Positions 1 to 59,696 of a stretch of 59,696 bases of DNA are shown here, in pieces. The translations under genes and the position numbers were made by a program. The DNA is from Nitrososphaerota archaeon. Its GTDB lineage: Archaea; Thermoproteota; Nitrososphaeria; Nitrososphaerales; Nitrosopumilaceae. Positions within the stretch are counted from its first letter, which is position 1, and each line of letters starts with the position of its first letter. The DNA is taken from contig JAQBHN010000037.1 in the NCBI GenBank assembly GCA_032127635.1, positions 1 through 59,696 on the forward strand, written 5' to 3'. The notes beneath the pieces were generated by a model. That model was not told the DNA's origin. It worked only from the letters and a program-made list of their open reading frames with translations, and made no database searches.

Positions 1-53
1 AATTGCAATAATAATTTCAAACAATTTTATTTCACCTAATATGCTTGAACATC

Positions 54-566
54 ATGAATCTTAAAGACAAAATAGCAGATTTTCCAAATTTTCCCAAAAA
101 AGGAATTTTATTTAGAGACTTTAGCCCGATTTTAAAAGATCCGTCAGCATTATCTTATGTGGCAGATGAATTCTCAAAGCATTTCCACCCAAAAGACATC
201 GATGTTTTTGCAGGGATTGAATCAAGAGGGTTCATTCTGGCCTCAATTTTGGCCTCAAGATACAACAAAGGCATGATAATGATCAGAAAAGCAGGAAAAC
301 TGCCGGGAAAGACTGTAAAATTGGCATATACGATTGAATATGGAAAAGACACCATAGAGATACAAAAAGACATCGTCAAGGAGGGAGAAAAAATACTCAT
401 TTGTGATGATTTGCTTGCTACAGGCGGAACAGCAAAGGCATCCGCAAAACTGATTGAAAAAGTGGGCGGAAAAATTGTAGGATTCGCATTCATCATCGAG
501 CTAGTTGATCTCGGCGGAATCAAAGGGATTAGCAAATACAATTGCAAGTCACTGGTGAAGTACTAA
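54..566 (+). CDS. apt: Adenine phosphoribosyltransferase
   Basis: [26 protein letters not shown] and the PRPP-binding motif [12 protein letters not shown]; ATG at 54 preferred. Confidence 0.95.
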
Positions 567-1357
567 TGGAAAGAGATGTCGAAATAGGAATTTTTGGGGG
601 AACCGGAATTTATGATTCAGGCCTGCTTGAAAATGCGCAGGAAGTTGACATGGATACCCCCTACGGCAAACCTTCAGATACAATTACGGTTGGAACTTTC
701 AAGGGAAGAAAGATTGCGTTTCTTCCAAGACACGGAAAAAAACACACCATCCCGCCACATAAAATCAATTTTAAAGCAAACATCTGGGCATTCAAAGAAT
801 TGGGAGTTACAAGAATCATTGCACCGTCAGCAGTCGGAAGCCTGAAGGAGGAATTGGCACCAGGCCACTTTGCATTGCCAACACAGTTCATAGACTTTAC
901 AAAATCCAGAGACGGCTCGTTTTCAGAAAATGGCAGGGTAATACACATCTCAGTGGCCGATCCGTTTTGTCCAGAACTACAGTCATCAATCATCCAGGTG
1001 ACTGACAGACAGGGTTTGAACATCCACAAAGACTGCACATATGTCTGCATAGAGGGGCCGCGTTTTTCAACCAAAGCCGAATCAAAATTCTACAGAACCA
1101 CAGGGGCAGACATCATTGGAATGACGCTTGTTCCAGAATGTCAGCTGGCAAGAGAGGCACAGATGTGTTATGCCTCAATTTCCACAGTTACAGATTACGA
1201 TGTCTGGGCCGACAAGCCAGTTACAGCAAAAGAAGTGATGGAGACACTTTCAAAGAACGTGGAGAAAACAAAAAAAATACTGGCAGAGTTAATTGATAAA
1301 ATTCCTAAGACAAGAAGTTGTTCTTGTGCAAAGGCATTGGAAGAAGCCGAATTTTAG
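566..1357 (+). CDS. mtnP: S-methyl-5'-thioadenosine phosphorylase
   Basis: GIFGGTG, FLPRHG, EGPRFST, IGMT and VTDYD motifs; ATG overlaps the apt stop (TAATG). Confidence 0.93.
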
Positions 1358-1638
1358 TCATCAACAAAGGACTCTTTTGTGAGTCCCTCAGGGAGGGTCA
1401 AATCACCCTGAAGCAGACTTCTCTGAAGCAAGTCTATCACCTCATCGACATCATAGCCCAATCTTTCCAACTCTTTCTCGGTAATTTGAGAAAGTTTTGC
1501 GCCGACATTTTGCCCCCCTATCCTGCCAAAGGCAATAGCCGTAAAACGAAATTCATTTTCACCTATTGTGAATTTGCCGGTGATCTTTGCAGCCATTTGG
1601 CTTCCGTGAATGTTGTTAATGTGAACTTTAAGGTCCAT
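1354..1638 (-). CDS. Hypothetical protein
   Basis: 94-aa ORF, ATG start, tightly packed behind 1647..2045; no recognisable motif. Confidence 0.75.
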
Positions 1639-1646
1639 TGCAAGAA

Positions 1647-2045
1647 TTAAATTTCTACAGCTTTGTTGACATTGTCATCAATCAGAAAGCTCCAATGCCT
1701 GTCATCTTCGACTTTGAAATCATTAACCTTGAGTGGAATCACCTGTTCGTCAAGACATTCGTGTTTAATTTCATCCTTTTCTTTTAGTTTGACCAATTTC
1801 CATTTGCTTTTTCCTTGCTGTAACTTACACACGGTAACTGCCCATTTTGCATCAGCGTCAATTTTTGGCATACCCACTATTTCTGCAATTTCTTCAATTC
1901 CAAGTTGTTTTTCTTCACAGAATTTCTTTTTACAAACCCCACATCTCCAAACATCGACAGACCCGATGGTTCTTTCATCGACGTTGATGTTTATCACGCC
2001 AAAATAGACTGGCTGATGCTTGCAGGTTTCAGTATCAGTGCTCAA
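1647..2045 (-). CDS. Hypothetical protein, possible Zn-binding (CxH...CxxC)
   Basis: CKHQ...WRCGVCKKKFC; TTG start. Confidence 0.75.
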   Translation of the reverse strand: MSTDTETCKHQPVYFGVININVDERTIGSVDVWRCGVCKKKFCEEKQLGIEEIAEIVGMPKIDADAKWAVTVCKLQQGKSKWKLVKLKEKDEIKHECLDEQVIPLKVNDFKVEDDRHWSFLIDDNVNKAVEI

Positions 2046-2067
2046 TGTTGTTCACCAAGTTTTGGTA

Positions 2068-2424
2068 TTATTTAGTTCTTGCATCATCATATGGTTTTTC
2101 CAAAACCACACCGATATTATCGACAATTTTGTTTCGCTTAAATTCGATATTCTCTCGCTCGCACATCTTTCTATACATGTTTACTGCCGTAAATCGAGGA
2201 TGCATGGCCTCAAATTCGATAGGGGTGATGTCAATAAAGGCGCCAAGTGCCATTAGATCTTTTGATGCTTTTTTTGCCTCGTCAGCAGAGATCTTTAATT
2301 TTTCAGCGATGGTTTCTGATGACATTTTCCCATAACATGTCACTAGCAAAAAAACTCGGGCCTGAATGGACTCCAAATGGATTTCAGATACAAGATCATT
2401 TTCAAGTCCGGAATAAGACATCAT
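2068..2424 (-). CDS. TrmB-like HTH protein
   Basis: QARVFLLVTCYGKMSSETIAEKLKIS...KDLMALG resembles a TrmB N-terminal wHTH. Confidence 0.65.
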   Translation of the reverse strand: MMSYSGLENDLVSEIHLESIQARVFLLVTCYGKMSSETIAEKLKISADEAKKASKDLMALGAFIDITPIEFEAMHPRFTAVNMYRKMCERENIEFKRNKIVDNIGVVLEKPYDDARTK

Positions 2425-2466
2425 TCTTAAAATAAATTACAACGACATAAAACATGATCTATGCAT

Positions 2467-2685
2467 CTATTTTTTGACTAGAATCTTTTTAGAAATTTTC
2501 AAGGAAAACCCCATGGCAATGAAATGAATTACCGCCCCTAAAATTGCAGCATAAATCAAGTTGTCCAAAACAGTCCAGGAAATGAGAAATGTCAGGACAG
2601 ACGGGACCGTGATTATGATTGCGATGACCGTTCCCCTTATAGCAATCTCGCGAATTGAAAGTTTGGATTGTTTGTCATCAGACAA
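2467..2685 (-). CDS. Small membrane protein (2 TM)
   Basis: Two hydrophobic helices; TTG at 2685 (LSDDKQSK) more plausible than 2796 because it avoids overlap with the divergent gene. Confidence 0.7.
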   Translation of the reverse strand: MSDDKQSKLSIREIAIRGTVIAIIITVPSVLTFLISWTVLDNLIYAAILGAVIHFIAMGFSLKISKKILVKK

Positions 2686-2756
2686 TGGATAAAATTTTAA
2701 AAATGCTAATAAAAACCAAAGATACTTTATATTTGGTAGACTGTAATTTTCACTGT

Positions 2757-3215
2757 TTGGCAAGCTATAAGGGGGCATATTCAAATGAACAGTCATTAAA
2801 TTTTGTAATTCCCATAATTGTTATTTTGTTTCTAGGAATTATCTACATAATGACACAGAGGGCGGATTCAGGATTTGTGAGTTTTATTCTAATCGGTGCA
2901 GCCGCTCTTACAATGTTTTACTGGGTGAGAGTTCTAAAGAAAATGGCAAAAGACCAAAAACCCGCATATACTCAAGCAAGAGAGCAAGAAACAAAGAACT
3001 GGGTGTATGATTTGATCAAGGGTGATGAAGAGTTTGTTTTCGTTGCAGAAGTTCCAGGTCCTGAAGACAAAATTGCAGTAAGGTTAGTTGACGGAATTTT
3101 ATACATACGTGGAACGTCAGGATTCTCAAAAGAAATTCCGATAGAGGGGGTCAAAGAAATGCAGATATTTGATTTCAAATATAAAAACGGCGTACTAACG
3201 CTAAGAATAAAGTAA
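2757..3215 (+). CDS. Membrane-anchored Hsp20/alpha-crystallin domain protein
   Basis: Two N-terminal TM helices, then VAEVPG...YKNGVLTLRI; TTG start ~25 nt after TTTATAT. Confidence 0.8.
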   Translation: MASYKGAYSNEQSLNFVIPIIVILFLGIIYIMTQRADSGFVSFILIGAAALTMFYWVRVLKKMAKDQKPAYTQAREQETKNWVYDLIKGDEEFVFVAEVPGPEDKIAVRLVDGILYIRGTSGFSKEIPIEGVKEMQIFDFKYKNGVLTLRIK

Positions 3216-4343
3216 TTAGAGACTTTTTGCCAATTCCAATTTTTGTGGCAGATATTTGTCCGTAATGTTTGTCAATCCATATTTTGAGAAAGCCTCGAGC
3301 TCTGCTTTCCTTTTTAATCTTAAAAATACATCAAGCTCTTTTTTCCACACTCCGTCCTGATATCTAGGATCTTTTTGCAAATCATAGCATCTCTTGATAT
3401 CAGATTCGGTCATTGGGATTGTCGGCAACTTGTATTTTTCAATATCAGTGGCCCACACGCCTACCCATTTTGCATCAGGAACTGTCAGGTCTCTAAGATG
3501 GGCAGCGTTGGCAGAGCCGGATTTTATAACCATTGCAATATGTTCCCCGTACACATCCCCGTCAGTTAAAACAATTACAGGCAAATTCATTTCCTCATGC
3601 AGTCTTTTTAGCAACGTTCTGGTTGAGCGCGGTGCTTGTCCACCGGTATTGATGATGATGGATTTGAATTTTTTGTCAACTTGCTCCTCAACAAATCTTG
3701 TAAAAAGACCGCCCTTTTCAATCGCAATGACGATTTCTGCACTGGTGTCTACCAGTTCGGCAGTTGTTAAGCTTGGACCTATGGAATATCCGTCAGGGTG
3801 GTTTGACAGGTTCATTTTTTTTCCCTCATATCCAGGAATAGTGTATTCGATGGTCAAATCCCCGAAAATTGAACTTCTCTCTTCTGGAAATATGTGAAAA
3901 TCTTCCCGAGGTTTTGAAGTTACGGCCTCCAAATCTACAATGATGTTATCGGATTCGGACTGGTCCTCAAATTCAATAGCGAAAGCTTGCGACGAGTAGT
4001 AAATATCTCTCAACGTGGATGATTTTCTTTCTTTGGTCAATCTGTTTGCAAAAAATGCCAACCACATCAATTGTGTAAAAGATCTCAGCTGTGCAGAATT
4101 TCTCGAGCTTCTTACTGCGGCATTGCTTCCCAGAATGTACTGTCGGAGTTTTTTATCATAAACAATGTTACTCACGGATCTACTTGGAATGGAGAATTTT
4201 GGAAACTGGCCGTTGTCCAGGTCGTCGTATATTTTTGCACCGTGACTTTTAAGCATCTCAAGAATATTCTTTTGCTTTACATCAGCTTTGTTGCTTCGTG
4301 CATCAATCTTTGCTTGCTCTTTCTTAGTTGTCGCCAATTTCAT
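3216..4343 (-). CDS. top6A: DNA topoisomerase VI subunit A
   Basis: STLRDIYY (catalytic Tyr), IEKGG and TOPRIM DGDVYG. Confidence 0.96.
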   Translation of the reverse strand: MKLATTKKEQAKIDARSNKADVKQKNILEMLKSHGAKIYDDLDNGQFPKFSIPSRSVSNIVYDKKLRQYILGSNAAVRSSRNSAQLRSFTQLMWLAFFANRLTKERKSSTLRDIYYSSQAFAIEFEDQSESDNIIVDLEAVTSKPREDFHIFPEERSSIFGDLTIEYTIPGYEGKKMNLSNHPDGYSIGPSLTTAELVDTSAEIVIAIEKGGLFTRFVEEQVDKKFKSIIINTGGQAPRSTRTLLKRLHEEMNLPVIVLTDGDVYGEHIAMVIKSGSANAAHLRDLTVPDAKWVGVWATDIEKYKLPTIPMTESDIKRCYDLQKDPRYQDGVWKKELDVFLRLKRKAELEAFSKYGLTNITDKYLPQKLELAKSL

Positions 4344-6195
4344 TTTCCTCCTTTACTGTTTGTTTAGATTCAATTACATTTTCATCTATAATTTTCTTAT
4401 AATTAGGTTCTTTCTTTTTTCCAGCAAGTTCCGTACAAAATTCTGCTATCAGCGGAATATATTTTGCGTAAAGATTTGCCCTCTTTTTTGCCATGTCAGC
4501 CTGGCCTCTTTTTGACATGTATGCAGCCAATTTTCTAGACAGCAATTGCAGAGCCAATTTCAGCTCCCGTTCAATTTCAGGTCTGTCTGCCACATTTTCT
4601 TTTCCAGCGGTTTTATACGGAATTCTGGTAGAGCAGATGTGAGAAACGATAATGAATGGCGGTTCGCCTTTTACTTTGTACCTGCCCCAGTCAGTTTCAT
4701 TGACAACTTTGAGGACCACATCACTGCCTTCGTCGTACAGTAGCGGGATTCTATTGGCATATCTGTACACATGGGGTCCACCTGTTTTTATATCGCCACC
4801 GTAAGCGATGCCCATCTCAACAATGAACGGGAATCCGGAATATGCGGATGCTGGACGTTGCACAACGGCGGCAAAGTCAGGATTAAAGAATTTTTTAATT
4901 CCCTTTTCCAACGGTTCTGCGCCTAGAGGCGCCAGGCAAGTGGAATCAGGGGCCATGAAATCTTCAAATTTTTGAAGCGCGTCACTAAGATCCACCAATT
5001 CCTGGTTTGACAAAGTACCCATTCTTTTTTCAGGCTTGAATCCGGCGTATTCTGCAAATTTGACAGCGGTGGTAGGCCCTATTCTTTGGAATCGTTTTGT
5101 CAGAAATGTTGTAAGCGGCTCGCCTTGCACGGTATTGGTAAGTTGTTTGTAATACTGACTTTCAGGATCCATGTCTACAGATTTCGATTGTGAATCACCA
5201 AAATCCCAATAATGCAGTTTTTTGTTTGGCATGTCAATGTCTTCAATCTTAATTTTGTTTAACTTTTCAAAATCCATTTTTAAAAATGACATTAAAGATA
5301 TTACCACCCTAACTTGGCGCGGAAGTGTCTTCCACTTTTTCTTTGCCTTTTCCATGATTGCAGCAAAGGTAAAACTTTTTACGGACAACCCTAAATCTTT
5401 TCTAACTTTTTCTATCATCGCATCATCGATAGTGGGAATTTCAAATTGGGATTCAACAATCATCCTTCTAATTCTCTCCACATCAATCCCGTGCGGATGA
5501 GGTCGAATAATAGTTGGAGGTGGGGGAATCTCTTTTACAAATCTGGGATGGCTGAATTTTTCCCCCTTTGGATCATCAAAGGTTATTGAGGCATATGGGG
5601 TGATCAAAGAAGTTTCATAAACATAATCCCTAATCTTGTTTCCCGCTTTTGAATAATCTCCCTCCAAACAGATACTTACAGAGAGTCCTTTTTTTGAAAC
5701 TTCCTTAGTAGTATGTTGAACAATTACGGGCTTATTTTTTTGAATGTCAAGTAACAATTCAAATACATCCTGCGTAACACCGTCCACAGAACTTTTGACT
5801 GTAACTGGCTGGTTGGTGGTAATTTGCCCGTAAAGAATTGCCATGGTCGCTCCTAGTCCAAACATTCCCCTTGCTTGCTTTAATCCGAATTTGGAACCAT
5901 AAAGTACAGTTCCAAAAGCAAGCGGAATATGGTCTGCATCTATTCCAGGACCGTTATCCTTTACAGTCAGTATGTACGGTTTGGGATCCGGCTTGTCAGG
6001 ATCGACTGCCTTGATGATCAAATGAACGTCTGGAAGAATGCCCTTTTGGTCACATGCATCCAATGCGTTTTCAACAAACTCTCTTACAGCAGTGTAAAGA
6101 GATCTTGTCGGATTACTAAATCCGGCTAAATCACGATTACTGTAAAAGAATTCACTCGGGGAAATTTGATTGAATTGTTCTTTAATAGAAGACAT
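4324..6195 (-). CDS. top6B: DNA topoisomerase VI subunit B, with a ~110-aa insertion
   Basis: GHKL motifs EFVENALDA, DNGPG, GSKF, RGMFGLG; YANRIPLL; TAGKE. Confidence 0.96.
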   Translation of the reverse strand: MSSIKEQFNQISPSEFFYSNRDLAGFSNPTRSLYTAVREFVENALDACDQKGILPDVHLIIKAVDPDKPDPKPYILTVKDNGPGIDADHIPLAFGTVLYGSKFGLKQARGMFGLGATMAILYGQITTNQPVTVKSSVDGVTQDVFELLLDIQKNKPVIVQHTTKEVSKKGLSVSICLEGDYSKAGNKIRDYVYETSLITPYASITFDDPKGEKFSHPRFVKEIPPPPTIIRPHPHGIDVERIRRMIVESQFEIPTIDDAMIEKVRKDLGLSVKSFTFAAIMEKAKKKWKTLPRQVRVVISLMSFLKMDFEKLNKIKIEDIDMPNKKLHYWDFGDSQSKSVDMDPESQYYKQLTNTVQGEPLTTFLTKRFQRIGPTTAVKFAEYAGFKPEKRMGTLSNQELVDLSDALQKFEDFMAPDSTCLAPLGAEPLEKGIKKFFNPDFAAVVQRPASAYSGFPFIVEMGIAYGGDIKTGGPHVYRYANRIPLLYDEGSDVVLKVVNETDWGRYKVKGEPPFIIVSHICSTRIPYKTAGKENVADRPEIERELKLALQLLSRKLAAYMSKRGQADMAKKRANLYAKYIPLIAEFCTELAGKKKEPNYKKIIDENVIESKQTVKEENEIGDN

Positions 6196-6754
6196 CTTGA
6201 TCTTCCCATAATTGCATTCTTTCTATTTTTTCTTTTCTGTTAACAGCTTCTAACTTTGTATAAACAGCCCCATGCATACTTCCACTTGAAATAGCAGATA
6301 TTGCGTCAACTGCAACACGTAATTTGCTTGAATCGCCAATAATTGAAACAGTTCTTCCGTAAACTGAGATATGAGTACCACTAAGATTTTCCATATTTCG
6401 TCTTGCTCTACCACCCTCTCCGATAATCCTCCCTTTTATCCTTTCAACATTCGCACTGGATTTTCCTGCAAACTCTCTAAGATCTATTACATGTAATGCG
6501 TTTTCACCCTCCAGCAAAGTCATTGCATGTTCAGGAGAAAAACCCCTGCCAATTGCAGTTACAATCTCCATAGCTTTGAAAGGTTGAATTTTTTCAACAT
6601 CACCCTGAGTTCTTATAAAGACTTCACCGTTGTCGCCGTCAATCTCTAAAGAAACATAGCAAGCCTCTTCAATTTTTAATTTTACATTTCCAGCCTTTCC
6701 AATCAAGGCCCCGACTCGATCGTTTGGAATGCGAATTAGTTTTTCAAAGCTCAT
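6182..6754 (-). CDS. KH-domain RNA-processing protein (Dim2/Pno1 family)
   Basis: GALIGKAG and GRIIGEGG KH loops, AIGRGFSPE; adjacent to RIO1. Confidence 0.92.
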   Translation of the reverse strand: MSFEKLIRIPNDRVGALIGKAGNVKLKIEEACYVSLEIDGDNGEVFIRTQGDVEKIQPFKAMEIVTAIGRGFSPEHAMTLLEGENALHVIDLREFAGKSSANVERIKGRIIGEGGRARRNMENLSGTHISVYGRTVSIIGDSSKLRVAVDAISAISSGSMHGAVYTKLEAVNRKEKIERMQLWEDQDVFY

Positions 6755-7530
6755 TTTACAATATCCTCAAATATCTCATCTGAATCTTCAACAGGAATTC
6801 CTCTTTTATTGAAGAATCTTCCAATGTTATTAATATCACGTTTAAGAAATTCTTGAGCGTTTGGATGTCTTATATCAACTCCAGAGCCAAGATCAAAAAC
6901 GACCAAGCCTTTTTCCGTCTTAAAAATATTATATTCTGAAAAATCACCATGAACCAGTTTTGCCTTTTTGTAAAGATCGCCAAGAATAGAAATGGCCTGC
7001 GCGTAATCATTCTCGTCAACTTCCGAAGTTAGCAGTTGCTTTGCAGGTGTGCCACCGTCACCTATGAATTCCATGGCAAGAACATTGTTTGTGACATAGT
7101 ACGGCCTAGGAACCGGGATTCCAGCCCGATAGCATTGGGTTAGATTTCGATGCTCTTTTCTTGCCCACAGATAGACAAGGTTTTTTGTTCCTTTTTTGAG
7201 ATGGGAGAATCTGGGATCTCCAAGGATGTAGGGCTCACGTTTTTTAAAATTTGCAGTACTAACCAAATAAATTTTCAATGCAACGCTGGCGCCATCGTCG
7301 TCAACGCCCCAAAAAAGAACTGATTCCTTTCCTGCACTTACTGTGCCATTAACATATGCAATAACATGATCAGTGATCATTTTGTAAAGAGTCATGACAG
7401 TCGGTTTATCCAGAACTTCGTTGATCACTTTTCCTTTTTTGAATCCGTCTTCCAGAGGCGATCGTTTTCGTTTTGAATTCAGCTTATTATCCAGTTTAGA
7501 TTCCAGCTTTTTGCTAATCGTATCAGTCAA
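6751..7530 (-). CDS. rio1: RIO1-family Ser/Thr kinase
   Basis: SAGKES, ALKIY, WARKE, LVHGDFSEYNI, FDLG. Confidence 0.92.
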   Translation of the reverse strand: MTDTISKKLESKLDNKLNSKRKRSPLEDGFKKGKVINEVLDKPTVMTLYKMITDHVIAYVNGTVSAGKESVLFWGVDDDGASVALKIYLVSTANFKKREPYILGDPRFSHLKKGTKNLVYLWARKEHRNLTQCYRAGIPVPRPYYVTNNVLAMEFIGDGGTPAKQLLTSEVDENDYAQAISILGDLYKKAKLVHGDFSEYNIFKTEKGLVVFDLGSGVDIRHPNAQEFLKRDINNIGRFFNKRGIPVEDSDEIFEDIVK

Positions 7531-7609
7531 CAGGAAGAGGTACTCCTACTAGATAAAAGGGGTTGCTGTTAGAAACTAAAAAAGTTTGCAAAGCAAAAAT
7601 CAAACAGCT

Positions 7610-7906
7610 TTATATTTGAAATATAATCAAAAACGGAACATCTGAAATTATCTTTACAGCGTTTTCAGAACCAATTCCCAATTTCAGAGATAAAGAGACG
7701 GTTTCTTTTCCTGCCATGTTTATTATGGATGAATTTTTCAGTAGAGATTCGGCTTCATCTTTTTCAACAAATCGGTCCCCGTAATAATTTTCGCTAATGT
7801 GGACAGTCAAGTCGTTTTGAGTGATTTTTTTCCCCAGCAGGTTAGCATCGCAGATATTTAGCATTGATTGATTTTGATGGTTGTTAGTTCTAACCGAGAA
7901 TTGCAT
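7610..7906 (-). CDS. DUF424 family protein
   Basis: NICDANLLGK...ENYYG...IINMAG pattern; ATG at 7906 overlaps the aIF2-beta stop. Confidence 0.8.
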   Translation of the reverse strand: MQFSVRTNNHQNQSMLNICDANLLGKKITQNDLTVHISENYYGDRFVEKDEAESLLKNSSIINMAGKETVSLSLKLGIGSENAVKIISDVPFLIIFQI

Positions 7907-8328
7907 TACGCATATTTGCCTTTCAGAGTAGATTTTGCACCACAGGCCTCGCAAATCAAAAACGATATCCTGTTTTCTTTAAGGATTTTTGTATCAGGGC
8001 TTTTGCATGTTGTGCATTCAAGGTAGTCTTTCACATAAATTTGAAATAATCTTGTGAAATCATCGGGGGCCCTTCGGCCAACAAACATTGCCTTATCTCC
8101 CTGCATTTCTGCCGGAACTGCAAATTCTTTTGAAAGATATTGTAAAACTTTTTGAGGATCTCTGCGTAAAATCTTTGGAAATTCTGAAAAATTTCTCAAA
8201 AAGGTCTTTTGTCCTTCCCACATCACATCCACAACAGGAAGTTCAAATCTAGTTTGGGATTCATTGTCAGTATCACCTAGCTTATCCTTAATACGATCGA
8301 GTAGATTTTCGTAGTCTGACTTAGTCAC
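7906..8328 (-). CDS. eif2b: Translation initiation factor aIF-2 beta
   Basis: YENLLDR, RFELP, KTFLRNF, and Zn ribbon CTTCKSPDT...CEACGA. Confidence 0.93.
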   Translation of the reverse strand: MTKSDYENLLDRIKDKLGDTDNESQTRFELPVVDVMWEGQKTFLRNFSEFPKILRRDPQKVLQYLSKEFAVPAEMQGDKAMFVGRRAPDDFTRLFQIYVKDYLECTTCKSPDTKILKENRISFLICEACGAKSTLKGKYA

Positions 8329-8397
8329 TAAAAAATGGTGCAGGGTTGACCCTATATTGGTTTTGAAAAAGAGAAATCGTGTGTACCTTGTGTGAGG

Positions 8398-8550
8398 TTA
8401 TTCTTTTGGCATTGCACCAATACGGAATACGTTAGTACCACATGTTGGACATGTGCCTTTTACGGCAGGACGTCCGTTCTTTAGAGTAGTTTCTTTGGGA
8501 TCTTTGATATCCCTTTTTGCTCTGCATTTTACGCAATATGCTTGAACCAT
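8398..8550 (-). CDS. Small Zn-ribbon protein (DUF5679-like), not in ORF track
   Basis: MVQAYCVKCRAKRDIKDPKETTLKNGRPAVKGTCPTCGTNVFRIGAMPKE (50 aa), with two CxxC pairs. Confidence 0.85.
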   Translation of the reverse strand: MVQAYCVKCRAKRDIKDPKETTLKNGRPAVKGTCPTCGTNVFRIGAMPKE

Positions 8551-8801
8551 TATGAAATTTGTCAAACTTTGTGGTATTTAGGCAGAGGCTGTGAAAATTA
8601 TTTCACTATAGGCGAGATATACGTAAATTTTTTTAGGCATCAAAAAAACAATTTTGTGAATATTTACAAAAAAATACCATTATTTCAAAAAAAAATCTTA
8701 ATGACACATTAGAAAATCATATTTTTTCCAATATTTGTTTAAAAAATCGGGATTTTGTCAGTTATTAGCAAATATAAACTCCTCATCAGTGAAATTACAA
8801 A

Positions 8802-9302
8802 ATGGCATCAAAAAAAGGAATTGCAACAACGGCCATAATTTTAGCTGCAATTACAGGTGCAAGTTTTTTGCTATGGATTGTCCCTCAAGATGTCAAAACA
8901 ACTTTTGTTGTAGCCGACTATGAGAATTATTTGGACGGTGTAAAAAATATCCACGAAGTTTTAGAAGAGTCAATAGGCATTGAATATGACAATCTACGAA
9001 CAGGAAAAATTTCTCCACAAGACTATGTCAGAGTAGCTGAAGCGACATCATCGCAGGTAACTACACAGATAAGTGAATTCGTCACATCAAAACCATCTGA
9101 AGAATGGCAAACAAGCTACATCAATTACATGGATGCTTTAAAATCATTTAATTCATATATTTTGGAAACCAAGGTTTTAGCCAACATGATTGAAAACGGC
9201 AATACGGAAGATGTGATGGATGAAACTTTGGAAAGAATAAACACGCTAAAGTCCGAATCTGAAGAATTTGTCAAAATGTCTGACCAGTCAAGGCCAGAAT
9301 AG
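8802..9302 (+). CDS. Membrane-anchored hypothetical protein
   Basis: N-terminal TM/signal segment followed by an acidic helical domain. Confidence 0.8.
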   Translation: MASKKGIATTAIILAAITGASFLLWIVPQDVKTTFVVADYENYLDGVKNIHEVLEESIGIEYDNLRTGKISPQDYVRVAEATSSQVTTQISEFVTSKPSEEWQTSYINYMDALKSFNSYILETKVLANMIENGNTEDVMDETLERINTLKSESEEFVKMSDQSRPE

Positions 9303-9372
9303 CCCAAGGCCAAATTGCACTATTCGTAGTAGTTAGAAATCATTAAAAAGCAATCCCGTAAGAGAGATTTGA

Positions 9373-10518
9373 ATGTCTCAGCAAACAGGGAAAATTGAAA
9401 AAGACGTTAATGCGTCAACATCTAACAAGTTACTAGTAATTTGTGTTGACAGAGATAATGACGTAGGCGATAAGGCAGCCGTCACCACACCTGTGATCGG
9501 CAGAGATGCATGCATTGAGGCAGCCCAGAGATTAGCTTTGGAGGATCCTGAAGATGCGGATTCAAACTCCATTTTTGCAGCAATTAAAACATATGAAGAC
9601 TTGATCAGCAAGGGATACCGTGTAGAAGTCGTAATTGTCGCGGGAAATAAAAACAGAGGGGTTCAAGCTGACGAAAAAATTTTGTTAGAAACAAGAAAAG
9701 TTTTAGAAAAATTTTCTGCAAACGGCGCAATCATTGTTTCTGACGGTGAAGACGATGAAAGTGTAATACCGGTGATTCAAAACGTGCTTCCAATAGTATC
9801 TGTGCAACGTGTAGTAATGAAAGTCAGTAGAAGTGTAGAATATTCTTACGCGGTTTTTGGAAAATACCTCAAAATGCTTGCATATGATTCAAAATATTCA
9901 AAATTCTTTTTAGGGGTTCCAGGAATTCTTTTGTTAATTGGAGGAATGGCAACCATATTCGGCTATACCGCAGAAATATTTGCAGTGCTTGTAAGTATTT
10001 TGGGTGCCGCGTTTTTAATCAGGGCATTTGATATCGATAGAATATTGTCAAGTTGGTCAAAGCCAACGCCGATGGGTTTTATCAGAATGTTCACAATGAT
10101 TGCAGGGGTTTTGCTAATTCTTTCATCAGTGCCAGCCGGCGTCAGTGCCGTAGATCCAGAGCTGGTTAAAGCAGATGCAGAATTCATTTCGATAATTACC
10201 GACAAAATAATCGTAGGTCAATTTGTGTCAGGGGCAATGCCGATGTTATGGATTGGCATGGGTTCGATATCTGCAGGAATATTGCTGAGCAATTGGATGG
10301 GCGGAATTCCAAGGCAAATCAGCGACATTTTAAGAATAATCGTGTTAGGAGCAATCTACCCAACAATATTGCAGTTTACCAAGATTATGATTGATGATGA
10401 GCCTTCCCTTACTTTGATTCCGCCACTACTAGGCGGATTAGCAGCAACGCTGATCTCAGCTACGATACTCTTTAAAAAATACAGAAAACACAAAGATCAA
10501 GAAATGATTTCAGACTGA
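9373..10518 (+). CDS. DUF373 family membrane protein
   Basis: LVICVDRDND, DPEDADSN, VSDGEDDE, C-terminal TMs; upstream of uppS. Confidence 0.88.
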   Translation: MSQQTGKIEKDVNASTSNKLLVICVDRDNDVGDKAAVTTPVIGRDACIEAAQRLALEDPEDADSNSIFAAIKTYEDLISKGYRVEVVIVAGNKNRGVQADEKILLETRKVLEKFSANGAIIVSDGEDDESVIPVIQNVLPIVSVQRVVMKVSRSVEYSYAVFGKYLKMLAYDSKYSKFFLGVPGILLLIGGMATIFGYTAEIFAVLVSILGAAFLIRAFDIDRILSSWSKPTPMGFIRMFTMIAGVLLILSSVPAGVSAVDPELVKADAEFISIITDKIIVGQFVSGAMPMLWIGMGSISAGILLSNWMGGIPRQISDILRIIVLGAIYPTILQFTKIMIDDEPSLTLIPPLLGGLAATLISATILFKKYRKHKDQEMISD

Positions 10519-10605
10519 ATTCATTCTAAAATGTATCAATAAACCCAATTTCTGAAAAACACTGATATCTTCTATCAAGTATGAATTATCAAATGGTGAT
10601 CAAAC

Positions 10606-11397
10606 ATTAGCAAAATCAGGGATTTAGTTTTTAAATTATCAGGCCTCTACAAGATATACGGTAAAAGATTAGAAAGTGAAATTCAAAACGGAGACATTCC
10701 AAATCATGTCGCCGTAATTTTAGACGGCAACAGAAGGTGGGCAAAAAGGCACCTATCAATTCCAAAAAAAGGCCATTGGAAAGGAGCTGATGCGGTGGAA
10801 AACCTTCTTGACTGGTGTGAGGAATTTGATATTAAAATTGTCACACTCTATGCCCTTTCGGCAGAAAATCTCGAAAGAGAGGATGAGGAATTAGAGTACC
10901 TCTATGAATTAATCCAGATGAGACTGGAGAAGCTATTGAACGACCCAAGAATTCACAGGTGCAAAATGAGAGTGAAGGGAATAGGAAGAATAGAGCTTCT
11001 CCCAGAATCCATTAAAGAAGTTTTGAGACAGCTAGATGACGCTACAAAGAATTACAGCAATCATTTTCTAAATATTGCGCTCGCATATGGGGGGCAGGAC
11101 GAACTAGTAGACGCAGTGAAAAAAATAGGGAGTAAAATAAAAGACGGCTCTCTCAACGTAGAGGACATTGACAAAAAAGAGATCGAGTTAAATCTTTACA
11201 CATCACATCTGCCACAATCGTCACCAGACATGGTGTTAAGGACCTCAGGGGAGAAGAGATTGAGCGGGTTTTTGATGTGGCAAAGTGCCTATAGCGAATT
11301 AATATTCATGGATATTTTTTGGCCTGAATTTAGAAAAATAGATTTAATGAGAGCTATTAGAACATATCAAGTGAGGAAGAGGAGGCTAGGAAAATGA
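10606..11397 (+). CDS. uppS: cis-prenyltransferase (polyprenyl diphosphate synthase); start codon non-canonical or uncertain
   Basis: In-frame PNHVAVILDGNRRWA lies upstream of the track's GTG at 10795; also YALSAEN and RTSGEKRLSGF; frame open from TGA at 10597-10599; ATT at 10606 follows GGTGAT. Confidence 0.9.
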   Translation: MSKIRDLVFKLSGLYKIYGKRLESEIQNGDIPNHVAVILDGNRRWAKRHLSIPKKGHWKGADAVENLLDWCEEFDIKIVTLYALSAENLEREDEELEYLYELIQMRLEKLLNDPRIHRCKMRVKGIGRIELLPESIKEVLRQLDDATKNYSNHFLNIALAYGGQDELVDAVKKIGSKIKDGSLNVEDIDKKEIELNLYTSHLPQSSPDMVLRTSGEKRLSGFLMWQSAYSELIFMDIFWPEFRKIDLMRAIRTYQVRKRRLGK

Positions 11398-11819
11398 TTG
11401 AGGAGACATCTGCAGGGATTGTGCTGTTTAGAAAAGAGGAATCCAAAAATTTGTTTTTGCTTTTACATTACCCTTCAGGGCATTGGGACTTTGTAAAAGG
11501 CAAAATGGAGAAAGGGGAGTCAATCCATGAAACAGCCATAAGAGAAACAAAAGAAGAGACAGGAATCACGGATGTGGCATTTTTAGATAATTTTGAAGAG
11601 TGGATCCAATATAATTTTCAATATCAAGGTGAGCTAGTCAATAAGAAAGTGGTGTTTTTCCTGGCTGAAACAAATACTAAAGATGTGGAAATTTCTCATG
11701 AACATTCAGATTACGTATGGGTGGATTATAACACCGCAATGGAAAAAACCACCTTTGACAATGCAAAGACTGTTTTAACAAAAGCACAAATGTTACTTTC
11801 CAAAACTCTGCAGCTGTAA
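11394..11819 (+). CDS. NUDIX hydrolase, Ap4A hydrolase-like
   Basis: HWDFVKGKMEKGESIHETAIRETKEETG Nudix box; SHEH. Confidence 0.9.
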   Translation: MIEETSAGIVLFRKEESKNLFLLLHYPSGHWDFVKGKMEKGESIHETAIRETKEETGITDVAFLDNFEEWIQYNFQYQGELVNKKVVFFLAETNTKDVEISHEHSDYVWVDYNTAMEKTTFDNAKTVLTKAQMLLSKTLQL

Positions 11820-12533
11820 TTCTTTTGCAGATTGTATCGGATTTTTAGAATTCAAAATTGTCCTGCCCACAATCAGATAGTTTGTTCCAGATGAAATTAC
11901 TTCGCTTGCACTACCGCCCTGAGTACCTACGCCAGGAGAAAAGATGCTCAAATCTTTTCCTGCTTTTTTAGAACAGTACTGAATAATTTTTGGAAATGTA
12001 GCTCCCACCACAATTCCGTCAACCTTTGCGGCAAGGGCCCAATTCAGAAACAACTCGTACAATTGTTGCTTTTTTCCCATTTTGATTTCCATATCATATG
12101 ACAGTTTAGCCTCAGGCGCGCTCATATGACACAGTGTAATCACCCCCTTTCCATTTTTGTGAGCAGATTGTACCAAATTTTTTAGGCTGTCAAGACCCAT
12201 AATCGGATTTGCAATCACTGCGTCAAACCCTAAATTCCATAAATGCTCAGCAGTCACCCTATTTGTATTTCCAATATCGTTGAGTTTGATGTCAGCTATA
12301 GTTTGCAATCCATACTTGTGGGCCGCTTCGTTGATTTTTAGAATTTCTTTGCCGCTCAGTGGAAGAAGCAGATGGAAATTTAGTTTGATTCCACACAGAA
12401 ATGGATGCAATTGCTTTATGTTTTGAATTGTTTTTGATTCTAAATCTTTTACAGAAAAATCATAATCGTTGGCAAGAATGACTCTGCCATTAATTTTTGA
12501 GATCTGGGAAAGTCTAGTTTTGAAGGTGGCCAT
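11793..12533 (-). CDS. pyrF: Orotidine-5'-phosphate decarboxylase
   Basis: ADIKLNDIGNT, SPGVGTQGG, IVGRTI. Confidence 0.93.
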   Translation of the reverse strand: MATFKTRLSQISKINGRVILANDYDFSVKDLESKTIQNIKQLHPFLCGIKLNFHLLLPLSGKEILKINEAAHKYGLQTIADIKLNDIGNTNRVTAEHLWNLGFDAVIANPIMGLDSLKNLVQSAHKNGKGVITLCHMSAPEAKLSYDMEIKMGKKQQLYELFLNWALAAKVDGIVVGATFPKIIQYCSKKAGKDLSIFSPGVGTQGGSASEVISSGTNYLIVGRTILNSKNPIQSAKELQLQSFGK

Positions 12534-13194
12534 AATCTACTAGTGGATGAGTGTCTTTTAATTTTATTATTTTGATATAAGAATAACCGTGTTCCGAAGG
12601 ATTTTCTACGAATACAGGTTGGGTGCCATCCACTGTAGAGAATTTCAAAAAGGGTTTTTGCGGATCTGAATCCAGCACGACATGGCAAAAATACGATGTT
12701 CCCTCGTCATTAAAATTCATGAAAACGCCAATTAGCCATTTATCATTATGAGGAAACAAGAATAATGGAAATGGGATTTCCTCCATGCCCCAGGTGAGTT
12801 TTGCCAGACTTGACATGTCTTCCAATTCGATAGGCTGATACCTGTCAAGCGTGCCATTCCCAGGTTGCAGTGTTTTAGGCAGTGATTTTATTCTGACAAT
12901 TGGGGAATAAAGCTTGCTGGCGTCAGAAGTGGTATCGACAATTTTAGATTCTTCTTTTCCTCCCTTTAATCCATAACAAAGGTAGTGACCATGGTTTTCC
13001 AGATGCGTGTAGTATACAATCGGTTTTTCTTTCAAAACATCCATTTGCACAGATAAAATTTTCTTTCCAAGGTAATCGTGTAAAAATGAAACACGTGGGG
13101 CACGTTCTAATGCGCAAACGAGTCGAGTAAATTCCAAAGTGGAATGAACTTGAATGTAGCGTGGTAACTTATCAGTAATTTGTAACTTTTCCAC
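12514..13194 (-). CDS. Hypothetical protein
   Basis: 226-aa ORF between purA and pyrF on the same strand, GTG start. Confidence 0.78.
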   Translation of the reverse strand: MEKLQITDKLPRYIQVHSTLEFTRLVCALERAPRVSFLHDYLGKKILSVQMDVLKEKPIVYYTHLENHGHYLCYGLKGGKEESKIVDTTSDASKLYSPIVRIKSLPKTLQPGNGTLDRYQPIELEDMSSLAKLTWGMEEIPFPLFLFPHNDKWLIGVFMNFNDEGTSYFCHVVLDSDPQKPFLKFSTVDGTQPVFVENPSEHGYSYIKIIKLKDTHPLVDYGHLQN

Positions 13195-13243
13195 AGGGAT
13201 TAGCTGTTTGTTATCAAATTAAACTTATCCAAAATAAAGGAGC

Positions 13244-14245
13244 CTAGCTTCTTCTATCAATGACATCGTTGACATCTGGACCGGTCCCAATAATTGTAAC
13301 AGGCGTGTTTAATTCTTTTTCAATATTTGCGATGAAGGATTTTGCATCGTCAGACAATTCATCGTAAGAAGTTTTTCCTGCACAGTCAGTAAAGAGCACG
13401 TCTAATTTTGTTATTGAAATCTGTGTTGCGCCATTGAGCATGATTGCACGCCTGGCTAAATCAAAATCAAAATCTGCAGCCCTTCTTTGGCGACCAGTGA
13501 CTGTGCCAAATTCAGACCAACCTTTCTTCTCTGCATCTTCAAGAGAAAGTTCTTTGTCAAGAGGTCCCGTTCCAACACGCGTAACATATGATTTGAAAAC
13601 GACGATTACCTCATCAACCCTAGTGGGTCCAAGACCGACATCGGCGCAAATCCCAGAGGCAGTGACATCTTTGGAGGTAACAAACGGATATGTCCCATGC
13701 CATAGTGAAAGAAACGTTCCTTGCGTACCCTCTACCAGGACATTTTCGTTTGCGTCAAGTGCGGAATTAATCTCCAAAGGAACATCCACGATTAATGAAG
13801 ATAGAGAATCGAAATCTTTTGCCAGTTTTAAAACCCTCATAGCACGGTCAGCGTTGGCAGGGCCAGTGCCCGAACCAGTACTACCAATTTTTTCTTTTAA
13901 TTCCCCTTTTGAGTCTCTGACCAGATGAGTCTCTTCAATGATTCCACAGTGTTTGTCAATAAATGCACGCCCTGTGACATCAAAATCTTGAATTTCCTTG
14001 TTGAGAACGTCAGGATTGATTACAACTCCAGGTCCAATCATCACTTTGGCATTTTTATTTAGAAATCCGCTCGGGAGCATTCTTACTTTATACACTTTGT
14101 CGCCATCTCTAATTGTATGACCAGCGTTTGGGCCAGCACCGCCACGTACGATTATTTTTGGATTATCTTTAATTGCCAAATATGAGATGATCTTTCCTTT
14201 ACCTTCATCACCAAAAAATCCGCCAACAACTACAGTGGATGTCAT
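13244..14245 (-). CDS. purA: Adenylosuccinate synthetase (short archaeal type)
   Basis: FGDEGKGK, GPNAGHT, IGSTGSG, EGTQG, GTVTGRQRR. Confidence 0.96.
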   Translation of the reverse strand: MTSTVVVGGFFGDEGKGKIISYLAIKDNPKIIVRGGAGPNAGHTIRDGDKVYKVRMLPSGFLNKNAKVMIGPGVVINPDVLNKEIQDFDVTGRAFIDKHCGIIEETHLVRDSKGELKEKIGSTGSGTGPANADRAMRVLKLAKDFDSLSSLIVDVPLEINSALDANENVLVEGTQGTFLSLWHGTYPFVTSKDVTASGICADVGLGPTRVDEVIVVFKSYVTRVGTGPLDKELSLEDAEKKGWSEFGTVTGRQRRAADFDFDLARRAIMLNGATQISITKLDVLFTDCAGKTSYDELSDDAKSFIANIEKELNTPVTIIGTGPDVNDVIDRRS

Positions 14246-14324
14246 ATTGCTAAACTTCAATTTCGTTTATTTAAGCTAAAGTATTTTCCATGATTTTATA
14301 TTCAACAGTGATTCGTTTAGATCG

Positions 14325-14786
14325 ATGGTAGGCGAAAATTTTGCAGGAAATATAATCATCAACTTGGCAAATTTGCCAGATTTTCTAAGAAATCCAATTT
14401 TGAAAAAGAGAATGATAGAATTCTTTTCATTGCCGGATTCTGAAAAAATGGAAGTTATCAACAATGCGCTAGAAGCTGGCCCCACCATTCCTTTTCCCAA
14501 CTTTGCAAAACTTTTCAAAACATGGCTCAAAATTTTAACAACATTGTCTGAAGAACAAAGGGAGGGATTGTTTTCAGCATATATCACAGAGATTGCACGG
14601 TCGCCGCAAAAACTGATTGAATTCAATGTTGACGGGATTCTGGAGATATTTTTGACATTGGAAGAAAATGAAAGAGAAATTCTTGCAATTACAATCAAAA
14701 AAATAATCAATAATCTGGATGAAAATTCAAAAAGACGAATTTTGATAGTTGTACCAGAAAATGCTAAAAAGCACTTAAAATTTTAG
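14325..14786 (+). CDS. Hypothetical helical protein
   Basis: 153-aa ORF, ATG start, divergent from purA. Confidence 0.78.
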   Translation: MVGENFAGNIIINLANLPDFLRNPILKKRMIEFFSLPDSEKMEVINNALEAGPTIPFPNFAKLFKTWLKILTTLSEEQREGLFSAYITEIARSPQKLIEFNVDGILEIFLTLEENEREILAITIKKIINNLDENSKRRILIVVPENAKKHLKF

Positions 14787-15064
14787 GCGCCTGGTCGTTC
14801 TTCAGGTTTTCTGTTATCTTCATTGGTATAATCAATTATCTCCCCTTCTGGAGACAAAACACCCACAAATATCTTCTCATGTTTTTTCAATAATTTTCTG
14901 TGATCCAGCATAGACATGTCAAGCTTCATCTCATTCATCACCATGATTTGGTATTCTTTCCACTCAGCCCAACATTTGTTACATGTAGGGTATTTTGCTG
15001 CGACAACTCCCAGTTCTTCGCCATCAGGAATAGGATTCTTACATTTTGTGCAAGTACGACTCAT
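14783..15064 (-). CDS. YggX-like Fe(II)-trafficking protein with CxxC pairs
   Basis: MSRTCTKC...CWAEWKEYQIMVMNEMKLDM...HRKLL matches the YggX pattern; ATG at 15064. Confidence 0.75.
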   Translation of the reverse strand: MSRTCTKCKNPIPDGEELGVVAAKYPTCNKCWAEWKEYQIMVMNEMKLDMSMLDHRKLLKKHEKIFVGVLSPEGEIIDYTNEDNRKPEERPGA

Positions 15065-15142
15065 AAATATTAAGAATAACGGACTCCTTTTATCTTTTAT
15101 TGAATGTAAAACAATAATAATTATCAAAGAGACGTAAGGGGC

Positions 15143-15352
15143 ATGAAGATAAAATGCCCAAAATGTAAAGAAAATGCGGAATTGGCAATGGATTATTCTG
15201 AAGTAAAATGCGGTTCTTGTGATTTGGATATGAGCTATGGAGAATATGTAAAATTTGTGGCCCATAATGAACCAAAATATTCAGATATTTTAGGAGATTA
15301 TGCAAGCAGCACTGAAGGGCAGACGGCAGGTTCTTTGGATGAATGGGATTAA
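15143..15352 (+). CDS. Small Zn-ribbon protein
   Basis: CPKC...CGSC. Confidence 0.75.
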   Translation: MKIKCPKCKENAELAMDYSEVKCGSCDLDMSYGEYVKFVAHNEPKYSDILGDYASSTEGQTAGSLDEWD

Positions 15353-15412
15353 CAAGATAGTGTAATCATTCATCAGATTAAAATAATTAGCTAAACGTAA
15401 TTCTATTCATCA

Positions 15413-16051
15413 TTGGAATTCTTATTAGAAAATATTCTCAACATGGTAGGATTTTTGGTAGGACTTGCAATAGGAATAATGTCACATATTGGATTTAGAA
15501 ATACAGGAAGTCCAACATTATTTAGATTGTCGATAGCATTTTTCTCAATTAGCGCAGGGTTTTTTATCATATGGTCCGGATACATGTTGGAAGATTTTGT
15601 AACAAAAACAGGAAGCATTGAAAGATGGATTCAGACTTTGGGAATTGCAATTCAAACAGTAGGGTATTTTTTTATCGCATTTTCACACAGCATAAAATCA
15701 TTTTTTCCAAAATCCAGTTATTTTAGATCAGTCGGAATAATACCATTGTTTCTGGTCTCCTCTGTTCAGCTAGAGCACATTTTCCGATCTGTCTCATTTA
15801 TTTTGTTAGCATATGGCGCGATTGAAACAATGTTATCGTACTTTGAAAACAGGAACAAGGGGGCAATTTCAGTTGCTGTAGGATTAGGACTTTTAGCATT
15901 GGGGGAATTTGTAGGATGGTACTCATTTGTATTCCCAGAATCAATCCTATATCCGGTATCAATGATAATCAAAATCGGGGGATTGGTTGCATTATTCATT
16001 CCAGTAAGCAAGGTACCATTAACCAAAATGAAATTTGATGATTTGGAATGA
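15413..16051 (+). CDS. Multi-pass membrane protein
   Basis: About 6-7 hydrophobic segments; TTG start. Confidence 0.8.
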   Translation: MEFLLENILNMVGFLVGLAIGIMSHIGFRNTGSPTLFRLSIAFFSISAGFFIIWSGYMLEDFVTKTGSIERWIQTLGIAIQTVGYFFIAFSHSIKSFFPKSSYFRSVGIIPLFLVSSVQLEHIFRSVSFILLAYGAIETMLSYFENRNKGAISVAVGLGLLALGEFVGWYSFVFPESILYPVSMIIKIGGLVALFIPVSKVPLTKMKFDDLE

Positions 16052-16171
16052 TTGTCGGTCAGGCTCAAAATTCAGATGAATTTGGAATTTGTCAAATTCT
16101 TTTATCTTTTTAGTATATTGAAAAATATCAGCGCTCTCTCATAGAAATTTGAATAACCGTCAATAGACAAA

Positions 16172-16459
16172 ATGGCCGAATACCGAACACACATGAAAAT
16201 CATTGGGGACATACTGGCAACAACAAGGGATGACCTGCAAGATGAAGACGGTGCATCAGTTACTTATCTGATTAGAAAGGCAAACATTTCACATTCCAGA
16301 ATTTCAACAATACTGAAAACGTTGGTATCGCAAGGACTGTTGGAGAAAGTAGACAATCAAGGTTTTAACAAATATAAAATTAGCCAGCCAGGAAGAGAGT
16401 TCTTACAAGCATATTACACATTTACAAACTTTGCAGACAATTTTGGATTAAGCATCTAG
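16172..16459 (+). CDS. Winged-HTH transcriptional regulator (archaeal small wHTH)
   Basis: YRTHMKIIGDIL...LIRKANISHSR...YKISQPGREFL. Confidence 0.88.
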   Translation: MAEYRTHMKIIGDILATTRDDLQDEDGASVTYLIRKANISHSRISTILKTLVSQGLLEKVDNQGFNKYKISQPGREFLQAYYTFTNFADNFGLSI

Positions 16460-16539
16460 TCATTTGCTTTATCGGATTCATCTAAATTGTCATCAAAATC
16501 ATCTTCAAAATCATTGTCTTCGTAATCTTCAGACGACAT
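16456..16539 (-). CDS. Putative acidic micropeptide (27 aa), not in ORF track
   Basis: MSSEDYEDNDFEDDFDDNLDESDKAND; TTTTTAAC about 25 nt upstream; stop overlaps the wHTH stop (CTAG). Confidence 0.5.
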   Translation of the reverse strand: MSSEDYEDNDFEDDFDDNLDESDKAND

Positions 16540-16617
16540 ACTTTCCAAAGTAGGTATGAACTGTTAAAAATGTACTCAAATGTAAATGATAATTAAAGAA
16601 AAAAACAAGGAAAAGTA

Positions 16618-17214
16618 TTGAAAGTAAGTTGTGACAAGGAAGGGATTGAGAAAGCTTCTAAAATAATCAGCCATGGAGGAATTGTGATTTTTCCTACAGA
16701 TACTGTTTATGGCATAGGATGTGATCCATACAATAAAGCGTCAGTAGAAAAAATCTACAAAATAAAATCCAGAGACATTATAAAATCGGTTCCGATTTTA
16801 ACATATTCTGCAGAGGCAGCTGAAAGAATAGCCCAGTTTGATCAACTTGCTAAAAAAATCGTCAAGAAGTTTTGGCCCGGCCCACTAACATTAATTCTAA
16901 AAGTTACAGATGAAAAAATAAAAAGATCCCTGAATCTAGAAAACAAAATTGCCGTCAGGGTTCCCAATCACAGGTGCACGTTGGAATTATTAAAAAAATG
17001 CAATTATCTTGTTGGTACCAGTGCAAACATTTCTGGAGATCTGCCACATACAAATCCAGAAGAATGTTTGGAAAAAATGCAAAATTACGATGTTTTTGTG
17101 GACGGCGGCATAATTACAAGTAATGGAGAATCGACAATCATCGAAATAGAAAATGAAGAAGTCAAAATTATCCGGGAAGGTTCTTTAACTAAAGAAGAAA
17201 TTTTACAATCATGA
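16618..17214 (+). CDS. sua5: L-threonylcarbamoyladenylate synthase (Sua5/YrdC)
   Basis: FPTDTVYG, KIKSR, FWPGPLT, AVRVP, TSANISG. Confidence 0.94.
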   Translation: MKVSCDKEGIEKASKIISHGGIVIFPTDTVYGIGCDPYNKASVEKIYKIKSRDIIKSVPILTYSAEAAERIAQFDQLAKKIVKKFWPGPLTLILKVTDEKIKRSLNLENKIAVRVPNHRCTLELLKKCNYLVGTSANISGDLPHTNPEECLEKMQNYDVFVDGGIITSNGESTIIEIENEEVKIIREGSLTKEEILQS

Positions 17215-17732
17215 ATCTCATAATTACTTGTCCCAGGCATTTTGAACCAGAAACGGAGGGCGAATTAATCGACATTTTGGAAGAACTTGGAGATTCTGAC
17301 GCTAAAATTACAATTACAAGCATGTCAGGAATTCTAACAGCAGAAACAAAACTTGATCCAGTAGAAACTGTAAGAAAAATCAAAGAAATGCTTCTTGATG
17401 AACCATGGAGTGTCAGATATTGCAAAAGGATCATACCGATACAAAAAGTCATTGAATCAAAAATTGAAGAAATAGAAAAAAGTGTCGAAGAGATGTCCAA
17501 TCAAATTTTAGATGAGGAAACGTATAGAATATCAGTTGAAAAAAGAAATTCAGAGTTATCAAGTAAAGAGATAATCACAAAAATAGCAAATAAAATAAAA
17601 AACAAAGTATCACTTGAATTTCCAGATAAAGTTCTATTGATTGAAATCCTAGGCAATAAAACAGGAGTGTCTATTCTAAAAAAATCAGACATACTAAGTA
17701 CAGAAAAGACAAAACGAAGTATGTCAGAGTAA
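17211..17732 (+). CDS. THUMP-domain RNA-binding protein
   Basis: YRISVEKR...KVSLEFPDKVLLIEILG; ATGA overlap with sua5. Confidence 0.88.
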   Translation: MNLIITCPRHFEPETEGELIDILEELGDSDAKITITSMSGILTAETKLDPVETVRKIKEMLLDEPWSVRYCKRIIPIQKVIESKIEEIEKSVEEMSNQILDEETYRISVEKRNSELSSKEIITKIANKIKNKVSLEFPDKVLLIEILGNKTGVSILKKSDILSTEKTKRSMSE

Positions 17733-18497
17733 TACTGCAGCTTTCTCAATCAACAGATCAGCCAGAGGGTTTTTAGAATAGATCGAATCAGTGTGCCTCT
17801 TTGTTATTTTGAAATGTTTTTTTAAATACATCTCATTGTTTTTTGAGAAGATATTTGTAGAAATTGGCATCAATTCAAGGTACATGGAGTGTAGAGTTTT
17901 TCTATTTCCCATAGCAATGATGAAAAAATTAATTCCAGATTTCATTCCAACGGTCCTTATCGCATCTGAAATTTGTTTAGTTAAAGCAAATCGCATCAAA
18001 ATATCAGTTTCAAGTTTATTTGAAAGCAAAATATTATTTTTTTGGGATTCAATTGATAGCGAAATGATTTTTTTCAAATGGTAGTTATTTAAAACAAAAT
18101 CACACGACACAGCCTGAAGTGCCAGTCCAGGGTATTTTTTTCTGAGATCGTCAATGAATTTTACATCGATTGACTTTTGACCTTTAATCTCCAGGACTTG
18201 TATTAGTTTTTTAGAATATTCAAAAGTAATTTTTTTGGACAAACCGCCATGAATGACAGGGATTATACTTACAACATCATTGTCTTTTATTTCTGTGGAT
18301 TTTCCATCCATGGCAGAGGAATCAGCCCCGTTGACTGCGATTAAAACATTGTCAGTATCAAGTTCAGGAGTATCCAGAGGTTTTAGTTCCAAGAGCAAAG
18401 CGATTAGTTCCTGAATCGTTACATTTGACTTGTCAATTTTTAAAAGTTCCATTGGAAAAGACTTTTTCGCACCGCCGACAAATTTTACAGTGAACAT
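17724..18497 (-). CDS. cgi121: Fusion of a ubiquitin-like (ThiS/MoaD/Urm1) domain and KEOPS subunit Cgi121
   Basis: aa1-85 VKFVGG...LIAVNG...DVVSIIPVIHGG (beta-grasp domain with GG); C-terminal NKLETDILMRFALTKQISDAI..G Cgi121 signature. Confidence 0.85.
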   Translation of the reverse strand: MFTVKFVGGAKKSFPMELLKIDKSNVTIQELIALLLELKPLDTPELDTDNVLIAVNGADSSAMDGKSTEIKDNDVVSIIPVIHGGLSKKITFEYSKKLIQVLEIKGQKSIDVKFIDDLRKKYPGLALQAVSCDFVLNNYHLKKIISLSIESQKNNILLSNKLETDILMRFALTKQISDAIRTVGMKSGINFFIIAMGNRKTLHSMYLELMPISTNIFSKNNEMYLKKHFKITKRHTDSIYSKNPLADLLIEKAAVLL

Positions 18498-18535
18498 ATC
18501 TATCTAATTAAAATTGAGAAATGGTATTTAATTTA

Positions 18536-18871
18536 TTATTCAGTTTCGTCTTCTGCAGTTTCGTCCTCGTCTTCTACAGTTTCGTCCTCGTCTTCTGCAG
18601 TTTCGTCCTCGTCTTGACCAAGTTCTACGTCAGATCGTTTTTCAAATTGTTGTTCAGATTTTGATGCTTCGATTCGGGCTTGTTTCTCTTTGGCCTCACG
18701 GATTTCTTTTTTGATGAATTTTGTGATATAGCCTGCAATTTTATTTTTCAAGCTTTTAGAACGCACAATGGAAACTTCGTTCAGGGCTTTTTTATTATCA
18801 GCAAAATCTGAACCAAATTTTGCTTTGTGATCTACAAGAACTTCATATGAAAGTCGCTTTATTCTATCCAC
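18536..18871 (-). CDS. rps17e: 30S ribosomal protein S17e with acidic C-terminal extension
   Basis: RIKRLS...FGSDFADNKK...SKSLKNKIAGYIT. Confidence 0.92.
   Translation of the reverse strand: MDRIKRLSYEVLVDHKAKFGSDFADNKKALNEVSIVRSKSLKNKIAGYITKFIKKEIREAKEKQARIEASKSEQQFEKRSDVELGQDEDETAEDEDETVEDEDETAEDETE
18541..18615. repeat. 21-bp tandem repeat (~3 copies plus a partial) encoding EDEDET(A/V) in the rps17e tail
   Basis: CAGTTTCGTCCTCGTCTT at 18556, 18577 and 18598; partial copy at 18541. Confidence 0.9.
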
Positions 18872-18903
18872 TATGCGTCTAAAACAAGTGGGGTATTTTA
18901 TAC

Positions 18904-19659
18904 CTATATTCCAAGAAATGCATTTGAATTTACTTCTAGCAAATATGCCATTTCATCAAAAGATTTACCCAAAATTTTCGAAGCACAAAAAATTACACTA
19001 GGGATAAAGCTGACTTGCCCAGATTTCATTTCAAAACATCTGGAAAATCTTACCGGGCCGTCAGTTTCAACAAGTATTTGGGATTCGTCAGTTTTAGACA
19101 ATAAAGTTTGCTTGTCATTTGCATAGATTGCTACAGGCCCATAGGATACAAAAAATCCCATATCCATTGCTTTTTGAAGTTGTTTTTTGCTTCCATCAAA
19201 CCAATGTAACAGCGCATGTTTTGTATCATATGAAGTCATGATTTCAAAAACATCGTCAAGGCTTTTTCTTGAATGGATTGATACGGGTTTGTTGAATTTT
19301 TCTGCAAAGGATAGCAGCGTTTCAAATACTTTACTTTGTTTTTTTGCATCCTCATCTTGCTTAACATATGTGGGATCCAATCCAATCTCCCCTATTCCAG
19401 AAATATGTTCATGGTGTTCTTCAATCAATTTAGAAATATTTTCAAGTTCTTCATTTGCACACTCAGGGTGAATTCCGATAAAAGGCAGTACCAAATTACT
19501 TTTTTTTGCAAGTTCCAAAGTTTGTAATGAGTTATCGTAATTCATGGAAACGCAGCACGCTTTGATTTTCAAACATTCCATTTGCTTTAAGATAAATTCC
19601 ATGTCAGAAACATATTCAGGATCTGACAAGTGTATATGAGAATCAAAATACCACGTCAT
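18904..19659 (-). CDS. tatD: TatD family hydrolase
   Basis: FDSHIH, GIHP, GEIGLD, SIHSR, LHWF, VETDGP; ATG at 19659 preferred. Confidence 0.92.
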   Translation of the reverse strand: MTWYFDSHIHLSDPEYVSDMEFILKQMECLKIKACCVSMNYDNSLQTLELAKKSNLVLPFIGIHPECANEELENISKLIEEHHEHISGIGEIGLDPTYVKQDEDAKKQSKVFETLLSFAEKFNKPVSIHSRKSLDDVFEIMTSYDTKHALLHWFDGSKKQLQKAMDMGFFVSYGPVAIYANDKQTLLSKTDESQILVETDGPVRFSRCFEMKSGQVSFIPSVIFCASKILGKSFDEMAYLLEVNSNAFLGI

Positions 19660-19755
19660 TTCTTTGTCAATTGTTGAAATAGTCTGTATAAATCGATTCC
19701 TTAGTGATATTTTTTCACTCACTATCTTTTTTCGGAAAAAATTAAAAGAAAATCC

Positions 19756-19977
19756 ATGAAATCATCTGAATTGGGGCTATCTGCAATGTATAGAATTCTA
19801 AAAAAGGCAGGTGCAGAGAGAGTGAGTGACGAATCAGCAGATGAGCTAAGAAGAGTGATTGAAGAGATTGCAGACAGTATTGCTAAAAGTGCAGTCGACA
19901 TGGCGTCCCATGCGAGTAGAAAAACGGTGAAAGGTGAGGATGTAAAGCTGGCTTCAAAATCATTTAACAAATTCTAA
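19756..19977 (+). CDS. Archaeal histone (HMf-like)
   Basis: [12 protein letters not shown]...[14 protein letters not shown] histone-fold motifs. Confidence 0.92.
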
Positions 19978-20016
19978 TCTAAAGAGTTTAATTATTCATT
20001 TTGTGTTTTTTAAAAT

Positions 20017-20088
20017 GGTACTCTGGCAGAACGGTTATGCGTGAGCCTGCAAAGCTTATACAAGGGGGTTCGACTCCCTCGGGTACCT
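20017..20088 (+). tRNA. tRNA-Cys(GCA)
   Basis: Acceptor GGTACTC/GGGTACC; anticodon arm TGAGC-CTGCAAA-GCTTA; TTCGA T-loop. Confidence 0.93.
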
Positions 20089-20498
20089 TATTCTACTATC
20101 ACTTGGCCCTTCATCCAAGGATGAAGCGTACAAAAAAAATCATAGGTGCCTTTTTCATCAAAATCTACAGTAAACGACTCATACGGATCTAAATGCCCAC
20201 TATCAAATAATTCAGAAGGTTCGCCGTAAAATCCCGAAGTCACACTGTGAAATGCAGAATCTTCATTCACCCAGGTAACTTGATTCCCTGAATCGATTAC
20301 AATTACAGATGGGATGTAACATCTATCAATCTCTTCACATCCGGGACGAGAAGCTTTTGTAGGCATGATGATATCGCCTTTAACAACCACTTCAGATTCT
20401 TCAGAGTTTTTCCCAGTAGAAGAATCAGAAATAATCAAACCAATCATTACAATCACAGCAACTGTAATAATTCCAATCATTGTTATTTTTTTTATCAA
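20088..20498 (-). CDS. Membrane-anchored blue copper (cupredoxin/plastocyanin-like) protein
   Basis: N-terminal TM; WVNEDSAFHSVT and FCTLHPWMKG type-1 Cu ligands (H, C, H, M). Confidence 0.92.
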   Translation of the reverse strand: MIKKITMIGIITVAVIVMIGLIISDSSTGKNSEESEVVVKGDIIMPTKASRPGCEEIDRCYIPSVIVIDSGNQVTWVNEDSAFHSVTSGFYGEPSELFDSGHLDPYESFTVDFDEKGTYDFFCTLHPWMKGQVIVE

Positions 20499-20572
20499 AT
20501 CACGTCATTTCCTTTCCAGAGTTATTACATAGTTACCCAATTCTCTAAATATATAACATATTAGAAGACACA

Positions 20573-22324
20573 TTGTCTAAAAACGGAAACGGGTTATTAG
20601 AATACATACCTGGCTCACACGCATTGCTAGTTCAAAAAAATTCCAGTCTGCCTCTAGAGGGATTTGCAGAAAACATCCAGGAAAGCATCCATGAATATGC
20701 AGAAAATTCCAAAAACGAAGTAGAGAAAGGAAACAATTTTCTTCAGTGGATTTTAACAAGGGTTTTTGAGGCTACTGAAGATGATGCAGCGGATGCAATT
20801 GTAGACGGAGCAAATGATCTTGGGATTGACGCCTATCTTCCTGTAGATTTTTCAGACAACACCATCAGATTATTTCAATCAAAATACGGAACATCGCACT
20901 CTCTGGAAGCTATTGCAAAATTCAAAGAAGACGCGCAAAGATTACTTGCAAAAGACGTGGTGAAAATGAGGCCCGAACTTGCACAACTGGTCACAAAAAT
21001 CAAAGAAAAAAATCTAAAAATAAAATGCTGTTATGTGACAGATCAAAATGTGGACTATGCAGATGATCTGGTAGAAATCATTGACCAAAAAGTGATAATT
21101 CAAAAATTATGGGACAGGATAAAAAAACCAGCAGCGGGAAAAAAGTCGTCTATAAAATTAGAAAGGATGCTAAGGCATGAAAATACCATTCTGGGAATTT
21201 TGAAGTTACGTGAACTAACTGAATTTGTAAGTAAGAATAAAGACTATGTCTTTGAATCCAATATCAGGCAATGGATGCAGTTTAAGACTACGGTCAACAA
21301 AGGATTAAGAGAAACATTACAAAGTAATCCAAGCAAATTTTTCTTTTACAACAATGGAATAACAATTGTAGTCAGTGATTTTGCCGAATTAGGTGAGAAT
21401 GTGATTGAACTTCACGCTCCTCAAATTGTCAACGGGGCACAAACATCAAACTCCATTCTGGATCATTCAAAGAGAACAAAAAACATGGACGGTTCGATGA
21501 CGGTTACAATAATCAAAGCAGACGATGAGCAAGAACAAAATAACATTACAAAATATAGGAATTCCCAAAACTCAGTGAGAGGAAAAGATCTAGTTTCATT
21601 GATGGATTTTCATAAATCGGTGAAATCACAGTTGAAAAATTGTGGTTATTTTTACGAGATTCAAGCTGGTTCTTTCGATACAAAATCCAAATCAAAACAA
21701 TCTGAGTATGACGGGGATGCAATATACAACAATTATCTTCCAGACAATCATAAGAAAGTCATTGTTGCAAAAGATGCAATACAAGCGCTGGTTGCAGGAA
21801 TCGAGCAAAGACCTACAGAAGCATATAGTTCACCGGCCCAATTTCTTCCAAGAGGAAGCAAGTATGACGACATATTCAATGAGAATCTCAAAGACGATTA
21901 CAGGATTCTGCTTTACCCGTACCTTGTGAAAGAATTTGCAAAAAAATCATTAAAATACGGAAAGCAGGGAGGCCATAAAACAAAAAGATATGCGACATTA
22001 TTTTATGTTGCAGTATATTTCAGAATACTTCATAAAAAAATTCTTGAATCAAAGGGTGACTTTAAAGGAGATGTGAGAAAATTGGAACCTATTTTTCGTA
22101 GTTTCAAACTTAATTCTAGAATTTTAAAGATTGCAGATGTGATTGTAACCAAATTTCTTGAAGATACGGCAGTTGATGATGAGATTGAATTAGCAAATAC
22201 CAAGCACAATTTCTTCTCTCAACATGTTTGGAATGATGCAATGCTTCGGGTGGTTGATAAAAAAATCAGACAGGAAGAAGATGAAATTTTAACATTGAAA
22301 AAAATCACAAGCAGTTTATTTTAA
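20573..22324 (+). CDS. AIPR family protein with an N-terminal Mrr-like domain
   Basis: DGANDLGIDA...FQSKY; ESNIR, FFFYNNGITIV, QIVNGAQT, RNSQN. Confidence 0.88.
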   Translation: MSKNGNGLLEYIPGSHALLVQKNSSLPLEGFAENIQESIHEYAENSKNEVEKGNNFLQWILTRVFEATEDDAADAIVDGANDLGIDAYLPVDFSDNTIRLFQSKYGTSHSLEAIAKFKEDAQRLLAKDVVKMRPELAQLVTKIKEKNLKIKCCYVTDQNVDYADDLVEIIDQKVIIQKLWDRIKKPAAGKKSSIKLERMLRHENTILGILKLRELTEFVSKNKDYVFESNIRQWMQFKTTVNKGLRETLQSNPSKFFFYNNGITIVVSDFAELGENVIELHAPQIVNGAQTSNSILDHSKRTKNMDGSMTVTIIKADDEQEQNNITKYRNSQNSVRGKDLVSLMDFHKSVKSQLKNCGYFYEIQAGSFDTKSKSKQSEYDGDAIYNNYLPDNHKKVIVAKDAIQALVAGIEQRPTEAYSSPAQFLPRGSKYDDIFNENLKDDYRILLYPYLVKEFAKKSLKYGKQGGHKTKRYATLFYVAVYFRILHKKILESKGDFKGDVRKLEPIFRSFKLNSRILKIADVIVTKFLEDTAVDDEIELANTKHNFFSQHVWNDAMLRVVDKKIRQEEDEILTLKKITSSLF

Positions 22325-22488
22325 TTTCAAAGGTAGAAGTCCAACCAAGTAAAAATCTTGCAGGAGGTTTACATTGGTCAGACTGCCTACCTAAATTGAG
22401 TATAAACCAGTAATATTTAACATAATTTTTCAAAGCAGGGTTGTATTCCAGAATGTTTTTTATAACGAATAAAAAGAGCAATGTCACT

Positions 22489-22656
22489 TTGGGTAAAAAA
22501 GAAAAATGTGCAATTTGTAGCGAATCAATAGAACTTCATTTCAAGGCCATGGAAGAATGGAAGATTGATGGCACATTATGCGGTAAATGTTATTCAAAAA
22601 AACTCGGTGAGCATTATCCAGGCGAACACGTCAGAGTAAACAAGCATTTAGATTAA
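22489..22656 (+). CDS. Small Zn-finger protein
   Basis: CAIC...LCGKCY; TTG at 22489 likely start. Confidence 0.7.
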   Translation: MGKKEKCAICSESIELHFKAMEEWKIDGTLCGKCYSKKLGEHYPGEHVRVNKHLD

Positions 22657-22658
22657 TT

Positions 22659-23243
22659 TCATCCTAATTTTGAAAGCTTGTTTAAATTAATACAATTCCA
22701 AACAAGCGGATCACTTTTTACATCTTTTTCCTCTAAAAATTTAATGTCAGTGATTATTTTTTTCTTTTTCAGCAGATTGACCTGAAAACTTGAAAATTTC
22801 TTACAATCACACTTGTTGAACAAACAGACATCCCCATCACCATCATCATGATCCTGAGCTTCATGACTACAATTGCACACAGCGTCTTTCTTCACATCAC
22901 CGAGTAATTTTTCTGCATATACACCCAGTCTGAGATATGCTTCTCCGTCATGACCTTTTTTGAATCGTTCATAATTTTCAGATTTTGGTAATTCCTTGAA
23001 AAAAGATAGGTTTGTGTCGGGTTTTTGCGAATCCGAACCCATGATAAACCAGTATTTGTCATCAATCTCCAAAAATCGGATTTTAATTGATGGATCTACC
23101 CAAGAATGGATTGTGTCATGCCAGATGGAAGCTGCCTCTTTTCGATCGGTAAATAACGGTACAACGTTCATTCGCAAATCATAGTATCTATACGCAACAC
23201 CTACAAAGTCATCAAACCAAGGAATTGACGAGTGTGAAGACAT
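22659..23243 (-). CDS. Hypothetical protein with a Cys/His cluster
   Basis: CNCSHEAQDH...CLFNKCDCKKF. Confidence 0.78.
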   Translation of the reverse strand: MSSHSSIPWFDDFVGVAYRYYDLRMNVVPLFTDRKEAASIWHDTIHSWVDPSIKIRFLEIDDKYWFIMGSDSQKPDTNLSFFKELPKSENYERFKKGHDGEAYLRLGVYAEKLLGDVKKDAVCNCSHEAQDHDDGDGDVCLFNKCDCKKFSSFQVNLLKKKKIITDIKFLEEKDVKSDPLVWNCINLNKLSKLG

Positions 23244-23327
23244 CGCACGGAAATCAAGTCAGAGCTTATTTATCTGATCTGAATTAGTGGTAATACCCTT
23301 ATATCAGAGTTTGAGATTTAGGAACGT

Positions 23328-23609
23328 ATGGCTTCCTATAGAACCAGCATGCAAATTGTTGCAGATTTACTGGATGCAACTCAACAGTCAGGTCAAGAGG
23401 GCATCAAAACAACGTCACTTCTTACAAAGGCAAACCTGTCACATTCAAGATTATCAAAATTCCTAACAAATTTGACAGGAGCAGGTCTAATCAACAAGAT
23501 AGAATTCGACGGCAAGAATACTTTTGTAATTACTTCAAAAGGCAGACAGTACTTGGACTCTTACATAAACTTCTCCAGTATTGCAGGATCATTCGGATTA
23601 GAACTTTAA
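23328..23609 (+). CDS. Winged-HTH transcriptional regulator, paralogue of 16172..16459
   Basis: YRTSMQIVADLL...LLTKANLSHSR...FVITSKGRQYL. Confidence 0.88.
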   Translation: MASYRTSMQIVADLLDATQQSGQEGIKTTSLLTKANLSHSRLSKFLTNLTGAGLINKIEFDGKNTFVITSKGRQYLDSYINFSSIAGSFGLEL

Positions 23610-23615
23610 AATCAA

Positions 23616-23825
23616 TTATCTAGATCTTCTTTTCACATTAGCTGCCTGTCGCTCCTTTCTGTCTTTATAGGAACTGTAAAGCATGATAATTATTATTCCG
23701 CCTATGGCAGCGTAAAATAACGGAATAAGAGGCGGATCTCGAAATTCTCCTGATGAGGGTTCAACAAAAGCTATTGGAATAGTCACAACCATGAAAATCA
23801 AAATTACCAACAGATACTTGTCCAC
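23616..23825 (-). CDS. Small membrane protein (2 TM)
   Basis: Two hydrophobic helices and a basic tail. Confidence 0.7.
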   Translation of the reverse strand: MDKYLLVILIFMVVTIPIAFVEPSSGEFRDPPLIPLFYAAIGGIIIIMLYSSYKDRKERQAANVKRRSR

Positions 23826-23882
23826 AGATTCTTTGTTTTACAAAACCATATATCTTTTTGATTTGAGAAAATCAGTAGAGAA

Positions 23883-24068
23883 ATGGCAAAATCACTGGAA
23901 ATAATTGGACTAGTTCTTGTGGCAATAATGTCGTTAGGTTTTATGGGAATATTACAGCCAACCATCAATCCAGGATTATCACCATTGTTTTGGGGATGTG
24001 CAGGTGCGACGTTAATGATAATCATCTACAGGAAGATGAAAAATAAGAAAGAAGAAAAGGAAAATTAG
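23883..24068 (+). CDS. Small membrane protein (2 TM)
   Basis: Two hydrophobic helices and a charged tail; architecture like the divergent neighbour. Confidence 0.68.
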   Translation: MAKSLEIIGLVLVAIMSLGFMGILQPTINPGLSPLFWGCAGATLMIIIYRKMKNKKEEKEN

Positions 24069-24273
24069 AATTTTTTTAGAAATTGTTAGCGATTGATCAA
24101 CAGTCAATCAACCGACAGATCTATAAAGGACAATTTCAGGTAAATTGTAAGGGAATTATTTGGAAGATCAAACAAAACAATGGTGGGAAGGTTTAGCAAA
24201 AGAACTGGAAACCGACATAGAAACAGTCATTGAATTAAAGTAGCAATTATCTAAAATTTTAAAAATTTAACAG

Positions 24274-24347
24274 AGCCTTGGGAGGGACTCGATCTCTCGA
24301 CCTAACGCTTACGAGGCGTTCGCTCTACCAGGCTGAGCTACCAAGGC
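24274..24347 (-). tRNA. tRNA-Thr(CGT)
   Basis: Acceptor GCCTTGG/CCAAGGC; anticodon arm AACGC-CTCGTAA-GCGTT; atypical T arm (ATCGAGT loop, A-C mismatch). Confidence 0.9.
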
Positions 24348-24400
24348 ACGTTTGAATAAATCCATCAGAGTTAATAAAAAGCCTTTCCGAAATTGACTGA

Positions 24401-25699
24401 ATGAAAAAGACAATTTCAGGGATAAGGGGAATATTTGGAGGCGATTTAAACCTGAAAGATGTTCTTGAATTTTGCAATAATTTTTCGTCATTAATTAAAT
24501 CAAAAAAATGTGTCATAGGAAAAGATACCAGGCCCTCAGGACCAATGATAAAAGACGCGGCAAGTGCAGTATTGATGAAAAATGGAATAGATGTTTTTAA
24601 TTTAGAAACTGTTCCAACTCCAGTAGTTTTCAGAGAAGCAAGAAATTATGGTGCAGGAATAGTAATCTCCTCATCCCACAATCCGTTAGAATGGAATGGA
24701 ATGAAATTCATCATCGATGGACGAGGTGTAAACGAGCAAGAACTTCCTCAGATCATCCAGCACCAAGAGATCTTAAAAACAAAAGTCGGCATTGAGAAAG
24801 AAATATCAACATCATACATAGAAGATGCAAAAAAAATCATAGGAAACTTGGAAAACAGGCCAGAAATCGTAGTCGATATTGGAGGAGGGGCCGCCAAAGG
24901 TTTCGCTCCAGAGCTATTAAGAGAGATTGGGTGCAGTGTCAAAGTGATTAATGAAAATATTTCTGCATGCTCAAGAGGGCCAGACCCCACATCAGACAAT
25001 CTATCAGAATTAATCGCTGCGACTAATAAAAAAGATGTCGGATTTGCGTTTGATCTAGATGGAGATCGATTAGTCGTAGTCAACAAGGGGAAAAAACAAA
25101 CGCCGGATGTAACACTTGGATTAGGAGTAGCAAAATCGTTGGAGTTAGGGTACAAGAAATTTGTTCTAAGTATCGACACCAGTGTATCAGTTGAAAAATT
25201 CATCAAAGAAAAAGGAGGAACCGTGCAAAGATCCAAAGTGGGAGAAGCAAACGTAATAGATCTCATGTTAAAAAACAATGCCCAAGCGGGAGGCGAGGGA
25301 AGCAGCGGAGGTTTTATTTTGCCAGAATTCAATTATTGCAGAGAAGGAATTCTTACAAGCGGTCTCATTGCATCCATGCTAGGGAGTACCGAATTTAATG
25401 AAATTCTAAACTACATGGAAAGATATAATCAGATAAGAGATAAAACAAAAATCAGTTCAGATTTTCACGACAAAATAATCGAAGAAGTAAAATCAAAATT
25501 CTCCAAAGATTATTCCGAAATAATCACATTGGATGGAATAAAAGGGATTATTGATGAAGACAGCTGGGTTTTAATCAGAAAATCAAACACAGAAGACATT
25601 ATCCGAGTTTCGGCAGAATCAAACAATGTTGAAAAATGCAAAGATATAGTCAAAGATGCAATAAAAATGGTAAATCAGAGTTATGAAAAAGTTAGATGA
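24401..25699 (+). CDS. Phosphomannomutase/phosphoglucosamine mutase family
   Basis: SGIRG, GKDTR, SSSHNP, FDLDGDR, GGEGS, IRKSNTE. Confidence 0.92.
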   Translation: MKKTISGIRGIFGGDLNLKDVLEFCNNFSSLIKSKKCVIGKDTRPSGPMIKDAASAVLMKNGIDVFNLETVPTPVVFREARNYGAGIVISSSHNPLEWNGMKFIIDGRGVNEQELPQIIQHQEILKTKVGIEKEISTSYIEDAKKIIGNLENRPEIVVDIGGGAAKGFAPELLREIGCSVKVINENISACSRGPDPTSDNLSELIAATNKKDVGFAFDLDGDRLVVVNKGKKQTPDVTLGLGVAKSLELGYKKFVLSIDTSVSVEKFIKEKGGTVQRSKVGEANVIDLMLKNNAQAGGEGSSGGFILPEFNYCREGILTSGLIASMLGSTEFNEILNYMERYNQIRDKTKISSDFHDKIIEEVKSKFSKDYSEIITLDGIKGIIDEDSWVLIRKSNTEDIIRVSAESNNVEKCKDIVKDAIKMVNQSYEKVR

Positions 25700-26630
25700 G
25701 GCAGCAATAATCAGAATTTTTCAGACCGGTTTCGGTAGGAAGGATTTTGAATCAGAGGATGTTGAAATTTTGAATTTGGATAAAATCAAAATCGTAGCAA
25801 AAACTGACACGATGGTAGAAAGCACAGACATTCCGCCTAAAATGGGATTATCTGACGCTGCAAGGAAAAGTGTTGTTGCATGTGTGAGTGATTTTGCTGC
25901 AAAAGGTGTCAAACCCAAATATGGAATGATTTCAATTAATCTGCCAAAAACAATTTCACGCCCAAAAGTTAACGAAATTGTTTCGGGTTTTAAAAAAGCA
26001 TGTAGAGAATTTGATATTTCAATCATTGGAGGAGACACCAACGGGGGCAAGGAAATCGTATTCAACGTGTGCCTTTTTGGAATTACAGACAGGATAGTCA
26101 CCAGAAAAGGTTCGAATGAGGGGGATCTGATATTTGTGACGGGTCCATTCGGGTATACGTCTGCCGGATTAAGTATGATGCTGGGCGATAAAAAAGGAAA
26201 AGAGGTTTTTGTTAAAAAAGCTATAAAATCAGTCACCAAGCCAAAACCAAGACTTGGTTTCGGATTAAAGAATAAAAAATATTTTTCATCATCGATGGAT
26301 TCTAGTGACGGGTTATCAACTACACTGAATGAAATGTCAAAACAAAGTAAAAATAAATTCGTAATAAACAAAATTCCGGCATTGAAAGATCTAGAAGACC
26401 ATGCAAAGTTTTACAAATTAGACTTGAATGGCCTGGTTTTCAACGGTGGTGAAGAGTATGAATTCATATTTACCGCATTGCCCAAACATAAAAAAATCAT
26501 TGAAAAAAATGCAGCGCTGTTAAAAACGCAGATTATGGAAATCGGCTATGTTGCCTCAGGCAGAGGTGTCTATATTGAAAAAAACGGTAATTTTGTCAAT
26601 TTGAAAGATTCGGGTTGGAAGCATTTTTGA
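25683..26630 (+). CDS. thiL: Thiamine-monophosphate kinase
   Basis: KTDTMVE, SDFAAKG, GGDT, MDSSDGL, GGEEYE. Confidence 0.92.
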   Translation: MKKLDEAAIIRIFQTGFGRKDFESEDVEILNLDKIKIVAKTDTMVESTDIPPKMGLSDAARKSVVACVSDFAAKGVKPKYGMISINLPKTISRPKVNEIVSGFKKACREFDISIIGGDTNGGKEIVFNVCLFGITDRIVTRKGSNEGDLIFVTGPFGYTSAGLSMMLGDKKGKEVFVKKAIKSVTKPKPRLGFGLKNKKYFSSSMDSSDGLSTTLNEMSKQSKNKFVINKIPALKDLEDHAKFYKLDLNGLVFNGGEEYEFIFTALPKHKKIIEKNAALLKTQIMEIGYVASGRGVYIEKNGNFVNLKDSGWKHF

Positions 26631-26633
26631 CAT

Positions 26634-26954
26634 CTACTCGCCAGAAAAGAGATTTCTTTCGACATTATTTATAATGCTAAAAACGGATTCAGCAGGTAAA
26701 GCGTTAACACATTCTGTAACCCACAATTCATCCAGATGCATCAGGCGTTTAAAATCACCATCAGGAAGTTCATCAGGATCCAAGTCCCGGTAAATTGCGT
26801 GAATTCTATACCCCTCATTGGCGAGTTGCTGACAGTTTTTTTCTTGGGGGGATAACCCGGAATCTGTGATCGGCGTCAAAAAATGAATTGCCACTGAAGC
26901 CATCAAGGCAGTTGCAACTACAATTCCAATTGCCAAGAACAGAACAGATGCCAT
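26634..26954 (-). CDS. Membrane-anchored hypothetical protein
   Basis: N-terminal TM, two Cys. Confidence 0.72.
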   Translation of the reverse strand: MASVLFLAIGIVVATALMASVAIHFLTPITDSGLSPQEKNCQQLANEGYRIHAIYRDLDPDELPDGDFKRLMHLDELWVTECVNALPAESVFSIINNVERNLFSGE

Positions 26955-27071
26955 TTAATGCAAACAGACTGAAATGGTATATGAATAGTCATTAATTTGC
27001 AGGCAGGTGGCCAAAACAAGGCAAGACTTGAAAATCAATGTATTTTAAACCCTTTAAGGTCTGATTAGACA

Positions 27072-27581
27072 TTGTCAGAACTTGAAGTTGAGACTGAAGT
27101 GGCAGTTGAAGAGACTGAAGGATCGGTTGAAGAAGTAGAATCTGAGAAAGCAGTAGAAGTAACATCAAAGAATCAGCCAGAGACAAAAAAAGAAGGCCCT
27201 GAAAAATGGGGAATTGCTCACATTTACAGTAGTTATAATAATACAATTATTCACATGACCGACCTTACAGGTGCAGAAACGGTATCCATCAGTTCTGGCG
27301 GTGTACATGTTAATGCCGACAGGTACGAGTCATCGCCATTTGCTGCAATGAAAGCTGCAAATGCTGTTGTAGATGCAACAAGAACCAAAGGGTTTACAGG
27401 ATTTCATATCAGAGTTAGAGCTGTTGGCGGAGTTGGTTCCAGAGTTCCTGGCCCAGGTGCACAAGCTGCAATCAGAGCCTTAGCAAGAGGCGGATTTAAA
27501 ATTGGACGAATTGATGATGTAACACCAATTCCTCACGATACCACCAGAAAGAAAGGTGGAAAAAGAGGAAGAAGAGTCTAG
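27072..27581 (+). CDS. rps11: 30S ribosomal protein S11 with acidic N-terminal extension
   Basis: [13 protein letters not shown]...[12 protein letters not shown]...DVTPIPHD...GGKRGRRV. Confidence 0.96.
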
Positions 27582-27889
27582 TCAGATATTTTTATTTTAA
27601 TGTCACAGCCCTTAGAAACAAAATAATCTGTCATAAATTTTGCAAATTTTCCATATTGATCATTTGCCTGATATTTCACAATCATGTCAGAAAATTTTTC
27701 TTCTATTCCATTTTGCAAATTTGGTTTAAAAGATAGTTTGAAAGACGTCCATCCAAACTTTGATGACGGTTCACTTAGCACATATCCGCCATAACCGCCT
27801 ACAAGACTTTCCATATGGGATAACGCTTTTTTGATTGTCAGCAGATCATCCAGATAATTTTTTGTTCCTATTTCTAAAACAACGTCCAT
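27578..27889 (-). CDS. Hypothetical protein
   Basis: 103-aa ORF translationally coupled to the PDCD5-like gene. Confidence 0.72.
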
Positions 27890-28299
27890 TACTCGTCACC
27901 AGATGTTTGATTACTAAGTTTGTCACTTAGAGACACAAATTTTCCATCTTGCTCAACATTAATTTTTGTTGCCATTCTTACATTCAATCCGACTGATCTA
28001 AACAAGGCCAATAATTTTCCCCCATCAAGGCTCTCATTAATTTCGCCAGTTTTAATTAATTCTGATAATTTGTCTACAATCATTTTGGTTTCATTGGGAA
28101 ATTGTGATTCAGCGTTTTCTAAAACTTCCAGTCCTCTAAATCCAAGTATTTTGACAAGAGAATCACGTGGTTTTTCAGAAACTGTTTCTTTTGTAGTCTC
28201 TGCAGCAGATTCAGTTTTTTGTTTAGTAGAGATATTTTTCTGCATTTCAGCTAGTCGTTTTGCCTTTAACCTTTCAAGCTCGGAATCTTCTTCGCTCAA
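27889..28299 (-). CDS. PDCD5/TFAR19-like DNA-binding protein
   Basis: ELERLKAKRLAEMQ N-terminus followed by a helical bundle. Confidence 0.7.
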   Translation of the reverse strand: MSEEDSELERLKAKRLAEMQKNISTKQKTESAAETTKETVSEKPRDSLVKILGFRGLEVLENAESQFPNETKMIVDKLSELIKTGEINESLDGGKLLALFRSVGLNVRMATKINVEQDGKFVSLSDKLSNQTSGDE

Positions 28300-29744
28300 C
28301 CTTTTATCACACCGATAGGTACTAATTTTGCAACTTTTGTGGCTATTCCCAAATTATGGGAGACATTTACCACAGCGTCGACATCTTTGTATGCTTCAGG
28401 GGTTTCTTCCACAACGCCATCTCGTGTCAATGCTTTGATGAATATGCCCTTGTCATTAAGAGATTTTTTCACATCCTCCTCAGTAAAACTTCTTCTGGCC
28501 TTAGATCTCGACATGGTTCTGCCTGCACCATGTGCAGTAGAACCAAAACTCAGATTCATGGAATTTGGCTGTCCAAGTAAAATCCAGCTTGAGGTGCCCA
28601 TTGAACCTGGCACTAAAACAGGTTGTCCCAAATCCCGATATTTTAGTGGTATTTCGTCACGATTTGCAGGGAATGCTCTTGTTGCGCCTTTTCTATGAAC
28701 AACCAAGTTACGATCTCTCCCATCAACTTTGTGCTTTTCCACTTTGGCAATATTGTGAGCAACATCATAAACTAATTTCATATCAAGATCAGATTCAGAT
28801 TGATCAAACACGCGTTGAAACGAATTGCGGGTCCAATGAGTCAGCATTTGTCTGTTACTCCATGCAAAATTTAATGCCGAAAACATAGCTTTCCTGTAAG
28901 ATTCTCCCTCTTCAGAATTATTTGGAACGCATGCAAGTTCCCTGTCAGGCAAATGAATATCATATTTCTCCATTGCTTGTTCTGATACTCTGAGATAATC
29001 GCTACACACTTGATGTCCAAATCCTCTAGAACCACAATGAATTAAAACTGTAATTGTTCCTTCTTCAATCCCCATTCTCTTTGCTGCTTCTTCATCATGA
29101 ATTTCTGAAACTTTTTGTACTTCAAGAAAATGATTTCCAGAGCCCAAACTTCCAAGTTGTGGCGCTCCTCTTTTTCTTGCTTTGTCAGATACTTTGTCAG
29201 GATCAGCATTTTGTATTTGGCCGTTTTCTTCACAAACATCTGCATCATCTGATGAACCATAGCCATGATCAATTGCCCAATTAACACCCCTTACTAAAAC
29301 TTCATCGAGTTCTGAAGGACTGAGTTTTATTGCGCCTTTGGAACCCACTCCAGATGGAATAGAACTGAAGAGATCTGTAACCAGCTCTTTTAGTTTTGAA
29401 CGAACTACGTCCTCTGTTAAGTTTGAACGAAGTAATCTTACTCCGCAATTAATATCATAACCTACACCGCCCGGACTAATCATCCCTTCTTCGGCATCCA
29501 TGGCTGCAACCCCACCAACAGGAAAACCATAACCTTCATGTCCATCCGGCAAAACAACGCTATGCCCCACTATGCCAGGAATAGAGGCAACGTTTCGTGC
29601 CTGCATAATGGTTCTGTCGGATAGCATTTTTTGCATCAATGGCTCATCAGCATAAATCCTTACAGGAACCCTCATTCCAAGATTGGGATCAGCATCAATT
29701 TGATATTGGTTTTCTCCAATTTTTCTTGGTGCAGCAGAAGACAT
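28296..29744 (-). CDS. rtcB: RtcB RNA ligase (tRNA-splicing ligase)
   Basis: PDGHEGYGFPVG, GYDINCG, GSGNHF, HCGSRG, HRKGAT, HGAGR, YKDV. Confidence 0.96.
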   Translation of the reverse strand: MSSAAPRKIGENQYQIDADPNLGMRVPVRIYADEPLMQKMLSDRTIMQARNVASIPGIVGHSVVLPDGHEGYGFPVGGVAAMDAEEGMISPGGVGYDINCGVRLLRSNLTEDVVRSKLKELVTDLFSSIPSGVGSKGAIKLSPSELDEVLVRGVNWAIDHGYGSSDDADVCEENGQIQNADPDKVSDKARKRGAPQLGSLGSGNHFLEVQKVSEIHDEEAAKRMGIEEGTITVLIHCGSRGFGHQVCSDYLRVSEQAMEKYDIHLPDRELACVPNNSEEGESYRKAMFSALNFAWSNRQMLTHWTRNSFQRVFDQSESDLDMKLVYDVAHNIAKVEKHKVDGRDRNLVVHRKGATRAFPANRDEIPLKYRDLGQPVLVPGSMGTSSWILLGQPNSMNLSFGSTAHGAGRTMSRSKARRSFTEEDVKKSLNDKGIFIKALTRDGVVEETPEAYKDVDAVVNVSHNLGIATKVAKLVPIGVIKG

Positions 29745-29831
29745 GTATCGGTAAAGATTCCTTTCAATCCAATTTAAATCATCAGAAGAAATGTAAAAAT
29801 AATTTTAAATCAAATGGAAATTACCAAAAAC

Positions 29832-29987
29832 ATGTTAGATAAAGCAACAATCACTCAAAAAGCAAATCAAATGCTTGCCGAATTAAGAGCGAATCCAGAT
29901 TGGGCAATTGAGGAAAAAAATTTCAAACAAGGTTATTTCAAAGCACTGGAGTGGGTTTTGCAAGATACAGGAATTATAGAAAGGTAA
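29832..29987 (+). CDS. Putative small protein (51 aa), not in ORF track
   Basis: MLDKATITQKANQMLAELRANPDWAIEEKNFKQGYFKALEWVLQDTGIIER; TTTTAAAT ~22-29 nt upstream; alternative ATG at 29814. Confidence 0.6.
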   Translation: MLDKATITQKANQMLAELRANPDWAIEEKNFKQGYFKALEWVLQDTGIIER

Positions 29988-30049
29988 TCTGCAAACAACT
30001 GCCAAACATGCAATTGATGATCTAGTTTATCTATGATTAAATTGCATCA

Positions 30050-30256
30050 TTGTTTGTGGAAAGAAAGCAATTAACAGAAAAGGAAAAGGAAAAACAGAAA
30101 GAAGAGCAAGGATTAAGAGCAAAAGCTTCTCGTGCTGCTAGAAGAAGTGGTAAAAGTATGAAAACTGAAGGCAAGGTAAGCAAAGCAGGCGCAAAGACGA
30201 TAGAATCTAGATCATCAAAGAAGGTCGCAGCTGTTAAGAAAAGAACTAGAAGTTAG
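30050..30256 (+). CDS. Small Lys/Arg-rich basic protein
   Basis: 68-aa, very basic, low-complexity ORF after a TTTATCT box. Confidence 0.6.
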   Translation: MFVERKQLTEKEKEKQKEEQGLRAKASRAARRSGKSMKTEGKVSKAGAKTIESRSSKKVAAVKKRTRS

Positions 30257-30330
30257 GTATAGAAAAATATTTCGATTTTGCTTCAATATTTTTATTTAAT
30301 TTGTACTAGATGGATTCATACAAACCAGTT

Positions 30331-31005
30331 CTAGCGCATTAAAGTTCGCTTGTACATTTTTCTGCTCGCAAAAACAATGAGCAGACCCAGTCCAATTTCA
30401 ACTAGGGCAATCAAAAGTGTTGCAGAAAGAATATCCATCATAGCAGTCATCACTACGTCAGCTGAACTGCTTGTCAACTCCTGAATTTCACTTGCGGTGT
30501 ACTGGAATCCAAATGAATTCATTCCAATAATTATCTCAAGATACGACATTGTTTTCGCATCTATGGGTCCAAGATCTATAGGCATGGGGATTCCAGCGCC
30601 GCCAATTCCGCCCAAACTGTTCATTACGCCAGTCATAAGCAAATACGAAACAGAGGAACCAAAGATTATTGCAAAAACTATCAATGAAATTCCAAAGATC
30701 AGAGGTAAAATGTAAACTGTTTTTGCTTTAGTTTGGTAAGATTTTTCCTTTCTAAGTTTCAATATTTTTGGCTTGTCTTTTTTTGGCTTGTCTTTTTTTG
30801 GCTTGTCTTTTTTTGGCTTGTCTTTTTTTGGCTTGTCTTTAACATCCGTTGTTTCTTCGACGTCTGTTGGTTCTTCGACGTCTGTTGGTTCCGCTGCGCT
30901 ATCAGGAATCACATGTCTGCTTTTTTTCCAATTACACTGAGGGCAATAGTTAAGATCACCAGAAAGAGTGGCCTTACATCTTTGACAGTGTTCAGTTCTC
31001 TTCAT
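30331..31005 (-). CDS. Zn-ribbon membrane protein with repeat linker
   Basis: CQRC...CPQC, EPTDVE and KDKPK repeats, then TM helices. Confidence 0.8.
   Translation of the reverse strand: MKRTEHCQRCKATLSGDLNYCPQCNWKKSRHVIPDSAAEPTDVEEPTDVEETTDVKDKPKKDKPKKDKPKKDKPKKDKPKILKLRKEKSYQTKAKTVYILPLIFGISLIVFAIIFGSSVSYLLMTGVMNSLGGIGGAGIPMPIDLGPIDAKTMSYLEIIIGMNSFGFQYTASEIQELTSSSADVVMTAMMDILSATLLIALVEIGLGLLIVFASRKMYKRTLMR
30766..30840. repeat. Perfect 15-bp tandem repeat x5 (KDKPK)
   Basis: TTTTGGCTTGTCTTT five times in a row. Confidence 0.95.
30853..30888. repeat. 18-bp tandem repeat x2 (PTDVEE) plus a degenerate copy
   Basis: TTCTTCGACGTCTGTTGG twice. Confidence 0.85.
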
Positions 31006-31133
31006 TGTTTTTATTCCAAAATTACCCTACATCAATGCCAGTATGTAATAATGTTTAATGACTGACGGTTGAGGCTGAATGTGTCAAACTACTATCGGGA
31101 ATAAAACATACCAGATTTTATGCAGAGACGGGA

Positions 31134-31559
31134 TTATTTTACTATCAATACAGGCTTTTGGGATTTGTGAAGGACATAGTTTGACGTACTTCCCAAGAAA
31201 AGCTCTCTTGCAGCACCCATTCCTCTTGAACCAATTACAATCAGATCAAAATTTTGCTTTTCAGCAACATCAACAATCGTTTTTCCGTCATCACCGTATG
31301 ACACTCTATCAAAAAACAAAATCCCTCTTTTTGCTGCTATTAGTTTGGCTTTTTTCATAATTTTTTGAGCATGATCCAGTAGAATTTTCTCCAACGGGGT
31401 TATCGGATCGCCAGTTCTAGGTTTAACAATTCCTGCAACATAAAGTCCGGTGATGCTTGCATGTGATTCTCGTGCCATGTGGATTGCAACATCCAATCCC
31501 CTGAAAGAATTTGAGGAGCCGTCTAAAGGGACAAGAATTTTTTTTATTTGAAGCGTCAT
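31134..31559 (-). CDS. Universal stress protein (UspA family)
   Basis: ILVPLDGS, DLIVIGSRG, LGSTS...PVLIVK. Confidence 0.93.
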   Translation of the reverse strand: MTLQIKKILVPLDGSSNSFRGLDVAIHMARESHASITGLYVAGIVKPRTGDPITPLEKILLDHAQKIMKKAKLIAAKRGILFFDRVSYGDDGKTIVDVAEKQNFDLIVIGSRGMGAARELFLGSTSNYVLHKSQKPVLIVK

Positions 31560-31675
31560 GACATGAAAGGGCCAATTTTTAATTTAAAAGACCATTCAGA
31601 TTACCTAAGATGATTTTCATCTTTGATATTCTGGGAGACCATAAAATAAGGAATCAGACGGAAAATAATCACAAA

Positions 31676-32137
31676 ATGAAAGATGCCAAAACGATGACCA
31701 TTTCAGATGTAATGACAAAATCAGTGATTTCTGTAGACGCGTCATTGACAGTGAATGAGACGGCAAAGATGATGGAAGATGCCAAAGTCGGAGCAGTCAT
31801 AGTCATGGAAGACAACACGCCCATAGGCATTGTTACAGACAGAGACTTTGCAATAAAAATTGCAGCTCACGCATATCAAATCACCACACCCATCAAACAA
31901 ATAATGTCATCGCCGCTATTTTCAATAAATTCAGATGAAACGGTAAGAACCGCTGCAGATTTAATGCATGACAGAAAAATTAGAAAACTGCCAGTAATTG
32001 ATGATGAGAAGGTGGTCGGAATCATCACATCTACCGACATTGTCAATTTATTGGCCGTGTGTGTCGAAGATGACATGAGAGACATGTATTTTCATTCAGT
32101 AGCAAAAATCTACACTAATTACAGTCCATACAATTAG
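31676..32137 (+). CDS. CBS-pair domain protein
   Basis: ISDVMT, GIVTDRD, IRKLPV, GIITSTD. Confidence 0.9.
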   Translation: MKDAKTMTISDVMTKSVISVDASLTVNETAKMMEDAKVGAVIVMEDNTPIGIVTDRDFAIKIAAHAYQITTPIKQIMSSPLFSINSDETVRTAADLMHDRKIRKLPVIDDEKVVGIITSTDIVNLLAVCVEDDMRDMYFHSVAKIYTNYSPYN

Positions 32138-32145
32138 AAAATATC

Positions 32146-32391
32146 ATGGTAGTGCCAATAATCATCCTAGTAGCAATACCTGTTTTTCTCGGATTAGTGT
32201 ACATGCCACCGTTTGACATGCCAGTGGAAGAGCCAAAAGATAGTCCTGCAGGGATAGAGCCAAAAGTAATTCCGGAAGAACCAGATGTGAGTATTTTGTA
32301 CTATATCTTAATGGGTATTTGGTCACTGTATTTGATCAAAATTATTATTCAAGTAAAAAAAGGAACTTTCAAAGTAACTCAAAGATACTAA
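32146..32391 (+). CDS. Small membrane protein
   Basis: Two TM segments with a Pro/Glu-rich loop. Confidence 0.7.
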   Translation: MVVPIIILVAIPVFLGLVYMPPFDMPVEEPKDSPAGIEPKVIPEEPDVSILYYILMGIWSLYLIKIIIQVKKGTFKVTQRY

Positions 32392-32392
32392 C

Positions 32393-32503
32393 ATGAACAC
32401 AGCACCCTACTGGAAAAAAAATGTATGCTCAGACTGTAAAAGAATGAAATGTCAAAAAGGTTGTCTTTGTGATTGCCACCAATTGAGGGACAGAGTAAAT
32501 TAG
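32393..32503 (+). CDS. Putative Cys-rich microprotein (36 aa), not in ORF track
   Basis: MNTAPYWKKNVCSDCKRMKCQKGCLCDCHQLRDRVN; ATG 1 nt after the upstream stop. Confidence 0.55.
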   Translation: MNTAPYWKKNVCSDCKRMKCQKGCLCDCHQLRDRVN

Positions 32504-32572
32504 TTTTCTGCAGGTAGAAACTGGAACAAATTCTAAATTAGAATTTGATGATACACTCAATTAGGGGAATTC

Positions 32573-32824
32573 GTGTTTGTGAGTATGATTAGCGGGGCTC
32601 CAAAATACGTCATGATTGCATTTTTTGCGTTAGGTGTGTTGTTTGTCGGATTTTCATTGTGGGCGCTGTTCCTTACAGACATTCCACAAGAACAGTTTTT
32701 GGAAGATCCTAGATTTGAAGAAGAGTACGTAAAATATTACGAGTGGAACATTCTGTTTGGCACTGCATTGATTGGAATTGGTTGGGTTGTTGCATTTTTA
32801 GGTCGTAAAATGGCACGTAAGTAA
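32573..32824 (+). CDS. Small membrane protein (2 TM)
   Basis: Two hydrophobic helices. Confidence 0.7.
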   Translation: MFVSMISGAPKYVMIAFFALGVLFVGFSLWALFLTDIPQEQFLEDPRFEEEYVKYYEWNILFGTALIGIGWVVAFLGRKMARK

Positions 32825-33092
32825 AACAACAGGATTAGAATCCAACTAGCAATCACATTCTTCAATACATTCAAAATTATCCACAGGGTTAATTATCCCC
32901 AAATGTATTAAGATCTGATTATTCGGCATTTTACTACTGGTATTTCTTGTAAAATTATGAATATAGACTGGAGTATGCAAAATAATTACACACACGATGC
33001 ACGGTTTTTTGATATTTTATGAATAATGAACGTAAGCGTGTTGGAGATTCTACATAAGTAGATTTATTTTCAATGACTAACTAACAGGGACA

Positions 33093-34454
33093 TTGGCAAT
33101 TTTACCTATCGATAACGGTCGCTACGGCACAAAAGAAATGATGGATATTTTTAGCGAGCAAAAGAAAATAGACTATCAATTAGAGATCGAGGGGGCTGCT
33201 GCCATTTCCCAAAGTGAGATAGGAATGATCTCAAAAAGTATAGGCAAAGAAATTCACAGAGCGGCAATGTCTGGAAAAATAACTGCAAGGAGAATCAAAC
33301 AGTTGGAGGCAAAAAGTGATCACGACACTGCAGCTCTTGTAGAGTCACTAAGTGAGAAATGTAGCAAAAACGCCAAACCCTGGATACATTATGGATTAAC
33401 AAGCAATGATTTAGTTGATACTAGCAATTCCATGCAAATGAGAGATGCGCTGCAGATTATTGAACCAAAAGTTGCAGAAATGGCATCAATACTTGCAAAA
33501 AAAGCAGTAAAATATTCAAAGATTCCGGCAGTTGGCAGAACACACGGTCAGCATGCAAGTATCATTTCATTTGGATTAAAGTTTGCAAATTGGGCTGCAG
33601 AGATGGCAAAACATGTAGAGAGAATCGAGGAGATAAAGAAAAGAATTTTGATTTGCAAGACACTTGGTGTTGTAGGTACAGGTTCACTAATGGGTGCAAA
33701 ATCACTTGAAGTGCAAAAAAGAGCTGCAAAGCGATTAAAATTATTTCCAGCAGAAGTTACAACACAGGTTGTTCCCAGAGAAAGATATGCCGAATATGTG
33801 TTTGAATTGGCATTAATTGGTGCAACTTTGGAAAAAATTGCAATAGAGATTAGAAATTTGCAGAGAACAGAAATTGGAGAAGTTGCAGAGCAATTCAAGA
33901 AAGGGCAGATGGGAAGCAGTGCCGTTCCTGTAAAAAGAAATCCAATAAAGAGTGAACGAGTATCATCGTTATCCAAACTAGTGAGAAGTCAAGTTGCAGT
34001 TGCATTTGAGAACATTCCATTATGGCACGAGCGAGATCTTTCAAATTCAGCAAATGAACGATTTATTCTTCCAACAGTTTCAATTCTAGTCGATGAAATG
34101 CTTGAAACTATGACTAGAATTATTTCAAACTTGATGGTAAATGAGAAAAGAATTGTAGACAATCTATACATCACAAAGGGGCAAATCTTTGCAGAATTTG
34201 TTTTAGAAGCACTGATCAAAAAAGGCATACCAAGATTTGTAGCATACAAAGATGTTCAAAGGGTGGCATTTGAGGCAAATGACAAAGGAATGTACTACAT
34301 AGATGCAATCAAAAAGGATAAAGCATTTACTTCAAAATTGACAGACAAGGAAATTGAATCCATATTTTCACCAGAGAAACACCTTGGCGCATCACCAATG
34401 ATCATAAAAAACGTAGAAAAAACAGTCCAGAATACAATCAAGAGATTTATCTAG
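33093..34454 (+). CDS. purB: Adenylosuccinate lyase
   Basis: IHYGLTSND, GRTHGQHA, GSSAVPVKRNP. Confidence 0.95.
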   Translation: MAILPIDNGRYGTKEMMDIFSEQKKIDYQLEIEGAAAISQSEIGMISKSIGKEIHRAAMSGKITARRIKQLEAKSDHDTAALVESLSEKCSKNAKPWIHYGLTSNDLVDTSNSMQMRDALQIIEPKVAEMASILAKKAVKYSKIPAVGRTHGQHASIISFGLKFANWAAEMAKHVERIEEIKKRILICKTLGVVGTGSLMGAKSLEVQKRAAKRLKLFPAEVTTQVVPRERYAEYVFELALIGATLEKIAIEIRNLQRTEIGEVAEQFKKGQMGSSAVPVKRNPIKSERVSSLSKLVRSQVAVAFENIPLWHERDLSNSANERFILPTVSILVDEMLETMTRIISNLMVNEKRIVDNLYITKGQIFAEFVLEALIKKGIPRFVAYKDVQRVAFEANDKGMYYIDAIKKDKAFTSKLTDKEIESIFSPEKHLGASPMIIKNVEKTVQNTIKRFI

Positions 34455-35202
34455 TTTTTAGCAATGCCTTGTGGATTTTAGAGCCATACTGCAGTGCCTT
34501 CTTTCGTTTTGTACAAGAAATTTCTGGAACATTAATCTCGCTAGCTAATTTTCGTATAATGTGCTTACGATACAAGTCTTCAGAGTCATGAATTTTTTCA
34601 GATATAGGAACAGTTTTTGCATATTCAATAAATTTCTGTGAGAGTAATGGCTGCAGTATCTGTACTCCAAATTCAGATGAGATTAAATTTACAGCCTTCA
34701 TCATTTTTAGTTCGTTATCCAATTTGGCAAGCATTACTTCATTAATTTGAGATTTCCCTCCGGAAAACGCTTCGCGATAGGCATTGTAACCGCAAAATAG
34801 TTCGTCCACCCCGTTTGCAGTAACTACAGTATCAAGGTCTAAGCTGTTTGCAAGTTTAGAAACATAGTAAAATGCAATGCAATTTTCATTCCAGGATAGA
34901 TTGTCCGTCTTTATTGTTTGGTTAATTTTTAAAGAAATATCAGAAAAGGTATCCGAGTCAATTTCTAGAACATGGTGTGGATATTTCAGGTGTTCATTAA
35001 CTTCTTTTGCAAACAAGATATCATGCGACTCAGGAAACCCAATCGTCAATAGTACAATATCGTAATTCATGTCTGAGCAAATTTTTGAGATTAAAGTGCT
35101 ATCAACACCGCCAGAAAAAGCAACTCCAATTTTCTTTTCTTTAACAGTTTCAAAAATAGAATTTTTGATATTTTCAAGTAATTTTTCATTCATCTCATCC
35201 AT
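34447..35202 (-). CDS. Asparagine-synthase C-terminal (PP-loop) domain protein lacking a glutaminase domain
   Basis: VAFSGGVDS, NGVDELFCGY, RKKALQYGS. Confidence 0.85.
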   Translation of the reverse strand: MDEMNEKLLENIKNSIFETVKEKKIGVAFSGGVDSTLISKICSDMNYDIVLLTIGFPESHDILFAKEVNEHLKYPHHVLEIDSDTFSDISLKINQTIKTDNLSWNENCIAFYYVSKLANSLDLDTVVTANGVDELFCGYNAYREAFSGGKSQINEVMLAKLDNELKMMKAVNLISSEFGVQILQPLLSQKFIEYAKTVPISEKIHDSEDLYRKHIIRKLASEINVPEISCTKRKKALQYGSKIHKALLKTR

Positions 35203-35268
35203 TATCTCTCACACTCTCCAAATGGGTAATGAATCAATCTTTTAATTTAACGTTATTTCTAAAACATC

Positions 35269-35547
35269 ATGATGCGATTATCACAAATGGATATTGATGA
35301 ACAACTAAAGAATTTACCAGGCTGGAGTGTTGTAAACGAAAAACTGCACAAAGAATTTCAATTTGAGAGCTTCAACCAGGCTTTTGGTTTTATGACTAGG
35401 GCAGCTATGGAAATTGAGAAAATGAATCATCATCCAGAGTGGTTTAACGTATACAACAGAATCACCATAGATTTAACAACTCATGATGCAGGAGGGATTA
35501 CAAAAAATGATGTCAACCTGGCTAAAATTCTAAATTCTTTGAAATAG
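35269..35547 (+). CDS. phhB: Pterin-4a-carbinolamine dehydratase
   Basis: [22 protein letters not shown]. Confidence 0.92.
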
Positions 35548-35616
35548 TTCTAAATGAAGAATTTTAGGCATAATAATTACAGAATTTATATTATATCCAA
35601 AGTCAGTTGACTTCAC

Positions 35617-36432
35617 ATGGCATCAAGTCCCACAATATTAGATTCAGATTTTCGATATATCGATAAGAAAGGAAACTTGCTAAAAACTAGAACTGAATTA
35701 ACAGTAGCACAGATGCTCACTTTTCTTGAGCAAGAATATGAATACAATCACAAAATAACATTAAAGAACGGAAATGAGGTTTTAGTTGATTTCAAAACAG
35801 AAAAAGGGTTGATCGAAGTAATTGATACAGATGAGGATATTGAAAAGTACAAGCAAATCAAAGAAGATTTTCCTCAAGATAAAGTAATGGCAATAGGACA
35901 TGCAAAATATGTCGCACAAATTAAAGAATTACAGGACGTGGTATTTTATGATAAAACGCCACAAACAGGTTCTATATTTTTAGAAGATGCATCATTCTCG
36001 TACGATTATGCACACATACTTCCATTAGTTGAAAAATGTTCCATCCTACACGGACACACATCTTCAGTAATGGTCGAATTGGTAGGGCAGATGAAAGACA
36101 ATCTTCTTTTAGATTTTGGTGAAGCTAAAAAAATAATCAAAGAAGTTGTAAATGTATTTGATCATAAATTTTTCATTAACAGAAAATATCTAAAGAAAGA
36201 AGATGACTCGCATTATCAGATTCAATTTGAGGGACCTAAAGGAATGTTTGAATTACAGGTTCCTAAGGACACAACATACCTACTAGAAGGCGAGGCTACA
36301 GTAGAAAATCTTTCAAGCGAGATCATCAAACTATTAGCACCCAAAATGCCATCAAACGTAGAAGCAGTAGGAGTTTACATCTATGAAGGTTACAATAAAG
36401 GATCTCACATCATTTCAAACATTTCAAGATAA
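35617..36432 (+). CDS. queD: QueD/6-pyruvoyl-tetrahydropterin synthase with a ~110-aa N-terminal extra domain
   Basis: YAH...CSILHGH, LDFG, FDHK, TVENL in the C-terminal part. Confidence 0.82.
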   Translation: MASSPTILDSDFRYIDKKGNLLKTRTELTVAQMLTFLEQEYEYNHKITLKNGNEVLVDFKTEKGLIEVIDTDEDIEKYKQIKEDFPQDKVMAIGHAKYVAQIKELQDVVFYDKTPQTGSIFLEDASFSYDYAHILPLVEKCSILHGHTSSVMVELVGQMKDNLLLDFGEAKKIIKEVVNVFDHKFFINRKYLKKEDDSHYQIQFEGPKGMFELQVPKDTTYLLEGEATVENLSSEIIKLLAPKMPSNVEAVGVYIYEGYNKGSHIISNISR

Positions 36433-36439
36433 TTAGAAA

Positions 36440-38758
36440 ATGGAACCTAAAATATCAGAGAAAGCATGGAATCCAGAATTAGAAAAAGAAATTCTAAAAC
36501 AATGGGACGAAGAAAAAATTTATGATTTTACACCGCAGGAAGACAACTATACAATAGATACACCCCCGCCATATCCATCAGGTAGGCCTTGGCACATTGG
36601 TGCTGCAGCACATTATTCACAAATCGACATGATTGCACGCACAGCAAGAATGGCAGGTAAAAATGTCTATTTTCCAATAGGAATTGACAGAAATGGGCTT
36701 CCAGTGGAACTGTACACTGAGAAAAAACACAAGATCAGAATGAGGGAAACGGAAAGAGGTGAATTTCTGAGCCTGTGCAGAGAAGCACTAGACGATTTGG
36801 AAGCTGAAATGATTTTCATTATGAAAAGTTTAGGCATTAGTGGTGATTTTGCAAACTACTATAGAACAGATTCAGAGGAATACAGAACACTTACTCAAGC
36901 TACATTCATTGATTTATGGAAAAAAGGGCAAGTGTATCTTGCAAATAGACCTAACAATTACGATTGGGTGTCAGGTACAACCATTGCAGATGCAGAGATA
37001 GTTTACGAAGATTTGTCCACAAAACTAGTTTACATGAAATTCAAAATTAAAGATACCGATAAGGAAATAATCATTGCAAGTACAAGACCAGAATTGCTTT
37101 GCGCATGCAGGACAATCATTGTAAACCCTGAAGATGAAAGATATACGCAGTACATCGGAAAGAAAATAATTGTTCCGATTACCAATGCAGAAGTAGAATT
37201 AAGAACGCATCATTCTGCTCAACAAGAATTCGGTTCAGGAGCTGTAATGGTATGTAGCTATGGTGATCAAAACGACGTGGCGTTGTTTAGAGAATTAGAG
37301 CTAGAAGAGATTGTCGCAATCGGGCTAGATGGAAGAATGACCGAGGTTGCAGGTGAATATTCAGGATTAAAACCAAAACAAGCAAGAACCAAAATCATAG
37401 AGGACCTGGAAACAAAAGGATTTCTAGAAAAAACTGAAGACATTGTCCACAGAACGCCAGTATCAGAGAGAAGCAAAGCTCCAATTGAAATTATTCCAAT
37501 GGAAGAGTATTATCTAAAACAAAAAGAAGCAGTGCCAAAAATCAAAAGTTTAGGACAAGAAATTACGTTCTATCCAGCAATGCATAAGCAGATTCTAATG
37601 AATTGGTTGGAATCCATCAACATCGACTGGCCAATTTCAAGAAGAAGATACTATGGCACTGAAATCCCAATATGGTACTGCAAAAAATGTTCAGAACCGC
37701 ATGTTCCTGAGCCCGGAAAATACTACAGGCCTTGGAGTGAAAAATGCCCCATCAGTAATTGTACCAAATGTGATTCCACCGAATTTGTTGGGGAAGAACG
37801 AACATTTGACACGTGGATGGATTCTAGCGTATCCCCACTTTTCATTAGTAAATTTAACAGGGATGATGAATTTTTCAAAAAAGTATACCCCGTATCGATT
37901 AGACCCCAAGCAAAAGACATTGTCAGGACTTGGTTATACTATACGCTTCTAAGATGTGAACAGCTAACGGGAAAGAAACCGTGGTCTGAAGCATGGATAA
38001 TGGGATATGGTCTGGATGAAAACGGGATGAAGATGAGCAAGAGCAAGGGAAATGCGATAGATCCTTTACCTGTAATTGAAAAAGTGGGTGCAGACACTTT
38101 TAGATTTTGGAGTGCAAGTGAGATTAATCACGGGCAAGATTTCAGATGCAATGAGCAAAAGATTGAATCAACTAAAAAATTCCTCAGCAAATTGTGGAAT
38201 GTATCGAGATTTTTGTCTAGTTTTCCAGTAATTGAATCAGGGAAACTTGCCGCATCAGATGAATGGATTTTATCAGAACTAGACAATCTAGTAAAAGAGT
38301 GTAAGAGAGGGTATGAAGAATACAACTTTTTCATTCCAGCAATCGCAATTAGAGAATTTACGTGGAATGTATTTGCAGCTCATTACATTGAAATGGTCAA
38401 AGCAAGAGCATACGGAATTGATTTTTCAGACGAGGAAAGAGACGGTGCAATATTTACACTGCATAAAACATTATCTACAATTTTAAAATTATTAGCGCCA
38501 ATAACTCCGTTTATCACCGAGCACCTTTGGAAGATATTGTATTCAAAGGACAGCATCCATAAAGAAAAACAAGTCACGCCAGAAAATCTTGAAGATCAGA
38601 GTGACATCACAAGGGGAATTTCAGAATTTAATTCAAAAGTTTGGAATGAGAAAAAATCTCAGAATCTATCATTAAAAGATTCAATCAAATTAGAAATTCC
38701 AGAATCACTAGAAGCATTCAAAAAAGATTTGAAATCCATGCACAATTTGTTGGACTAA
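36440..38758 (+). CDS. valS: Valine--tRNA ligase
   Basis: DTPPPYPSG, HIG (HIGH-like), DWPISR, DTWMDSS, KMSKS. Confidence 0.93.
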   Translation: MEPKISEKAWNPELEKEILKQWDEEKIYDFTPQEDNYTIDTPPPYPSGRPWHIGAAAHYSQIDMIARTARMAGKNVYFPIGIDRNGLPVELYTEKKHKIRMRETERGEFLSLCREALDDLEAEMIFIMKSLGISGDFANYYRTDSEEYRTLTQATFIDLWKKGQVYLANRPNNYDWVSGTTIADAEIVYEDLSTKLVYMKFKIKDTDKEIIIASTRPELLCACRTIIVNPEDERYTQYIGKKIIVPITNAEVELRTHHSAQQEFGSGAVMVCSYGDQNDVALFRELELEEIVAIGLDGRMTEVAGEYSGLKPKQARTKIIEDLETKGFLEKTEDIVHRTPVSERSKAPIEIIPMEEYYLKQKEAVPKIKSLGQEITFYPAMHKQILMNWLESINIDWPISRRRYYGTEIPIWYCKKCSEPHVPEPGKYYRPWSEKCPISNCTKCDSTEFVGEERTFDTWMDSSVSPLFISKFNRDDEFFKKVYPVSIRPQAKDIVRTWLYYTLLRCEQLTGKKPWSEAWIMGYGLDENGMKMSKSKGNAIDPLPVIEKVGADTFRFWSASEINHGQDFRCNEQKIESTKKFLSKLWNVSRFLSSFPVIESGKLAASDEWILSELDNLVKECKRGYEEYNFFIPAIAIREFTWNVFAAHYIEMVKARAYGIDFSDEERDGAIFTLHKTLSTILKLLAPITPFITEHLWKILYSKDSIHKEKQVTPENLEDQSDITRGISEFNSKVWNEKKSQNLSLKDSIKLEIPESLEAFKKDLKSMHNLLD

Positions 38759-38767
38759 TCAGGAAGA

Positions 38768-39385
38768 TTAATTTTTTGACGTATTCACAAGATTGATGAA
38801 ATATTTGTGCAGGGATGTGTCTCTAGTTAATTCAGGATGAAATGCCGTACCAATGACATTGCCTTTTTTTACTGCAATGATACGGTTGTTGAATTTTGAT
38901 AAAATTTCCACGTCAGGGCCCACGTCAGAAACAGATGGTGCACGAATAAAGACGCCATTGAATTTTGGAATATTTAGTGAATCTAAAGAAATATCAGATT
39001 CAAAGGATTCTCTCTGTCTTCCGAATGAATTCCTCTCTAATTTGATATCAAGAATGTCCAATAACGGCTGATCAGTCTTGCCAACAACACGATCATTTGC
39101 CGTATTTGACAGCATAATCATGCCAGCACAAATTCCAAGAACAGGCATCCCACCTTCAATTTTTTCCTTTATCACCTTTAGAGAACCGTTCACTAGAGAC
39201 AGTTGGCCAATAGTAGTACTCTCGCCGCCAGGAATTATCAAACCATCTAATTGAGAAATCTCTTCAGGCGTTTTAACACCAATTACCTTTCCGTCAATTC
39301 CCAACTCATCAATTGCAGATTTAGCCGACAAGATATTTTCTTGAACATCTCCCTGTATTGACAGTACACCGACAGTAAGACTCAT
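38768..39385 (-). CDS. pdxT: PLP synthase glutaminase subunit
   Basis: PGGESTT, GICAG, RNSFGRQ, FIRAP, FHPE. Confidence 0.95.
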
Positions 39386-40350
39386 GCTGATCCACCACGA
39401 TCCTGCATACGTAATTCCAGAGTGTTTACATCCAATCCCAGCATGGATTGTCTTTCATCAATCATTTTTTGAGCCTCCTTGACTTTGTCAGATTCATTCC
39501 AAAAAGTAGTAGCTAAAACTATTGCTCGTGCTCTTTCCTTCGCATCATCTGAATTGAAAATTCCAGAGCCGACAAATATTCCATCACAGCCAAGTGACAT
39601 CAGATATGCCGCATCAGCAGGTGTTGCAATACCACCTGCGGCAAAATTTACAACTGGCAATCTTCCAAGTTTTGCAGTTTGCTCAACAATATCATAAGAT
39701 ACTTTGAATTCTCTTGCCATTCTGACCAAATCTTGATTATCGCCAGAATCATAAATTGCCTTGATTGTTCTTAATTCGTCATTTACTTTTTTGATATGTT
39801 TGATTGCTTCTGCAACATTTCCGGTTCCAGGTTCACCCTTTGTTCTAATCATTGATGCGCCTTCTTCAATTCTTCTCAAGGCCTCAGCCAAGGATCTTGC
39901 ACCATTGACAACAGGCGTAGTAAAATCCCACTTCCAGATATGGCGAAGCTCATCGGCAGGTGTTAAAACTTCAGATTCGTCAATCATATCAACATCGGTT
40001 TCTTGCAAAACCAGTGCTTCATTGACATGCCCTATTCGACATTTAGCCATCACAGGTATTGTTACAGAATCCATAATTTCTTCAATAATTCTAATACTTG
40101 CAGTTCGTGCAACACCGCCGGCTTTTCTGACTTCAGATGGGAGTTTATCTAAAACCATAACAGAAACTGCGCCAGCTTCTTCGGCAATTAGAGCCTGTTC
40201 CACATTTGTAACGTCCATTACAACGCCATTTTTTAGCATGTGGGCAAAACCACGTTTAACAGTAGATGAACCGCGTAAAATGTCAATAGAATTCATTTTG
40301 TCACAGATTATTCCTTTAGCATCTTGTCTTTCTCCAGATAATGGAAGCAT
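39382..40350 (-). CDS. pdxS: PLP synthase lyase subunit
   Basis: [36 protein letters not shown]. Confidence 0.96.
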
Positions 40351-40380
40351 GCCTTAATTTTTCCTCATCACTATTTGTAT

Positions 40381-40914
40381 CTATTCACTAAATTCAGACA
40401 TAATCGAATCCAGTTCAGATTCCACCATAGTGATGATTGGTGGAATAAAATCCGCAGTTACATTTTGTTGCGGCCAATGAATTTGATTGACACGTCCATT
40501 CAAAGTAATTTTCACATTTGATTTTTGATATTCAGTTGCATTATCCATAATTGCAAAAGATTCAGAAGGTATTGCAATGAAACCAGTTTCTTTAATCAGC
40601 GCTTTAATTTTGTTAAGTTTGTTTTCATCTAGTTTTGAGCGCACGTCGGGCTTCAGATAGCCGTGATCAGTTACAGAGTATTTTATGTCACCGTCATTTT
40701 TGATGTAAAGAATTTCAGTTTTTTGCGCTCCAATTCGTTCTGTTACACCGTAAGAAATTTTCTTCAATTGGTGTTTAGTATATTCAATTTCAATATTATC
40801 AGTGTAATTGGCAGCAGACGTAGGGATTTCATTTCTTAGCAATAACGGAGTGGAGAGTAAAAGAGCTGCAATAACTGGAATAGCGCCCAATACAATGTAA
40901 ATTGGTTTTACCAT
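40381..40914 (-). CDS. Membrane-anchored hypothetical protein
   Basis: N-terminal TM; ATG at 40914 likely. Confidence 0.75.
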   Translation of the reverse strand: MVKPIYIVLGAIPVIAALLLSTPLLLRNEIPTSAANYTDNIEIEYTKHQLKKISYGVTERIGAQKTEILYIKNDGDIKYSVTDHGYLKPDVRSKLDENKLNKIKALIKETGFIAIPSESFAIMDNATEYQKSNVKITLNGRVNQIHWPQQNVTADFIPPIITMVESELDSIMSEFSE

Positions 40915-40990
40915 TTTACTACTAATATTGCCAATTTGCAAATAAATCTTAGTAATGGTTAAAATTCAAGCAAAATGTTTCGATTCTTGT

Positions 40991-41064
40991 GGGTTCGTAG
41001 CCTAGCCTGGTAGGGCGATGGTCTCCAAAACCATCGATCGTCGGTTCAAATCCGATCGGGCCCA
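40991..41064 (+). tRNA. tRNA-Trp(CCA), intron-less
   Basis: Acceptor GGGTTCG/CGGGCCC; anticodon arm ATGGT-CTCCAAA-ACCAT; TTCAAAT loop. Confidence 0.92.
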
Positions 41065-41079
41065 CTTCAAAAAATTCTA

Positions 41080-43344
41080 TCAGTTGTTTCTCAAGATATT
41101 TAGTGCAGATCCGGACTTGAACCATTCGATTTGTGATTTGTTGTATGAATGACTTAGTAAAATTTCATCCTTGTCCCCACCAGAATGAGAAATTATACAT
41201 CGGACTTGTTTGCCCGGAGATAACTCATTTAGTTCAAGTAAGCTAATTCTGTCATCCTCTAGAATTTTCTCATAATCGTCCGGATTACTAAAGGTCAATG
41301 CCAAAATACCTTGTTTTTTTAGATTTGTTTCATGAATTCTCGCTAAACTTTTTGTGATAACTGCGGCACACCCTAAAAAGCGGGGAGACATGGCTGCGTG
41401 TTCCCGGCTACTTCCCTCGCCGTAATTATTATCGCCAATAATGACCCATCGCATTTGTTTTTCTTTGTATTGTCTGGCAATTTGTGAAAATGATTCCTGA
41501 TTATTATTTAGAATATTCTTGCCCTGGCCAACCTGATCATTAAATGCGTTAACTGCACCTAAAAGCATGTTATCACTTAGATTATCCAAGTGTCCACGTA
41601 AAGAAAGCCATGCCCCGGCGGGGGAAATATGATCTGTGGTGCATTTGCCTTTAGCCTTTACCAGAATTGGAATATTTTCGAAATCCTTACCATCCCACTT
41701 AGGAAAGGGTTTCAAAAGCTGTAGTCTCTTACTGCTAGGATCAATCAGAACCTCGATGTCGTCAGAATTTTCAGGAGGCGCAATAAAAATTCCTTCAGGT
41801 CTCACAAAACCTTCTTCAGGAACTTCTGGTGCAGGTTTAGGAGGTTCAAGTTTAAACTTAGTTCCATCTGATGCGATTAGATCATCCTTTAAAGGATTAA
41901 AGGAGAGTCTGCCGCCCAACGCTAAAGCAATAATCATTTCAGGACTACCAATAAAGTTCAGAGTGCTTCTACGTCCGTCATTTCTACCTGGGAAATTTCT
42001 GTTAAACGTTGTAACGATGGTATTCTGTTGATCCTTTTCTAGTTCAGGCCTATTCCATTGACCAATGCAAGGACCGCATGCATTTGCTAAAACAGTTGCA
42101 CCTATGTCTTTCAATGAATCCATTTGCCCATCGCGTTCTATAGTACCACGGATTTGTTCAGAGCCAGGAGTTACCAGCAATGGAATCTTTGCTTTGATTC
42201 CCTTGGCTTTTGCTTGTTCAGCCAAACTTGCAGCTCTTGACATATCCTCGTAGGAAGAGTTTGTACAACTTCCAATTAACGCAACGGAGATTGGATCAGT
42301 GTAGCCTTTGGATTTTACATCATCAGATAATTTTGTAATCGTTCTTGCCAAATCAGGAGTATGTGGCCCAACAATATGTGGTTCTAATGTTGAAAGATTA
42401 ATTTCAATCACCCTATCAAAGAATTTTTCTGGATTTGTTTCTATTTCAGCATCTGCAACAAGAGACTCTTTGTTTTGATTTGCCAATCTGGCAATATCTT
42501 CTCTGTCGGTATATTTCAGATAAGTTTCCATTCGTTCATCATATGGAAATATAGAACAAGTTGCTCCAATTTCGGCTCCCATGTTGGCAATTGTGGCCTT
42601 GCCTGTACAACTGATGGATTTTGTCCCAGGTCCAAAGTATTCTACTATTGCATTCGTACCTCCGGATACTGTTAATTCATCAGCAACTTTCAATATGATA
42701 TCTTTAGGAGCAGTCCATCCTGTTAGTTCTCCTGTTAGTTTTACACCGATTTTTTTTGGATAAAGTAACTCCCACGGCATACCTGCCATTGCCTCAGCTG
42801 CATCCAACCCACCAACACCAATTGCAATCATCCCAAGGCCTCCCGCATTTGGAGTATGAGAGTCAGTGCCAATCATCAATCCGCCTGGAAACGCATAGTT
42901 TTCAAGTACAACTTGGTGAATAATCCCTGCGCCAGGTTTCCAAAAACCACATCCGTGTTTTGCACATGCTGATTGCAAAAACTTGAAAACTTCGCTATTT
43001 TCATCAAGTGAAACTTTCATGTCAATATCACCTTGAACTTCGGCTCTAATGAGATGATCACAGTGTACAGTTGTCGGCAAAGATGTTTGTTTTAATCCTG
43101 CTTGCATAAATTGGAGCATCACCATTTGGCCCGTGACATCTTGTAATGCAACTCTGTCGGGTTTTAAGAAAACATAATCTTTTCCGCCGGTAAAAACAGT
43201 ATCGTCAATGTTGTTCAGATGGCCAGATAAGATTTTTTCAGAAAGTGTCAGCGGTCTTCCAACTAGATTTCTATATTTTACAATATTTTCTTTTAATTTC
43301 AAATAAACATTAGAAACAAGTTCTGCAGTAGTATCAATTTCCAT
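41080..43344 (-). CDS. Aconitate hydratase (mitochondrial-like type)
   Basis: LQDVTGQM, HCDH, GTDSHT, GSCTNSS, ACGPCIG, TTDHISPAG, GSSREHAA; ATG at 43344. Confidence 0.93.
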   Translation of the reverse strand: MEIDTTAELVSNVYLKLKENIVKYRNLVGRPLTLSEKILSGHLNNIDDTVFTGGKDYVFLKPDRVALQDVTGQMVMLQFMQAGLKQTSLPTTVHCDHLIRAEVQGDIDMKVSLDENSEVFKFLQSACAKHGCGFWKPGAGIIHQVVLENYAFPGGLMIGTDSHTPNAGGLGMIAIGVGGLDAAEAMAGMPWELLYPKKIGVKLTGELTGWTAPKDIILKVADELTVSGGTNAIVEYFGPGTKSISCTGKATIANMGAEIGATCSIFPYDERMETYLKYTDREDIARLANQNKESLVADAEIETNPEKFFDRVIEINLSTLEPHIVGPHTPDLARTITKLSDDVKSKGYTDPISVALIGSCTNSSYEDMSRAASLAEQAKAKGIKAKIPLLVTPGSEQIRGTIERDGQMDSLKDIGATVLANACGPCIGQWNRPELEKDQQNTIVTTFNRNFPGRNDGRRSTLNFIGSPEMIIALALGGRLSFNPLKDDLIASDGTKFKLEPPKPAPEVPEEGFVRPEGIFIAPPENSDDIEVLIDPSSKRLQLLKPFPKWDGKDFENIPILVKAKGKCTTDHISPAGAWLSLRGHLDNLSDNMLLGAVNAFNDQVGQGKNILNNNQESFSQIARQYKEKQMRWVIIGDNNYGEGSSREHAAMSPRFLGCAAVITKSLARIHETNLKKQGILALTFSNPDDYEKILEDDRISLLELNELSPGKQVRCIISHSGGDKDEILLSHSYNKSQIEWFKSGSALNILRNN

Positions 43345-43499
43345 AATCTGCGATAAATTAATCCCGAATTTAATATTTGCAATTGTAAAATTCAACAAAT
43401 TGTTTCAATAGGCATGTAAATCCTCAACAATTATAAGCCAAATACTGCCTTTCAATACAGTGTTAGGCAGCAGTAAATTTTCTAAATCGAGGTATAGTT

Positions 43500-44132
43500 A
43501 TGGTCAATAAAGGATTTCCAAAATTCGGCATGTCGCAGGCGGGTGCATTTGTTGCAGCACTTAAAAATTATAATTTGCCAGATTTCATTTTAGTTTTAGT
43601 TGCAAAAGAATGCAAGTCAGATCTGCTCGAAAGGGGAAGAATAGACGACAGATTACAAAGTATGAATGATGATGCTTTAGAACTATTACACAGGGTTTTT
43701 GTTGGATGTAAAGAAGATTCTGCAGGAAAATATGCCCAATACAGATTCTATGCATATGTATCAAGCATGTATCACAAATGCGAGGTCATAGTTAACGATA
43801 CAATTCCGGGTGCATCAGGTACAAATCACAAAGTTCCTGTCGCGGTAAAAAACAACGGAATGTACATAGCAATTGCATATAACAAAGCAACTGGAAATCC
43901 AGTGAACGCAAAAGAAACGACAAGATTTTACAACATGGTGGATGATATCAAAAAAGGAGATCATGGAACCATGCTAGCTGATGGAATTTACGGCTCTTCC
44001 GTAGGCTTTAGAGGAGATGCCCTTGTAGAACTTGAGACATTAAGCAAATCACGGACAAATGATCCTGAAAATAAATTGGATTTCAAAACTGCAAATTTTG
44101 AAAATAACATTTACTCAGTTTCAAAACTTTAG
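43500..44132 (+). CDS. Hypothetical protein with a degenerate Mrr-like C-terminal domain
   Basis: IPGASGTNHKVPV...AYNK...PV...F...DDI...GIYGSSVGF pattern. Confidence 0.75.
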   Translation: MVNKGFPKFGMSQAGAFVAALKNYNLPDFILVLVAKECKSDLLERGRIDDRLQSMNDDALELLHRVFVGCKEDSAGKYAQYRFYAYVSSMYHKCEVIVNDTIPGASGTNHKVPVAVKNNGMYIAIAYNKATGNPVNAKETTRFYNMVDDIKKGDHGTMLADGIYGSSVGFRGDALVELETLSKSRTNDPENKLDFKTANFENNIYSVSKL

Positions 44133-44143
44133 ATGCGAATATT

Positions 44144-44713
44144 TTATCGTAAATTAAATTGCGAAGTATCCATTGCTAGAAACATTGGCTTGCCATCAGT
44201 TTTTTGAAAATCTTCATCATACTGTTCAAATTCTAACTGTTCAAAAAGATGCTTGGTCCACACATCATGTACATCTTGAATGAATTTTTTGTGTCCAGCG
44301 ATTCTCAACATTTCATGGACTAGTTCGTGTGAAACAGTGGTGCAATTTTTTTCTGCAAGAAATAAAGTGTCATTAGGCTCTTTTGGAGACTGCCAATGCG
44401 TCATTCCAAAATTTTCGGCATGATATCCATCACAGGTGCAATCAGTCCACCAAGGTTTGAAATGAGTTAGGTAAAAATGATAAATGTCTTTCCCACGCTG
44501 GTAATGATCACGTATCAATGTAGAAGTATCAAGGCGTTGAAGAATACTTCTAGGAGTTGTGATCATTTCGTCACATTGAATTTCATAATATTTGCCAAAC
44601 TTTTGTTTCAACCAAACCTGATAAAATTTGCTCATTTTTTTGACATATTCAAATTCAAATTGTCGTTTTTCACGATCTGCTTCAGGTACTACAAAAATAA
44701 AATGTAGAATCAT
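44144..44713 (-). CDS. Putative zinc metallopeptidase-like protein
   Basis: VSHELVHEML (HExxH). Confidence 0.65.
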   Translation of the reverse strand: MILHFIFVVPEADREKRQFEFEYVKKMSKFYQVWLKQKFGKYYEIQCDEMITTPRSILQRLDTSTLIRDHYQRGKDIYHFYLTHFKPWWTDCTCDGYHAENFGMTHWQSPKEPNDTLFLAEKNCTTVSHELVHEMLRIAGHKKFIQDVHDVWTKHLFEQLEFEQYDEDFQKTDGKPMFLAMDTSQFNLR

Positions 44714-44731
44714 AATAAGAAAAAAAGGTGT

Positions 44732-44971
44732 TTATGTTTGACCTTCAATACCCATCAAGGTAAGAGTTGAGCGAATCTTTTCAATTTTCCTGATTTTCCA
44801 GGTAATTGTTTCTCTTAGTTTTTCAACAGTGTCAGATTCGATCTTGGCCAAAATATCATATGCACCAAAAGTTCCATGAACTTCTTTTACACCATCCAAG
44901 CCCTTTAGTTGCCCTATAATAGCTTCCTCAGAACCCAGTTCACAGTTTATTAAAACATAAGCTGTTGCCAT
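44732..44971 (-). CDS. Lrp/AsnC ligand-binding (RAM) domain protein
   Basis: AYVLIN...GAYDILAKI...IRSTLTL. Confidence 0.9.
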   Translation of the reverse strand: MATAYVLINCELGSEEAIIGQLKGLDGVKEVHGTFGAYDILAKIESDTVEKLRETITWKIRKIEKIRSTLTLMGIEGQT

Positions 44972-45014
44972 ACAGAAATTAGATAAATCGACTATATCAA
45001 TAAACCGATTATTG

Positions 45015-45434
45015 TTAGTTTTGAGACATCTTCACAATACCATCCCAGATTGGCTTTGGCACAGGCATTACAGATAACCTTGAAATTCTTATTAATTCCC
45101 AGTCTTTAAATTTTTTCTCTTTTTTCATTTCATCAAGGGTCACTGGGCGTTTCAATGTTTTTTTATATTTTACATCAACGACAATGAATCGGTCTACATC
45201 TTCCTTAGGATTGGAATAGGGTTTTGAAGTTATTTGCATGATTCCTACCGCTTGTCGTTCATCACCTGTATGATAAAAAAATGCAAGATCGCCTGATTTC
45301 ATTTCTCGCATATGCTTTAATGCCAAATTATTATGAACCCCGTCCCATACGGTTGTTTTCTCTTTTTTGAGCTGTTCAAAATTATATCCCCTTGGCCCGC
45401 TAGGTTCCTGTTTTGCTAACCAATAATTCACCAT
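45015..45434 (-). CDS. EVE domain protein
   Basis: YWLAKQEP, WDGVHN, GDLAFFYH, RLSVMPV. Confidence 0.92.
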   Translation of the reverse strand: MVNYWLAKQEPSGPRGYNFEQLKKEKTTVWDGVHNNLALKHMREMKSGDLAFFYHTGDERQAVGIMQITSKPYSNPKEDVDRFIVVDVKYKKTLKRPVTLDEMKKEKKFKDWELIRISRLSVMPVPKPIWDGIVKMSQN

Positions 45435-45481
45435 TTCATTTTTCCATATTTTCATCGGTGTTTAATGGTTTTTGAAAAAAG

Positions 45482-45652
45482 ATATGTTCCCCGGTTCTGA
45501 CTCGCACCAAATCATTGGTCATAGCCATACGCCTCCTCGCGTTCTGAAACCGGGGTTGCCCACAATGTAGCACGCCTGGGTGAATTAGAAATCACTGGTA
45601 TCATTACGATCGACTCATCCTAATCCGTCTGCATGCTTGCTCTTGGGCGATT
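45482..45652 (-). ncRNA. Candidate two-hairpin H/ACA-like small RNA
   Basis: GC-rich intergenic island; stem AGCAUGC/GCGUGCU followed by ACA; stem CCCCGGUU/AACCGGGG followed by A-ACA and then U6; TTTTTAG ~25 nt upstream. Confidence 0.6.
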
Positions 45653-45725
45653 TGTAATAGAATTACTCCTACTAAAAACCATTGAAGGAATAATTGTAAA
45701 AAAACAGTTTTTGGATGAATTGGTT

Positions 45726-47366
45726 TTAATTTTTAAGAACCGAATCAGACAAAGACATCTCAAATCCCACTACAGGAACACGAATCTTATAATTTTCAAT
45801 AATTTTTGAATCGATTTTTCCAATAATTCCGATGGGGATGTCATTTAGAACGATTGATGCGCAATGGCCATCTTCAAATGTAGGATTAGTTGCAGTTTTT
45901 GTCTCCACTTTGATCCCAAATCCAATATTCAGTGCAGATTGAATAATTGATTTTATTTCAGTGAAATTTGCATCTTTATGCGCACTGATACCAGAAAAAT
46001 TAATTTTTTCCGATATTGGGTTTTCTGTAGCAAAAACAGTCCCAGTTTCAAACATTTTTTGAGGGTACGATTCATGAATATTTTTTGAAAGGTTTTCCAA
46101 TAAACCTGGAAGGATAGAATCGCGTAAAATAGTATGCTCTCTGCTTTTCGAATCAAGTACAGAAATGATCCTTGTTGAATCTCTGTTAGTCATATCATAT
46201 AATACTCGTTTGCTAGTCAAACTAGAATTCAATGCCTCAAGAAATCCCAGTCCAATCATTGTTTGATCTAGAGATTTTAGTTTTATTGAAACAGGATTTG
46301 TTTTTCCCATAGTTTGAGAAGGAGACAGTGCAGGTTCAAGATTCTGGATTCCGTATCCCAAAGCAACTTCTTCAACTAAATCTAAAGGTCCAAAAATATC
46401 AAATCGATATGCAGGTATTGTACAAATGATGTTTGTCCCTTTGGATATTGCATCCAAGCGAGATTTTTTCAAAGATGAGACGATTTTTGAAGAATTAAGA
46501 TTTAAACCCAAAGTCTGATTGATCAATGAAGCACTGACAGTCATTTTTCTTTGTTCTAATTTTGGTGAAGAATTTTTTGCGCCTGTTATTTTTACCGATT
46601 CTAAGATAAAACCAGCGCTTTGCAAAATGGTCGCTACAACTGCAAGCATATCTTCAGCATCTTCTTTGGCGATTCCAGTCACCTCAACAAAAAGATTTTT
46701 GGTTTTTGTGGTAACTGTGGTGACTGCGGCGTTAATTATAGGAGGAAAAGACACGGTATTTTGATTTTTATCTAAAATTATAGGCACTTGAGAAGATTGG
46801 CCAAGTATAGAACCGTAATCTTTTCCAACATCAGTGTTTACCAAGATTTCTGAGACGGTTGTCTCTTTTTCAGAGTTTAACGGGATGAATTTGTGATCTC
46901 TAGTTGTTGTAGTGTAAACTAGTGGAAACGAAATTTTGTCTAAATCATGTATTCCAATTGATGATTTTTTTCTTTTTCTTCCTATTCCAAAATGAAGATC
47001 TTCCTGCATGGTCATCAATTGCTTGATTGTTTTATCATCAACTTTTCCATTTTTTGCGATAATTCCAGTTACAAAAGGCCTAATCTTTGTCACTGAAGAA
47101 TTTACAGAGATTTGATAGTTGTTAGATCTTTTTACATTGAGTTTTACTATGCCAGTTTTAATCCCAAATAGTCCTTGCATGCCAAGTGCAATCCCATAAT
47201 CAGTAGAGTAGTCAGGGCGGTTTGGGCTATATTCAATCCTCACAAGATCCTTATCTTCGGATTCAATATCCAATCCAAGAAAAGGCAATGAATCAGAAAT
47301 TTGTTTTTTTGTCACTTTTCCAATTAATTTTTGGAGGCGTGAGTAAGATAATTCAATTACTGGCAT
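45726..47366 (-). CDS. pheT: Phenylalanine--tRNA ligase beta subunit
   Basis: PNRPD, QEDLH, GIHD, PPIIN, YRFDI...EEVA; ATG at 47366. Confidence 0.94.
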   Translation of the reverse strand: MPVIELSYSRLQKLIGKVTKKQISDSLPFLGLDIESEDKDLVRIEYSPNRPDYSTDYGIALGMQGLFGIKTGIVKLNVKRSNNYQISVNSSVTKIRPFVTGIIAKNGKVDDKTIKQLMTMQEDLHFGIGRKRKKSSIGIHDLDKISFPLVYTTTTRDHKFIPLNSEKETTVSEILVNTDVGKDYGSILGQSSQVPIILDKNQNTVSFPPIINAAVTTVTTKTKNLFVEVTGIAKEDAEDMLAVVATILQSAGFILESVKITGAKNSSPKLEQRKMTVSASLINQTLGLNLNSSKIVSSLKKSRLDAISKGTNIICTIPAYRFDIFGPLDLVEEVALGYGIQNLEPALSPSQTMGKTNPVSIKLKSLDQTMIGLGFLEALNSSLTSKRVLYDMTNRDSTRIISVLDSKSREHTILRDSILPGLLENLSKNIHESYPQKMFETGTVFATENPISEKINFSGISAHKDANFTEIKSIIQSALNIGFGIKVETKTATNPTFEDGHCASIVLNDIPIGIIGKIDSKIIENYKIRVPVVGFEMSLSDSVLKN

Positions 47367-48745
47367 TTTGTAGCACTCCTTAACCAACCAAGATTATTAT
47401 TGTAAAACTCTCTCACGTCACCTACACCATACTTTAACATAGCAATTCTTTCAATACCGCCACCCCAAGCTAGAACAGGTTGAGTAATACCAAGGGGTTT
47501 GGTTACTTCAGGTCTAAAAATACCCATTCCAAATAACTCAATCCATTTTCCTAATTTTTCATTGTAAACCATGGTTTGAAGAGATGGTTCGGTGTAAGGG
47601 AAAAATGTTGGCCAGAACTTTACTTTGGTAATTCCGATTCGTTTGTAAAACTCTCGTTGAATTCCCATTAAATTTCTCAATGAAGCGTCTTTTCCAACAA
47701 CGATGCCTTCAATTTGATTAAATTCAACCAAATGTTTGTAACTAACTTTTTCGTTTCTAAATACACGACCTAGAGAGAATATTCGTGCCTCATCAGGTTT
47801 GTTTTCAGCTAAATGTTTGATTGTTACACAAGTGGTATGTGTCCTAAGAACCATTTTTCTTGCTTCATTAATGTCCCACTGATATCGCCAATTCTTTTTA
47901 TGAGATTCGGAAACTTTTCTTATTTGCTCAGGTGTTCCAATTTTTTTGGCATTTATTCCATCCAGATAAAATGTATCTTGTAATTCTCTTGCAGGGTGGT
48001 CTTGCGGAGTAAACAGAGCATCAAAATTCCAAAAGCTTGACTGAGTCATGTTGCCAAGAATTTCCGAAAAACCAAGCGTGACAAATATCTCACGAATTTC
48101 ATCAATAGTGTCTTTTAGAGGATGTGTTCTTGCAACAAAAATTTCTGGAACGTTAGCTTCAACATCAATGCCACCAACAGAATCTGAAATTTTGATTGAT
48201 TTTGCCAAATCTGATAATGAAATTTCTTTTGTTTTAACAACATCCTCAATAATAAAATCAGGTCTTTTCAAAAGTCCAGATAAATCATCGCCGTCAATTT
48301 TATCTTTAGACAACTTCTCATTTCCAATAAGTTTGAGGGTTTTTTCTCCTAGAAGTTCTGAGGGCGGATTTTTTATAGAAATTTCGTCAAGTAAAACTTC
48401 AATCCAATTATTTTTTCTAGCCAGACCCATGGAAGGTCCAAATACAAAGCCCAATTCTTTTTGCAGATCAGGTAATTTTCTAGGCCCAGCATTTAGCAAA
48501 TCTAACAATCTTCTTTCAGGCAATCCTTTTGCAAAAGATTCAAGACCATTTTTCCCTAAACTCAGAATGCTCGATTTTGATTCAGTTACAATTGCCAGAT
48601 TTTTTAATTTAAGCCATTCAATTCCTCGTCTAATTTGATCAGGTGAAAGTTGCGTGGATTTTTCTAATGACTCAGGAGATTGTTTTGGATTGTCTCTTAA
48701 AGAGGCGATAATTTTTTTTTCAATTTCATGAAAAACTTGCGACAA
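47357..48745 (-). CDS. pheS: Phenylalanine--tRNA ligase alpha subunit
   Basis: FWNFDAL, HPARELQDTF, LRTHTT, FPYTEPS, GIERIAM. Confidence 0.95.
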   Translation of the reverse strand: MSQVFHEIEKKIIASLRDNPKQSPESLEKSTQLSPDQIRRGIEWLKLKNLAIVTESKSSILSLGKNGLESFAKGLPERRLLDLLNAGPRKLPDLQKELGFVFGPSMGLARKNNWIEVLLDEISIKNPPSELLGEKTLKLIGNEKLSKDKIDGDDLSGLLKRPDFIIEDVVKTKEISLSDLAKSIKISDSVGGIDVEANVPEIFVARTHPLKDTIDEIREIFVTLGFSEILGNMTQSSFWNFDALFTPQDHPARELQDTFYLDGINAKKIGTPEQIRKVSESHKKNWRYQWDINEARKMVLRTHTTCVTIKHLAENKPDEARIFSLGRVFRNEKVSYKHLVEFNQIEGIVVGKDASLRNLMGIQREFYKRIGITKVKFWPTFFPYTEPSLQTMVYNEKLGKWIELFGMGIFRPEVTKPLGITQPVLAWGGGIERIAMLKYGVGDVREFYNNNLGWLRSATKCQ

Positions 48746-48796
48746 CAGCAAAGAATCCGAAAAAGACTTTTTAAACCTTAACCTAAGTCAAGATGA

Positions 48797-49909
48797 ATGT
48801 CAGCTGATGACTTTATTGTAACTCCGTGGCACGTAGAGGGCGATATTGACTATGATAAATTAATCAAGCAATTCGGAACTGAAAAGATTTCTTCAGAACT
48901 ACTCGAAAGAATCAAGAAAATCACAGGTGAAGACCATTTTATGCTCAGACGGGGCATTTTCTTCTCACATAGAGAACTGACCAGAATACTTGATGAATAT
49001 GAGAAAGGCAACAAATTCTTTCTATATACAGGAAGAGGCCCTTCAGGCCATACCCATATTGGACATTTAGTACCATGGATGTTTGCAAAATGGTTACAAG
49101 ATAAATTTGACGTTAACATGTATTTTCAACTTACTGATGACGAGAAATTTTATTCCAAACCTAATCTGACTTTAGATGAAACGAAGAAATTTGCATATGA
49201 GAACGCGTTGGATTTTATCGCATTAGGCTTCAACCCAGAGAAAACAAAGATCATCATCAACACAAAAAATATTAAAACATTGTATCCAATTGCAGCTGAA
49301 GTAGCAAAAAAAATTAATTTTTCTAATACAAAAGCAACGTTTGGTTTTACAAACGAAACAAATATTGGAATGATATTTTATACATCACTACAATCAGCTC
49401 CGTGCTTTATTGAAGATAAACCTGTGTTAATTCCATTAGGGGTTGATCAAGATCCTCACTTTAGATTAACAAGAGACATTGCGCCAAAAATTGGAAAACA
49501 AAAGCCAGCTTTGATTCACAACATCATGATTCCAAGTTTGGAAGGGCCAGGAGGAAAAATGTCAGCATCAGATGAGAAAGGTACGATCTACACAACAGAT
49601 TCACCAAGTGAAGTAAAAAATAAAATTAACAAGCATGCATTTTCAGGAGGACAGCCAGACATAGAACAACATAGAAAACTTGGTGGAAACCCAGATATCG
49701 ATGTGTCCTATCAGTATCTAAGAATATTTTTTGAACCAGATGATGCTAAATTGAAAACAGTTTATGAAGATTATAAATCGGGTAAATTACTTTCAGGTGA
49801 ACTAAAAGCGATTTTAATTGAAAAAATTAATTCGTTTCTTGCAGTTCATCAAGAAAACAGAGAAAAAGCAAGAACCCAGATAGAAGAGTTTCTTTTTGAA
49901 GATAAATGA
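48797..49909 (+). CDS. trpS: Tryptophan--tRNA ligase
   Basis: YTGRGPS, HIGH, TDDEK, DQDPHFR, KMSAS. Confidence 0.95.
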   Translation: MSADDFIVTPWHVEGDIDYDKLIKQFGTEKISSELLERIKKITGEDHFMLRRGIFFSHRELTRILDEYEKGNKFFLYTGRGPSGHTHIGHLVPWMFAKWLQDKFDVNMYFQLTDDEKFYSKPNLTLDETKKFAYENALDFIALGFNPEKTKIIINTKNIKTLYPIAAEVAKKINFSNTKATFGFTNETNIGMIFYTSLQSAPCFIEDKPVLIPLGVDQDPHFRLTRDIAPKIGKQKPALIHNIMIPSLEGPGGKMSASDEKGTIYTTDSPSEVKNKINKHAFSGGQPDIEQHRKLGGNPDIDVSYQYLRIFFEPDDAKLKTVYEDYKSGKLLSGELKAILIEKINSFLAVHQENREKARTQIEEFLFEDK

Positions 49910-50187
49910 AAATAACTGTAACGTGTGATGACAAATATGAGGCTCAAAAACTAGCCAGTTTTATTTTTATAAAAGACAGTAAAGAGACATACATTACAAG
50001 AATTCTAAATATTGTTAAAAATGAATTAGTAATTTCATTAAAAGATAAATCTGCCCACAGCATTGTACTCAAAGATGAAGAAAATGTGGAAAGGTTTGCA
50101 GATTTTATACAGTCGGTCTTGGATAAAGAACACACGTTAATTTCAACTATAATCATTGAAGATATTGTGGAAATAGTTAAGGAATAA
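49906..50187 (+). CDS. Hypothetical protein
   Basis: 93-aa ORF coupled to trpS (ATGA overlap). Confidence 0.72.
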   Translation: MKITVTCDDKYEAQKLASFIFIKDSKETYITRILNIVKNELVISLKDKSAHSIVLKDEENVERFADFIQSVLDKEHTLISTIIIEDIVEIVKE

Positions 50188-50189
50188 TT

Positions 50190-50273
50190 CTATAGACCAA
50201 ATATAGTATATGCCGTTACAATTCCAACAACAACAATTAGAGAAATCCCTAATGCTTTGAAATCACTATTCAT
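50190..50273 (-). CDS. Putative single-TM micropeptide (27 aa), not in ORF track
   Basis: MNSDFKALGISLIVVVGIVTAYTIFGL; TTTAATTAT upstream. Confidence 0.5.
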   Translation of the reverse strand: MNSDFKALGISLIVVVGIVTAYTIFGL

Positions 50274-50335
50274 GAATTAATATTAAAATAATTATAATTA
50301 AAGTGTTAACTAATTCTCACAGATGATTCTACTAA

Positions 50336-51232
50336 TTATCTAGGGAAGTGTTTACTCTTTTTTGAACTGGATCTGTCTTCAGATCGTTTTGATGTAACAG
50401 GTTCTCGAATTTCATTACAATTTAAGCAAAATACCTTTAATTCTTCTCTTGCAAGATCTGGTGATGAGATATATTTTCCCCAAGATGCAGCATCGCCACC
50501 ACGTCCAGAATTATCAGAAGTGACATTCTCAGATATCGGACTAATTCCTAAGGCTCTTTCATCATTAAAACCGCAATTAGAACAAGTTTTTCCACCCAGG
50601 ATTTCATATAATTTTTCTTTAATAGTTTCATAAAATTTATCTGAACCATTAGAATAGAAGCTCTCTTGTTTTCTCAAAAATTTATCATTTCGCGGTTTTC
50701 TAGATCTAGAATTATCTCTACTAGATTCAGGTCTAGAAGATGATCTTGAACCTCTGTCATCTCGTGAACCTCGTGAACCTCTGTCATCTCTGGAATATCT
50801 ATCATTTCCAGAATCGCCTGGTTTGTTTTTTCTGAAACAATCACTGCAGTAAACGGGTTTGTTAAATCTTGGAACAAATGGAACTGTGCATTCATTGCCA
50901 CAATCAGAACAGGTTACAGTCGTAGATTCATTTCTACTGTCATCTCGTGAACCTCTGTCATCTCTGGAATATCTATCATTTCCAGAATCGTCTGGTTTGT
51001 TTTTTCTGAAACAATCACTGCAGTAAACGGGTTTGTTAGATCTTGGAACAAATGGAACTGTGCATTCATTGCCACAATCAGAACAGGTTACAGTCGTAGA
51101 TTCATTTCTACTGTCATCTCGTGAACCTCTGTCATCTCCAGAATTTCTAAAAGAGCGAGAGGTGCTATTTTCTCGTCTTGAATTTCTTCCATCTGTTTTT
51201 CCATCAGAATATTTTGATTTATAGAGATCCAT
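50336..51232 (-). CDS. Protein with two CxxC-x17-CxxC domains, RS/RD-rich linkers and a C-terminal HNH-like Zn domain
   Basis: CSDCGNECTVPFVPR.NKPVYCSDC twice; LGGKTCSNCG...FCLNCN. Confidence 0.85.
   Translation of the reverse strand: MDLYKSKYSDGKTDGRNSRRENSTSRSFRNSGDDRGSRDDSRNESTTVTCSDCGNECTVPFVPRSNKPVYCSDCFRKNKPDDSGNDRYSRDDRGSRDDSRNESTTVTCSDCGNECTVPFVPRFNKPVYCSDCFRKNKPGDSGNDRYSRDDRGSRGSRDDRGSRSSSRPESSRDNSRSRKPRNDKFLRKQESFYSNGSDKFYETIKEKLYEILGGKTCSNCGFNDERALGISPISENVTSDNSGRGGDAASWGKYISSPDLAREELKVFCLNCNEIREPVTSKRSEDRSSSKKSKHFPR
50771..51138. repeat. 174-bp tandem duplication (~2.1 copies)
   Basis: TCGTGAACCTCTGTCATCT at 50771, 50945 and 51119; two substitutions seen between units. Confidence 0.92.
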
Positions 51233-51307
51233 ATTATACAAAAAAAATAGATCGATAGGTTATAGATACTTAGAGCTTGAATTTATGCCTAGAATTAAAA
51301 AAATCGT

Positions 51308-51646
51308 CTAAACTAAAGATTTATCCATTTCAGTGGACATTATTTCTTGCACTTTAAGAAAATAGAGTTTTGTAGAATAGGGCATATCGTCTAAATTATT
51401 GTCAACTGCAATCATAAAATATCTTACAGCGCGTTTTGAAATATCTAAATTGAATTTCATTGGGAGAACAGGATCTTGATGAACTTTGATTTTATCCTGA
51501 AGCCACGGGGGAGCCATTTCAACGGTTTCTTTGATAATTTTATCATACCAATATGAAAGATTTTGGGGGTGCAATCCCTGTTTTAGATTTGCTACGTCAG
51601 TATCAATTTTTTTCATCATATGATTAATGATTGCCATGAGGCTCAA
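51308..51646 (-). CDS. Hypothetical protein
   Basis: 112-aa ORF with normal composition. Confidence 0.75.
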   Translation of the reverse strand: MSLMAIINHMMKKIDTDVANLKQGLHPQNLSYWYDKIIKETVEMAPPWLQDKIKVHQDPVLPMKFNLDISKRAVRYFMIAVDNNLDDMPYSTKLYFLKVQEIMSTEMDKSLV

Positions 51647-51689
51647 TCCAAAAATTTTGTTTTATTCCAATTACTCAAAGTTCGATAAG

Positions 51690-52166
51690 CTACTTGTCAA
51701 TTGATAGCAAGTTTCCATCAATGTCAATTTCAGAGTTTTTAATTCTAGTCGTGGATATTCTTGTTCCGTCTTTTGCCAAAGACATTGGAACTGTAACGAC
51801 TTGAACAGGTGGAAGATTCTTTTTTGATCTTAATTCATTAAGGATGGTTCCCTGATTACTTGTTTCGTCACTAACAACCAGCGCTTCAACTCCTTTTTCT
51901 AGAACAGCAGGTCCAAAATCATCTTCCAATTTACTAATTTCAAAAGAGGCATCAGGAAATTCTTTCAAAATAACAGATGTTAAATTTTCAAAACGTTGAT
52001 CATATCTGTTTGTAGGAATTTTACCTTTTTTGCTAGCAAATTCATCACTTGTAATTCCTATGATTACTTTATCAGCAATATCAAATGCATTTGATAGCAA
52101 AGTAAAATGACCCCTATGGAGAATATCAAAAGTCCCACCCGTCGCTACAAGAGAAAATTTAGACAT
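51690..52166 (-). CDS. coaD: Phosphopantetheine adenylyltransferase
   Basis: GGTFDILHRGH, GITSD, VSDET, ISTTRI. Confidence 0.92.
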   Translation of the reverse strand: MSKFSLVATGGTFDILHRGHFTLLSNAFDIADKVIIGITSDEFASKKGKIPTNRYDQRFENLTSVILKEFPDASFEISKLEDDFGPAVLEKGVEALVVSDETSNQGTILNELRSKKNLPPVQVVTVPMSLAKDGTRISTTRIKNSEIDIDGNLLSIDK

Positions 52167-52246
52167 GCAAACTGATATTATTCTTTGAAAATAAATCTAC
52201 TAGTTTTTTTGTATCTTTTGGGTGTAAATTATTTAGAAATTTTGCT

Positions 52247-52957
52247 TTATTTCGATAATTTCATGAACCCTTCTTTGATCAAGAATTGAATGCCCTCAAC
52301 AAATGAACCATCATCAATTTGTCCATCTGCCCACCATCCGGCGTTGTTCTTAATCCAATCAGGGATTTTGTTGTTTTGAGAAACAGAACCTTGCTCAGTA
52401 ATTGGGATATTCATGAACCCTTCTTTGATCAAGAATTGAATGCCCTCAACAAATGAACCATCATCAATTTGTCCATCTGCCCACCATCCGGCGTTGTTCT
52501 TAATCCAATCAGGGATTTTGTTGTTTTGAGAAACAGATTTTGCGTCACTAGAAATTACTTCAAATGAAATGATTGTGATAGTTGTCTTTGAATTTCCATA
52601 TTGAGCTTTGACTTTAAATGTCCCATCGCTGAATTTTTCATCCAGTGTTACACCATGTGAGAATGTACCGTCATCATCCACAGAGGTTGTTTGAGAGAGA
52701 ACCAAGTCATTTCCAGCACTAAAAATTGAAATTCGTAAATTTCTCTCTTCGTCATACTTGTTTACACTACCAGAAAACATCACAGATTCCCCAAGTGCAT
52801 ATGAGATATCATCAGAAATTATCTCCACAGTGTAATTGTTAGCACTGCTTTGTTCAGGCGGTCCACCATAACCAAAAACTGACGGTTCTGAAGAAAATGC
52901 AAGTACCAATGAAATTACAGAAATAATGAAAATTTTCTTTGAGTTCATAATTAACAT
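52247..52957 (-). CDS. Secreted/surface protein with two C-terminal IPxWIKNNAGWW motifs
   Basis: Signal peptide, Ig-like body, and the thaumarchaeal IPDWIKNNAGWWADGQIDDGSFVEGIQFLIKEG motif twice. Confidence 0.85.
   Translation of the reverse strand: MLIMNSKKIFIISVISLVLAFSSEPSVFGYGGPPEQSSANNYTVEIISDDISYALGESVMFSGSVNKYDEERNLRISIFSAGNDLVLSQTTSVDDDGTFSHGVTLDEKFSDGTFKVKAQYGNSKTTITIISFEVISSDAKSVSQNNKIPDWIKNNAGWWADGQIDDGSFVEGIQFLIKEGFMNIPITEQGSVSQNNKIPDWIKNNAGWWADGQIDDGSFVEGIQFLIKEGFMKLSK
52260..52537. repeat. Exact 128-bp direct repeat, period 150 bp
   Basis: 52260..52387 identical to 52410..52537. Confidence 0.93.
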
Positions 52958-53015
52958 GGCACATTCCTTTCTGCATTTAAACGGTGAGCAGAAAACAGAA
53001 TCATCGATTGAAATC

Positions 53016-54083
53016 TTACTTTACAAGCACTAGAACAAATGGACCTTGCTCAGCAATTGGGATATTATTCCTATCCCAAACAAAAGTTTCAATGAAATAT
53101 AAGCCAGTTTTCTCTGGAATCCAATCTATGGTTTGAGTTTCTTGTCCAGTTCCAATAAATCGTCCATTATATTTTCCAACATATTCAACATAAGGTAATT
53201 CGCCAGATTGCTTTACCTGGACATAGTAGGTGTAGGCAGTTTCATCACATTTTTGATCTCCTGTAAACTGAATCAAAGATTTACTCTCGATATTGACTGG
53301 TGAGCCAACACTGAGTTCAGATAATTTGTTTCCGTTAGAATCTTCTACAGATACATCAGAGATAGTTACCAGTTTATCAGATGTTTGACATTTTGGGATT
53401 TTGACATCAACAAGGTCAGAAATGAAAACATTTGATTCTGCAAATAAGAAAAAGCCCACAGAACTTGAGTCAATTACTTCATCAAGATCAAATAAAACCT
53501 CGGCATTTGGCCCCACATCACCAAGTTTTATTGTGGATACACTGAGAATTCGTGCAGGTTCAAAACCATCATAGAATGCAAGATACACATTAGTATCAGA
53601 ATTTGGAGCGCCGCTATTTTGAAGAACCCCAGAAAATTTTAAAGAAGTATCCAAAAACACATCACTAGAATATACAGAAAGTCCTTTTTCTTTTACATTT
53701 GAAGGGGTGTAGTCGCCTAAAAGATAAACAGACGCTTTAGATATGCTAGGATTGGGACTTTCAGAGCGAATAGAGAAAGGGGATTTTCCATTAGGTGGAA
53801 TTACCTCAAGTATGGTATTTCCCTGTATTACTTCCAAAGGAGCAAGACCAAATTCATCAAAAAACATTGCCTGAATTTTTACATTGGTTATAGGTGTGAG
53901 AGAATTATTGTTTTCAACAATTCCAACTACAACAGTATATCCGTCAGAATCCTGATAGACGTGAATGTTTTCACTGTTAAGGAAGACAGTTAATGTTGGA
54001 AGATTGTCTGTTACTTGAGAAAAGCCCTGACTAAACGGAATCAGTAATAATATCAAAAATGCACATAGAACCACTTTTGTCAT
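53016..54083 (-). CDS. Secreted beta-rich (Ig-like) hypothetical protein
   Basis: Signal peptide; VVGIVENN...FFDEFG and FSGVLQN...FYDG modules; GLYFIETFVW. Confidence 0.8.
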   Translation of the reverse strand: MTKVVLCAFLILLLIPFSQGFSQVTDNLPTLTVFLNSENIHVYQDSDGYTVVVGIVENNNSLTPITNVKIQAMFFDEFGLAPLEVIQGNTILEVIPPNGKSPFSIRSESPNPSISKASVYLLGDYTPSNVKEKGLSVYSSDVFLDTSLKFSGVLQNSGAPNSDTNVYLAFYDGFEPARILSVSTIKLGDVGPNAEVLFDLDEVIDSSSVGFFLFAESNVFISDLVDVKIPKCQTSDKLVTISDVSVEDSNGNKLSELSVGSPVNIESKSLIQFTGDQKCDETAYTYYVQVKQSGELPYVEYVGKYNGRFIGTGQETQTIDWIPEKTGLYFIETFVWDRNNIPIAEQGPFVLVLVK

Positions 54084-54207
54084 AATTTTTCTTGTTAGAA
54101 TAGATTAATTTTGTGTAACATATCAAATAATGAACAAGAAAGGTAAGAACGTTAAACCCAGTTTACACTGTGAAATCAATAAAAAGAAATTAAAAATGGT
54201 ATAAAAC

Positions 54208-54309
54208 TTATTTTCTCTTTGCGGTAATTGCTAACCAGTAAATTAAACCTGGAGTTAAACCAACAATGAGTGGTATGAATACCGGCCATGCGTCTGCTGC
54301 ACTTGTCAT
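54208..54309 (-). CDS. Putative single-TM microprotein (33 aa), not in ORF track
   Basis: MTSAADAWPVFIPLIVGLTPGLIYWLAITAKRK; TTTAAATA ~23-30 nt upstream; T-rich downstream. Confidence 0.65.
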   Translation of the reverse strand: MTSAADAWPVFIPLIVGLTPGLIYWLAITAKRK

Positions 54310-54386
54310 ATTGAAAAACGGGAACTAATCCTATTTAAATCCATCTTGAAGTCCGAATTTCAGCATAGATCGTTGAGGTTAGAAAG

Positions 54387-54460
54387 TGGACCGGACGGAA
54401 TTCGAATCCGTGACCCCCCGCGTGCAAGGCGGGTATACTACCAGGCTATACTACCGGCCC
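54387..54460 (-). tRNA. tRNA-Ala(TGC)
   Basis: Acceptor GGGCCGG/CCGGTCC with G3-U70; anticodon arm CCCGC-CTTGCAC-GCGGG. Confidence 0.93.
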
Positions 54461-54540
54461 ACAAGAAGAATGAATAAAGTGTGGATTTTAATTGTTGTCT
54501 TCTCGGTAAGAATTTTATTTGAAATCACGATAATTCCAAT

Positions 54541-55095
54541 ATGGTACTTTTGGAATCACAGATTAAACTAAAAACAGGAGATATTGCACCTGATTTTGAA
54601 TTAATGGGGATTGATGGCAAAACACATTCAATAAGTGATTATTCCAGTTACAAAGGGATTTTAGTAATTTTCATGTGCAATCATTGTCCATATGTTAAAG
54701 CAAAAGTAGGTGCTCTCAATGAACTATATGAAAAATATGGAAAGAACATAGCGATTATTGGAATTAACAGCAATGATTCTGCGAATTATCCAGAAGACAG
54801 TTTTGATGCCATGAAACAGACTGCCAAAGAGAAAGGATTTGGGTTTGATTATCTGGTAGATGAAACACAGGAGATTGCAAGGAAATACGGTGCAATGTGC
54901 ACTCCAGATCCCTTCTTATTTAATGCACAAAAGCAATTAGTTTTTCATGGAAGAATAGACAATGCCATGAAACCAGATGACGAAGTAACTGAAAAAACAA
55001 TGATTGTCAATATGGGGAAATTGTTAGATGGAGAGAAAATTGAGAAAGATTTTGACCCTTCAATTGGCTGCTCAATCAAGTGGAAGGAAAATTAA
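54541..55095 (+). CDS. Thioredoxin-like AhpC/TSA family protein
   Basis: APDFEL, CNHCPYV, INSND, CTPD, SIGCSIKW. Confidence 0.92.
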   Translation: MVLLESQIKLKTGDIAPDFELMGIDGKTHSISDYSSYKGILVIFMCNHCPYVKAKVGALNELYEKYGKNIAIIGINSNDSANYPEDSFDAMKQTAKEKGFGFDYLVDETQEIARKYGAMCTPDPFLFNAQKQLVFHGRIDNAMKPDDEVTEKTMIVNMGKLLDGEKIEKDFDPSIGCSIKWKEN

Positions 55096-55128
55096 ACTTA
55101 AATGAGTCTAGCCTAGAGATTTGTTCGT

Positions 55129-55203
55129 GGGCTCGTAGCTCAGCTTGGCTGGAGCGTTCGACTGATAATCGAAAGGTCATGTGTTCGAATCACATCGGGC
55201 CCA
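55129..55203 (+). tRNA. tRNA-Ile(GAT)
   Basis: Acceptor GGGCTCG/CGGGCCC; anticodon arm TTCGA-CTGATAA-TCGAA. Confidence 0.93.
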
Positions 55204-55210
55204 TTTTTCA

Positions 55211-56104
55211 TTATTTTAAATTTTGAGAGATAGTTTGAGACCATTGTAAAATATCTCCAATTTTTTCAGATGTCAAATCAGAATTTATTTTGGTTTTTTT
55301 AGAGACTTTTCCACAAAGTATTAATTTCATATGTTTTCCAGACTTTTCTTTTATGGGATTAATTGAATCTGCAAAAAAGTTTAGACCTTCATCAGTTTTG
55401 GAAAATACCACAATTATTAAAATTCCAAGTTTTTGTTTCCATATTTTTCCTATTAGTTTTTGAAAATCAAGATCAAACAACACGTTGATTGCAGATGACA
55501 TATCCCCCAAATGAGAAACCTTCCACCCATCAGAGTGGTAAACTGCTGAAGCTGCTTCTGAATGTAATCTACTTTGTGCATCAGATGCCATGACAATTAT
55601 ATTCTTTTTTGGATCAGATACAACCTGAAGTTGATTAAATATTTGGAGGGATTTTGAAAGAGTTGTCATCAGAAGATTTTGTTCGGAGTCTCCAATTTTT
55701 CCATCATCATACAGATTTTGTATATGATCAATGGAGGGGAAAATTGCTTCGAGAATCAATCGGTTCACTGTACCTCCAGAATGTAAGCAATTACGAATTA
55801 GAGAGTAAACTTGATCTTCAGTACCTTTGACTAAATATTCAAGATACCTAGGAAATATTTTGAAATAATCTTCAGGAAAGTGGAATGATTCCTGTCCAGG
55901 TTCTAAAAACCATAAAGTGACATTTCCAATATTTTTTTGCCGAAGCAGTCCTTCTGCTGCAAAAACTTTGAGATACTTTGACATTGTTATTCTATTGATG
56001 CCAATTTTTTCAGAAATCTCAACACCTGACATTCCAGAAACAGCGCCATCTAAAACTGAAATTAGTTTTTCTCGTATCTCCTCAACAGAATAGCCTTTAC
56101 CCAC
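55211..56104 (-). CDS. HTH transcriptional regulator with a B12-binding cap and a degenerate Rossmann B12-like domain
   Basis: N-terminal wHTH (SGVEISEKIGINRITMSKYL); AIFPSIDHIQNLYDDGKIG..EQ cap-like motif; GWKVSHLG. Confidence 0.75.
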   Translation of the reverse strand: MGKGYSVEEIREKLISVLDGAVSGMSGVEISEKIGINRITMSKYLKVFAAEGLLRQKNIGNVTLWFLEPGQESFHFPEDYFKIFPRYLEYLVKGTEDQVYSLIRNCLHSGGTVNRLILEAIFPSIDHIQNLYDDGKIGDSEQNLLMTTLSKSLQIFNQLQVVSDPKKNIIVMASDAQSRLHSEAASAVYHSDGWKVSHLGDMSSAINVLFDLDFQKLIGKIWKQKLGILIIVVFSKTDEGLNFFADSINPIKEKSGKHMKLILCGKVSKKTKINSDLTSEKIGDILQWSQTISQNLK

Positions 56105-56221
56105 AATGTTCTTGGGTCGCAGTATTCTATAAAGACTAATTTTCATTTAAAAAATCGAGGCAAAATTTGAAATAAAACATTATATACTTGGGTACTTTAT
56201 TGTACGGTAAGGAAAAGTAAA

Positions 56222-56608
56222 TTGCCAAAAGCCGGATTCAAATCAATCACTGTATCAGAAACTGTTTATGATAAATTCCATGATGTTTATCAAAAGAGTA
56301 AAGACGACCTAACAATGAAAGGGGTCAACAGTTTTGCCGGCTATGTAACTTACATGTTAGAAGAGATGATGCAAAAGGACAAGACCTTTGCAAGATATGC
56401 TCCAAAGATAGAAAAAATTTCAGTGGATGATGACCGTGTTATTCTTAAAGACAATATCAAAAATAGAATTGCAGAAGTTGCAATTCAAAAAGGCGAATTA
56501 TTTTGTCAGCTCTGTGATGAGAAAGACTGTGTCCATGTAGGATTTGTATTCTCATTGCCAGATGTCTATGAAGTTCTAAACTCCAGAGGAATCAAAAACC
56601 CAAGATAG
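56222..56608 (+). CDS. Hypothetical protein with RHH-like N-terminus and C-terminal Zn motif
   Basis: FKSITVSETVYDKF; LFCQLCDEKDCVH. Confidence 0.75.
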   Translation: MPKAGFKSITVSETVYDKFHDVYQKSKDDLTMKGVNSFAGYVTYMLEEMMQKDKTFARYAPKIEKISVDDDRVILKDNIKNRIAEVAIQKGELFCQLCDEKDCVHVGFVFSLPDVYEVLNSRGIKNPR

Positions 56609-56609
56609 G

Positions 56610-56694
56610 TGGAGGAGGTGGGATTCGAACCCACGAACTCCTGAAAGATAGGATCTTAAGTCCTACATCGTTGGCCAGGCTTGATTACTCCTCC
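56610..56694 (-). tRNA. tRNA-Leu(TAA)
   Basis: Acceptor GGAGGAG/CTCCTCC; anticodon arm TAGGA-CTTAAGA-TCCTA; long variable arm. Confidence 0.93.
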
Positions 56695-56785
56695 AAAAGG
56701 ATAAAAATCTGGGCGAAATTTAACAGTTTAGAGTAAATTTGCCCGGAATCAAGAATTATAAGGATTTTCTACATGGTGAATTTGT

Positions 56786-56859
56786 GCTTCGGTAGCTCAG
56801 TCTGGTAGAGCGTTACATTGGTAATGTAAAGGTCACGGGTTCAGATCCCGTTCGAAGCT
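56786..56859 (+). tRNA. tRNA-Thr(GGT)
   Basis: Acceptor GCTTCGG/TCGAAGC; anticodon arm TTACA-TTGGTAA-TGTAA. Confidence 0.92.
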
Positions 56860-56860
56860 C

Positions 56861-57721
56861 CTAATAATTTTTAATCAATAATTCAAAGTGTCCAGTTCTC
56901 TTTTTAGAGTTGGAGTTGATTGAACGGTTTGCCTGAACCCTAGTTATTTTCCAAGGTTTTCTTGAGAACATATCTGCAACTTCTTTGGAATTAGAATTTG
57001 ACAAAAGTACATTGCATCCCTTTGAATCTAAATCCATGCAGAGTTCTGACAATCTACTGAGATCATCAAAAGTGAAAGCCTTGTTTGTATAACTGGTAAA
57101 ATTAGAAGTGTCACTAACTGGCTGATATGGAGGATCAAAGTATACCAGATCACCTTTTTTGGCGTCTCCAAGTACTGCCTCAAAATCCCTGCATTGAATA
57201 TTGACTTTACTTGATTGCAGAATATGACTTACTGAATGAAGATTGTCCTCATTTACAATATTTGGATTGGTGTATTTGCCCAATGGAACATTGAATTTTC
57301 CTTTGCTATTGACTCTGTACAACCCATTGAAACATGTTCTATTCAAAAAGATTAATCGAGAAGTTTTCTCAATTTGGCTTCTAGGAGTACTTGCTCTTAT
57401 CGAGTAATAGTATGATTTGGAGTCTTTTTGATAATTTTTTTCATGATTTTTTAGTGATGTGATAAGGTCGTCTACTCTATCTCGAATAGTAGTATAGGCT
57501 AAAACAAGATCAGAATTAAGATCAGAGATACTACATTTCTGACCATTACGCTCAGTTAACATGTGGAAAAGTAGTGCGCCACCTCCCAAGAAGGGTTCAA
57601 AATAAGTGCCAAAAGATTCAGGTAAATTTTCATTTAAAATTGGAATTAGTTGTCGTTTTCCACCAGCCCATTTTACAAAGGGTTTTGGAATAGTTAGAAT
57701 CTGACTGTATTGCTGTTTCAC
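56861..57721 (-). CDS. dam: Dam/DpnM-family DNA adenine methyltransferase (no partner nuclease in window)
   Basis: KWAGGK, FEPFLGGG, FNGLYRVNSKGKFNVP, DPPY, LSNS. Confidence 0.93.
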   Translation of the reverse strand: MKQQYSQILTIPKPFVKWAGGKRQLIPILNENLPESFGTYFEPFLGGGALLFHMLTERNGQKCSISDLNSDLVLAYTTIRDRVDDLITSLKNHEKNYQKDSKSYYYSIRASTPRSQIEKTSRLIFLNRTCFNGLYRVNSKGKFNVPLGKYTNPNIVNEDNLHSVSHILQSSKVNIQCRDFEAVLGDAKKGDLVYFDPPYQPVSDTSNFTSYTNKAFTFDDLSRLSELCMDLDSKGCNVLLSNSNSKEVADMFSRKPWKITRVQANRSINSNSKKRTGHFELLIKNY

Positions 57722-57861
57722 ATATAATAATCACAAGATTACATATTGTCAAAATAGACAATAAAAGATCACAAGCTGTGTGGTATTTTTTAATCAAATT
57801 TTTCGGAGTAGAGAATACTCTAACAGATAGATAATAAAATGAAAAGGAAAAGGTTGGAGTT

Positions 57862-58512
57862 TTAGTCCCACTTTGACCAAGCGGCCATCCATCTGTATGT
57901 CCAAGTGTTCAATTTACAACCTAAAGCTGCAAACGTACATGCCAATACTGCACCTGCACCTGCACCTAGCGCAACTGGGCTGTTATAGAATTTGCCGACT
58001 TGCGGTTCGATTGGTGTCATATATGGTGGCAATGTTGGTCTTGGGTATTTGAATGCCGTTTCTAGTGGGTCTGCTACCGTTATCAGGTTTACCATGTTGA
58101 ACAATGGTATTGACATTCCTACCAGTACGCCGCCAAACAGTATCAAGGAGTGCTTGTTCTTCTTTGTTGCCCAGTAAACCAAATCCAACAGCATTGCTGA
58201 TGGTAGCCAAACTGGAGTTACAATGAAGTCATATGGATATCCTAACGAAAACCATGCGGCTTTTGCTATCCATGTGTATACTGTCATAATTAGAGCGTAG
58301 TACGTCGCTGTGCCTGGAACGCCTGTAAATGTAAGATAGTATGTAGCACCTACAATTAGCATCAACGTTTGCGATATTGAAAATACCGTGTACGAAGTCC
58401 AAGCCCAGTCAGTGTAGAAGATATAGTCTCCTGCATTAATTGTTAACAATGTTGAGTTAACTGCAACTACTACTATGAATAAGTAGTGTGTACATCGTCT
58501 TAACCAGACCAT
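57862..58512 (-). CDS. amoA: Archaeal ammonia monooxygenase subunit A
   Basis: MVWLRRCTHYLF...AGDYIFYTDWAW...YRWMAAWSKWD, 216 aa. Confidence 0.99.
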   Translation of the reverse strand: MVWLRRCTHYLFIVVVAVNSTLLTINAGDYIFYTDWAWTSYTVFSISQTLMLIVGATYYLTFTGVPGTATYYALIMTVYTWIAKAAWFSLGYPYDFIVTPVWLPSAMLLDLVYWATKKNKHSLILFGGVLVGMSIPLFNMVNLITVADPLETAFKYPRPTLPPYMTPIEPQVGKFYNSPVALGAGAGAVLACTFAALGCKLNTWTYRWMAAWSKWD

Positions 58513-58534
58513 AAGAAGGTGATGAAACGGTCAG

Positions 58535-58543
58535 TATATAAAA
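58535..58543 (-). promoter_or_regulatory. Putative TATA box of amoA (near-leaderless transcript)
   Basis: TTTTATATA 23-31 nt upstream of the ATG. Confidence 0.6.
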
Positions 58544-58661
58544 TTTTAGTGTTTGATGAAGATCGTCATTTTTGATTTGATTAGAATAATAAAAAATACA
58601 TCAGGAGGTAATTTTTAAAAATTAAAATGAAAAAGAAGTGTATTGAAGGGTTTTCTTCAGA

Positions 58662-59024
58662 TTACCAACCAACGTATAGAGATACAAATAGTACGAATAC
58701 AACTGCACCTGCAACACTAGCACCAATGATGCCATTGCTGTTTTTGTTGGAACCTTCTTCCATGACTTTAACACAGAAGATGTAACCTATTGCCTCAATG
58801 ATTGAAAGTACGATGAATGCAAAGTGACCACTTGCGGTTGGATATGCCCATGGATAATAGAAGTATCCAGCTGCAGTACCACCAAAAGTTGCTATCAATG
58901 CTGCCCAGAATGAAATAGTAATCATACCAGTCATATTTTCAACGCGTCTACCAATCATTCGTTCTACATCAGCACTTGATGATCCACCAGCGCCGCCAGA
59001 ACCGAATCCTTTAGGAAGAGTCAT
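58662..59024 (-). CDS. amoX: Archaeal ammonia monooxygenase subunit X
   Basis: MTLPKGFGSGG...MIGRRVENM...YYPWAYP; three TMs; located between amoC and amoA. Confidence 0.93.
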   Translation of the reverse strand: MTLPKGFGSGGAGGSSSADVERMIGRRVENMTGMITISFWAALIATFGGTAAGYFYYPWAYPTASGHFAFIVLSIIEAIGYIFCVKVMEEGSNKNSNGIIGASVAGAVVFVLFVSLYVGW

Positions 59025-59138
59025 TCTGGAATTATTCCAATTCAGATTCTTTTAAGTCTTTCTTAAAGCGATTGGACTTGTACGATCTACGTCATTTAAA
59101 AATAATAAAAGAGAAAAAAAGGTGCTAATGCACTTTTT

Positions 59139-59696
59139 CTAAGGAATTGCTCTGCTGTACAATTTGCCTTCTAAGGCCATCTTGTACATCTCGGCAACGT
59201 ATGGGTTCTCTCCAGGAGTTTCTGCACCTAGTTCTACGAGTCGAGCATATACTCTAACTACGTATGCTAGTGCGCCCATGAAAGCCACTACGACTCCCAT
59301 GTTAAACATCCAATGGTTTGGAACTGCAAAGATTTCTTCTACAAACCAGAAATGCCACATCTCATTGACACCAATTGTAAACATGGTTGCAAGGTAACCA
59401 AGAATGGTCATCTTCAATCCAGTGTTCATTGAATTATTTGGGCCTCTAAGAACTGGGATTTTTCTATCATAGATTGCTGCTGCTCCCCATCCAAGTGGTA
59501 ATGTGATGAAGTGGGAATATAGCCACCAGTGTGCTGGTGTAAATGCACTATCTCTGATAGATGTCTGATGTAAAGAACCGTCAACTAAGTTGTCTTCTTC
59601 GACTGTGGCTGAAGTTGATCCCATAGCTATGATGATGAGCCAGACTTTCTTTAGTCTTTTAATATCAACTTCTTTTGGAATTAATGCGGGCATCTG
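59139..59696 (-). CDS. amoC: Archaeal ammonia monooxygenase subunit C (5' end probably outside window)
   Basis: DGSLHQ, FTPAHWWLYSH, NEMWHFWF.EE.FAVPNHW; frame open to the window edge (..QMPALIPK). Confidence 0.97.
   Translation of the reverse strand, partial: QMPALIPKEVDIKRLKKVWLIIIAMGSTSATVEEDNLVDGSLHQTSIRDSAFTPAHWWLYSHFITLPLGWGAAAIYDRKIPVLRGPNNSMNTGLKMTILGYLATMFTIGVNEMWHFWFVEEIFAVPNHWMFNMGVVVAFMGALAYVVRVYARLVELGAETPGENPYVAEMYKMALEGKLYSRAIP

Follow-up and report, generated by a model that had tools for sequence, protein, structure and literature searches.

A ubiquitin-like domain with an internal Gly-Gly fused to the KEOPS subunit Cgi121 in Nitrosopumilaceae: a predicted JAMM1-processed precursor

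Urm1/SAMP-type ubiquitin-like proteins (Ubls) are characterized by a beta-grasp fold and a free C-terminal Gly-Gly, and the archaeal DNA analysed here (the window, 59,696 nucleotides in all) raises the question of what becomes of such a domain when its Gly-Gly lies inside a longer chain that runs on into the KEOPS subunit Cgi121. Makarova and Koonin reported a Ubl-Cgi121 fusion in Thaumarchaea in 2010, noted its location behind S17, described a second fusion (Ubl-E1-TBP) and proposed either regulation of KEOPS or its coordinated functioning with the Ubl system (PMC2948915). The earlier note on this DNA mentioned such a comparative-genomics report, and it does exist: the window gene has a ThiS/MoaD-family domain N-terminal to Cgi121 and lies downstream of rps17e, and with the same architecture, lineage and position it is the gene described there. 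In the open text of the 2010 paper, 'cleav' occurs only in the reference list and 'precursor' nowhere (PMC2948915). Our literature search, which covered mostly open-access papers, returned no functional study and no proposal of processing for Ubl-Cgi121, and a term search of the accessible text of PMC5007285, PMC11237513, PMC12625751 and PMC10989989 gave no mention of the fusion. The fusion has thus stood since 2010 as an unexplained hint of an archaeal tie between Ubls and KEOPS. We propose that it is probably a pro-protein cleaved by a JAMM1-type protease, which would release an ordinary Cgi121 and a carrier of sulfur that would probably serve tRNA thiolation of the NcsA type. The gene itself is already known, and the processing model is a prediction that extends a familiar principle to a partner of a new kind. 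What is added here is the comparative evidence in favour of cleavage, drawn from sequences.

The fusion protein and its domains

The features under discussion are the following (positions in the window).

16618..17214, forward strand: sua5/tsaC, single-domain threonylcarbamoyl-AMP synthase (PF01300, E 2e-52; TIGR00057 above cut-off)
17211..17732, forward strand: stand-alone THUMP-domain gene, convergent on the fusion (PF02926, E 2e-9)
17724..18497, reverse strand: Ubl-Cgi121 fusion, an uninterrupted frame of 257 aa with an Urm1-like beta-grasp domain and Cgi121 in frame
17724..18233, reverse strand: Cgi121/TPRKB domain (KEOPS subunit), about aa 89-257, with the stop codon (NF011465, Foldseek)
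18234..18242, reverse strand: short variable linker, about aa 86-88 (conservation drop, length variation, lowest pLDDT block)
18243..18251, reverse strand: His83-Gly84-Gly85, with predicted cleavage after Gly85 (invariant in 85/85 fused proteins)
18243..18497, reverse strand: Urm1-like beta-grasp (ubiquitin-like) domain, aa 1-85 of the fusion (Pfam ThiS; Urm1 profile and fold matches)
18536..18871, reverse strand: ribosomal protein S17e gene, directly upstream of the fusion (PF00833)
18904..19722, reverse strand: TatD-family nuclease gene of the conserved upstream block, recurring in orthologous loci (PF01026, E 6e-49)

Residues 80-85 of the fusion read PVIHGG and are followed by LSKK, which places the Gly-Gly at positions 84-85 of 257. 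The claim of the earlier note that aa 1-85 form a complete beta-grasp Ubl ending in PVIHGG, with the frame continuing into Cgi121, is borne out by the reading frame, Pfam, NCBIfam, AlphaFold and Foldseek. The profile scan that it proposed gives both Pfam families above cut-off (ThiS on aa 15-85, E 8e-10; CGI-121 on aa 125-237, E 1e-6), and the C-terminal part reaches 145 bits with the NCBIfam Cgi121 model NF011465, whose cut-off is 40. In an AlphaFold model built on an alignment of 85 sequences, both domains are well folded (mean pLDDT 93.4, pTM 0.68), and the lowest ten-residue pLDDT block (68) is at the junction, aa 81-90. Foldseek places Cgi121/TPRKB structures first for this model (E 6e-9) and Urm1 after them, so that the C-terminal part agrees with Cgi121/TPRKB in both family model and fold, and aa 1-85 agree with the beta-grasp fold of Urm1/SAMP-type Ubls. 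Profile and fold matches of the Ubl domain include the Urm1 structures 2k9x, 4wwm and 6yuc, and it shares its HGG end with Urm1 structures. It falls below the curated Urm1 cut-offs (PF09138, 20.4 against 21.8; NF053661, 29 against 70), and since the Urm1 model is the best NCBIfam match but under its cut-off, we label the domain 'Urm1-like' only.

The Cgi121 part retains, at the level of aligned residues, the Q-I pair and the Gly of predicted tRNA CCA binding: Q175, I176 and G184 align with the CCA-binding Q71, I72 and G80 of Methanocaldococcus jannaschii Cgi121, and among 85 fused proteins Q175 and I176 are invariant and G184 is 99% conserved. The positions of K56 and M60 of the M. jannaschii protein are not identical, being occupied by N160 and T164. 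An assembly artefact was ruled out as the source of the fusion, which is found in many single-contig genomes. A scan for sigma-70-type promoters, a model type that does not cover archaeal promoters, gave fewer sites than shuffled sequence. The small portions examined of public RNA runs contained no coverage of the fusion.

The Gly-Gly junction in fused, tailed and split orthologues

In the following, f1 denotes the family of the window, taken to be Nitrosopumilaceae (close relatives are labelled Nitrosopumilus and Nitrosarchaeum), and other families are given by code. The fusion query matches 273 of 301 genomes of the class, and 153 loci were examined: 84 from the 185 matched f1 genomes and 69 from other families, one of them without a Ubl. 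Every one of the 152 orthologous Ubl domains has HGG at its end, and the internal Gly-Gly is present in 45/45 close loci and 121/121 close proteins (the query included), so the conservation check suggested in the earlier note came out in its favour. All four Gly codons are used at both position 84 and position 85, and within these alignments the internal Gly-Gly is conserved far beyond chance. The 85 fused proteins compared range from 26 to 89% in identity, and no more than 11 of the 257 positions are the same in all of them; three of these are H83, G84 and G85, which form the only run of three invariant residues. Invariance alone is not unique to the Gly-Gly, as other glycines reach 0.93-1.00 conservation and G8 is invariant too. 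Directly after G85, conservation drops from 1.00 to 0.64, 0.33 and 0.41 at positions 86-88 and indels begin; the segment 86-119 varies from 24 to 37 residues, while segment 56-85 is 30 residues long in 83 of the 85 proteins.

Outside f1 the Ubl is mostly a separate gene. Its 68 Ubls comprise 39 with a stop directly after the Gly-Gly, 21 with a tail of 1-9 residues after it, and 8 fused forms (two from one genome). Within f1, 81 of 84 loci are fused and all 81 keep HGG, while the remaining three are broken just after the Gly-Gly. These are the only stops or splits among the 185 f1 genome matches, and all fall within seven codons after the Gly-Gly. Two of them are in-frame stops with TTG directly after the new stop, for which the chance of random errors clustering just after the Gly-Gly is about 7e-4; the third, a frameshift within a run of A, could be erroneous. 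Universal occurrence in the class was therefore rejected: the fusion is near-universal in f1 and sporadic elsewhere, whereas the 2010 paper gave it for all Thaumarchaea then available (two genomes in its table). A quick gene tree requires eight changes between fused and split states, with fused forms in f1, f2, f3 and f15. This tree holds 84 rows, including 25 of the 84 f1 loci, and excludes rows without a nearby cgi121 match. On this unrooted tree, a split ancestral state would be no more than the simpler reading. On the evidence of these loci, the fusion is gained and lost through single stop or frame changes.

A profile search over representatives at 50% identity listed 150 matches, and the 90 with a Ubl match among these comprise 80 with HGG, 5 truncated and 5 others. 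Among the matches listed, the others include one singleton fragment with QGG and three apparently frameshifted sequences. One distant Nitrososphaerota orthologue (P0201) is fused and has the same block of genes around it, and HGG is replaced by HCS in 9/9 full-length members of its cluster. No genome of this lineage was found among 59 class and 401 phylum genomes, and it is represented only by a 2.2-kb metagenome contig. To judge from this cluster, a fusion lacking the Gly-Gly can persist. The fold thus does not need the Gly-Gly, and its retention elsewhere therefore points to a function.

JAMM1, E1, NcsA and the supply of free Ubls

If the masked Gly-Gly is to be exposed, a protease should be at hand, and the earlier note had proposed looking for JAMM genes. 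The genome of the window, which is 91% complete, carries two JAMM genes, and a JAMM1-type gene is present in 185/185 f1 genomes, with the catalytic motif E..HxH..S..D intact in 43/43 sequences examined. The nearest solved structure to the JAMM1-type protein is PfJAMM1 (E 1e-16). In the families other than f1, JAMM1 accompanies a masked Gly-Gly in 28 of 28 genomes, and all 10 genomes in which JAMM1 was not found (none by single-sequence search, or only a 40-aa fragment by profile) have the stop directly after the Gly-Gly; 8 of these 10 keep another JAMM-family gene above cut-off, and 2 are less than 90% complete. The division is exact in f7, where four tailed loci occur with JAMM1 and three loci with the Gly-Gly at the stop occur without it. 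Since these genomes share ancestry, the Fisher p of 0.004 for masked Gly-Gly against JAMM1 was set aside; after correction for kinship, six independent pairs remain, never in the wrong direction, and the association is not significant (median p 0.5).

The genome of the window also encodes Kae1, two Pcc1-family genes and, beside Kae1, what we presume from its sequence to be a Bud32-like kinase. Its single ThiS-family match is the fusion, and its NcsA-like gene is cut by a contig end and has a stop in the P-loop. The presence of E1 and NcsA partners, also raised in the earlier note, holds for nearly all relatives: E1 occurs in 127/139 f1 genomes and 188/201 genomes of the class, and NcsA-like genes occur in 136/139 and 197/201, respectively, the NcsA assignment being a best match only, below the curated cut-off. 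The 12 f1 genomes in which E1 was not found are all multi-contig. In the window's own 91%-complete genome no E1 was found. The E1 gene of relatives is flanked by the his operon on one side and a large gene that we take to be S-layer-like on the other, and because that operon is missing from this assembly too, the absence is likely an assembly gap and true loss was rejected. MoaE was found in 0/5 complete genomes, in agreement with the 2010 table (PMC2948915).

Whether free Ubls are available from other genes was examined in ten complete or two-contig f1 genomes, a non-random sample in which three genomes were chosen for their short E1. Each has exactly two ThiS-family domains. In seven of the ten, which is not an estimate of frequency, both are internal-Gly-Gly fusions, namely Ubl-Cgi121 and a Ubl-E1 with a MoaD-like domain ending in AGG at the front of E1. 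In the three short-E1 genomes, the second Ubl has a gene to itself, whose product stops exactly at the Gly-Gly, and cleavage of the fusion is therefore not the sole possible source of a Ubl there. Across this sample, the second Ubl toggles independently between fused and free at its own Gly-Gly. A search of five complete f1 genomes for the pattern P-x3-GG-stop gave no further Ubl; its recurrent matches were rejected as hidden free Ubls, being short frames or one unrelated 324-aa ORF. A conserved 47-aa Cys-rich f1 protein ends in Gly-Gly in 28/30 loci and has no Ubl-family match; it could be an unrelated client of E1. On balance, we lean towards the view that most Nitrosopumilaceae have no free beta-grasp Ubl gene, that both Ubls are made as N-terminal leaders (of Cgi121 and of E1), and that JAMM1 is the maturase for Ubl-dependent sulfur transfer. 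The arrangement would then be an archaeal equivalent, natural and several times invented within one class, of the eukaryotic ubiquitin-ribosomal protein fusions, whose Gly-Gly likewise lies hidden behind a C-terminal extension.

Predicted processing, alternatives and the suggested link to t6A

In the proposed scenario, a JAMM1-type zinc protease would cut between Gly85 and Leu86, yielding a free Ubl and a KEOPS subunit. E1 would then adenylate the exposed glycine of the freed Ubl, which would carry sulfur, most likely to an NcsA-like enzyme for 2-thiolation of the wobble U, and may also be conjugated to proteins; Cgi121 would join Bud32, Kae1 and Pcc1 as usual. An NcsA-like enzyme is the likeliest recipient because MoaE was not found. 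A Ubl may be dispensable for some archaeal thiolases. As to its origin, the fusion was most likely formed when two abutting genes of the rps17e block lost the stop between them or underwent a change of frame, and it would have been tolerated because a protease cutting after the Gly-Gly of Ubls was already present.

Several characterized systems resemble this scenario. HvJAMM1 of Haloferax cuts an engineered linear SAMP1-MoaE fusion exactly after the Gly-Gly in vivo, and the Gly-Gly is required (PMC4443979); Deinococcus is cited in PMC11237513 as a further case of a linear Ubl-MoaE fusion cut by JAMM1. Like these, the window gene has an N-terminal beta-grasp Ubl with an intact Gly-Gly at the junction, and the genome encodes a group-1 JAMM with an intact motif; activation of the Gly-Gly in Ubl-MoaE needs prior release, and we propose the same for Ubl-Cgi121. 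However, the partner in Ubl-MoaE is the Ubl's own sulfur-acceptor enzyme, whereas Cgi121 is an unrelated housekeeping subunit, and cleavage has been demonstrated on the engineered SAMP1-MoaE fusion whereas it is predicted from sequences for Ubl-Cgi121. Pro-ubiquitin of Caldiarchaeum is matured by Rpn11, and its uncleaved form is not activated by E1 (PMC5654768). There too the Gly-Gly is masked by a C-terminal extension, and the 21 short-tailed loci resemble its nine-residue pro-peptide form, but the Caldiarchaeum protein, a ubiquitin of eukaryotic type, comes with E2/E3 and a JAMM of another clade, in contrast to the Urm1/ThiS-like Ubl of the window. NcsA of Haloferax works with UbaA and SAMP2 (PMC4048286). 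The Urm1/SAMP2 systems share with the window Ubl the beta-grasp fold and the HGG end of Urm1, and E1 and NcsA-like genes are present in nearly all relatives; in those systems, however, the Ubl is a stand-alone small protein, whereas that of the window is fused and does not reach the curated Urm1 models.

The main alternative, which we regard as unlikely, is that the fusion remains uncut and the Ubl serves KEOPS as a structural or docking module, which might for instance keep E1 or NcsA close to the Cgi121-bound tRNA, with HGG used for binding. The GG-less lineage in which the fusion persists, the predicted good folding of both domains in a single chain, the conservation of the convergent THUMP and sua5 genes across several families and the suggested coordination of KEOPS with the Ubl system (PMC2948915) are all consistent with such a role. 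It does not, however, account for a Ubl that is free and Gly-Gly-ended in most sister lineages, sometimes far from cgi121, nor for splits that recur only just after the Gly-Gly; it would also leave E1 without a free beta-grasp substrate in seven of the ten complete genomes, and f1 retains the Gly-Gly in all 81 fused copies examined even though the fold does not need it.

Release could also be independent of JAMM, through another peptidase, premature termination near the Gly-Gly or an internal start for Cgi121. We consider this very improbable: in split orthologues the starts at the junction do abut or overlap, and in the window TTG is the codon after the Gly-Gly, but the residue there is Ser in 51/81 and Leu in 2/81 fused f1 copies, which means that no start codon is conserved at this place, and there is no in-frame stop, an internal start would leave the Gly-Gly of the Ubl unfreed, and no masked Gly-Gly was seen without JAMM1. 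Equally hard to credit is a role of the Ubl in setting Cgi121 levels via the 20S proteasome, as an inbuilt degron or a leader that is removed, rather than as a source of sulfur carrier. N-terminal Urm1 fusions do go to the 20S proteasome of Sulfolobus and are clipped by it (PMC4569737), but such a role leaves the free and separated orthologues, the E1 gene in the f12 block and the parallel Ubl-E1 fusion unexplained, and the 2010 table gives no PAN-type ATPase (arCOG01306) for its two thaumarchaeal genomes (PMC2948915).

The pro-protein idea, as put forward in the earlier note, passed the tests that could be made by computation, and it gains support from split orthologues whose Ubl ends at the Gly-Gly; against it stands the GG-less fusion of one lineage. 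If processing by JAMM1 is correct, ammonia-oxidising archaea would make a natural archaeal Ubl as a fusion to an unrelated housekeeping protein, a case of which none was found in our literature search, and JAMM1 would gain a biosynthetic role beyond deconjugation. It would then be seen how such fusions can originate by neutral steps once a Gly-Gly-specific protease exists, and Ubl-Cgi121 would become weaker as evidence for a functional link between Ubls and t6A.

That link had also been suggested in the earlier note, as a connection of thiolation or conjugation to t6A synthesis, and nothing beyond adjacency was found for it. No cgi121 match lies near the Ubl in 7/28 loci of the sister family f3, the Ubl and cgi121 matches of one genome (G114) are about 185 kb apart, and in f10 a phosphoribosyltransferase gene stands between the two. 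Judging from these loci, functional coupling to t6A synthesis is not supported and gene adjacency explains the link; the simplest reading would be a normal Cgi121 encoded directly next to a Ubl gene within an old block of translation-related genes, and the fusion need not couple the two tRNA modifications. The earlier description of sua5 and a stand-alone THUMP gene lying tail-to-tail with the fusion stands as to arrangement, with the refinement that the 'sua5' product is of the single-domain TsaC/YrdC type (198 aa, PF01300 being its only match). The sua5 gene overlaps the start of the THUMP gene by 4 nt, and the THUMP gene in turn shares 9 nt with the 3' end of the fusion. The convergent THUMP gene is present in 81/82 f1 loci with enough flank and is conserved also in f2, f4, f5 and half of f3, and it is absent in f7, f10 and f12; in f12, an E1 gene follows Ubl-cgi121 in 6/6 loci.

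The most constant neighbour of the Ubl is rps17e, which lies upstream of it in 76/79 f1 loci and in 28/28 f3 loci, including those without a nearby cgi121.

The second Ubl, E1 and JAMM1

The second Ubl, a MoaD-like beta-grasp domain, carries the C-terminal motif AGG or SGG (L142-L147, L248, L359-L378, L383-L385). In most genomes read it is joined to E1, the Ubl-activating enzyme, and lies immediately 3' of a ThrC-like gene; in three genomes of the family (f1), it is a free, GG-ended gene behind this same ThrC-like gene. The position of the ThrC-like gene beside the second Ubl, whether fused or free, suggests from gene order a Ubl-dependent sulfur amino-acid step. A gene of the JAMM1 type, the zinc protease proposed to cut the Ubl-Cgi121 fusion after its GG, directly adjoins the E1 gene in two genomes:

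G003, contig C9, 40736-42185: JAMM1-type gene and E1 gene, adjacent
G021, contig C47, 3532-4622: JAMM1-type gene and E1 gene, adjacent

Variant and duplicated fusions

The GG-less P0201 orthologue cluster (L439) retains the Ubl-Cgi121 fusion in the same gene block with HCS replacing HGG, and is a GG-less control provided by nature. The order in family f12 is Ubl-cgi121-E1 (L173, L178, L179, L182, L184, L185), and Cgi121 there is short, at roughly 110-125 aa. In the 86%-complete genome G080 the fused gene occurs twice, as almost identical copies (L125, L186), which may reflect strain mixing.

A Cys-rich small protein with a GG end

G000 (the window's own genome), contig C119, 6074-6214, (-): 47-aa Cys-rich protein (L320/L321)

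This protein, present in 59/60 family genomes, ends in GG-stop at 28 of the 30 loci read and in GGE-stop at the other 2, and its only Pfam match is a weak one to a zinc ribbon. Its gene is flanked by what we take to be a 2-oxoacid:ferredoxin oxidoreductase subunit-like gene and a 2-hydroxyacid dehydrogenase-like gene. It is a candidate GG-tailed small protein outside the beta-grasp class.

Other genes of the window and its genome

G000, contig C29, 3069-3260: NcsA-like (tRNA thiolation) gene, broken off by the contig end (L245)
Window 20573-22324: protein with an AIPR domain (PF10592, E 4e-60), encoded 2 kb from the Ubl-Cgi121 locus
Window 14783-15265, (-): ORF weakly matching PF04362, a bacterial Fe(II)-trafficking family

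The NcsA-like gene has an in-frame stop where the P-loop serine is expected, a defect that is probably an assembly error. The C-terminus of S17e (window 18536-18620) bears acidic, DEDET-type tandem repeats of ~7 residues each. The real start of the ORF at 14783-15265 is probably internal to the called frame.

What the first reader, a model, noticed from the sequence alone, without database searches (positions are those of the whole stretch)
45482..45652. Unannotated ~170-nt structured RNA with H/ACA guide architecture between EVE and pheT
Seen on the minus strand: a GC-rich, ORF-free island in AT-rich DNA, a TATA-like TTTTTAG ~25 nt upstream and a U6 run downstream. Hairpin 1 has a lower stem AGCAUGC/GCGUGCU immediately followed by ACA, an internal pocket AGACGG / UCACCCAG, an upper stem AUUAGGA/UUCUAAU capped by UGA...UGA (K-turn-like), and 15 nt from upper stem to ACA. 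An outer GCCCA/UGGGC helix encloses it. Hairpin 2 is CCCCGGUU/AACCGGGG followed by A-ACA near the 3' end. Established: archaeal H/ACA guides have a pocket, a K-turn and an ACA box 14-16 nt from the pocket. Inference: the pocket halves (ACCCAG, GACGG) are complementary to CUGGGU and CCGUC, which I recall flanking the 23S peptidyl-transferase loop (CUGGGUUUAGACCGUC), but the spacing is not canonical, so the target is tentative.
Basis: partly seen in the sequence, partly recalled or inferred. Interest (0 to 1): 0.7.

Follow-up and report, generated by a model that had tools for sequence, protein, structure and literature searches.

The report
Two-hairpin archaeal pseudouridine guide RNA
This is a conserved 170-nucleotide RNA gene of ammonia-oxidising archaea that likely guides chemical modification of two working centres of the ribosome, a known kind of RNA, with one extra loop that may grip its target a third time.

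Summary
Window 45650-45482 (minus strand), behind pheT, encodes a two-hairpin box H/ACA RNA. Each hairpin has a lower stem, pocket, upper stem, K-turn and ACA box. It has no Rfam match and is mostly single-copy in 84 of 85 family genomes. Its stems covary while pockets and ACA boxes stay fixed. Cbf5, Nop10, Gar1 and L7Ae are encoded. Short RNA contigs lie within it in 5 of 7 metatranscriptomes (weak). Hairpin 1 fits the 23S peptidyl-transferase loop atypically; distant homologues point to U2586 (E. coli numbering, recalled). Its cap loop holds a conserved GGCUA complementary to 23S just 3' of the target, the best site in both rRNAs by a slim margin: a possible third antisense element, untested. 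No pseudouridine was measured. The scan found this RNA before on other DNA (e1-2484566, e1-3973487). Verdict: new member of a known class, with one variant feature worth testing.

The parts
45673..45678 (-). TATA-like box (TTTTTA); predicts a start near 45650
   Evidence: sequence; at this place 24 of 68 homologues have TTTTTAG and 35 of 68 have TAATATT; function inferred
45482..45650 (-). two-hairpin box H/ACA RNA (ends predicted)
   Evidence: covariance model hit 45482-45652; RNA contigs confined to 45490-45640 in 5 of 7 runs
45644..45648 (-). 5' arm of outer helix (pairs with 45562-45558)
   Evidence: fold; similar arms in many homologues but variable in register, not counted for covariation
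45638..45642 (-). conserved leader motif GAGCA, function unexplained
   Evidence: present with the hairpin 1 cap stem-loop in 52 of 68 homologues, both absent in 13, leader only by strict pattern in 3
45569..45637 (-). hairpin 1: lower stem, pocket, 10-nt GA stem with K-turn, cap stem-loop
45625..45630 (-). hairpin 1 5' pocket strand; GACGG is complementary to 23S 2590-2594 (E. coli numbering, recalled)
45576..45583 (-). hairpin 1 3' pocket strand; ACCCAG is complementary to 23S 2579-2584
45566..45568 (-). ACA box of hairpin 1
   Evidence: invariant in 48 of 48 aligned
45558..45562 (-). 3' arm of outer helix in the linker
45489..45555 (-). hairpin 2: lower stem, pocket, upper stem with K-turn, cap loop
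45543..45547 (-). hairpin 2 5' pocket strand (weak, 2-3 predicted pairs with helix 69)
45522..45527 (-). cap-loop motif UGGCUA, complementary to 23S 1931-1936 just 3' of the helix 69 target; candidate third antisense element
45497..45503 (-). hairpin 2 3' pocket strand GAGUCAG, complementary to 23S 1916-1922
45485..45487 (-). ACA box of hairpin 2
   Evidence: invariant in 48 of 48 aligned
45475..45480 (-). U6 run, likely archaeal terminator
   Evidence: sequence; T-rich in many but not all homologues; function inferred
45726..47387 (-). pheT (phenylalanyl-tRNA synthetase beta), conserved upstream neighbour
   Evidence: Pfam; beside the RNA in 94 of 100 loci
45015..45455 (-). EVE-domain gene, incidental downstream neighbour
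   Evidence: Pfam; 57 of 100 loci

Best explanation
The element is a two-hairpin box H/ACA RNA that likely assembles with Cbf5, Nop10, Gar1 and L7Ae and is predicted to guide pseudouridine formation in 23S rRNA at the peptidyl-transferase loop (hairpin 1) and in helix 69 (hairpin 2). Shown: the anatomy, its covariation, the four proteins and complementarity to invariant rRNA. Inferred: independent transcription from the TATA-like box, L7Ae on both K-turns and Cbf5 on both ACA boxes. Hairpin 1 would hold 23S 2579-2584 and 2590-2594 and most likely convert U2586, 14 nt from ACA, with a C-U mismatch at 2585 and four unpaired target bases (about 0.6; U2585 about 0.15). Hairpin 2 would hold 1915-1922 with 8 pairs and most likely convert U1923, 16 nt from ACA. 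Because helix 69 is repetitive, the same strand may also serve U1917, and a shorter register U1921. The cap-loop GGCUA may pair with 1931-1935 and make up for the weak 5' pocket strand (about 0.35). All numbering is E. coli and recalled.
For: Covariation: 22 of 36 pairs change on both sides; 89% of cells pair against 31-48% in slid controls. RNAalifold recovers both lower stems and the hairpin 1 upper stem unaided. ACA boxes and pocket cores are invariant in 48 of 48. All four proteins score over their cut-offs. Hairpin 1: best relaxed site in 16S plus 23S, 0 of 30 nulls. Guide position 14 is A, pairing U2585, in 6 of 16 loci examined, U in 5 and C in 5. One locus outside the class (L152) extends the 5' strand to pair 2589 and 2588, giving a canonical fit on U2586. 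Hairpin 2: free positions 16, 15 and 9 keep pairing in 83, 87 and 86 of 91 distinct hairpins, including 16 A-to-G wobble changes. One Acidilobaceae homologue has G at guide position 9 where its own 23S has C1915, a true compensatory change. Precedents from passages read: H. volcanii sR-h45 modifies the PTC site with its first stem-loop and two helix 69 sites with its second, tolerating four unpaired bases (PMC7075261). S. islandicus sR148 guides the 1917 and yeast-2266 equivalents with one 3' guide (PMC11077068).
Against: No pseudouridine map, binding assay or strand-specific read was available. The own assembly lacks 23S, so targets come from relatives. Hairpin 1 has no canonical-spacing target better than chance (9 of 30 nulls). 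In this family five target bases and two guide bases stay unpaired, and the top of the pocket can close on itself (G-C and G-U/C in 48 of 48). Hairpin 2's simple score is not significant (3 of 30 and 6 of 30 nulls). Both rRNA target cores were identical in the 13 23S genes shown, so within-class guide-target covariation cannot be seen. No family genome but one short contig had the alternative helix 69 sequence (1 of 201). Two deep homologues have U at position 14 of hairpin 2, which fits no register well (L316, L317). Hairpin 1 is missing in Nitrososphaeraceae-type loci and in L118. Muller 2008 reports that several predicted archaeal targets proved unmodified (PMC2377435, passages).
Confidence: 0.8

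Rival explanations
1. It is an H/ACA RNP RNA, but hairpin 1 no longer modifies its site in this family. It binds the peptidyl-transferase loop as a folding chaperone or is a relic, and only hairpin 2 makes pseudouridine.
For: By the 10-nt GA stem and 15-nt rule the base set at the active site would be A2587, not a U. Position 14 is C in the family. A comparable sR-h45 mutant that lost the two U-A pairs 5' of its target lost activity in vivo, though with only 3 pairs left per side (PMC7075261 section 13). Hairpin 1 is absent in Nitrososphaeraceae.
Against: ACA, K-turn, spacing and both pocket cores are invariant or nearly so, which a relic would not keep; 11 pairs remain; distant homologues fit U2586 well.
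Confidence: 0.13
2. It is an H/ACA guide whose real targets lie elsewhere (tRNA, other small RNAs or mRNA), and the 23S matches are chance.
For: Pocket strands are short and score modestly against nulls. S. islandicus sR435 serves eight sites in several RNA classes.
Against: No full canonical hairpin 1 target at 15-nt spacing in the assembly (0 hits), and no tRNA site among 35 scored as high as the 23S sites. Substitutions in hairpin 2 are mostly pairing-compatible with helix 69, with one compensatory change.
Confidence: 0.04
3. It is a cis-acting element (3' UTR of pheT or leader of the downstream gene), not an independent guide RNA.
For: Tight linkage to pheT (94 of 100 loci). Two of 7 RNA runs have contigs running from the element into the EVE gene.
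Against: A promoter-like box lies between pheT and the element in 59 of 68 homologues. The downstream gene varies. The full H/ACA anatomy is doubled. Short contigs are confined to the element in 5 of 7 runs. A few homologues lie away from pheT.
Confidence: 0.03

Closest known systems
[quoted passage not shown]
   Same: Two H/ACA motifs with K-turns; first motif aimed at the third U of the PTC UUUA run (Psi2605), second at helix 69; atypical four-base unpaired targets are tolerated.
   Different: The second hairpin here pairs on the 3' side of helix 69 (U1923, U1921, perhaps U1917) rather than making 1940/1942. Hairpin 1 lacks the two A's that pair the U's before the target. The linker is about 10 nt with an outer helix, against 56 nt. 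Sequence homology was not tested.
Sulfolobus islandicus sR148 (atypical H/ACA RNA; PMC11077068, passages and Table 1 read; supplement could not be opened)
   Same: One 3' guide strand serving 23S U2060 (E. coli 1917) and U2066 (yeast 2266), the same helix 69 positions predicted for hairpin 2.
   Different: sR148 lacks the lower stem and ACA; hairpin 2 is a classic motif within a two-hairpin RNA. Sequence not compared.
Pyrococcus H/ACA sRNAs (Pab40 motif 3 and relatives; PMC2377435 and PMC4652768, passages read)
   Same: Lower stem, pocket, about 10-nt GA stem, K-turn or K-loop, ACA at 14-16 nt; one motif aims at helix 69 (L2016).
   Different: No Rfam model matched at gathering score or with E up to 10 apart from weak chance-level hits; different lineage and site set.
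Extra base-pairing elements of box C/D snoRNAs (van Nues 2011, PMC3116282, abstract and outline seen)
   Same: A conserved sequence outside the guide, complementary to rRNA next to the modification site.
   Different: Shown for C/D RNAs and methylation; here proposed, untested, for the cap loop of an archaeal H/ACA hairpin.

Membership tests
archaeal box H/ACA guide RNA | lower and upper stems flanking an internal loop | tested here: met
   both hairpins; covariation (hairpin 2 lower stem mostly invariant, its upper stem 76% paired)
archaeal box H/ACA guide RNA | ACA (ANA) box directly 3' of each lower stem | tested here: met
   ACA twice, invariant in 48 of 48
archaeal box H/ACA guide RNA | K-turn or K-loop with tandem G-A pairs 9-10 nt above the pocket | tested here: met
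   3' UGA invariant and 5' GA at least 90% conserved in both hairpins; 10 nt on the 3' side; K-loop form in one lineage
archaeal box H/ACA guide RNA | bipartite complementarity around a target U, 14-16 nt from ACA (hairpin 2) | tested here: met
   U1923 at 16 nt with 8+2 pairs, U1921 at 14 nt with 6+3 pairs; pairing-compatible substitutions; simple score not significant alone
archaeal box H/ACA guide RNA | bipartite complementarity with only UN unpaired, 14-16 nt from ACA (hairpin 1) | tested here: inconclusive
   6+5 pairs but five unpaired target bases in this family; canonical fit on U2586 only in distant homologues
archaeal box H/ACA guide RNA | host encodes Cbf5, Nop10, Gar1, L7Ae | tested here: met
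archaeal box H/ACA guide RNA | expressed as a discrete small RNA | tested here: inconclusive
   contigs confined to the element in 5 of 7 RNA runs; contigs give no strand or true ends
archaeal box H/ACA guide RNA | binds Cbf5/L7Ae and produces pseudouridine at the target | not testable with these tools
   needs biochemistry or pseudouridine mapping
an existing Rfam family | score above a gathering threshold | tested here: not met
   only tRNAs in the window; best hits at the locus E 1.3-8.4
orthologue of H. volcanii sR-h45 | sequence homology or shared ancestry | not tested
   no haloarchaeal sequence was obtained; only target order and anatomy compared from the paper

The most novel reading that the evidence does not exclude
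Hairpin 2 is a three-point guide: besides its pocket, the loop beyond the K-turn pairs with 23S 1931-1936, prying open the helix 69-71 junction and replacing a weak 5' pocket strand. This would be the H/ACA counterpart of the extra base-pairing known for C/D snoRNAs, conserved across ammonia-oxidising archaea, on an RNA that modifies both helix 69 and the peptidyl-transferase loop.
Probability: 0.33. Interest if true: 0.65.

Novelty: new member of a known kind. Interest (0 to 1): 0.42.

Why it matters
It gives a first concrete pseudouridylation guide, with named target bases, for a globally abundant archaeal group for which my searches found no such RNA described. It adds an unannotated RNA family absent from Rfam that reaches across Nitrososphaeria and into other Thermoproteota. 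It also shows modular evolution: two-hairpin and single-hairpin forms, and K-turn and K-loop forms. If the cap-loop pairing is real, H/ACA target recognition is not confined to the pocket, which would change how targets of orphan or weakly pairing guides are predicted. Without that, it is a solid but expected member of a known class.

Tried and rejected
Rfam: no match. Own 23S: not assembled. Canonical hairpin 1 target elsewhere: 0 hits for the 15-nt pattern in the own genome, 2 and 2 wobble-rich hits for the 14- and 13-nt patterns, 8 for a shorter closed-pocket pattern, none followed up; tRNAs scored lower than 23S. Guide-target covariation inside the family for the A-to-G pocket variant: not found (1 of 201, a short contig with a different loop), so the variant is read as a G-U wobble. 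Leader GAGCA as an antisense element to the A-loop: ranks only third of the peaks listed; hairpin 1 cap ranks eighth; both rejected as unsupported. GGCU as a plain tetraloop: disfavoured, because in Nitrososphaeraceae the motif sits unpaired beside an inserted hairpin; a protein contact is not excluded, since Cbf5 touches the apical loop of Pf9 in sub-complexes (PMC2094053, passages). A separate hairpin 1 in four Nitrososphaeraceae-type genomes and G004: 1 of 5 matched, at the level of the reversed control. The sigma-70 scan found nothing and does not cover archaeal promoters. Three of 8 weak phylum hits (L156-L158) do not show the anatomy and were dropped. Uncovered pheT and EVE stretches in RNA runs are not used as evidence of low expression. 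Papers not held: Walker 2010 genome paper, Blaby 2011, Shi 2009; an earlier mention of this RNA in them cannot be excluded.

Full report
Observation. The stretch lies on the minus strand between pheT (45726-47387) and an EVE-domain gene (45015-45455). GC is 50% against 37% in the window, and the fold has z = -2.96. Rfam has no family for it: only tRNAs score in the window, and hits at the locus have E of 1.3 or worse.

Conservation. BLAST found it in 166 of 201 genomes of the family, 25 of 27 genera, mostly in one copy. A covariance model built from 48 of the 67 distinct homologues then parsed found it in 84 of 85 family genomes of a class sample and in 5 of 5 genomes that BLAST had missed. 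In other families of the class it was found in 3/3, 3/4, 1/8, 2/14, 0/1, 5/9, 2/7, 0/15, 0/2, 0/1 and 1/1 genomes. A phylum sample gave 8 weak hits outside the family among 151 genomes; five show the hairpin 1 anatomy and three do not. pheT lies beside the RNA in 94 of 100 loci examined, EVE in 57.

Structure. On the 48-sequence alignment, 22 of 36 pairs change on both sides and 89% of cells pair; 0 of 500 shuffles reach this, and slid controls pair at 31-48%. The structure was named by me from these sequences, but RNAalifold recovered both lower stems and the first upper stem on its own (23 pairs, 12 compensatory). Both ACA boxes, GACGG, CACCCAG, GUCAG and the 3' UGA of both K-turns are invariant in 48 of 48. 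[quoted passage not shown] One lineage replaces the hairpin 1 K-turn cap by a K-loop. Nitrososphaeraceae-type loci and one small genome keep hairpin 2 only. Cbf5, Nop10, Gar1 and L7Ae are all encoded in the own assembly.

Expression. Seven metatranscriptome runs from seven studies were laid, of 11 RNA holders listed. In five (X2, X5, X6, X12, X14) the contigs over the element stay within 45490-45640; X5 and X6 have no loose ends there, X2 has a 9-letter loose end, and X12 and X14 have adapter or other loose ends. In two (X1, X13) a contig runs on into EVE. A run of unrecorded type crosses the 5' boundary into pheT. Contigs give no strand or true ends, so this is a weak hint of a discrete RNA.

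Target of hairpin 1. The own assembly lacks 23S, so rRNAs of relatives were used. E. coli numbering below is recalled; it agrees with the spacing in the S. islandicus table and with the H. volcanii U2603-U2604-Psi2605-A2606 run. With a gap of up to 6 nt, the best site in 16S plus 23S is the PTC loop: 6 pairs to 2579-2584 and 5 to 2590-2594, with 0 of 30 nulls as good. Under strict spacing nothing beats chance (9 of 30). Distant homologues suggest which U is meant. Guide position 14 is A, pairing U2585, in 6 of 16 loci examined, U in 5 and C in 5 (the 5' strand printed there for L153 is a mis-parse). In L152 the 5' strand also pairs 2589 and 2588, a canonical fit on U2586. U2586 matches the site that the first stem-loop of H. 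volcanii sR-h45 modifies. In this family the fit is atypical: a C-U mismatch and four unpaired bases. sR-h45 tolerates four unpaired bases when ACA is present, but also modifies the most 5' unpaired U, which would favour U2585 at only 13 nt. So U2586 is likely, U2585 possible, and a non-modifying role is not excluded.

Target of hairpin 2. The 3' pocket strand pairs with helix 69: U1923 with 8+2 pairs at 16 nt, U1921 with 6+3 pairs at 14 nt. These are the two best canonical sites, but the score alone is not significant (3 of 30 nulls). Among 91 distinct hairpins from 125 loci, the positions not fixed by my pattern keep pairing in 83 (position 16), 87 (position 15, 16 of them by A-to-G wobble) and 86 (position 9); position 8 pairs in only 29. 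The Acidilobaceae homologue has G at position 9 and its own 23S has C1915, one true compensatory change. In Nitrososphaeraceae and two Nitrosocaldus-like loci the 5' strand pairs 1919-1925, which makes U1917 a canonical target with the same 3' strand. S. islandicus sR148 is shown to guide the 1917 and yeast-2266 equivalents with one 3' guide. Against: some deep homologues pair only from position 14 (U1921 register), and two have U there. The rRNA target cores were identical in all 13 23S genes printed, which limits covariation tests.

The cap-loop motif. Beyond the K-turn of hairpin 2 sits GGCUA. In the pattern scan, which did not include the cap, 71 of 76 thaumarchaeal loci have GGCUA, one GGCUG, two GGCU and two none; the three bacterial hits have none; the Acidilobaceae locus has GGCUG but within a stem. 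Many of these genomes overlap with those searched earlier, so they are not independent. In Nitrososphaeraceae the cap has gained a hairpin, yet the motif stays unpaired beside it. Its complement UAGCCA occurs once in 16S plus 23S, 8 nt 3' of U1923. Averaged over 31 caps (38 picked, 7 not parsed), that site ranks first, 14.87 against 14.42 for the next. I saw the match by eye first, the margin is slim and kin are not independent, so this is suggestive only. Among 12 further class loci, 4 of 4 from one deep family and one Nitrososphaeraceae-type locus have the motif in the loop, while seven from three other families and four loci outside the class do not (the model used contains the motif). The rRNA is invariant there, so covariation could not be tested. 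A protein contact is a live rival. Two other conserved motifs, the leader GAGCA and the hairpin 1 cap stem-loop, occur together (52 both, 13 neither, 3 leader only by strict pattern, of 68) but did not pass the same ranking test and remain unexplained.

Literature. Ten full-text searches listed no paper describing an H/ACA RNA of Nitrosopumilus or its relatives, nor cap-loop pairing by an H/ACA guide. The search cannot take the slash in H/ACA, which weakens this. PMC4652768, PMC7075261, PMC11077068 and PMC7991803 hold no 'Thaum' string, and PMC2377435 holds no 'maritimus' or 'Cenarchaeum'. I read passages of these and of PMC6138745, PMC2094053, PMC4084955, PMC5069720 and PMC4836417, part 1 and section 13 of PMC7075261, and the abstract of PMC3116282. 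Walker 2010, Blaby 2011 and Shi 2009 were not held, and the S. islandicus supplement could not be read; they may bear on priority and on site equivalences. The scan's own earlier notes report the same RNA in two other genomes with the same general reading and named PMC7075261.

Verdict. A real, conserved, unannotated two-hairpin H/ACA guide, most likely for 23S U2586 and helix 69 uridines; a new member of a known kind. The candidate third antisense element is the one feature that could make it a new variant.

Noticed in passing
window 45642-45638 and 45614-45598 (minus): The leader GAGCA and the small cap stem-loop of hairpin 1 are kept or lost together (52 both, 13 neither of 68), suggesting an unknown joint function.
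   Followed up: partly
L122, L130, L131, L169-L238 (Nitrososphaeraceae-titled loci), L118: Only hairpin 2 is kept; hairpin 1 is lost or degenerate, and in several the cap has gained an extra hairpin. Predicts loss of the PTC pseudouridine in these lineages.
   Followed up: partly
L126, L127, L129: The two hairpins are separated by a long AT-rich linker (about 60-90 nt) containing a shared short motif.
   Followed up: no
L124 and L133 (G254): This genome has a two-hairpin copy behind pheT and a second, single hairpin-2-like RNA elsewhere.
   Followed up: no
L151, L154: Outside the class the second hairpin carries a longer 5' pocket strand complementary to the 3' side of helix 69 and a changed 3' strand, suggesting shifted target choice.
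   Followed up: partly
L083 (G151:C82:279-299): A short contig carries a helix 69 sequence unlike the rest of the family, possibly a foreign rRNA fragment in that assembly.
   Followed up: no
G000 C71 and C87: Two nearly identical tRNA-Ser(UGA) genes on different contigs, and no assembled 23S gene.
   Followed up: no
window 44732-44971 (minus): A small Lrp/AsnC ligand-binding-domain gene follows EVE and is covered by contigs in three of the RNA runs laid; it neighbours the RNA in 59 of 100 loci.
   Followed up: no
window 43500-44132 (plus) and 44144-44713 (minus): Two ORFs of 210 and 189 aa with no Pfam match.
   Followed up: no
window 50336-51241 (minus): A 301-aa ORF with two repeated cysteine-pair (zinc-ribbon-like) segments and RG/RD-rich spacers.
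   Followed up: no
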